Origin: Octopus bimaculoides
Taxonomy: Eukaryota
Assembly: GCF_001194135.2 (NCBI RefSeq)
Contig: NC_068989.1
Coordinates: 67,471,839-67,516,999 of the forward strand
DNA: 45,161 nucleotides
Direction: 5' to 3'
Both the position numbers and the translations under genes were made by a program. Below, piece by piece: positions 1 to 45,161 of this stretch; the first letter of the stretch is position 1, and every line of letters begins with the position of its first letter. The notes below the pieces were generated by a model. The model saw nothing but the letters and a program-made list of their open reading frames with translations, was not told where the DNA came from and did no database searches.

Positions 1-66
1 TTTGTGATTAAAATTAAATCACAGAATGTCTTTACTGCATGACACTGTAGCTAAATGCCACACCTG

Positions 67-107
<41 letters not shown>

Positions 108-2884
108 CTGTATGAAGTGATCAGAGCTCCACCACCAAAAATGCATTCCTCCAACTCTAATTGTTTACATAATTGGTAAGGATTTCCTATTTTGCATCTA
201 GCTGTATCTTGGATGTACTTGCCAATAAAACTGTTGTTGATTTGAATACAAACTATTACTGCTTACTGTTAGATCTACCTTATATAGAATTTACTACAAT
301 TCTATTGCTTCCTATTTCATTTTATTTTTCATATTTCATTTTAAAGCTTCTCTAAAGATTAATTTAATATTTATTTATTTCATTATTTATTTATTTTGTA
401 AATATGGGTATTTGGGTTTTATTCTTTTAGTTCTGCCACCTCTGCTATGTGCAAACCTAAATTACTTGTTGTTTCAGTTCATCTTGCTTCTGTTATTTAC
501 TTCTGCAGTACTTATTGTTATATTGCTTTTAAAAGTTTCCAATGCAATTGTGCAGGTACTAGGCTCTATTACTCTTCTACAGTATCTCGACTGTCAAGAA
601 TGAAAATAACAAAAGTCTCAACATTTTTCATTCTTGTAGGTGTTTTATTTATTGATGAGAGTTGGTAATTCATGATAACTTCCTTCAGAAATTTTGCTAT
701 GTTTCAGCTTTGTTAGACTATTTAGAATTCAGTGGACTTGATAAGTGTAGAGAATATCTACAGCGTTGCTGCCAATAATCATTGTGTTTTGTGAGATGAG
801 CTTCGCTTTTCTGAGTAGCTGGCTCAGAATTGGCAGAGCCTAATTAAATTGTATGGGGTTCTATTGTGTTAATAATTTAGCTAGTAGACAAGCTATTTTG
901 ATATTGTCATTGAAAAGAGATCTGACAATGAGATAGTTTATCAGGTATGATAAATGTCTGTTAGTACAGACTGTAGCTGTATGGTTATAAAGTTTGCTTC
1001 AAACGCCACATAATTTCAGGTTCAGTCCCACTGCATGGCACATCAAGCAAGTGTCTTCTACTCTAGCTCTAGGTCAACCAAAGCCTAGTGAGTGGCTTTG
1101 GTAGACAGATACTGAAAGAAGCCATTTCTGTGTGTGTGTGTGTTGGTGTGACTTCTTGCATTGTGATAATTGTAAATGAGTGTTGTTATACAGGTTGTGT
1201 CATTCATTAACAATCTTCCATGGAAACAAGTGAGGGTTGGCAACAGGAAAAAGTGTCTGACTAGAAAAAAACTAAATTTCATTCAACCCATACAAGCATG
1301 AGAATGAGGATGTTAAAGCGACACTTTAGTATAAAGTTTGTGTTTAAAAGTGTGTTAGGTGGAGTAGAAGACTGGCTCGGTATGAGTGGAGGGAGAAAGA
1401 TAAGGTATGAATGGAGGGAGATGTGGATGTTGAAGTTCTGAAGGGCTGAACATTAGAAAGAGAAATAAAAGTGATGGAGCCTGGTTCAAGATGAGAACAG
1501 CAAAGACACATTCAGTAGACCTATATATAATCAAAAACCTTCCAGCTATGACCATCCTGTCTTTTTGCAAGTATCTCAGACTACATTGATGTGTTTTTTC
1601 ATTTGAGATAGAAAGGTGTGATTTCAGGATTTTGAACTTCTATTCCTTATGATGATGATGATGATGATGATGTAGGCTGCTCAAACACTGAAATTTGTCT
1701 TTCAGAGAGGAAGGTAAGTGATGAGTGTTACTAAGAAAGTGGTAAGCTTTAGGTTGGGTTCCGAACCATAGTTGCTCACTTTGAAACAATAGAAGTGAAG
1801 AGGATAAGGAAAGGCAGAACAAATACCACCATGATCTCTGTGGAGTATGGCTTATTTCTGTCAACACTAATTTAAAAATATGAGAGCATTTCAAAATGAG
1901 GACTCAGTCACTCAGTTTATTCAGAAATGTGCAACCAGATGAATACCCACTGTCAGGCATCTACCATTTTCTGAATGTCTTGCTTCCCTGAGCATGGACA
2001 CAATAAAGCTACCTCTGACAACTGACTTGGTAGACACACACAAAATTATCCACCATCTTTCCCAACAACAACATCAGGCACCATTTTGAATTTCATAATT
2101 CTAACACTCATGGACATGCTCAGAAAATCAAAAAACAAAAATAGTACCCATGACTTTTGGAAACATTTTTTTTTCTTCACTCAGAATTACTGAAGTATAG
2201 AATAATCTACTTGCATCAGTTGTTAGCTGTTGGGATATTACATCCTTCAAAATTTCTCTGCTTCCTGAAATTTGCCAATAGTACACCTGGTGCCCTCCAT
2301 CCTTTTTTTTTAATGGCTTATTCACTGTTCACATCCTGTGCATATTCTATGTACTGCTCATGTAGTTTTGATTACTTTTTCTGATGAGTTGTGTGCCTTA
2401 GCACTGCATACAATAAGTTCATTAGGGCATCCATCCAAAACTGACAATTGAAGCCTGGACAGCTCCTGTCAGACCATCCAACCCATGCCAGCATAAAAAA
2501 CTGATGTTAAACAGTGATGATGGTAACATGTATACATATTGATGCAGGCATAGTTGTGTGGTTAAGAAGTTTGTCTCTCAACCACATGGTTTCAGGTTCA
2601 GTCTTCTATGGCATGGGAAAACAATGATTATGATTTCTCTTGATTTGTCATATGAAAGACGTCTTTCAGTTTCCATCTTTGAGATTCATTCACAAGGCTT
2701 CGGTTGACCCAGGGCTATTGTTGAAGGTATCCACGCAAGGTGGCACGCACTGTAACTGAACCCGTGTTGGGAAGCTAATTTCTTAACCACATGACCAAGC
2801 CTAGACAGACCAATGCTGTGTGTATATTTGGTATATGGAAACTAAAAGAAACCTCTGTGTGTGTATGTATATATATATATATAT

Positions 2885-3205
2885 CATCATCATCATCATC
2901 ATCGTTTAACGTCCGCTTTCCATGCTAGCATGGGTTGGACGATTTGACTGAGGACTGGTGAAACCGGATGGCAACACCAGGTTCCAATCTAATTTGGCAG
3001 AGTTTCTACAGCTGGATGCCCTTCCTAACGCCAACCACTCAGAGAGTGTAGTGGGTGCTTTTACGTGTCACCCGCACGAAAACGGCCACGCTTGAAATGG
3101 TGTCTTTTATGTGCCACCCGCACAAGAGCCAGTCCAGGGGCACTGGCAACGATCTCGCTCGAAAACCCTACAAAGGCCAGTCAGGCGGTACTGGCAACGG
3201 TTATG
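2885..3205 (-). mobile_element. RTE-tail retroposon with (GAT)n end
   Basis: (cat)n-cgtttaacgtccgctttccatgctagcatgggttggacg... is the reverse complement of the tail at 32018-32191. Confidence 0.85.
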
Positions 3206-3216
3206 CTCAGTTAAAG

Positions 3217-3612
3217 GAAATAGAGAAATACAATTGACATATAAATTTATTAACATCATAATATAGTTATACTATAAAAAGATATAACAAATAATTAAAA
3301 CAAATATATATCCTACAATTTGTTTCGATTCGTATCCACTAGTGAATTTATAAAAAATTTACATTTATGCATATGAATCTTCTCAGGGTAATATTTGTCT
3401 AAAAAAATAGACAAAAATTCCATGCAAGGACTTCTAAATCATAAATTTTTTCCTATTTTTTAGACAAGATTCATATGCATAAATGTGAATTTTTTATAAA
3501 TTCCCTAGTGGATACGAATCGAAACAAATTGTAGGATATATATTTGTTTTAATCATTTGTTATATTATTATGTTAATAAATTTGTAATATGTCAATTGTA
3601 TTTCTCTATTTC
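3217..3612. mobile_element. AT-rich fold-back with arms of about 150-165 bp, probably an inverted PLE terminal repeat
   Basis: 3217-3381 is the reverse complement of 3466-3612 apart from a short indel. The minus strand reads cCTGAGAA-gattc...gaatc-GAAAC-aaatt-GTA-gg. Confidence 0.7.
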
Positions 3613-4019
3613 TCTTAATGTTTATGTATTGAAATTATACCATTTTAAGTTCAAATTTTTTCTCTACTATATTGTGATATATAACTGAAGAACCAGTGAA
3701 AATTGGATGTTTTTCATCCCTTTGAAGGAAATTATTTTTTCTTTGGATTGAATAATAATAATATATATGTGTGTGTTTGTGTCTCCTTGTATTTATATCA
3801 AAATAGTTGTAGGCAAGTATCACCATCATACAATTAGTGTCCTTCATTTCCAATATTTTGTTTAAACTTGTCTAGCCATTGTTAAATATTATCTTGCTCA
3901 GAAGCAGGTAAGTGTTGGTGACAGAAAGGGCATCAGGCCATAGGAAATCTGCTTTGAATCCCATCTGGTCAGCGTGAACATGACGAAGTTGACATAAGAA
4001 TGGAGTTGGTGATGATGCG

Positions 4020-4405
4020 TGTGTGTATATATATGTACATACTCTTTTACTTGTTTCAGTCATTTGACTGTGGCCATGCTGGAGCACCGCCTTTAGTCTA
4101 GCAAATCGACCACAGGACTTATTTTTTGTAAGCCTAGTGCTTATTCTATCGGTCTCTTTTGCCAAACCACTAACTTACGGGGACGTAAACACACCAGCAT
4201 CGGTTGTCAAGTGATGTTGGGGGGACAGATACAAATACACAAACATATATACATACATACGATGGGCTTCTTTCAGTTTCCGTCTATCAAACCCACTCGC
4301 AAGGCTTTGGTCGGCCCGTGGTTATAGTAGAAGACACTTGCCCAAGGTGCCACGCAGTTGGACTGAACCTGGAACCATGTGGTTGGTAAACAAGCTACTT
4401 AGCAC
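4020..4405 (-). mobile_element. Third SINE family (ggttaagaagcttgcttcccaaccacatgg head, microsatellite middle)
   Basis: Homologous copies at about 985-1145, 2552-2800, 7290-7420, 19150-19490 and 26372-26725. Confidence 0.75.
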
Positions 4406-5136
4406 GAATATTAAACTAATAGTTTTAAAGTTTTTGTATATATCAATTTATTGATACAAATTTGAGAATTAGGGGGAAGGAAGATGTTATGAATTTAGAT
4501 TGGTCTTGCATTACTTTGATACTTTTTTTTCTTTTTACTATTGAAGTGCCAAAGAATGGTAAGCCCCATAATGTTATTTTATACATATTATATGTACCAT
4601 GTCTTCTTTCTATGTAGTAATTATACTATGTGTGAGCTGATAATGTGCATAAGTATGAGTTATTTCCCTTTAATTTTCAAGTTCTACTGTTTCTAACAAT
4701 CATAGGTTATCTGTATATATATATATAAAAGGCAGGATGTGTGTGTGTACGTGAATGTAATTTATGCACGTCCACAAATTAACATGCATGTCGCTCCCAT
4801 TTTAGGAGGATATTCGTCATGATCCTATCTGCATTTTCGTCAACTTATTTTTCCCAGAGGCACCAGCGAATAGCAGTAAAAATAAATTTTCAACCAAAAC
4901 TTTTAACAATTTACAAGTCGGAGAAATCCCCACCAATGTTTACAACAGGAATTAAGTCCCCTTCTAGCGACGAGCAAGTTTTTAAGACTTTTATTTTATT
5001 TTTAAAAATTTTTTTCCATCGAAAATAGTGTTTTGTGGATATATGGGCAACACACATGCACACATACGAACATGTATGGGTACAAAAAAATATGTATGCA
5101 ATTGGTGTACGTGCATGTGTATGTGTTGCCTATATA

Positions 5137-5690
5137 TCATCATCATCATCCGCTTTCCATGCTAGCATGGGTTCGACGATTTGACTGAAGACTGGTGAAC
5201 CAGATGGCTACACCAGGCTCCAATCTGATATCGCAGAGTTTCTACAGCTGGATGCCCTTCTTAACGCCAACCACTCAGAGAGTGCAGTGGGTGCTTTTAT
5301 GTGCCACCAGCATGAAGGCCAGTCAGGCGGTACTGGCAATGGCCACGCTCAAAAAGTGTATTTTACGTGCCACCTGCACGGGAGCCAGTCCAGCGGCACT
5401 GACAACGATCTTGCTCAAATGACTTTTCACGTGCCACCGGCACAAGTGTCAGGAACGTGAAGTTGTGGCACAAGTGCCAGGAAGGTGACGCTGGTAACGA
5501 TCACACTTAAATGGTGGTGCCATCATGATTTCGCTTTCGCATGCCCCAACAGGTCTTCGCAAGCAGAGTTTAGTGTCCAATGGAGGAGACGTTGGCATGG
5601 GGGCCAGTCGTCGAATTGAGTTCGATTTCGATTTCACTTGCCTCAACAGGTCTTCGCAAACGGAGTTTAGTGTCCAATGGAGGAAAGGTA
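5137..5690 (-). mobile_element. RTE-tail retroposon
   Basis: Same family; internal cacgtgcca/ggca subrepeats and a duplicated aacaggtcttcgca block. Confidence 0.85.
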
Positions 5691-6499
5691 TGCATAAGTG
5701 GGCTGGCTACATCCCTGGCAGAGGCCTTGGATTTTGGTCTCATTTGGCTTGCCGGGTCTTCTCACGCACAGCATATTTCCAAAGGTCTCGGTCAGATATA
5801 TATATATANNNNNNNNNNNNNNNNNNNNNNNNNNNNNNNNNNNNNNNNNNNNNNNNNNNNNNNNNNNNNNNNNNNNNNNNNNNNNNNNNNNNNNNNNNNN
5901 NNNNNNNNNNNNNNNNNNNNNNNNNNNNNNNNNNNNNNNNNNNNNNNNNNNNNNNNNNNNNNNNNNNNNNNNNNNNNNNNNNNNNNNNNNNNNNNNNNNN
6001 NACTCCCAACCCATGCGCTCCCATCGCGACACTGATTCTGCCCAAATTTGACGTTGATGTTACTTAGTTTGGTTTGAAATAAAGAACTTGATTAGCTTAA
6101 TAATCCTAACTTAATCCCAGGCTATACTACTAGTGGAATCTATTTCAGAGGGCAGCAAGTTACAACTTAGTAATACTGAAATACTGATCATTCTTATCAA
6201 AAGCTGCTGTTATTTTATACATATGTATATATACACACACAGGCACACCCTGTGGTGTTGAGCAGGCAGAATTTGTTAGCTAGCCAAACAAAATGCTCAG
6301 CAGCAATTTTTTCTGGCTTCATGTTCTGAGTTCTCATTCCACTGAGGTCAATTTTGTTTTTCATCCTTTTTGGGGTCAATGTAATCGATTGGATCCCTCT
6401 CCACAAATTTCAGGCCTTATTACCATAATAGAATTATATATTCCCTCCTGTTCAAACATTTTGATCACTGTCATTCCAGTTGACACCATTTTTTGAACT

Positions 6500-6781
6500 C
6501 TTCTGAAATAGTATATCTAAGATGACATTATCTGATGATGGTGTTATTTCTACCTGCTCAAAGTGTTCTTCATTAGCTCACATACCAAAGGTTTGTGTAT
6601 TTGATGTTTATCAATATGCATTAAAATCTAACTGCATTTTTCAAAACTTTCACTAAGAATAAATACAAAGTAAAATTACTACCTGCTTTTATAACAAGTT
6701 GATGCAGGTAGTTTATCCCATCTCACTCCAACTTTTAGTTCATGCAATTGAAAAAACCGCATTTATGGGATGACCCAATAT
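6500..6781 (-). mobile_element. Mariner-like 5' remnant
   Basis: Minus strand begins tattgggtcatcccataaatgcggtttttt, similar to mariner TIRs; no second TIR found. Confidence 0.45.
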
Positions 6782-8363
6782 TTACAAGATGTTGGAAATG
6801 AATGACATTGCTTCTATGCTAACAATACAACTATCATGCAATGTCAAGACAAGAAAACAGACGCACACATTATATATATATACTGGTATTAGGTAGGGTG
6901 TCCAGCTGTAGAAACCAAGTCAAACCAGACTGGAACCTAATTCAGCTTTCGATCTTGCCGGCTCTGGTCAAACCATCCAGCCCTTACCAGCATGTGGAGG
7001 CATGTGGCTTAATGGTTAGGGTGTTGGACTCTTGATCATAAGATTGTGGTTTCAATTCCTGGACCAGGCAGTGTATTATGTTCTCAAGTAAAACACTTTA
7101 TTTCACGTTGCTCCAGTCCACACATCTGGTAAAAATGAGAAATCCTGCAATGGACTGGCACCTTGTCCAGGTGGGGAATTTATACGCCATGGAAACTGGG
7201 AAATTGGCCCTTATGGATCGTCATGACTTGAGAAGGTTTTTTAATGCCAGCATAGAAAACAGACATTAAATGATGATGATAATATATACACATGATAGGC
7301 TTCTTTTATTTTCCATTGACCAAATCTAATCACAATACTTTGACTGGCCCAGGGCTATAGTAGAAGTTCCACACAGTGGTATTGAACCTAAAAGTACATG
7401 GTCAAGACGCAAACTTTTCAACCTCAGCAAAAGACTCTTTTTAAATAACTAAAACTCTGAAGACTTCTCTTACCTGCTATTCCTCAACTTCAAGATAGCT
7501 TCGTAAGTAACATTCTCATGCAGATATGTGCTGCATCACTTTTACCTTATTCAATTCCCAAACATCCAACAAAATGTACCCNNNNNNNNNNNNNNNNNNN
7601 NNNNNNNNNNNNNNNNNNNNNNNNNNNNNNNNNNNNNNNNNNNNNNNNNNNNNNNNNNNNNNNNNNNNNNNNNNNNNNNNNNNNNNNNNNNNNNNNNNNN
7701 NNNNNNNNNNNNNNNNNNNNNNNNNNNNNNNNNNNNNNNNNNNNNNNNNNNNNNNNNNNNNNNNNNNNNNNNNNNNNNNNNNNNNNNNNNNNNNNNNNNN
7801 NNNNNNNNNNNNNNNNNNNNNNNNNNNNNNNNNNNNNNNNNNNNNNNNNNNNNNNNNNNNNNNNNNNNNNNNNNNNNNNNNNNNNNNNNNNNNNNNNNNN
7901 NNNNNNNNNNNNNNNNNNNNNNNNNNNNNNNNNNNNNNNNNNNNNNNNNNNNNNNNNNNNNNNNNNNNNNNNNNNNNNNNNNNNNNNNNNNNNNNNNNNN
8001 NNNNNNNNNNNNNNNNNNNNNNNNNNNNNNNNNNNNNNNNNNNNNNNNNNNNNNNNNNNNNNNNNNNNNNNNNNNNNNNNNNNNNNNNNNNNNNNNNNNN
8101 NNNNNNNNNNNNNNNNNNNNNNNNNNNNNNNNNNNNNNNNNNNNNNNNNNNNNNNNNNNNNNNNNNNNNNNNNNNNNNNNNNNNNNNNNNNNNNNNNNNN
8201 NNNNNNNNNNNNNNNNNNNNNNNNNNNNNNNNNNNNNNNNNNNNNNNNNNNNNNNNNNNNNNNNNNNNNNNNNNNNNNNNNNNNNNNNNNNNNNNNNNNN
8301 NNNNNNNNNNNNNNNNNNNNNNNNNNNNNNNNNNNNNNNNNNNNNNNNNNNNNNNNNNNNNNN

Positions 8364-8690
8364 CATCATCATCATTGTTTAACGTCCGCTTTCCATGCTA
8401 GCATGGGTTGGACGATTTGACTGAGGACTGGTGAAACCAGATGGCTACACCAGGCTCCAATCTGATTTGGCAGAGTTTCTACAGCTGGATGCCCTTCCTC
8501 ACGCCAACCACTCAGAGAGTGTAGTGGGTGCTTTTACGTGCCACCGGCACGAAGGCCAGTCAGGCGGTACTGGCAACGGCCACGCTCAAAATGGTGTATT
8601 TTATGTGCCACCCGCAACGATCTCTCTCGAAAGTCCTTACACATGCCGCGGGCACAAGTGCCAGAAAGGCGACACAGGTGCCATCACGAA
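8364..8690 (-). mobile_element. RTE-tail retroposon
   Basis: Same family; abuts a gap. Confidence 0.85.
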
Positions 8691-9426
8691 GCACAAATAC
8701 TTTACAGCTTATATGCATAGTTACAGCCAGAATGATCAATGTGCATCATGCAAACAATGCATGCACATCCCACCTAATTTAGCTACACTGCACAATACAA
8801 CACTTAAGTACCTAAAAATACCCCTACCTTTATAAAACTAAAATCCTTTATACACAATAATCAGTTGTTGGGTAAAGGAGGGAATTACTCAACACAAAAC
8901 CTTTATAAAGCTGATGAGATCAAACCACAGTAGAAGCTGCACAACATATATAAAATTATGCATTCAGTAAATCGATGTTACAAATATCAATCATTAATAG
9001 GTTATGACAATACTGGAAATGCAATCATTCAAAATAAGAGCTATCAACATGAAACACATGAGCATAAACATATCGATGCCATGTCCAACTGCATTGATCA
9101 TCCCACGAATATAACTCAGCTTTAGAAGATTAATATCATTGGGAAAAAAATAATTTTAATCTATGCACACAACACAACCTGGTGCAAAAACCAATAGCAC
9201 TTAAACTCATAACTGTTTAATATCTTAGTAAACATTGTTGGGAAGTATATCAATGTACTTAAGCTGGTACAAAAAAAAAATACAGGTAACACCTGAAATG
9301 ATGTTACCTGATCAAACATCTGATCAAACTATTTTCGCATTACTTTTTTGCTGAAAACAATTTACTGCCTGAACCACATGGCAAACAGCTTCTTCCCTCT
9401 AGTTCTTCTTTGATCATTTACACTGT

Positions 9427-9710
9427 ATCATCATCGTCGTTTAATGTCCGCTTTCCATGCTAGCATGGACGATTTGACTGAGGACTGGTGAAACCAGATG
9501 GCTACACCAGGCTCCAATCTGATTTGGCAGAATTTCTACAGCTGGATGCCCTTCCTCACGCCAACCACTCAGAGAGTGTAGTGGGTGCTTTTACGTGCCA
9601 CCTGCACAGGAGCCAGTTCAGCGGCACTGGCAACGATCTCGCTTGAATGTCTTTACACATGCCATCCGGCACAAATGCCAGGAAGGCGATGTTGGGCACA
9701 GGTGCCATTG
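9427..9710 (-). mobile_element. RTE-tail retroposon
   Basis: Same family. Confidence 0.85.
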
Positions 9711-10021
9711 ACGGAAAAAAACAAACAAATAAGAATAACTTTTTCTAGAGTATTTTTGTAAGTAGATCATGAATGTAACATCTGTTTCTTTCTGTGATCC
9801 TTCAGTTTCTTGTAAATTACCATCTTACATTAAATACACTGGTGATTTCATAGGAATTTACTGCAAACAGGATTAGGCCGAAACTGACAACTCTAAAAGT
9901 TATGAATGGATTTTGATATAATTTTAATGGGATGTTCCTAAGGTATTTGTCAACCTAATCTATGAAAATTATAACAGTACACTCAATATGAGTCTAAATC
10001 CGTGGTAAATCTGACAAGAAA

Positions 10022-10625
10022 CCACACCTCATCACCCAACCTAAACTCAATGATCTAGTTTGTGATCAAACACTAAGCAACAGAGTGAAGTCCTGGTCTC
10101 ACATTTGCAACAATGGGACCTGTTCGATAAAGATGCTTGAATTACAGTATTTAGGAAGTGTTCTGCAGATCTACAGCAGTTCTTCACTTTGGAAAACAAC
10201 TTGACTTATTGTAATGATATCAGAGACCTATTCAATGCCCTTAAGCTGACCTATAAACCAAATGAGTGTAGGTTATTCATAGATGCATTCCTTTACAGCA
10301 TAAAAGTGGTTCTGTTGCACATTGGGAACATCATGTCTTCACTTCCAGTTGCTCACTGAGCCATTTTAAGAGAGACATATGAGAACCTTGCTTTTATTCT
10401 AGACCACATAAGTTATAAGGAGCATGAGTAGCTAATTTGTGCAGACTTGAAAGTAGTAGCCCTACTTAATGGGCTACAAAATGGATACACCAAGTTTATG
10501 TGCTTCCTTTGCAAGTGGGACCTTAGGGCCAAATCAGAGCATTATGTACACTCAGAATGACCACCTTTGGAAACTATGACACCAGGATGCCATAATGTAA
10601 ATCATGAACCATTAGTTAAGGTGTT
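10022..10625 (+). pseudogene. DNA-transposon transposase fossil, most like CMC/Chapaev-3
   Basis: PHLITQPKLNDLV (frameshift) ...RLFIDAFLYSIKVVLLHIGN...ETYENL...ICADLKVVALLNGLQNGYTKFMCFLCKWDLRA...PGCHNVNHEPLV, with four internal stops. The transposase call is firm; the superfamily is from memory. Confidence 0.7.
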
Positions 10626-10629
10626 GTAG

Positions 10630-11007
10630 AATTTTTAGAACCCTTGATATGATGTTTATCCACAGTAAATTGTGAAATATAATCAAAGATGTCTAATGTC
10701 ACTTGGGGAATATTCATCCGTTTTGGATGGTAACGCATAGGTTAATGGTTTACGATTCGTATAAATGAAGGTTCTTCCTTCTAAGAAATGGCAAAAATGC
10801 TTTACTGACAAATAAGCTGCCAACAACTCTCATTCGAAAGCATTATATCTTGTTTCGCTGAGGAAAGAAAAAGGAAAAAATGCCAGGAATTTTGGACAAA
10901 TTGTTGCTGCACTCTACTGATTACTAAGTGGGATGCATTCACCATTAGTGATAAGGGTGCATCCGGTATCGGATGGGCTAGGAAGGTAACGCTTATTAAT
11001 TTTTCTT
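10630..11007 (-). pseudogene. Ty3/Gypsy RNase H remnant of the same element
   Basis: LISVTFLAHPIPDAPLSLMVNAS...SETRYNAFE*ELLAAYLSVKHFCHFLEGRTF...NRKPLTYA...YSPSDIRHL. Confidence 0.88.
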
Positions 11008-11696
11008 GAAAAGACTTTTGCCCCTACCTCATTTTCTCCCAAATTTATTTATTTTTTGTAATTTTTTTGCCAAAAATCCCCGTTTTCGGATACGGAAGCT
11101 TTCCAGAAAATTGCCAAAAATCGGCATTATGAAATTCTCCCCCTTCCCCCCAACCTCTTCAGTTTTGATTTTTTCCCCCAACACTAATCCTAACCCTAAA
11201 ACCGTAACTGTAAGTACAGAAGTGTTTTGAAATTTTTGTCCGAATCATGATATCCGCATTTTTCCGCATATTTAAAAAAAAAAAAAATTCTTAAAAAAAA
11301 ACTTTACAAAGATTTTTAGAAATTTTTTTTCAGAATCATAATCTCCGTATTTTCCCGCATATTTTGAGAAAAAGAAAAAAAAATTCTGAAAAAAGTTAAA
11401 AATGAAGGAGGTGGGAGTGGGGTGGTAATTTAGAAATATCGATTTTTGCCAATTTTTTGCACAGATTCGTATTCCCCATAGCCGAAAGGTTTATGTCGGA
11501 AAAAAAAAGTTTTTAAAATGGGTGGTTGTTTTTTTTTTNNNNNNNNNNNNNNNNNNNNNNNNNNNNNNNNNNNNNNNNNNNNNNNNNNNNNNNNNNNNNN
11601 NNNNNNNNNNNNNNNNNNNNNNNNNNNNNNNNNNNNNNNNNNNNNNNNNNNNNNNNNNNNNNTTTGGGGGGGGGGGGAAGGGGCAGAAGTCTTGCC
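11008..11696. mobile_element. MITE with GGCAAGACTTC-type TIRs and 8-bp TSD, inserted in Gypsy pol; contains a gap
   Basis: TSD tttttctt at 11000-11007 and 11697-11704. The right TIR reads ggcaagacttctgcccc in reverse complement and the left copy is degenerate (gaaaagacttttgccc). Removing the element rejoins the pol frame LKEK-LISVTF. Confidence 0.7.
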
Positions 11697-12010
11697 TTTT
11701 TCTTTAAGGTTGTTAAAAGACTGTAATACTATTGGAGTTAACAAGATACGTTTTTTCCGTTTATAAATATATGAAGTAATTCCGTTAGCGGATATATGGT
11801 CTTCGTGTAATACGGAATAAATTGTCTATAGAAGTTAAGGGCGAGGAACGAGGAACTCTCGTAATTTATCTAATAATGTAGGAACAGTAATATTTATAAT
11901 CGCATCTACTTTTTCCTTCAATAGCCAGATAACCTCTTTATCAATGATATATCCCAAGAACGTGATAGAAGAAATGGTAAATTTTCAGAATAACACCCGC
12001 ACGATTTTCA
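11697..12010 (-). pseudogene. Ty3/Gypsy reverse transcriptase C-terminal remnant
   Basis: ITFLGYIIDKEVIWLLKEKVDAIINITVPTLLDKLREFL / LNFYRQFIPYYTKTIYPLTELL / LQSFNNLKEK, with frameshifts including a 7-bp ttcctcg duplication. Confidence 0.85.
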
Positions 12011-12189
12011 CTAAGAAAAAAAGAACAAAACAAAAAAACTCGGATTTTTTTTGCGTGGAATCAAGTACCCTGACCTAATATGCTGCAGTGAAATCACTTC
12101 CCTTTGACCATACTGATGCTCGTCATCTCTGCTGTTCCAAAGCACAAAAAGCACTGGTGCTTTGTATACTCCATTTACCCTGACAAGTC

Positions 12190-12572
12190 AGTCTTCGAGT
12201 GAATAAGTCTGTTGTTTTCCAAGTTAACAAGAAGACCATAGTGATGTAGAAAATCAGCACCTATGATGGAATAATGAAAATCTGCTATCAGAAAAATCCA
12301 CTTGAATTTCCTTCGCAAATTAAAATCTAAGATCAAGGATTTTTCACCATACGTGGGGTATCGGTGAGTAATTACCTGCTTTGTAATTTACATAAAAATT
12401 TGACAGGCCATAAACTACATGCTGCTCCAGTACCTATCAGAAAGCAATATTTGGAATAAGTACCGAAAACATAAAAGACGCGACTTACTGAAGGCACTCC
12501 AAAAGATGTATTGGCGCTTAATCTCCAGGGTTGCCGTTTTCCCGCTGTTTGTAGGCAGTTTTGAAAGAACAT
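12190..12572 (-). pseudogene. Ty3/Gypsy gag end and aspartyl protease remnant
   Basis: Translates as IQPCSF...SRVFYV...FLIGTGAACS (DTGA site mutated), then after a frameshift TYGEKSLILDFNLRRKFKWIFLIADFHYSIIGADFLHHYGLLVNLENNRL. Confidence 0.85.
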
Positions 12573-12680
12573 GGCTGAATATATCTGTCTGCTTGGATGT
12601 ATTTAATTTGACGTACAGATTTTTTAATTAACTTTTTTTAACTAAACACTTTGAAACTTCGGATACTGGTAGAATGTGTT

Positions 12681-13318
12681 ATTCAAAACGGGGGCACCAG
12701 TTTTCATTTATGTTTTATGTAGTGTTTTTGGTACCGAAAGACTTTCAAACTTCGTATACTTATCTATTTTGTGTTATAGAACAGAAAAAAATTTTTGTAT
12801 TCGAATTTATTTCTTGTAAAAAATTGTCTTATTTCGATAATTTCTACTAATCACTGACGTCTATTCAGTTGAAAACAGTTAGCGCTGTAACGGTGTATAT
12901 CGTATTAATCCCCTAACCCTAACTAGACTGTTAACCCTAACCCTAAAACTAACCCTAACTCTAGAATCCGAACTCTAAAATTGTTACACACATAGATACG
13001 CACAGCGTAATTTATTATATAAACAATATATGCGTATAAATTACGATTAAACCGGATGAAATATGTCACAGGGAATAACATTTTTATGACCGCCCAGCAG
13101 TAACTCTATTCAGCTGAATAAACGTCAGTGATTGGTTGAAATTACAGAAATACGACAACTTTAACATGGAATAACTTGCGATGTACGTTTTTTTTTGTTA
13201 AGAAGACTAAGAGTAAAAGATGTTTTATATGACACATTCTACCAGTGTCCCAAGTTTCAAAGTGTTTCGTTAGTGTTTCGTTAAGAAAATACTGGTGCCA
13301 CCGTTTAGAAATAGATCC
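12681..13318. mobile_element. TAACCC-containing MITE of the same family as 23717-24275, nested in the fold-back element
   Basis: Shares aaaacggggg(c)ac, ggtaccgaaagactttcaaacttcgtatac and caatcactgacgtc blocks with 23717-24275; ends in gaaatagatcc. Confidence 0.75.
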
Positions 13319-13332
13319 ACAGGGTTTACTCT

Positions 13333-13655
13333 TGTAAGAAATGTGATGTGCACTCGCTGGATGCTTCATATTTCCTTACAATGATCATGGAAAGAAGACA
13401 CGAGGACAAGATCTCTCTAAACAAATAACAAAGAGTATTTTATTTGGGTTGCATGTACATCTCGTCACTGGTGGAGCTGGTCGCAGTTGCGTCCTGCCTG
13501 GTCAACAGCCGGGGCCGAAAAAAGGGTGAATGATGGTCAAGCCTAAAAGCTGACGATGATTGCGCATGCACCTCACAGAACTTCCGGCCGGCAAGTCCCC
13601 CGCACATGCGCAATGGCACTTCCCAAAATGGCGGCCAATCCTCGCCGTAACTACA
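13333..13655 (-). mobile_element. Solo LTR of 323 bp, Gypsy-like
   Basis: TG...CA termini and 4-bp TSD ctct (13329-13332, 13656-13659). It interrupts a motif that is uninterrupted in the opposite TIR (acagggtttactcttaacg). AATAAA is on the minus strand near 13440. Confidence 0.85.
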
Positions 13656-15751
13656 CTCTTAACGTTTTTGACAAAATTTTGTATTTTAGAAGTTATTTCA
13701 TGTTAAAGTTGTCGTATTTGGGTAATTTTAACCAATCAATGGCGTGTATTCGGCTGAAGAAAATTACTGCTGCTGTTTGCGAACAACAACTTCCGGGTCC
13801 ATTGACAAAACGATGAGTCTTCGACAACAGAAAGATTTAAACTGAAAATCTCTCCTAATAAACCTGTTCTTTAATAACCAGAGATGTTTTTATAGCAACA
13901 TATATGAAACTACTCTCGTACAACACTGGATATTAGCCATAATATGTACCGAGAAAGAATAAAAGATAGCGAGTTTCTACATTCCAAATATTGGATTTCC
14001 CTTGACTAGCGTAATTTATTCAGATTTTCGTATGAAATAAATAGAAAATGTTATGGGAACTTGGTACATATTATGGCTAATATCCAGTATTGTACGAGAG
14101 TAGTTTCACGGATCTTACAGATTTTTTTAATTAATTTTTTTTTAAGCTAAACAGTTTGAAACTTTGGATACTGGTTGAATGTGTCAGAAGTTTTTCTATT
14201 CTGTATATAAAAAAAGATTGGCTACTTTTTCTAGCAGGTCATGCAACCACACACAGGCTCCGTTGTTGGTCTGTCTCAGTAATAATTTTGTTGTTATTAA
14301 AGAACAGGTTTATTAGGAGAGATTTTCAATTTAAATTTTTCTGTTGTCGAAGACTCATCGTTTTGTCAATGGACCCGAAAATTGTTGTTCGCAAACAGCA
14401 GCAGTAATTTTCTTCAGCCGAATACACGCCATTGATTGGTTAAAATTACCCAAACACGACAACTTTAACACGAAATAACTTCTAAAATACAAAATTTTGT
14501 CAAAAACGTTAAGAGTAAACCCTGTTCTACATGACACATTCTACTAGTATCCGAAGTTTCAAAGTGTTTAGTTTTAAAAAATTAATTAAAAAATCTGTAC
14601 GTCAAATTGAATAGATCCATAGATGGAGTTGCAATCCTTCAGCAAAACAATTTTGAATAACACGGATAAAAATTAAACGCAAGAAATTAAATACCGGTTC
14701 TTACTGCAACCACGCAAGAAAGGGTCTGAATAAAATTCGTTTCGAAATCATTCATTCAATGGTAGATAAACTGTCCTTCGTCTACAAAATGTTAGTGTTG
14801 ACTGCTATATCGTGCGAACTAAAAATTCAGTGGCTGTAAAACGATATTCTGGGTCGTTGTTGTTACACGACACTATTATAATCACGACATTGCAGATTAC
14901 AGAAGTAATCTGTGAATATTGTGTCGTTCGCTTTTTACCGCTTTGACGCTGAAGCTGCTCTTATGACGGAGAGGTTCTTTTTCGCTGATTGAAAGAGCCA
15001 TTCAGTTCGTAAGATGGTGAATGACACTTATGCTGGTTGGTTTTATTATTGCAGAACCTTTCTTCGCCGAGTCGCCATTGTCGCGAAGGGGGCTGGCTTA
15101 TTCGAGGAACAGCAACGAACTGCAAAATTCGGCAGACTTATATCTCTTTGCCCCTCGCTTCAAGAAAACTAAAGGCCAAGTAAAAGAAGTTAAGGACATG
15201 TTATTTTCACTCTTGCCCAAAGCAAACTAGAAATGTGAGTGAATTCGGATAAACTCACATACCGATTTTCATTCAAAACCAACTCACCTTCGCGACAGTG
15301 GCAAAGGAACATTAAAATGTAGGTTATTATTTTTGTAGTACTCCTCAACTTGGAAATAATTTGTAAATCATCCTGCAAATAGTTCTCTGAAGGTTTGCCT
15401 GGAAAATCGATCGAGTAAAACAACACCAAGGAAAAACGTCCAATGAAATATAAGTATACACGGTACATAATAAAGGAATTATGATGACAATGATGAAATG
15501 AGGAGGAAGAGAAGGAGGTGGTGGGAGCATTTGAGGTTGGATAGTCTCCTGTATTTCCTGATACAGAGCATTGCATAGTCGTCATCATCATCATCATCAA
15601 AGCACTTCGTCTGGAGGAAAATCTTAGAACCCCACAGTCCCAAGATTACCCATGTAGTGAAACCTCTCTCTCGGGCATTCAATCATACATGATAACGAAG
15701 CTGCTAGCATCTAGCCTTGGGCTGCCGCGGACCTTTCTGTCCACCATCCTG

Positions 15752-15930
15752 ATTGGTTCTTATTTTGCGCGGCAATTGTCTACATGTTCTGCTTGCTAAG
15801 GGGGTATTACGTCCAATCGTGGCCTAAAGGTAAAGTCACGTGATAGAGAGTTTTACTGGGTTTCCGGTGAGCCCTTTTTCGCCTATAAATAAGCCCGATC
15901 CAATAACGGCAATCGTCTTTGATTTCAGAT
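15752..15930 (+). promoter_or_regulatory. Pol II promoter-like cassette
   Basis: ATTGG 15752-15756, CCAAT 15813-15817, E-box GTCACGTGAT 15835-15844, TATAAATAAG 15884-15893. Confidence 0.55.
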
Positions 15931-16898
15931 ATCTCACTGGTCTGATCGTCGACCACACACAGCTACAGCCAGTTCCAGCGCCGACGTCTTCGCCACCAAT
16001 GCACTGTCTACCATTGTCGTCGCCAGCAACACCAACATCAACAAGAGCGGTTTTATCTCGACGCTGTATGAGTGGAGTTTCCACTCACGAGCAACAGTCA
16101 GAACTAACCAGCGAGAATATTCCGTATCAGGTACACAGTCACAGCATTCGACGCTCAACACACACAGTGTGATACTACAGCTCTGCTCCTTGGCCACAAC
16201 TTCCTGCGTATGAACATTCTATCTCCTTGTGTAACTCTAATACGAACTGGTATTTCTCTATCACAGTGTTTTAAGACTTTTTACAGTCTATGTTACAGAC
16301 ACTCTTTCTATGTTCTGTGTTTCTTCTCATTCACACGCACACTTGTACTCTCACATATAGTACACACACTATTATCTATACGACTGTCCGTCACTTCACA
16401 TTGTTGTATACATTCAACTTGTACACAAAGGCCTGACTTATCTACTGTGTTAATTTTATATGTCGCATGCACGCGCACACAGACACAAACAGTTTCACTA
16501 TGCTAATAAATTTATTCTCATTATATATCTAACGGTTGAGTTTGTCCTAAGTTTCTTTACTGGCACTTGGCTCGTGTCTCTTCACGATGAGCCTTCTATC
16601 ATATATATATCTTATTTTGTGTTCGACCGTGCGACGTGGTAAAAAGCTGTCTTTACCGTCTACGTCGCCATCTCCTTTGGTTCGCACGGTTTCGCAACTC
16701 TCACCTATCCGTCAATAAATTCATTTGTTGCTGCGACCGTTGTTATTACTGTGGTTGCTAGTGTTGTTGTTATTGTTGTGGTCTTTATAGTCGTCAAGGT
16801 TGTTCTTGTTCACTTTATGGTCGTTGTGGCTGTTGTTAGATTATCAGCTGACTTGTCATGTCTTTTCGGCTTTCGTTGGTCTTGGCGTTGCCAAACTT

Positions 16899-17423
16899 GG
16901 CAAGACTTCGCCCCCCCCTCAAAACACCCTTAAAATTTTTTTTTTTTTTTTCGACACAAACCCCACTTTTCGGCCNNNNNNNNNNNNNNNNNNNNNNNNN
17001 NNNNNNNNNNNNNNNNNNNNNNNNNNNNNNNNNNNNNNNNNNNNNNNNNNNNNNNNNNNNNNNNNNNNNNNNNNNNNNNNNNNNNNNNNNNNNNNNNNNN
17101 NNNNNNNNNNNNNNNNNNNNNNNNNNNNNNNNNNNNNNNNNNNNNNNNNNNNNNNNNNNNNNNNNNNNNNNNNNNNNNNNNNNNNNNNNNNNNNNNNNNN
17201 NNNNNNNNNNNNNNNNNNNNNNNNNNNNNNNNNNNNNNNNNNNNNNNNNNNNNNNNNNNNNNNNNNNNNNNNNNNNNNNNNNNNNNNNNNNNNNNNNNNN
17301 NNNNNNNNNNNNNNNNNNNNNNNNNNNNNNNNNNNNNNNNNNNNNNNNNNNNNNNNNNNNNNNNNNNNNNNNNNNNNNNNNNNNNNNNNNNNNNNNNNNN
17401 NNGGTGGGGGCGGAAGTCTTTCC
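16899..17423. mobile_element. Second GGCAAGACTTC MITE with 8-bp TSD; mostly gap
   Basis: TSD ccaaactt at 16891-16898 and 17424-17431; termini ggcaagacttcgcccc and ggggcggaagtctttcc. Confidence 0.75.
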
Positions 17424-17540
17424 CCAAACTTTTGCGTGTCAGGCCTCTGGGTTCCTTTACCTCCACAATTCCATCTCTTTCCCGACCACTTTACCTTCTG
17501 CCATTTTTCGGATACATTCTGGGCATATTTACCTCGTATT

Positions 17541-17929
17541 TACGTCATCTCCCTCATTCGATAGATCGGAAAATGCTGACGTTATATCTTCTGCTATTTT
17601 TTTTCTTTGCGTGATTTGAGGCTTAACATCCAAAAATCCAGTGTCGTTCTCGCTTTCTTCTTACTGAGCTAAACTAAAACCCCGTGACTACCTTGTTTCT
17701 CTATCATTATTACAACGAATTATAAATTCTTCTGTTTTACTATTTTTCTATTGTGATTTCGTTGTCGTTGTAGTAGTTGTTCTTGTTGTTTCTGTTGGAA
17801 GTACAAATGACTGAGCAGAATTTCTTATCCGTACGTCATTTGTCTGACGTAAATGTCGTAAGGAGAGCGTTATGACGTCAATGTTTTTGATTACTATGGC
17901 GACAGCGGTGATGTTTGTTGCTATGACGT
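17541..17929. promoter_or_regulatory. Cluster of six CRE/ATF-type TGACGT sites
   Basis: Sites at 17541-17547, 17577-17582, 17833-17838, 17845-17850, 17873-17880 (full TGACGTCA) and 17924-17929. Confidence 0.45.
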
Positions 17930-18255
17930 TACTGTTGTCTCGTGAACCTATTGTCGAATTGTTACCACTCCTTCCCTTCAATCCCGCTCTCTCTAAACAT
18001 CCTCTCACTCCCCCTCTCACTTGCTTCCGTTAAGAAGATAGTAATGCCGACAGCGATGAGCCGGAGTAGTTTACTGGAGCTTTCGGAATATATATATGTC
18101 TTGCGATATTTCTTCTGTCTCTTTCATGTTCTGAACTCAAAACCCACTGAGACCAACGTTGCCTTTCATCCGTTCATCTTTTCATAATCGATAAAATAAA
18201 ATACGGTTCTTGTACTGGTGATCGACGGTAGCGACTACCCAACCTTTCCTTTAGT

Positions 18256-18642
18256 GAGGGTGCAATGGCCCAGTGGTCAGGGCAGCGAACTCGCAGTCAT
18301 AGGATCGCGGTTTCGATTCCCAGACCGGGCGTTGAGTGTTTATTGAGCGAAAACACCTGAAGCTCCACGAGACTCCGGCAGGGGATGGTGGCGAACCCTG
18401 CTGTACTCTACCACCACAACTTTCTCTCACTCTTTCTTCCTGTTTCTGCTGTGCCTGTAATTCAAAGAATCAGCTTTGTCACACTGTGTCACGCTGAATA
18501 TCCCCGAGAACTACGTTAAGGGTACACGTGTCTGTGGAGTGCTCAGCCACTTGCACGTTAATTTCACGAGCAGGCTGTTCCGTTGATCGGATCGACTAGA
18601 ACCCTCGACGTCGTCAGCGACGGAGTGCCAACAACAACAACA
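18256..18642 (+). mobile_element. tRNA(Arg)-like SINE with (AAC)n tail, resembling the octopus OR-type SINEs
   Basis: A-box tggcccagtgg, B-box ggtttcgattcc, TCG anticodon-like loop, aacaacaac tail. Confidence 0.8.
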
Positions 18643-19149
18643 GCTTGCCCTTTAAATTTCAGGTCTTGTGTTTAAATCAAAACGCCAATATTATTAACTA
18701 ACACACACGCTGGTTCAATTCCACTCTGTTAATTAGTTAATTGTTTAAATACCTATCTAGCTTAATCGTTTGTTTAACAGTTGTTCATTTGTTAAACAAA
18801 CGATCAATTAGTTAGACTAATAATAAAGGAATGGAATTGAACCGGTGTGTGTGTGTTATTAATGTTGACGTAATGACTCATCCTAGACACAACAAAATTA
18901 ATTTCAACACACGAATTCACATAAAGTATCTTACAAACCAAATACAAAACGAAGTAAAATTAAAGATTATCTTTTTTAAAACCACAATATTTCAATTCAG
19001 ATCCAGCTCTGTTGAACAATTAACATTAGCCTCCCCCACCATTCAACGTAGCTTCGACGTTACAGCTCTGTTTCTCTATAAAATTGTCGACAAAAATATA
19101 GTTGTACACAGGTTATTAGTCGGGCAGAAACAACAAAGAAATTAGCGAA

Positions 19150-19490
19150 ACTTAAGGGAAACCACAAAGTTTTAGGTTCAGTCCCATTGCTTGGTACTTT
19201 GGGTACGTATCTTCCATTATGGTTGGCCCTGGGCTGACCAAAGCTTTGTGAGTGAATTTGATACATGGAAATTGAAGAAAGTTCGTCTGTGTGTGTGTGT
19301 GTGTGTGTGTACCCCACCACCACTTGACAACCAGTGTTGGTTTGTTACTTAGGTAGTTTCGCAAGAGGTAACAATAGAATAAGTGCTGAGCTTAAAAGAA
19401 AATGTACAGGGGTCAATTTGTTAAATTAAACCCTTCAATGTAGTGCTCCAGCATGGCTGCAGTTCATTGACTGAAACAAATAAAAAAAAA
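19150..19490 (+). mobile_element. Third SINE family copy
   Basis: ggttcagtccca...gaccaaagctttgtgagtgaatttg...(tg)n...ccagcatggctgcagtt. Confidence 0.7.
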
Positions 19491-21872
19491 AGAAAATATA
19501 AGACACAAAATCTCATGGTAATCAGACTGGAATCAGTAATAATAACTACTTCTAATTAAGTCACAAAGCAGGCAATTTTGAGGGTTAGTTGATTCTATTG
19601 ACCCTGGTACATGACTGGTACTTAATTTTACCAATCCCAAAAGGATTTGAACTCAGGATGTAAGAGATGGAATAAATATCATTTTGTTTAATACAAGAAC
19701 GATTTCACAAGGAAAATTTTTTTTAAAGGCTCTGTAATTATTTAAGGAAGACAGTTAGTGAAGGATTCTTGTGTGCCTTCTTCAAAGAATGGTTATAAGC
19801 GGTAACATATTTAGTTTTCTTGTTAATCATTTCAATCATTCAACCATGGAAATACTGAAGCATCAACTTGAGTTTAGTCAAACAAATCAGTCCCAGAACT
19901 TATTCATATTTTAAAGCTTTGTACTTATTCAGTTGGTCTCTTTTTTCTGAACTGTTAAGTTAAAGGGACATAAACAAGCCCATGCTGGATGTCAAGCAGC
20001 GAGGAGAGGGACAAACACAAGCACAAAGACACACACACATACACATACACGCACACGCGCACACACACACACACTTGTAAAAGGTTGATAGGTGGTTGGT
20101 GTTAGGATGGACAGCCGTCTGTAAAAACCCCTGCCAAATCAGACGGTGAAGCTTGGTGCAGTCTTCTGTCTAGTCAGCCCCTGTCACACTGTCCAACCCA
20201 TGCCAACATGGAAAATTAAACTCCCTCTTATCTGGCACTCAAATAACTGAAACTCTCATGCAATCAGCACTCACCCAGCCAGCCACCCACCAAAATATAA
20301 ATAAATAAGAGAAAATGTGTTGTGAATTAGAGTCAAGAGATCTTGTCTTAACTTATTGTCATTAAAAGGAAGTTTTGAGTGTATTTAAACTGGAATACTG
20401 CTTCTCAGTATTTTATTGTACAGTATTTTATTGTATTACATCTATAGTACCTGTATTTTATAAGGTTAACAAAATAGACATTAAATGATAATGATGATAT
20501 ATATGTAAAAATTCTGATTGGCCTTTGTGACATCTGTCTCATTAGGTTCATGATATAAGCAGAGTTACAGCATTCATTTCTTAGCAGTTGACTATCGATG
20601 CTGCAACTGTCACAGCTGCAAAGAATTTGACATTTTAGCCCAAAGCCAAACTAGCCAAAGGTTAAAATGTCTTTGCAATACAATGAGACAAGAATTGCCT
20701 TAAATACCACCATCACTGCCACCGCTGCTGTCACCACCACCATTACAACTAGCTAACCTGCTATCACATGCAGCATTAAAATTTTTGGTACACTACCATC
20801 CCATTGTACAACCATCACCTACAAATAAGTATAGTTTGCCAACAAATACCAGGCTTCTGCATGGTTTAGTCATTAGTGTGTTGGACTCATGATCATAAGT
20901 TGGTTGTTTCAATTCCTGAACCAGTCGACATGTTATGTTCTTGAGCAAAACACTTCATTTCATATTGATCTAGTTCTCTCAGCTGGCAAAAATGAGTAAT
21001 CTTGCGACAGATCGTTGTCTTGTCCGGGTGGGGAATTTATATGCCATGGAACCAGGAAACTAGCCCTTATGTGTTGGTATGATTCCAGAAGATATCTTTA
21101 CCTTATTATTATTTTTTTTTGTGTGAATATTCAGAAATGTTGTCTTCTGCCTGAATCTTCAGATGGTGATGCTCCCTGATTCCTGTAGAACAATGACACA
21201 TTCATTGTGTCTGAAAATATATAGTTTATTTTGATAAATTCAAATAATATAAGACATGTAGAATTGATCAGATATTGTATGAAAAATGAAAGATATAATA
21301 AAGTAAAACTTTATTTGTACCACTGGTGGTCAAATGAATGATTACCACCAAACAATGTTCATACACATTAAAACAAAAATGGTTTTAGTTCCTATTTCAC
21401 TAACTGAAATAGCTGAATCACTATTATTAAGGTTACATTTTTCTGTAATACTAACTCACCTACCCAACCTGTCAGCATAATAATAATAGTAATAATAATA
21501 ATCCTTCGATATGGTTGAACAACCAATCCCAACCAGTCAAGANNNNNNNNNNNNNNNNNNNNNNNNNNNNNNNNNNNNNNNNNNNNNNNNNNNNNNNNNN
21601 NNNNNNNNNNNNNNNNNNNNNNNNNNNNNNNNNNNNNNNNNNAAGCCCTGTAAAACAACTCGGAAGGTTGGACTTCCAGCCAGGCCTTTCACAATACCCT
21701 CAAAGTCAAGAACTTTTCAGCTCCCCACTTGTAAGCCAATCCATCATGAGACTGCCTATTCACAGCTTTGAGTAAACTGGAGCAACATGAAGTGAAGTGT
21801 TTTGCTCAAGAACATAATGCAAAGATAGTCTGAGAATCAAAATCATGAATGCAATACCCTAACTACTAGGCC

Positions 21873-22246
21873 GTGGAGACGCAATGGCCCAGTGGTTAGG
21901 GCAGTGGACTCGCGGTCATAGGATCGCAGTTTCGATTCCCAGACCGGGCGTTGTGAGTGTTTATTGAGCGAAAACACCTAAAGCTCCATGAGGCTCCAGC
22001 AGGGGATGGTGGCGAACCCTGCTGTACTCTTTCACCACAACTTTCTCTCACTCTCACTTCCTGTTTCTGTTGGGCCTGTAATTCAAAGGGTCAGCCTTGT
22101 CACACTGTGTCACGCTGAAGATCCCCGAGAACTACGTTAAGGGTACACGTGTCTGTTGAGTGCTCAGCCACTTGCACGTTAATTTCACGAGCAGGCTGTT
22201 TCGTTGATCGGATCAACTGGAACCCTCGACGTAAGCCACAGAGTGC

Positions 22247-22285
<39 letters not shown>
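21873..22285 (+). mobile_element. tRNA(Arg)-like SINE with poly(A) tail
   Basis: Same family; TSD tactaggcc at 21864-21872 and 22286-22294; A-run at 22251-22284. Confidence 0.85.
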
Positions 22286-22286
<1 letters not shown>

Positions 22287-22414
22287 ACTAGGCCATGCGC
22301 TTTCACTACCCATCATCTGTAATTAACACTGGAATATATTTAGAAAAAAAGAAATGAACCAAAATAATTAAAACAATATTAGTTCTTTGATTAGGGCAGT
22401 GAGCTGGCAGAATC

Positions 22415-22620
22415 ATTACCATGCTGGGTGAAATGCTTAGTGGTATTTCGTCTGCCATTGCATTCTGAGTTCAAATTCTGCTGAGGTCAACTTTACCTTT
22501 CATCCTTTCGGGGTCAATTAAATAAGTACCAGTTACGCACTGGGGTCAATGTAATTGACTTAATCTCTTTGTCTGACCCCTCTATGTTTAGCTCCCTGTG
22601 GGCAATAAAGAAATAAATAT
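22415..22620 (+). mobile_element. Second SINE family (gagctggcagaatc...ttctgagttcaaatt...cctttcggggtc)
   Basis: Homologous copies at about 6270-6430 (+), 28545-28775 (-), 29095-29325 (-) and remnants at 30750-31410. Confidence 0.75.
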
Positions 22621-23439
22621 TTGTTCCTTCACTGATATTTCTTGCCAACCTTTTGATGCCTCTCGTATTATATGTCAACACACTGATTGGTTTTCTTGTG
22701 ACATTATATTAATTTTAGAACAGTTATGTTCACATATTTTTGTATTCCCTCTGTGTAACCTTTTTGAACATGCAAGCAAAAATTCTAAATCAATTTGAAT
22801 TTAACCTTTATAAAATGTAACTTTATTGGTATTAGTATATTTAGTTTGACCTTTTAAGAGAGGTTTTAAATTAGTATTACTTTATTATTTTTTAAAATTT
22901 TTTATGGATTTGCATCTTTTGTCTACATTAAGTGAGCCTATATTATTTAGGAGAGGAAACAGTAGTTGTGATGTTCATATTTTCTGAAATGACATCAATA
23001 AAAGAATCGAAATCAGAGAGTGGAATCAGATCACTGTGAAAGTTACCTTTAGTTCCACATCTGTATTAAGATTGTAATTAAAAAGAAAGAGAAATTGCCT
23101 GTGAAGAATGTAATGGGGGGGGGGGAGTAGCAGAAATAGTTTTGTTCTAGGAAGAAAGTATGAGAAAAAAATTTGAAGAAGATAAAAATTACCAATGGTT
23201 AGATTTTATAGTTAACAAGTAGTTTAGTGTTCTAAAAGAAAAAAAAAAGAAAAAAATAATTAAAGTAAATTGACTGGAAGGGACGACGGATATCCTATAA
23301 TTTTATATAAAAATATGTGTGACATGATCAATAATAGAATGTACATATATTTTATAATATGAAAACTGTACGTATGTTTTATAATACGGAAACATTCACA
23401 TTTATGTTGAACATTCTCTATGCATATCTATATGTACAT

Positions 23440-24380
23440 AAAAGTGAGGTTGTGTGAGATTCGTTTTTCACAATCTCTATATTTGTTATGCCATACATAC
23501 TCATGAAAATATGATGTCAATAATCCATTACACGTCCCACTTTGTTGCCAAAATATCTTCTTGGTCAGCATCCATTGCCCTTCTGCAACCTGTGTGACAA
23601 TGCTGTCATTGTTTGGATCAATGAAATTGAGTGAATGGTCGATTAGTCGTCAGGTTTTAGTATGTGGGAATAGAACTGTTATTTCTGAAAATACTCAACA
23701 TATCATCAGAAGTAAGGGATCTTTTTTAAAACGGGGGCCACATTTTTCATTAATGTTTTACGTAGTGCTTTTGGTACCGAAAGACTTTCAAACTTCGTAT
23801 ACTTATCTATTTTGTGTTATAGAACAGAAAAATATTTTTGTATTCGAATTTATTTCATGTAAAAAATTGTCTGATTTCGATAATTTCAACCAATCACTGA
23901 CGTCCATTCAGCCGATATACATTAAGTGCCGACTACATAAACAAACGATTCTTCGTTTTATTTGCTTTTTTCATTTTAAATTTGCTTTAACCCTAACCCT
24001 AACCCTAACTCTAACCCTAGGGTTAGGGTTAGGGTTAATTGTTTCAGAATCGTTTGTTTATGTAGTCGGCACTTAATGTATATCGGCTGAATGGACGTCA
24101 GTGATTGGTTGAAATTACAGAAATACGACAACTTTAACATGGAATAATTTATGGATTTCTTTTTTTTTAAGAAGACTAAGAGAAAAAGATGTTTTATATG
24201 ACACATTCTACCAGTGATCCAAGTTTCAAAGTGTTTCGTTAATGAAAAATGTGGCCCCCGTTTTAAAAAAGATCCGAAGTAAGTATCTGGTGCCTGTGGA
24301 CACAACATATTGAAGGAATTCTTTATTCACTTTTTGAATCTATGGAATGTCACTGCCACCACTTTTTGCTTCTATTGCAA
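23440..24380 (-). pseudogene. Merlin (IS1595/ISXO2-like) transposase fossil interrupted by the MITE
   Basis: HSLNFIDPNNDSIVTQVAEGQWMLTKKIFWQQSGTCNGLLTSYFHEYVW matches the Merlin C-terminal pattern HS.NFVDP...TQ.IE..W...L.SY..EF.W. A GT.I.(T)SD motif is rebuilt across the MITE junction with a frameshift. Confidence 0.7.
23717..24275. mobile_element. Palindromic 559-bp MITE with perfect 37-bp TIRs, 8-bp TSD and central telomere-like repeats
   Basis: TIR ggatcttttttaaaacgggggccacatttttcattaa; TSD gaagtaag at 23709-23716 and 24276-24283; perfect inner 71-bp inverted repeat 23882-23952 / 24046-24116; (TAACCC)n then (GGGTTA)n at about 23988-24037. Confidence 0.92.
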
Positions 24381-26338
24381 TTTGCTTATACTTTTTAGAA
24401 CTCTAAATTGCATGTTAACCAAGTTACAGAGGACTGACTAAAAGAAAACACCATAAAAGTCTATATATTATATTCCACACGTAGGTTTAATATGAAATAC
24501 ACAATAAGGTTTCCATAAAAATGTACCATAAAAGATGCCACAGAAAAAACCCCATCAAAACAGAACGATTTTAAAGAATGAGTGAAAATATGAGCAAATA
24601 AAAATGCAAAATGAATTAAAATATAAAAATAACATGAATTAAAAAGTAAAAAATAGATTTATTTATTTAATTTTTTTTTTTTTTTACAAATCTCAAACAT
24701 AAATCAATGTTACATTATAATTTTCCCAATCTCTCATCCAGAAGGAAGTTCATTGTGATTTTGATTTGTGTATTTTATGCTGAATGGTTTTTGTCCTTCA
24801 GCATTCAGTTTATTCTGTCAAATGAAATGCTTGTTTATTCACATTGTTTTGAAATAACCATGCATTATCTCATAGTTTTGTCTTTTCAATATGATTTAAA
24901 AAAAAAAAAAAAAGAATGACATTGTGGCATAGGTGTGAGAAATTGGATCTGTTCCATTTGAATATATAAGTAGAATGGCTGGTTTAAATGTTAAAGGGTT
25001 AATACGGCAATATGACAGTAATTTAGAATCACCATCCATAAATATCAGTTAGTTCACTGTTATAAATAATCATTTGATTTTGCATTGGTTTTGTGTTAAG
25101 CAATGAGGTAAAATATTGAGTGCTGAATGTGTTTTTTTTTGTTGTTGTACGTTAAGTGCTAATGAATTGTAAGAAACAGTGAGATAACAGAAAAATATTC
25201 CTGTTAAGCTTTTTAATTGCTGCTTTCATTGAATTGGTAACCAACGAATGTTTTATAGATTCATTGCATAATATGTATGGTTATATCAACCAGTCATCGA
25301 TTATTCAAAACAGCTCTAAAGATGAGACTTGATTACATCATGTAAATTGTATATGGAACTTTTCACATTCCTTATATCTGTTATTGTTAGTCTGCCTTTC
25401 TACTTTATATATATATATAATATAAGATAAAATCTTTATAAGAATTTATCAAGTAGTCAGCGTGGAAAAAACCTCATAATGAAAAAAACTCATCGTTTTT
25501 TTTTCCCCATAAATATATATAATTTATATAAGGGCATTAACTATATAGTAATGCCTCACGCTTAGAGGGACTAAATAAGTCAAAAACTACCAAAAAATAA
25601 GCAACATATTTACCAAAAGCGAGGAAATGCAGCTTTCAAAATTAATCTCTTAAAAACATTTAACTTAACACTAAACCACTGGTTTCTCAATCAATACAGC
25701 AAAACTGTGAAGTAAGCTGCATCTTTTGTTCATCAGTACATAAATTACATATNNNNNNNNNNNNNNNNNNNNNNNNNNNNNNNNNNNNNNNNNNNNNNNN
25801 NNNNNNNNNNNNNNNNNNNNNNNNNNNNNNNNNNNNNNNNNNNNNNNNNNNNNNNNNNNNNNNNNNNNNNNNNNNNNNNNNNNNNNNNNNNNNNNNNNNN
25901 NNNNNNNNNNNNNNNNNNNNNNNNNNNNNNNNNNNNNNNNNNNNNNNNNNNNNNNNNNNNNNNNNNNNNNNNNNNNNNNNNNNNNNNNNNNNNNNNNNNN
26001 NNNNNNNNNNNNNNNNNNNNNNNNNNNNNNNNNNNNNNNNNNNNNNNNNNNNNNNNNNNNNNNNNNNNNNNNNNNNNNNNNNNNNNNNNNNNNNNNNNNN
26101 NNNNNNNNNNNNNNNNNNNNNNNNNNNNNNNNNNNNNNTACATACATACATTCGCCATGATAGATCGCTGACCACTACACACATTTTTTTTCTCTCCTTG
26201 TTTCTTTCCATGTTCCTTTCTGTAGAAGAGCATTGGCTCAAAACTTTAAAGACTTCCTCAATTCCCGAGAGTTATACTAATACATCTATTTGTTTTCGAC
26301 ACCACCTGTCTTCGTCTGTTGTTTTTTTGTGAATTCTC

Positions 26339-26371
<33 letters not shown>

Positions 26372-26372
<1 letters not shown>

Positions 26373-26725
26373 TGCAGGCATGGGTATATGGTTAAGAATT
26401 TCACATAGCAACCATGTGATTTCATGTTCAACCCCACTGCATAGCACTGGAGTAAGTGACTTGTATGATAATCTCAGACTGCCCAATGTCTTGTGAGTGA
26501 ATTTAATAGATGGTGTTTGTGTGGAAGCTTGTTGTGGATATGTGTGTGTGTTTGTCCACCTACCACTTACAACCACTGTTCATTTATTTATGTTCGCGTA
26601 ACTTAGCAGTCTTGCACAAGAGACCAACAGAATAAGTACAAAGTATCGATTTGTTCGAATAAACTGTTCAACGCAATGGTCAAGTATGGCCACATTCCAA
26701 TGGCTGAAACAAGTAAAAGAATATA
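26372..26725 (+). mobile_element. Third SINE family copy
   Basis: tggttaagaattt...caaccatgtg...gtaacttagcagt...aatggctgaaacaagtaaaaga. Confidence 0.65.
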
Positions 26726-26788
26726 CATGTATATTCTTTTTATATATATANNNNNNNNNNNNNNNNNNNNNNNNNNNNNNNNNNNNNN

Positions 26789-26970
26789 ATTTATATTCCT
26801 GCAGAACTAATGTGGGGTATAGAATATGGAATATACAATATATAATATGACATACAATATACAATATAAAATAAAATAAAATAAAAATGGATGGCACCAT
26901 ATTGTATATCATATTATATATTGTATATTCCATATTCTATACCCCACATTAGTTCTGCAGGAATATAAAT
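26789..26970. repeat. Perfect 62-bp inverted repeat with 58-nt spacer
   Basis: 26789-26850 is the exact reverse complement of 26909-26970; the left end abuts a gap. Confidence 0.9.
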
Positions 26971-27011
26971 AAAACATAAAAAACAGACAGTGTTGGAACT
27001 CTTTTAAGCAA

Positions 27012-27045
<34 letters not shown>

Positions 27046-27101
27046 CTTTCATAAGTGATCCCTGATGCTATGTTTTTTAATTTGTTTTTAAATATCATCT
27101 T

Positions 27102-27113
27102 TTTATTTTTATT
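27102..27113 (-). terminator. Tandem AATAAA polyadenylation signals of the membrane-protein gene
   Basis: tttatt at 27102-27107 and 27108-27113, about 80-90 nt after the stop codon. Confidence 0.55.
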
Positions 27114-27193
27114 TTGAGTGAAAAAATATATTCAGTATCATGCCTGAATGAATAAATATATAAATAAATAAAGGCGTCCATAATCCATTTTGT

Positions 27194-28324
27194 TCAAGAT
27201 GTTTTTGGGATACCGATTTCAGCACATTTTTGGTAAGATGGTAGTGTGTTAGGGTCATTTTCAGGGAAGAGGGTATCGTATGATGGTGGATTAGTTGAGC
27301 CAATGTACTCAATAACTGACAACGTGCTTGTATTATCTTCAATGTCTTCTAAATCTTCATCAGAATAGTTATTAAGTAACCGCTCTGTCATAGAAAAAAC
27401 CAATGACCCCAAAAAGCATGGTAGAACAAGAAAGAATATGATAAATATATAATTTCTAGTATTGTATTCTACTGTTAATGAAATAAACTCCCATTGTTTT
27501 GACAGAAATTGCAATAAAATATATTCGGATGATTGCATTTTCACTGGTATTTTAAAACAGTTGTTGTACTTTTTAATAGGAAAATTGCTTCCTTGAATTT
27601 TATACAATGTTCTTTTCAGGGAAATATCTGCCTTAATAAGTGATCCCTTTCCAATACTTCTGAAAACAATATAGTGCATATTAGCAGCTGGTTGTGACAA
27701 CTTGAATTTCATGCAAGTAGAACCGATAGTAAAACGCTGCAAACACCGACTGCATCCTTTCTCCGATTCCCATTTCTCAAAGTTTTCTTTGCTTGTAATT
27801 AAACCAATCTCTGATAGTCCTTCACTACACAATCTCATTGATAAAGAAGAATTTTGTTGTAAATTTATGGGCCATATTTTCTCATTTTCTTCCTTCAAGA
27901 TAAATCTAACTGTATAGTTGTGTTGGACTTGTGCTTTGTTAAGTTCAGGCTTCCTTGGTAAAACATAAGCTTTAATTTTGTTTCCTTTATAGCAAATTGA
28001 TAAACTGGAGCAAAAGAGAGGCAGAATTGTGTCTACAACAGAAATATCTGATGGTAAGAGAACCATAGATCTTTTCTGGAAAACATAGCATCGCAAATAA
28101 AGTCCACCAGACAGAGACAGTATAATTATCAAAATCCAAATAACATATTTTTGTGCATTTGAAGAAATTCTTTTTAGGGAAAATAGACATCTAAAAATTT
28201 TTCTGGAAAGTGTATGAAGACAGCAAGCATTCTGAAATCTGTATTCTGGATTGTCTTCCAAGGTGTTCATGCTTAAGTCTTCAGTAAAGGTTCTCTCATT
28301 GGATTGCGATTCATTCTCATTCAT
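27194..28324 (-). CDS. Two-TM membrane protein with an APD1-4-like (DUF4792/DUF4793) luminal domain, no RING, C-terminal PPSY and LPSY motifs; single coding exon, 376 aa from the ATG at 28324
   Basis: It is the only long gap-free ORF in the window (441 codons from a TTG). It has TM1 YVIWILIIILSLSGGLYL and TM2 YIFIIFFLVLPCFLGSLVFSM. Motifs YVLPRKPEL, KIWPINLQQNSSL, LITSKENFEKW, HYIVFRS, ISLKRTLY and EYNTRNYIF follow the order I recall for the plant APD1-4 middle domain. An acceptor (ttctattttaaacAG) lies 9 nt before the ATG of MNENESQ. The TGA stop is at 27194-27196. Confidence 0.8.
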   Translation of the reverse strand: MNENESQSNERTFTEDLSMNTLEDNPEYRFQNACCLHTLSRKIFRCLFSLKRISSNAQKYVIWILIIILSLSGGLYLRCYVFQKRSMVLLPSDISVVDTILPLFCSSLSICYKGNKIKAYVLPRKPELNKAQVQHNYTVRFILKEENEKIWPINLQQNSSLSMRLCSEGLSEIGLITSKENFEKWESEKGCSRCLQRFTIGSTCMKFKLSQPAANMHYIVFRSIGKGSLIKADISLKRTLYKIQGSNFPIKKYNNCFKIPVKMQSSEYILLQFLSKQWEFISLTVEYNTRNYIFIIFFLVLPCFLGSLVFSMTERLLNNYSDEDLEDIEDNTSTLSVIEYIGSTNPPSYDTLFPENDPNTLPSYQKCAEIGIPKTS

Positions 28325-28544
28325 GATGCTTTCCTGTTTAAAATAGAAATGACAAGAGGTTGTAATGTTCATAACATTAAATATTGGTTTCAAATTTTCG
28401 CACAAGACTAGCAATTTCAGAGGCGGGATTAAATTGATTATATCAACCCTGAAAGGACGAAAGGCAAAGTGAACCTTGATTGAATTAGAACTTGGAACAT
28501 AACTTACCTGCTCCTCCAAACTACGGATCTAGTGCCAAAATTTG

Positions 28545-29325
28545 AAATCAACATTTTTTTCTTTATTGCCCACAGGGGGCTAAATATAGAATGGACAAAC
28601 AAGGACAAACAAAAGGATTAAGTCGATCACATCAATCCCAGTGTGTAACTGGTACTTATTTAATCAACTCTGAAAGGATGAAAGGCAAAGTTGACCTCAG
28701 TGGATTTGAACTCAGAATGGACAAAATGCTGCCAAGCATTTTTCCTGGCATGCTAATGATTTTGCTAGCTTACCTTAATAGAAATAGTAATGTTAACATA
28801 ATGGTAGAGGGGCTCTGAAAGGGGTCTCAGGGAGTAGCGTCCCTGCCTTCCTGAGCTATTTTTCCACCACATTTCTTGAAAATCATGGTAGAGGCCTTGG
28901 TCTCAGGACCACTCATGTCTAGAAACTGAGTTTGGGGGTGAGCAAGGGCATGCTCCCCATAGAAAATCCAGCTCCAAAAAGGCTTCATGATAGCAAAGGA
29001 GAATGGGCACCAGCCAACCCAAAGGTTGGGGTGGGTTGATGTAATCAGCTTACCCACTCCTCCAAACTACTGATCTTGTGCCAAAATTTGAAATCAATAT
29101 TTATTTCTTTATTGCTTACAGGGGGCTAAACATAGAGGGGACAAACAAGGACAGACAAACGGATTAAGTCGATTATATCGACCCCAGTGCGTAACTGGTA
29201 CTTATTTAATCAACCCTGAAAAGATGAAAGGCAAAGTCAACCTTGGTGGATTTGAACTCAGAATGTAATGGCAGACAACTAAGCATTTCGCCTGGCGTGC
29301 TAATGATTCTGCCAGCTCGCCGCCC
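28545..29325 (-). mobile_element. Two tandem copies of the second SINE family just upstream of the coding exon
   Basis: About 28545-28775 and 29095-29325 align with each other and with 22415-22620. Confidence 0.75.
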
Positions 29326-29489
29326 TTTGAAATCAATATTAACATAAAAGTAATGTTTATATTATTTGCATAATGAACAAAATCTTTTTAGTGGGAGAGA
29401 GAGGGAAAGAAAGAGAGAGAGGGAAAGAAAGAGAGAGAGAGTGAAGGAATGGAGGGAAACAACCTGTAGACTCGGTCCTCCAGAGTGTT

Positions 29490-29851
29490 GTTGTTGTTGG
29501 CACTCCGTCGCTTATGACGTTGAGGGTTCCAGTTGATCCGATCAACGGAACAGCCTGCTCGTGAAATTAACATGCAAGTGGCTGAGCACTCCACAGACAC
29601 GTGTACCCTTAACGTAGTTCTTGGGGATATTCAGCGTGACACAGTGTGGCAAGGCTGACCCTTTGAATTACAGGCACAACAGAAACAGGAAGTAAGAGTG
29701 AGAGAAAGTTGTGGTGAAAGAGTACGGCAGGGTTCTCCATCATTCCCTGCCGGAGCCTCGTGTTTTCCCTCAATAAACACTCACGACGCCCGGTCTGGGA
29801 ATCGAAACCGCGAGTCTGCTGCCCTAACCACTGGGCCATTGCGCCTCCACA
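29490..29851 (-). mobile_element. tRNA(Arg)-like SINE
   Basis: Reverse complement of the same family; flanking duplication cctccagagtgtt at 29477-29489 and 29852-29864. Confidence 0.85.
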
Positions 29852-30249
29852 CCTCCAGAGTGTTACAACAGCACAAAACATAAATAAAGATAATGCCAAC
29901 CGGAGGAGCTAAAGTCAATTAAAGAAACTCTATATTCCTAACTTGCAGTCTATGGATCCCTGACAGTCTGTAAAAGTAGTGATAGAAATCCATCAGCTAA
30001 GTTGAAAATTGTGAGGGGGCCACCAGTGTCAAATGTATAATCTGTTGCTTGATTTAACACTCCCAGTTAGTGCCATGGGTGCCTTTAACAAGGTCCATTC
30101 TGATGCAAATGTTCAGGCTATGTCTCCAGTTTGAAGATACCTTCATCCCTCCCACTTTCCTACCAGTCTCAGGGTCCTGTAAAGAAGTCATAGGCACTGC
30201 ATTCCTCCTGACTGCAACAGAAAATAAAACGGTTTTTAATTTGCTGGAA

Positions 30250-30515
30250 GTGGCCTTCGTAGGATTTTCGAGCGAGATCGTTGCCAGTGCCCCTGGACTA
30301 GCTCTTGTGCGGGTGACACATAAAATACACCATTTTGAGCGTGGTCGTTGCCAGTACCGCCTGACTGGCCTTCATGCGGGTGACACATAAAAGCACCCAC
30401 TACACTCTCGGAGTGGTTGGCGTTAGGAAGGGCATCCAGCTGTAGAAACTCTGCCAAATCAGATTGAAGTCTGGTGTTGCCATCCGGTTTCACCAGTCCT
30501 CAGTCAAATCGTCCT
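30250..30515 (+). mobile_element. RTE-tail retroposon, truncated before the tail
   Basis: Same family; ends at caaatcgtcc. Confidence 0.8.
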
Positions 30516-31566
30516 TGATTGGTGCTTTATTCGGCAATTTCCGTGAAAATTTTTTTATTTCTGTCATTTTTTTCAGTTGAATTGTTTATGTATATGTATT
30601 TTTTTTGTGTCTGTATGTAGGTGTTTATGTGTGTATATGTATATGTATACACATACACAAAAACTACATACAAACATAAGCGATTCAACTGAAAAGAATT
30701 AAAGAAATAAAAAATATTTTATGGATTGCCCTTTATTTTATTGACCCAGTAAAAACAAAAGACAAAGTTGACCTCTGGGTTTTAAACTGAAAATGTAAAG
30801 AGGTGAAACAAATACTGAAAAACAGTTTTTCTGACACTCCAATGATTCTGCCTGATTGGTGCCTTCATAGGCAGTAATAATATTCTTTCTATCATAGGCA
30901 CAAGTCCTGAAATTTGTCTGTGGTGGTAGTGGTGGCTAGTTGATAAAAAATTGAATCTAGTACTCAACTGGTGCATATTTTGTTGATCGCAGAAGGAGGA
31001 AATGCAAAGGCGATCTTGGGCGGAATTTGAACTCAGAATGTAAAGAGCTGGGAGAAATGCTGCTAAGCAATTTTTCCGATGTGCTAATGACTCTGCCAGC
31101 TCGTTGCCTTATAACTAGTTATAATATAGGTTTCAAATTTTGGCAAGAGACCAGCAATTTCGGGGAGGGGGTGTTTAAACTGATTACATCGACCCCAGTG
31201 CTCAACTCGTACTTATTTAGAGACCCTGAACTGATGAAAAGGTGCAAAGTTGACCTGAATGACATTTGAACTCAGAACATAAAGTAGGAAGAAATGTCAC
31301 TAAGCATTTGCCTGGCAAAATGCTTAATGGCATTTCATCTGTCTTTACGTTTTGAGTTCAAATTCCACCGAGATTGACTTTACTTTACATCTCTTTGAGG
31401 TCAATTAAATAAGAACCACATTATTTACATTTGACGGATATTTGTCCCCATCTTGTTTGTTGTTAACACATTTTGGTTGATATACCCTCCAGCCTTCATC
31501 AGGTGTCTTGGGGAAATTTCGCCTGGGTTCTCATTCCTAAGATATTTTGCAATGTTATTATTAAGT

Positions 31567-32163
31567 ATCTAGAGAGAAAAGCTGAACATTAGAAGCATCA
31601 GTTGTGGTGTGCAAGAGAGACGATTGCGCTGGTATGGACATGTGGTGAGAATGGATGAGGATAGCTGCCTGAAAAAGTGCCACACCCTAACAGCTGAGGG
31701 AACCCGTGGAAGAGGTAGGCCCAGGAAGACCTGGGCTGAGGTGGTGAGGCAAGACCTTCGTACNNNNNNNNNNNNNNNNNNNNNNNNNNNNNNNNNNNNN
31801 NNNNNNNNNNNNNNNNNNNNNNNNNNNNNNNNNNNNNNNNNNNNNNNNNNNNNNNNNNNNNNNNNNNNNNNNNNNNNNNNNNNNNNNNNNNNNNNNNNNN
31901 NNNNNNNNNNNNNNNNNNNNNNNNNNNNNNNNNNNNNNNNNNNNNNNNNNNNNNNNNNNNNNNNNNNNNNNNNNNNNNNNNNNNNNNNNNNNNNNNNNNN
32001 NNNNNNNNNNNNNNNNNCACTCTCTGAGTGGTTGGCGTTAGGAAGGGCATCCAGCTGTAGAAACTCTGCCAAATTTAGATTGGAGCCTGGTGTTGCCATC
32101 CGGTTTCACCAGTCCTCAGTCAAATCGTCCAACCCATGCTAGCATAGAAAGCGGACGTTAAAC

Positions 32164-32191
<28 letters not shown>
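31567..32191 (+). mobile_element. RTE-clade LINE 3' fragment: ORF end, gap, then (GAT)n tail
   Basis: REKLNIRSISCGVQERRLRWYGHVVRMDEDSCLKKCHTLTAEGTRGRGRPRKTWAEVVRQDLR carries the RTE C-terminal RLRW.GHV.R and RGRPR..W motifs. Confidence 0.88.
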
Positions 32192-32194
<3 letters not shown>

Positions 32195-32404
32195 ATTATT
32201 CAGGTCACTGCCTCGAATTGAACTCGGAATCTTGGGGTTAGTAGCCTGCACTATTAACCACTACACCATATGGCGTAGTGGTTAAGAGCGCAGGCTACTA
32301 ACCCCAAGATTCCGAGTTCGATTCCAGGCAGTGACCTGAATAATAATAATAATAACATCGAAAAATATCTTAGGAATGAGAACCCAGGTTCGAAATTTCC
32401 CCAA

Positions 32405-32450
32405 GACACCTGAAGAAGGCTGGTGGATATATCAGCTGAAACAGTATGTT
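32405..32450 (+). ncRNA. Degenerate minimal type I hammerhead ribozyme motif
   Basis: gacac-CTGAAGA-a-ggctg...cagct-GAAAC-agt-atgtt. Related copies at 39306-39351 (+), 31465-31508 (-) and 38244-38293 (-). Every copy carries core or stem mutations. Confidence 0.55.
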
Positions 32451-32929
32451 AACAACAAACAAGATGAGGACAAATATCCGTCAAATGTAAATATGTACAT
32501 AATTCCTCATCTCTTAAATAAAGAACTGTATTAAATAAATAGCAGTTGAATATCAAGGTCACTGGCTCGGGAACGAAATTTGCAAACCCAGGCCTCAAAT
32601 TTTTTACAAATAAGGTCATGTTTTATTTATTCATTTATTTATGTTCTTTGAGAAGAAACCTAATTCAAGGTACTTTTTACAGATCACTTTTAACTCACTG
32701 TCTTCTAAACCTGAGAAAAGTATGTAGGGGTGTAAATTTTGATTTTGCACTCCACAAAAATTTTAGGGGGTGCAAGTGCACCCCCTGTTCCCGGCCCACG
32801 ACCAGGGTCAATGTAACTGACTTAACCTCTTCCCTTGAAATTGCTGGCATCGTGCCAAAATCTGGGCTTTTCCAATGCCTTAGCCTCACCATCACTTGCG
32901 GTAATGCTGCAAGCGTGCTGATCGGCTTC

Positions 32930-33378
32930 GGCAGGTTATGAGTATTTTTGCCAAATTTGTGGCGGTGTATTGAACAGATTTTCACCAAATTTGGCAAAAA
33001 TATTCATAACCCTAACCCTAACTCTAAAACCCGAACCCTAAAGCTAAAACCAGTACAAACGCACGAACGATGTCATAAATTACAGTACCACCGATAGTTG
33101 TTGTTGACAAACAACGGCACTAATTTTATTCAAGGGAAAAGATCCCATTACACCGCACAACGTTTTGTTGACAATCCATAGCAGTAACTGTTTTCACCTC
33201 AATAGACGTCAGTGATTGGTTGAAACTACCAAAATACGACAACTTTTAACATGAAATAACTTCGAATATAAAAATTTTTCTCTGTTCTATAAGACAAAAT
33301 ATACAAGTATACAAAGTTTGAAAGTGTTTTGGTAGAAAACACACTAAATAAAACATAAATAAAATATGGTGCCTGCCA
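32930..33378. mobile_element. Degenerate TAACCC-containing MITE of the same group
   Basis: Contains taaccctaaccctaactctaaaacccgaaccc and gacgtcagtgattggttgaaa, plus the reverse complement of the ttcaaacttcgtatac block. Confidence 0.65.
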
Positions 33379-34681
33379 AATCAGACAGATTCAAATGTTA
33401 TAAAACGACAATGTTCTAAAAGATGTACATTTAGATAGAAATAAAAAAAACAAAAACAATATTAAGTACAAAATTGGGGACAACTTTTACAGTAAAGTAT
33501 TCATTTAAGACTTGTTCTTGACGCAATTCATATTCTCAATTGTAACGACAATACAATACTTATAGATAAAGCATGAATAAATTAGTTTTGTCTGCTCTAT
33601 TTAAAGCTGGTGGAACTGGGCTAGTTGTAGGTGAGTGACTTTGCTATTGAAAGACTCAGTGCTGAATACAGAACGAATCGTTGCCCCTTCGGGTGTTTTT
33701 GCTGACTGGCACTATTTTGACTTAATTCAAAGCAGTAAAATTATTTCATTCAAATCTCTAACCTCCGCACGGCAGACTGTTTGGGCAGAAGTATCAAATG
33801 ATACGGATATTCATTTAAAAGAAAACAGATATTTTCAATTGAATTAAAACTACAGCAATAAAAATAAACAATTAGCAAGGTTCTACTTACTGTTATTGAT
33901 CCTCTGAGATGTTTGGTGTAATTTTTGTATAGATTGTTCTAGATGTTTATAATCAAATTATGTTTTAGTTTAAATGCAGGTTAAATTCTCGGTAAATTTT
34001 TACCAAGTTCTCTTGGTGACCTTGAGACGATGTTATAAATTTGTAATGTAGTCACACAAAAAAAAAAAAAGGCGTGTTGAAATATCTAAAATAGCTTTCA
34101 GCTGACTGTTTTATTTTCTCTCCTGGTGTTCGGTTATAAATGAAATATACTTGATCACATGAATTTGATTGGAGGAGAAAAAAAATATACAGAAGAACTT
34201 TTCATGACATTACGATTTACGCCGAAATATAATTTGTCACAATAAATCACAAGAAAATCAAATAGGAAAAAAACAAAAACTTCCCCACTAAAGCAAAAAT
34301 AACTTGCCAAACAAATAAAGTTTAACGTGGTTCAAGGGAAAGATAAATATATGTGTGNNNNNNNNNNNNNNNNNNNNNNNNNNNNNNNNNNNNNNNNNNN
34401 NNNNNNNNNNNNNNNNNNNNNNNNNNNNNNNNNNNNNNNNNNNNNNNNNNNNNNNNNNNNNNNNNNNNNNNNNNNNNNNNNNNNNNNNNNNNNNNNNNNN
34501 NNNNNNNNNNNNNNNNNNNNNNNNNNNNNNNNNNNNNNNNNNNNNNNNNNNNNAACTATAAGATTATTCATTAGATATACATTTATCTAGAATCTAATTT
34601 TATCTTTCTTTAATTAAAAAATTTTTTTTTCTGTAATTTTCCATGTTAACCTTGAACTAAAAGTGCGAAACTCTTATTCAG

Positions 34682-34683
<2 letters not shown>

Positions 34684-34727
<44 letters not shown>

Positions 34728-35040
34728 GCACGCACGCACGCACACACACTCACGTACACACACACTCACGCACACACACACACAACAAACCCTTCCCATA
34801 AGCAAAAGTATTTTTAAAATGCTTTGTCTGCAATTTACAATGCAGCGATCATGTGTATGTGTGTGTACGTTAGTGCAAGTATGTGTGTATGTACATATTA
34901 TGTGTGTGTATATGTTTGTTAGTGTATGTGATAGTTTATGTATATGTGTGTGCCAGTGATGTGTCAGTATGTGTGCATGTGTTAGTGATATGTTTGTTAG
35001 TGTGTGCATGTATGTATGTATGTATGTATATATGTATATG
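34684..35040. repeat. (CA)n and (TG)n/(TATG)n microsatellite block
   Basis: Read directly. Other microsatellites include (TA)n 68-100, (GAT)n 1648-1672, (TAG)n 40792-40822 and (TA)n/(GATA)n 43757-43812. Confidence 0.95.
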
Positions 35041-35766
35041 GGAGAATATACGAAAAAACAACAACAGACGAGGACAGGTGGTCTAAGTAACAAAAGGATG
35101 TATTAGTATGACGCTCGGGAATACAGAAAGTCTTTGACGTTTCGAGCTACGCTCTTCAATGTCTGATAGTGTGCGTGTGCGTGTGTCTATGCTGAATTAA
35201 TAAAGTTAATTAATTCTGAGATAGTGGTTAAGTTATCACGTGATGATCTGTCTTTGCTGACCAGGTACTGAACCCAGAATAACGTCATGGAATTTACAAC
35301 CATTCTTCAGTAATCTTTATCTAAATGTCTTTGTCTAAATATCTTTGTCTTTAGGTAAAAAAAATGCTATGACTTCCCGTGCATCATCGATTGGGATAAC
35401 TATCTAAGTATAGAAAAGCTATTTCTGTAAGCATGTATGTAATTATTCAAAAGCATGGTCATAGCATGCTAGCCTTCTTTTTAGAATTGATTAACCTTTG
35501 CAAATAAGGAATGATTTGTTCATCTGCCTTCTTGTAAAAAAGCTTATCTTAAATAAGTCTAGTTACTGTAGCTGTACATAACTACCATAGTGTCATTGCC
35601 GTTGATGGCAGGAATGTTGTTTAGCTTATGATTTCATTTGTTTGCAGTGTTAAAACATTGATCCTCCATGTTACTTGGAGAAGGTATCAGCAAAACGATC
35701 CCTAAGCATATTTTCTCCTGAAATTGTTTCATGAAAATGAAGTTTTCCAAGGGATTCCAGTTATCT

Positions 35767-36228
35767 GGCACCAGTAACAGTAAATCACTAAGAGCACCGT
35801 CTGAGCGTGATTGTTGCCAGAGCACCAGCTGTCTGGCTTTCGTGCCAGTGGCACGTAAATAGCACCATTTGAGCGTGACCATTACCAACGTCGCCTTCCT
35901 GGCACTTGTGCCAGTGGCACGTGAAAAGTCATTTGAGCGAGTTCGTTGCCAGTACAGCTGGACTGGCTCCTGTGCAGGTGGCACGTAAAATACATCATTT
36001 CGAGCATGGCTGTTGCCAGTACCTCCTGACTAGCCTTTGTGCTGGTGGCACATAAAAGCACCCACTACACTCTCTGAGTGGTTGGCATTAGGAAGAGCAT
36101 CCAGCTGTAGAAACTCTGCCAAATCAGATTGGAGCCTGGTGTAGCCATCTGGTTTCACCAGTCCTCAGTCAAATCGTCCAACCCATGCTAGCATGGAAAG
36201 CGGACGTTAAACGACGATGATGATGATG
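35767..36228 (+). mobile_element. RTE-tail retroposon flanked by direct repeats of about 130 bp
   Basis: Same family; flanks 35636-35766 and 36229-36367. Confidence 0.85.
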
Positions 36229-36859
36229 ATTTGTTTGCAGTGTTGAAGCGTTAAAACATTGATCCTCCACGTTACTTGGAGAAGGTATCAGCAAAACAAT
36301 CCCTCAATGTAATTTCTCCTGAAATTGTTTCATGAAAATGAAGTTTTCCAATGGATTCCAATTATCTAATAACATGCCTTTAATTACTGATTAGATTAGT
36401 TTCAGTTCAATTAAAAAAAAAAAAAAGAAAAACTTAGTAAAGGTATGAATATTACAACACCCAATTTACTATTTACCAAAATAGAACCTTTATGGGGATG
36501 TTAACATGACATTCAGAAGCACAGTATATTCTATTCGAAGGTAAGACAACCTGTCTGATCCAGCCTACTATTGCCATATTGCTTTCATCTCTAATATTTC
36601 TAAGTTAATAGAGGCAAACATTAAAAATAACAAAATATTCCTACTTCAAATTTTGATGTCAACTTCAAATTTTTAAAAAATTATAATTGAAAAAAAAAAA
36701 AATACAAATCCAGAATTAGCAAATTTATTCCCTTGGTAGGTGAAATTTATTCCCTGGGAGTAAATTAACCCCAGCATGGGAGACCTTGAATTATACAGAA
36801 TGTCAAATTTCTACATTTAGTTGGATTGTTGTTTCTTTCCCCGCTTTTAGTTTGAGATT

Positions 36860-37683
36860 CTTAACAATTCTACATGGTAGTGAGATGAAGGCCCTGAATG
36901 TAGAAGACATGTGAAGCTTAGAAAGGAATGAGACTAGTGTGTTCCACTGGATGTGTAATGTAAGTGTACATGTTCGACAGAGTGCCAGTGTTCTGTGAGA
37001 GAAGTTAGGCATAAGAGGAATTGGCTGCTTGTGCAAGAAAGAAGACTGAACTAGTTTGGTCATGTGATGGGGGTGGATGCTAACAGCTCCATGAAGAAGT
37101 GCTGATCTCTCAAAGTGGATGGAACATGTGGAAGTGGGAAACCCAGGAAGACATGGGATGCAATATTGAAGAACAACCTCAGGATGCTGAACCTTTCAGG
37201 CAAGACGACAAGCAACCGAGATACCTGGTGCCTGGTCATACTCTAGAAGGCACGTACACTGCAGCAAAAGTGCTAAGACCAATCCTGCTGGTGATGTAAA
37301 GCACCCAGGGAGGTGCCACATAAAAGCACCAATGTGGTGCCATGTAAAATCACCTGTGTGGCACCACATAAAAGCGCCCATGCAGTACCTCATAAAAGCA
37401 TCCGTGCAGTACCAATAAAAACACCAGTGTTGTGTCACATAAAAGTGCCCATGTGGTGCCATGTAAAAGTACCCAGCACACTTTGTAAAGTGATTGGCTT
37501 TAGGAAGGGCATCTGACTGTAGAAACCATGCCAAATCAGAGTGGATTATGGTGCAGACCCCTAGCTTAACAGCTCTGGTCAAACTGTCCAACCCATGCCA
37601 GCATGGACAATAGACGTTAAATGACGATGATGATGGCAACAACGACAATGATGGTGATGGCAATGACGATGCCAACGATGATG
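36860..37683 (+). mobile_element. Older RTE-clade LINE 3' fragment
   Basis: SLERNETSVFHWMCNVSV...EKLGIRGI / VQERRLN*FGHVMG...GKPRKTW with stops and a frameshift, followed by a 3' UTR and (GAT)n-like tail. Confidence 0.8.
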
Positions 37684-38169
37684 ACTGTCCCAAATCTGTC
37701 CTTAAATACAGAGGAGCACATATATACCTTGTAAAGAACCAGCAATTGTCCAGAACAGAAGTAATTTCTGGCTCTGCTGGAGAAGATTCTTAGGCTAAAA
37801 AACTATGGATTGACAGAACTGTAAGAATGTTTGACTGGGCACCTTGCCATATTTGTTCCAACATTTTATATTCTGAGTTCAAATTCCACCATGGCCTACT
37901 TGACTGGTAGACTTAAACCATCACCTTGAATGTCTTTAAAACAGAGTTCGATCTATTGCAAGTATTTAGGCCAGATTTCTGGTCGGAGGATATCTGGTCT
38001 GAACGCTTCCACCAGTCCCAACAGCCTTGTAAAGGGTCATGGATCTTTCTTTGAACTGGAACACAGTGAGAGAGAAAGAAGAACCACAGAGAGGGGGTGG
38101 AGTAGGAAATGCCATAAATAATAGAGTAGTTTTGCAACAAGTAATACAAGCGAAAAATTTAATACTAAT

Positions 38170-39400
38170 GTATATTTTTGAGATGAGGAATTATGTACCT
38201 TATTTACAATGGATGGATAGGTGTCCTCACCTTGTTTGTTGTTACCACATTGTTTCAGCTAATGTACTTACTCTCTAGCCTTCATCAAGTGATCTGGTGA
38301 AATTTCAAACCCAACCCTTTATTTGACTAATGGGGTACTCTGTTCTCATTCCTAAGGTATTCTTTTTTGTTGATGTTATTTTTTTCTGTTGATATTATTT
38401 CCCAAGTCCCTGTCTGGGATTGAACTCAGAATCCTAGGGTTAGTAGCCCATGCTCTTATCCACTATGCCATATGTCTGCAGGCAATTATAGAGTGAATTT
38501 TGGGGCTTATAAACCTAATGTTTTATCTTTTCTTAATACCAGTTCCCATATTACATTCATACCTGCACTAGGTCTGCCTAGGAGGTTATTGTGTCCTAGC
38601 ATATGTGTAGCCTCTTTTAATTTTTGTATTTTCCAGTGGTGTTCTCTGTCTATTACTTTAAACTTCATCCCACAGGGGTAGGTGGTCTCCATTTTACCAT
38701 ACAAGATTGGCTATACTCGATTTTTCAATATCCCCTTGTGTCATAGTTTTACGATGTTCTTCTACTGTGACATGAGGAGATATTGTGACATGAGGGGATA
38801 GATGTGACATGAGGGGATAAATGTGACATGAGGGGATAGATGTAACATGAGGGAATACTGAAAAATCAGGTATAGCCAATCGCATATGGAAAAATGGAGA
38901 CGACCTTCCCCTGTGGGATGAAGTTAAAGTAATAGACAAATACAAAATAATACAAAAATTGAAATACAAAAATTAAAAGAGATAGCACATATGCTAGGAC
39001 ACAGTAACCTCCTAAGCAGACCTAGTACAGATATGAATGTAATACGGGAACCAGTATTAAGAAAAGATAAAATACTAAGTCAATAAGTCCCAAAATTCTC
39101 TCTATAATTGCCTACAGGCATATAGCATAGTGGATAAGACACGGGCTACTAATTCTTGGATTCTGAGTTCATTCCCAGGAAGGGACTTGAAAAATAATAT
39201 CAACAAAAAAAAAAAAATAATAACATCTGCAAAGAAGAATACTTTAGGAATGAGAACAGAGTACCCCATTAGTCAAATAAAGGGTTGGGTTTGAAATTCC
39301 ACCAGAACACCTGATGAAGGCTGGAGAGTACATCAGCCAAAATGTTGTCGTAACAACAAACAAGGTAAGGACACTCATCTGTCCATTGTAAATAATGTAA
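38170..39400. mobile_element. Penelope-like element 3' end as an inverted fold-back pair: GIY-YIG C-terminus, tRNA-like segment and hammerhead-like motif in each arm
   Basis: Arms at about 38170-38765 (-) and 38841-39400 (+) are reverse complements. They encode EEHRK...EKSSIAN..WKNGD.LPLWDEVKVIDREHHWKIQKLKEATHMLGHNNLLGRPS, typical of the C-terminus of PLE GIY-YIG endonucleases. Confidence 0.8.
38766..38860 (+). repeat. Five copies of an 18-19-bp unit (tgtgacatgaggggataga) at the fold-back centre
   Basis: Read directly from the sequence. Confidence 0.9.
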
Positions 39401-39424
39401 CGAAAAATTTGTTTTAATTTTATT

Positions 39425-39635
39425 TTAACCTTTTAGCATTCATATTATTCTGTCAAATGTAATGCTTATTGATTCACATTATTTCAAATTAAACATGAAT
39501 TATCTTCATGGTGTAATTACTTATTTTAGAATGACATTATAGAATAGGTGTGAGAGGCCAGATCTGGCCAGTTTTATCATAAAACTGGTAGAATATTCAA
39601 GCCAGATGTGGCTGATTTGAATGCTAAAGGGTTGA
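39425..39635. mobile_element. piggyBac-like MITE (TTAA-CC...GG-TTAA); related copy at about 24790-25001 and a different TTAA MITE at about 39998-40223
   Basis: ttaaccttttagcattc ... gaatgctaaagggttga. Confidence 0.55.
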
Positions 39636-40789
39636 AATAGATATTTTTCTTTTGAAAATTAGTAATAAAAGTTAAATAAAAATTCTTTTATGTGTGCCAT
39701 ATTTCCTGATATTACCCATGGAGGCAAAAGTTTACCTCCAAAGTTACCTCTCATATGACGGCGACACTTTAGTTCCCTAATATTGCTTTTATTTTTTCTC
39801 ATTACTTAATTCTTTCTTTCTATTTTTTTTCATGTCTTGCTAGTTACTTGGTAACCTCACTAATGCTGGTGTCATTTAAAAAGCACTAGTACACTCTGTA
39901 AAGTGGTTGGTATTAAGAAGGTTATCTATTCAGCTGTGGAGGCTGTGCCAAAGCTGACAGTGAAACTTGACACAGCTCTGCAGCTTTCCTGATCCTCTTA
40001 ACCCCCTTAATACCAACCTTACTGAGACTGCCACTGGTTTAATGATGCAAATTTGATAATTTAAAATGAGCTAATTTAAAACCTTCCATCAAAATTTCAT
40101 GTTAATTTTTGTTCTAAACATCAGCTTAGCAATAAAAACTTATTTTAACTAAATTCTTCAATATTTTCAAAATTAATTGAAAGAAAGGCAACCTCTTTCA
40201 ATAAAGATATAACAAAAAGGTTGACCCCCTCCAACTCATGCCAGCATGGAAAATGGATGTCAAACGATGATGATGATGGTGATGACTATTTCCAGTTAAC
40301 TAATTACACTAAATATATTAATACTATCTTAATTATTATTATATATTTTTTTTATGTAGACGGCATCTCTGAATTAAATATGTTTATTCGATGCCTCATT
40401 ATTCTTCGTTTCATTTCTGCAGGGACCCATTTTCTCCTTTATATTATTTTTGAGATTGTTAAAATATAATACCAACCGCACATGCAGAGTTGAGATGAAA
40501 TTCAATGAAATATTTGGTTTTTGACTAATAAGTCACAACATGTCAATATTTTTAGATCAAGGATCAGAACGTCCTGTCTTATTAAATCAAAACTTAAAGG
40601 CAAACATCATGGAAGAAAAAATAAATTTTCAGAAAGATGAGCCTCAATGCAGTTTCAGTATTTATTTGAGGCCATCTTAATTCACTTGTAGAGTCAATGC
40701 TCTTTGGAAAAAAAAAAAGTTGTCGTTCCCATTTCCTGTGTTTTTTAATAAATGGGATTTACATACTTGGTGGAACAAAATCATCAATA

Positions 40790-40823
<34 letters not shown>

Positions 40824-41244
40824 TGCAGCAGTAGATGTATTTATTCTTAGTGGTTAGCACCTGGTCACCTCTGGTTGAGTAACTGGAATGAAACTTGAGT
40901 TGTGACTGTCCCATATTTTCATATCTGCAGGATTATTCTTTAATATGCCTCTCCTTTTTCAAGTTAATAGCATGCAACTTGAGGAATAATTGGTTGTTAT
41001 AGATAGGCAGACTGAGTTACCACACACACACACACACACACACATGTACAAACAACCATGGGCTTCTTTCCACTACAATACTAATCTCATATTGCTGATT
41101 TTACTACTCAGTACATAAACCATCAGATTGCTAAATATCATAAATTTGGATGTAGAATGTGTTCAAATTATAGATGTTATGGTTAACATGACCAGGATGT
41201 ATCAGGAAGTGAGACCCTCAGTTATGAATGGTGCTTGGAAAAAC

Positions 41245-41468
41245 ATACACTAGTGGTTGCTGAAAAGTTTCTGGCTTTAAGGGTATCATGATTGGCTTGG
41301 TTGGAAGCTCAATCTTCCGAGTTCTTTTACAGGGCTTAGAAAAATCAAAGGACTGCTGCAATATGTGTGTGAATCTGAGAGGGGAATATGTTGAATAAGA
41401 TCATAATTAACTGATCCTCCTGTATTTTCTTTTACCCAAAGTCATGAACTTCTCAGCACCCACCTCAT
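41245..41468. mobile_element. Mariner-like MITE within a possible pogo/Tigger remnant (about 41060-41720)
   Basis: Imperfect TIRs ggttgctgaaaagtttctggcttt / aaagtcatgaacttctcagcaccc. The flank translates EVRPSVMNGAWKN, resembling the pogo DDE C-terminus. Confidence 0.45.
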
Positions 41469-41799
41469 AAGCCATCAGGTTATTAGATATTATAAATTTG
41501 GATGTAGAACACGTTCAAATTGGAGATCCATCATAAAGTTGGTAGATGTAGTTCACCAAGATATGCAACCAGTAATGGATGCAAATAAGCATTGGATAAA
41601 TCGAACCTCCACCATCAGGGTAGAAAAAAATCTTACGTTTCAGATCAAGATGCAGAGAAGTTTAAGGTTTCATGCCTTTAATGACAATATTGTTCATATT
41701 TGGTGGCGTCAACAGCAAAAAGTCGCTAGGAATAGTGAGTGAACATTGATGACAGTGACAAAAACAAATATGAATATGACACAGGTAAGAAAGCGAAAT

Positions 41800-42148
41800 C
41801 GTGATGGCACCTGTGCCCAGCGTCGCCTTCCTGGCACGTGTAAAGACATTCGAGCAAGATCGTTGCCAGTGCCGCTGGACTGGCTCCTGTGCAGGTGGCA
41901 CGTAAAATACACCATTTTGAGCATGGCTGTTGCCAGTAATGCCTGACTGGCCTTCGTGCCGGTGGCACGTAAAAGCACCCACTACACTCTCGGAGTGGTT
42001 GGCGTTAGGAAGGGCATCCAGCTGTAGAAACTCTACCAAATCAGATTGGAGCCTAGTGTAGCCAACTGGTTCACCAGTCCTCAGTCAGATCGTCCAGCCC
42101 ATGCTAGCATGGAAAGCGGACGTTAAACGATGATGATGATGATGATGA
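41800..42148 (+). mobile_element. RTE-tail retroposon
   Basis: Same family with (GAT)n tail. Confidence 0.85.
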
Positions 42149-42847
42149 TATAAATATAAATATACAAACAAAACAAATTGTACATTGTACAAACTGAATA
42201 AGGTTGTGGAGCTCTGAATCAAGACCAGATGTGTATAAAAGACGTATAAAAGTAATGCAATGGAAAATGTCCTGTAGGACTGGAAAGGCAAATGGTAGAA
42301 AAGACAAATGGGTAAAGAAAAAACAAACAAATAAACCTAAAGTTAAAAATAGAGGAGAGGGGAGACCAGGAAAAGCAGTTAACAAAAAGAGGAAGTTGAA
42401 AAAGGAATGGTCATGGGTCATGTGGTTGAAGGAGGAGAGAGAAAAAAGGTGGAGGGCACAGATACAGGGAAAGACAAAGAGATAAAATGGTGAGAGAGGA
42501 AAGGAGAGAGAGGAAGAGAGAAGAGAGAAGAAAAAAGGCAAAAAGAAAAAGATGTTGCACAAAAAAATTCTTACTATAGGGTGATAAAGATAAAAATAGA
42601 TGTGAGGTGATGTGTTAAATGATAAGTTTTAAAGATTAAACACAAGCGCAACAAAAGAACAAATAGAAAATTCACACGCAAGACATGGACAAGCATTTAA
42701 CTCATCAATTATGATTTTAAAAAATCCTTACACAGCTACTCGCTTGCGTTGAAGATTTAAAAAAAGAATTTCTGAAAATGTCACTCATTTTTTATCTAAA
42801 AACAATGTCCCCAGATTACAAAACTTACTATTTAACATTATGAAGGT

Positions 42848-43190
42848 GTATGGTTCAATGGTTAGAGCATCAGGCTCACAGTCACGAGGTAGTGAGTTCG
42901 ATTCCCAGACCAGGATGTGTGTTGTGTTCTTGAGCAAGACACTTTATTTCATGTTGCTCCAGTTCACTCAGATGTAGAAATCAGTTGTGACGTCACTGGT
43001 GCCAAGCTGTATTGGCCTTTGCCTTTCCCTTTCCCTTGGATAACATCAGTGGTGTGGAGAGGGGAGGTTTGTATGCATGGGAAACTGCTGGTCTTCCATA
43101 AACAACCTTGCCTAGATTTGTTCCTCAGAGGGGAATTTTTTAGATGCAATCCCATGGTCATTCATGGTAAAGACGCTGAAGGGCATCTTT
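42848..43190 (+). mobile_element. Fourth tRNA-derived SINE family
   Basis: A-box tggttcaatgg, B-box gagttcgattcc, central gttcttgagcaagacactt block shared with 7003-7230 and 20862-21095. Confidence 0.75.
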
Positions 43191-43495
43191 ACTCTTTATT
43201 TAACATTTTAAACATTATAAAAGACTAACTGTTGTTAGGGGTCGTTTAGCTCACATAACATGCTTCCATACACTTTAGTCTGCCGAATTATAATAAACGC
43301 TAAGTGAAAGGTATAACATTTAAAATTTTAGTTTAAACTAATGCTTCGATAAGATAAATATTGCATTTATTTTCAGTAATATTGTCAAATGTTTTTCTTT
43401 TATTTATTGGTAAAATAAGTATTTTTATATAAATTCATTTGATATTTATTGTTAGTCGATATATATACATTCATTTTATTATTATTATTGTATTT

Positions 43496-43614
43496 TGACC
43501 TGAAGATTAGCAATATTTTTGAATAGAATTGATTTTCGATCGATTTATTTTGAATCGATTTGATTTTTATTTGATTTTCTATTTGAAAATATGGTTATGA
43601 AACATGTGTAGTCA
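43496..43614 (+). ncRNA. Type I hammerhead ribozyme-like motif with long AT-rich stem II
   Basis: tgac-CTGAAGA (43500-43506) ... GAAAC (43599-43603)-atgt-GTA (43608-43610)-gtca; stem I tgac/gtca; stem II tagcaatatt/aatatggtta. Confidence 0.55.
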
Positions 43615-43752
43615 TTTTTACTATTTTATATATTTATTACTTTGTACTTTTTTGATTTTTATTATAGGTCTTTTTAGTGTATTTATTCAATTTTTCTATA
43701 TGTGATTGTAGATTTTCATGGATGAATTCAATAATTGTGGGTTTTTTTCTCT

Positions 43753-43788
<36 letters not shown>

Positions 43789-45161
43789 TAGATAGATAGA
43801 TAGATATAGATATAGAAAAATAAGGATTCAGATAGAATCAGGTTCTTGAAAAGATATGCACCAGGTAGGGTTGGATAATCTCTGTGGTACTGGCCTATGG
43901 TTGATGAGTATCAAATAGGATATTTCAATTGTGTACACAATGAAAACCGACCCTATGAGTATTTAGATCAGCCCCTAGGCTGGTCCAAATCACGCATTAC
44001 TTTGAATAGTATGTTGTTAGTATATTCTGGAGTGTCCAACAAGTCGTAAATTCCCTTGCTGTATAATAATCAAATGAATAATAATATACAATGGATAATT
44101 GTCAGCTCATTGCAGCTGTTTCTTACGTAACTTTTTAATAGAAGAATGAGAACATTACTCCATTACAAAAGACAGTTAATCATCAGATGAAAAGTAATTT
44201 TACATACAAAAGAATATCCTAAGAATACAGCAGGGATGTGGCTGCACACACTCAAGCTAGTTATATTGTGTATTTTTATGGAACTTGCTATTGTTTATAT
44301 ATAAGATTGAATATACTGTAAAGGAAAGACAACATTTTGACAAAGGTGATATTATATATCAATTTTCATCACATGTTTACATGGTGGACAACACCTGTTT
44401 TTTAAAACCTTCCCATATTAGATTTCATGCTCTTCTCTGTGTCACACACACACACACATATGCAAATGTTTTTTATATTGCTTGACCTTACATAATGACA
44501 AGTATTCAACATTGTTATTCTGTTTAGAAAGAGACAGAGTTTCAGCATTAGCATATATTTTTTTTAAACACATCATAAAGGCATTAGTGAAGTCAGGGCT
44601 GTTGCATGGCTTTTTAGAAGCCCCCTGCAACTTTTTATTTCGAGACCCCATCTCTTCAATCAAAATTCAAAACCTATGCATTTTTTATTCATAGCTATAT
44701 TTTACATTATTCTATCTGAAGTTCAATATTTCACGTTATCGTAAAGAACATCTTTTAAAAGTAGAGATTAAAAATTTATTTAGGGTTGGAATTATCATAT
44801 TGTTTCATGTTTAGGAAGGCCAACATTTAATAGGGTTGAATATTTATTTGATGGACTCACAAATATCAGAAGACAAGCATTTCAACATAACTGCATGTGA
44901 AGAAGTTTAGGTAAATTTATAGTTCCACACCCAGCTCGATTTCAGTAGTAAATGTTTTTCCGCAATTTCTTTTTTTTTTTTTTTTTGTGCACTCATCTTA
45001 GTTGACCTCATAAGCTGTCGGAAATGCATTTTTTCCATGGAAAACGGAGGGGATGGGGGTGAGGGTGGACCTTGGAAATTCCCCTTTCTGACCCTGACTC
45101 CAGCGTTTTTTTTTTTTTTTGCTGAAATCGTCTTAATTGACCTCATAATGTGTAGGAAATG

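Follow-up and report, generated by a model that had tools for sequence, protein, structure and literature searches.

The protein encoded at positions 27,194 to 28,324 of the Octopus bimaculoides DNA analysed here (45,161 nucleotides, hereafter the window) raises the question of how a membrane protein with the luminal domain of a family of plant ubiquitin ligases may be connected to ubiquitination when its tail carries two PY motifs instead of a RING domain. In the plant APD (ABERRANT POLLEN DEVELOPMENT) proteins, the RING is C-terminal. Plant RING proteins with DUF4792 and DUF4793 have been described (PMC8169666), and plant APD1-4 are transmembrane RING E3s that are tied to the endomembrane system and have a clear pollen phenotype, while their substrates are unknown (PMC13210498). 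On the animal side, a table in a wheat RING-ligase paper places Hs, Mm, Dm and Dr under the DUF4792/DUF4793 group, and no matching vertebrate or fly protein was identified. What is already known comprises the Pfam domain, the principle of PY adaptors and automatic names for a few mollusc homologues; database labels for the animal members read "uncharacterized" or are automatic from the Pfam domain. A full-text literature search found no study of animal APD-domain proteins, or of tandem PY motifs replacing their RING.

Gene model and predicted architecture

Splicing was assessed with three raw RNA-seq runs and with a transcript contig set over 27100-28560. Many RNA runs from the same species contain the CDS sequence, and several contain a two-exon spliced mRNA with the whole CDS in exon 2, although the level of expression is low. 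In four runs, loose read ends depart from the genome at 28333, where a polypyrimidine-AG acceptor lies 9 nt ahead of the ATG, and the sequence of these ends has a single match in the window, at 33891-33920, adjoining a GTAAGT donor. Exon 1 measures about 200 nt by read cover, with this donor at its 33891 end, and thinner cover upstream of it reaches approximately 34250. Ahead of the ATG, the reading frame of the spliced mRNA contains a stop at a distance of 60 nt and no further ATG; given these two features and the splice at 28333, the ATG at 28324 is the true start of the 376-aa CDS. The transcript is made up of the following elements, listed in the direction of transcription:

33891-34090, minus strand: exon 1, non-coding 5'UTR, defined by read cover, with an approximate 5' end
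28334-33890, minus strand: intron 1, GT..AG, 5557 nt, with several copies of SINE-like repeats
28325-28333, minus strand: 5'UTR part of exon 2, with the acceptor ttttaaacag/gaaagc at 28333/28334
27194-28324, minus strand: CDS, 376 aa plus the TGA stop (27194-27196), from ATG to TGA entirely inside exon 2
27070-27193, minus strand: 3'UTR, with AATAAA signals at about 27103-27114

Read cover is unbroken over the CDS, through the stop codon and into the short 3'UTR, where it drops at about 27055-27072, just ahead of a (TA)n repeat. No splice joints within the CDS were found in the RNA-seq data over 27100-28560. The apparent joints in the 3'UTR and the (TA)n repeat are non-GT-AG and contain inserted letters, and are attributed to low-complexity noise or indel polymorphism rather than to splicing. 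A 441-aa ORF started by TTG (27194-28519) is an artefact, since the reads splice at 28333 and its 65 extra codons are intronic SINE-like repeats; the 16-aa N-terminal extension of P0003 was likewise rejected, as it matches intron sequence. The CDS forms a single exon in octopus, in Argonauta, in the chiton and at locus L006, and an identical protein is called on the O. bimaculoides chromosome CM046609.1 (assembly GCA_001194135.2). Searching the 45-kb window with tblastn revealed no second copy of the gene, and tRNA and Rfam scans of the window gave no matches.

The layout given in the preliminary description of the locus, namely an N-terminal segment, a first transmembrane segment (TM1), a Cys-containing domain, a second transmembrane segment (TM2) and an acidic tail with NPPSY and LPSY, is indeed present in the protein:

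28151-28324, minus strand: N-terminal segment, aa 1-58, predicted cytosolic, with a helix at aa 31-52 just ahead of TM1
28082-28150, minus strand: TM1, about aa 59-81, with a hydropathy peak at aa 61-79 and an AF2 helix at 55-81 (pLDDT >90)
27455-28081, minus strand: predicted luminal or extracellular beta-sandwich, aa 82-290, with 7 Cys, from the AF2 model and homology to the APD1-4_N and APD1-4_M regions of relatives
27386-27454, minus strand: TM2, about aa 291-313, with a hydropathy peak at aa 293-311 and an AF2 helix at 291-326
27197-27385, minus strand: acidic C-terminal tail, aa 314-376, predicted cytosolic
27278-27289, minus strand: PY motif 1, PPSY, aa 346-349, preceded by N
27233-27244, minus strand: PY motif 2, LPSY, aa 361-364

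The region between the transmembrane segments comprises 209 aa, with cysteines at 105, 111, 166, 191, 194, 204 and 256, and the 63-residue tail contains about 13 D/E against 3 K/R. Residues conserved throughout the family include W63 in TM1, kept in 91% of the relatives, and, in the luminal domain, D93, F104-C105, S159, C166, N181, W185, C191, C194, C204, R238, Y241 and C256. Regarding topology, the protein is predicted to be a hairpin with both the N-terminus and the tail in the cytosol, an orientation that fits with the presence of a PPxY before TM1 in two distant members of the family; similarly, the conserved cysteines of the middle domain fit an oxidising lumen.

An AF2 model built on a 54-sequence alignment reaches a mean pLDDT of 85 and a pTM of 0.70. 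Two helices (31-52 and 55-81) come first in it. A beta domain of 17 strands, whose pLDDT exceeds 90 for the most part, occupies 85-289, and a long helix at 291-326 then leads into a low-confidence tail. All structural statements refer to this model, since with three octopod sequences the pLDDT is 46. When the model was compared with the PDB by Foldseek, the best matches were the GOLD domains of p24/TMED cargo receptors and SEC14-like proteins (E 1e-4 to 1e-3), headed by TMED1 and p24 beta1, gamma2 and delta1, with target-normalised TM-scores of 0.6-0.69 over 108-125 columns. Viral jelly-rolls and Ena pilins score about as well, and the aligned part amounts to roughly half of the domain. The luminal domain superposes in part on the GOLD beta-sandwich, but no sequence similarity exists between the octopus protein and any PDB chain, and PDB sequence searches with the single protein and with the 54-sequence profile returned no meaningful match. 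The GOLD likeness of the modelled domain is therefore a resemblance at the level of the fold only.

Relatives and the APD1-4 domain

The homology argument rests on an exhaustive HMMER search with an octopod profile, which covered 1.84 billion representative proteins and recovered 51 relatives at E<=0.001, 14 of them at E<=1e-10. Word-indexed searches gave 3-5 matches each and missed proteins of the query alignment, and served only to obtain Pfam and name annotations. All 51 relatives share the same plan (an N-terminal segment, a TM, about 230 aa, a second TM and a tail), and every relative that bears an organism name is a mollusc; the named members come from Argonauta, Haliotis, Lottia, Mya, Dreissena, Argopecten, Ylistrum and the chiton Liolophura. 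Closer to the octopus, the ORF is found unbroken and in colinear form in O. sinensis (LOC115216439, 84% identity), in a third octopod, where the match is a transcript (74%), and in Argonauta hians (51-53%), so it is not a chance reading frame. As judged from these comparisons, the octopus protein is the octopod orthologue within a family of two-pass (hairpin) membrane proteins that extends across the molluscs, with a predicted disulfide-containing beta-sandwich between the two membrane helices.

The assignment of the luminal domain to the APD1-4 family, which had been made from motif recall, stands for the relatives, while the octopus protein itself has no Pfam match. No precomputed Pfam match, and hence none to PF16041 or PF16040, exists for the proteins of O. 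bimaculoides, O. sinensis, the third octopod or Argonauta, the octopus protein being too diverged from the profiles for a direct hit. However, the nearest non-octopod cluster, P0005/P0058, which is found at E 1.1e-23 with the octopod-only profile and aligns with the octopus protein over 358 aa by BLASTP (P0058, 3e-28), carries PF16041 (APD1-4_M) together with a weak match to PF16040 (APD1-4_N). Other relatives carry PF16041 (P0035 and P0069) or PF16040 (P0079 and P0080), and the Dreissena and Lottia members bear the UniRef name 'E3 ubiquitin-protein ligase APD1-4 middle domain-containing protein'. Additionally, the octopod alignment matches that of twelve non-octopod members in hhalign with 99.8% probability (E 4.7e-29), over a span that runs from before TM1 to the second PY motif. 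Owing to this full-length homology to relatives that match PF16041 or PF16040, the APD1-4 call is considered right, and by transitive homology the predicted luminal domain of the octopus protein belongs to the APD1-4 domain family. No RING-bearing (plant) APD is found among the 51 matches of the octopod-only profile at E<=0.001, and homology to the plant enzymes consequently rests on the definition of the family by Pfam.

The absence of a RING and the PY motifs of the tail

With respect to the plant APD1-4 proteins, the octopus family shares the luminal domain (PF16041 and PF16040, through its relatives) and a common membrane-anchored plan in which a TM segment, and after it a short cytosolic effector tail, succeed the domain. 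The difference lies in the effector: the plant proteins have a cytosolic RING, whereas the members of the octopus family have two, sometimes three, closely spaced PPxY/LPxY motifs instead. The lack of a RING, already part of the preliminary description, was borne out at every level inspected. A regex scan found no RING pattern in the octopus protein or in its 51-53 relatives, a six-frame scan found no open frame with RING-type Cys/His in the whole 45 kb on either strand, and in the RNA-seq data, in which no splice leaves the CDS and cover continues through the stop, neither a read-through RING exon nor any other RING-adding isoform is visible. With no such isoform and a complete spliced mRNA, the 376-aa protein is taken as the product of the gene. 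Since the scans for a RING, the feature that defines the APD ligases, found none, the octopus protein, as predicted from its sequence, is not an APD ligase, and for the same reason intrinsic E3 ligase activity would not be expected of it.

The PY motifs, in turn, are a property of the family. Among the 50 relatives with a scorable tail, at least one [LP]PxY is present in 42 and at least two in 35, whereas 8, the chiton members with a PF16041 match among them, have no PY motif in the tail. In total, 85 tail motifs are observed against 2.7 expected from composition-preserving shuffles, an excess of about 30-fold, and their density in the tail is 56 times that of the remaining protein. Neighbouring motifs are separated by 7-27 aa, and in the 54-sequence alignment the two octopus motifs occupy the two PY columns of the family. 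The columns of motif 1 hold P, P and Y in 74, 87 and 85% of the non-octopod relatives, respectively; in motif 2, P362 is kept in 98% and Y364 in 89% of the relatives, while position 361 is P in 76% and L in the octopods. Between the octopus protein and its 23%-identical relative, the block PPSY[DE][ST]LF...[LP]PSYQ is kept, although the luminal domain has diverged heavily. The conservation of the PY motifs on which the preliminary description depended is therefore found family-wide, and its overall reading, a RING-less APD-like protein with PY motifs, is supported at the level of sequence.

The WW domains of Nedd4-family HECT ligases recognise PPxY and LPxY motifs. With two conserved motifs of the PPxY type in its tail instead of a RING, the octopus protein is probably not a ligase in its own right but makes use of one of the Nedd4 type. 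That the PY-tailed, RING-less octopod hairpin protein recruits a HECT ligase of the Nedd4 family in trans is the best-supported mechanism predicted here, and is held to be the likelier state of affairs, if only by a modest degree of confidence; WW binding, the choice of ligase, the function as an adaptor and the location within the cell are all points that we infer. According to this mechanism, the tandem PY motifs would dock onto the WW domains of a Nedd4-family ligase and so draw the enzyme to the membrane in which the octopus protein resides, and the multivalent binding would probably also lift the autoinhibition of the ligase. The ligase could then ubiquitinate the octopus protein itself, partners held by its luminal or transmembrane parts, or both, which would send them along the endosome, multivesicular-body and lysosome route. 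The function would thereby resemble that of Ndfip, Bsd2 or Ear1/Ssh4, with ligase activity exerted in trans and not in cis. Several PY motifs on membrane adaptors are known to recruit and disinhibit WW-HECT ligases (PMC12720080, PMC5892558).

The same PY evidence would be expected if the motifs recruited a Nedd4-type ligase only for the ubiquitination of the protein that carries them, without any other substrate. The octopus protein would then be a cargo that sends itself to multivesicular bodies, lysosomes or extracellular vesicles, with the luminal domain as the payload. A precedent is found in yeast Sna3, a small PY-bearing membrane protein whose sorting requires direct binding of Rsp5 (PMC2171029), and the dileucine and YxxPhi signals found in the tails of the family fit a trafficked cargo as well. 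However, PY motifs arranged in tandem at short distances are a usual mark of proteins that activate ligases or serve as their adaptors (PMC12720080), and the plant homologues are ligases whose targets are presumably other proteins. Pure self-sorting is considered a rather unlikely, albeit coherent, account of the octopus protein.

The sorting signals themselves deserve separate consideration, as the tyrosine motifs might serve mainly as YxxPhi signals for clathrin adaptors, or might engage non-HECT proteins with WW domains (YAP/Yorkie, Kibra, WWOX or MAGI), in which case the protein would be a trafficking receptor or a signalling scaffold with no link to a ubiquitin ligase. In 31 members, at least one PY motif has the form [LP]PxYxx[LIMFV], including the octopus PPSYDTL, the extended form of motif 1, which also fits YxxPhi; more generally, PPxYxxPhi fits a tyrosine-based AP-2 sorting signal too. 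An acidic dileucine of the ERTPLL type ([DE]xxxL[LI]) is present in the tails of 17 relatives, the octopod tails being without ERTPLL, and non-HECT WW proteins bind the same motif as the HECT ligases do. Against this interpretation, the prolines are as conserved as the tyrosine (P362 in 98%, P347 in 87%), although YxxPhi needs none, and octopus motif 2, LPSYQKC, lacks a hydrophobic residue at Y+3. An exclusive role of these motifs in clathrin-adaptor or non-HECT WW binding is accordingly regarded as improbable. The PPxYxx[LIV] form, which many of the motifs have, and the ERTPLL-type dileucines point to trafficking through endosomes or lysosomes.

From a comparative perspective, the nearest functional counterparts of the octopus protein would be known PY adaptors to which it is not related. 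Ndfip and Bsd2 cross the membrane three times, bear their PY motifs at the N-terminus and lack a large luminal domain. As small endomembrane proteins, Ndfip1 and Ndfip2 of animals and Bsd2 of yeast likewise have 2-3 close PPxY/LPxY motifs in a cytosolic segment, but the octopus protein differs from them in that it has only two TM segments, places its PY motifs at the C-terminus and includes a predicted luminal beta-sandwich of 209 aa, and no sequence similarity between them was seen. The sequence features by which a PY adaptor is recognised are present in the octopus protein, as at least two PPxY/LPxY motifs are located in the tail, on its predicted cytosolic side, and are conserved in the orthologues. 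Tre1/2 parallel the PA-TM-RING ligases in the same manner as the octopus family parallels the APD RING ligases. The logic of yeast Ear1/Ssh4 and Tre1/Tre2, adaptors of Rsp5, is the one proposed for the octopus protein, in which a folded domain serves for recognition, a TM part anchors it and PY motifs enlist a HECT ligase, but their domains are unrelated (SPRY, PA/transferrin-receptor-like), and they are single-pass and fungal. Of these, Ssh4 has been described as a PY-bearing membrane adaptor of Rsp5 (PMC6314561).

The replacement of the RING by WW-binding motifs in the animal branch would support a division of labour in which the choice of target falls to the luminal and transmembrane module and the tail contributes nothing but ligase activity. 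The animal family would thereby provide a second experimental system for what the APD luminal module recognises, and would add a candidate family of Nedd4-type membrane adaptors with a sizeable luminal domain, a feature absent from the classic Ndfip adaptors.

The derived octopod branch

The octopod members form a derived and fast-evolving branch of the family. Two cysteines have been lost together in all four octopods, at positions 250 and 287, which are conserved elsewhere in 88% and 96% of the members, respectively; the second of them lies in the CxPR motif of the family, and their joint loss probably removed one disulfide. The juxtamembrane cysteines before TM1, conserved in other members, are also replaced in the octopods. 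Between O. bimaculoides and O. sinensis, the Nei-Gojobori dN/dS is 1.04 (dS 0.068), and the CDS is 93% identical, compared with 89-92% for the flanking non-coding sequence. The ratio of approximately 1.0 implies that the function may be relaxed or changed in octopus.

Taken to its extreme, relaxation would mean that the octopus gene is a decaying copy of its lineage, still transcribed but drifting neutrally, with the PY motifs as relics of a former function. This would agree with the dN/dS of 1.04 and the small difference in identity between the CDS and its flanks, as well as with the loss of otherwise conserved cysteines, the low expression and the missing Pfam match. Deeper comparisons, however, give dN/dS values of 0.25-0.6 (about 0.6 against the third octopod and about 0.26 against Argonauta, where dS, at about 1.25, is saturated), and TM2 is the most constrained segment, at 0.13-0.25. 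Moreover, the ORF is intact and colinear in four octopods, including Argonauta at that saturated distance, whereas a 376-codon frame in DNA of 30% GC would not be expected to outlast such drift. The three octopus-like sequences hardly differ in either PY motif or in their last 30 aa, and the mRNA is properly spliced. On account of the frame being open across octopods, the spliced and expressed mRNA and the near-invariant PY block, decay is rejected as highly improbable. As to the cause of the fast evolution in octopods, relaxed and positive selection are both possible.

In a broader evolutionary frame, the APD luminal domain may tentatively be viewed as an ancient, membrane-embedded recognition module that different lineages have wired to ubiquitination in two interchangeable ways, by a RING in cis in plants and by a PY-recruited Nedd4-family HECT ligase in trans in molluscs, a scheme that is conceivable but for now more doubtful than probable. 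If it were true, the mollusc proteins would form a class of Nedd4 adaptors that had so far escaped notice and whose GOLD-like sandwich senses a ligand in the lumen or outside the cell, and the fast-evolving octopod copy would have shifted its ligand.

Coding-sequence evolution and cysteine loss in octopods

From the perspective of its rate of change, the 376-codon coding sequence of the two-TM, RING-less PY-motif protein is unusually fast for a gene that stays intact throughout the octopods. Comparison of the Octopus bimaculoides sequence (27194-28324, minus strand) with its O. sinensis orthologue (locus L003, 10001-11128) gives a dN/dS of ~1.0 over the whole coding sequence, and identity between the two species is 93% in the coding sequence vs 89-92% in the flanking non-coding DNA, a slight margin in favour of the former. 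Within the protein, two cysteine columns of the 54-sequence mollusc family alignment are affected:

~27575-27577, minus strand: protein position 250, Cys in 88% of family members
~27464-27466, minus strand: protein position 287, Cys in 96% of family members

All four octopods (O. bimaculoides, O. sinensis, a third octopod and Argonauta hians) lack both cysteines, with I, F, I and A at position 250 and Y at position 287. As both conserved residues are replaced in every octopod, the alignment suggests that one disulfide would have been lost jointly in this lineage.

Repeats and assembly gaps around the gene

Repetitive elements occur shortly before the coding sequence, within intron 1, and elsewhere in the window, where a six-frame scan returned three open frames of 131-140 codons. 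The repeats and gaps include the following:

28380-28780, 29049-29325 and 30735-31220: several copies of a SINE-like interspersed repeat, in intron 1
32186-32353: palindrome with a perfect junction, lacking a spacer, whose two arms of 84 nt are 92% complementary
26789-26970: inverted repeat, 72 nt, 99% complementary, beginning directly after the N gap 26751-26788
5809, 7582, 11539, 16976, 21543, 25753, 26751, 31764 and 34358: starts of the nine N runs (38-782 nt) of the whole window
8425-8832 (plus strand), 35637-36029 and 41665-42084 (both minus strand): open frames

Short transcript contigs matching the SINE-like copies reach word depths of thousands to ~25,000, and the element is therefore abundant in the transcriptome; a spurious upstream extension of the open reading frame at the coding sequence is a product of this repeat. 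The three open frames share a near-identical peptide (…GYTRLQSDLxEFLQLDALPxANHSESVVGAFTCHRHEGQSG…HAQNGVFY) and appear to be remnants of coding sequence within a further interspersed repeat. The 72-nt inverted repeat, abutting a gap, may be an assembly artefact. Finally, the N run at 34358 lies ~270 nt upstream of the main exon-1 block of read cover, so that the promoter region is incompletely assembled.

Skips and variants in the RNA reads

In the AT-rich 3'UTR, reads from three runs skip ~109 nt (27042-27152), with a few inserted letters (CAT), beside a (TA)n repeat. Since the junction is not GT-AG, the skip is probably due either to an indel polymorphism or to noise in read mapping near this repeat. 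No signal of A-to-I editing was seen in the coding sequence, at the low depth of the RNA reads. Position 34010 is T in every read of all four runs, where the reference has C; the reference therefore differs from the sequenced animals. A further variant, 27416 G>A, is synonymous (Cys303) and fixed in one run.
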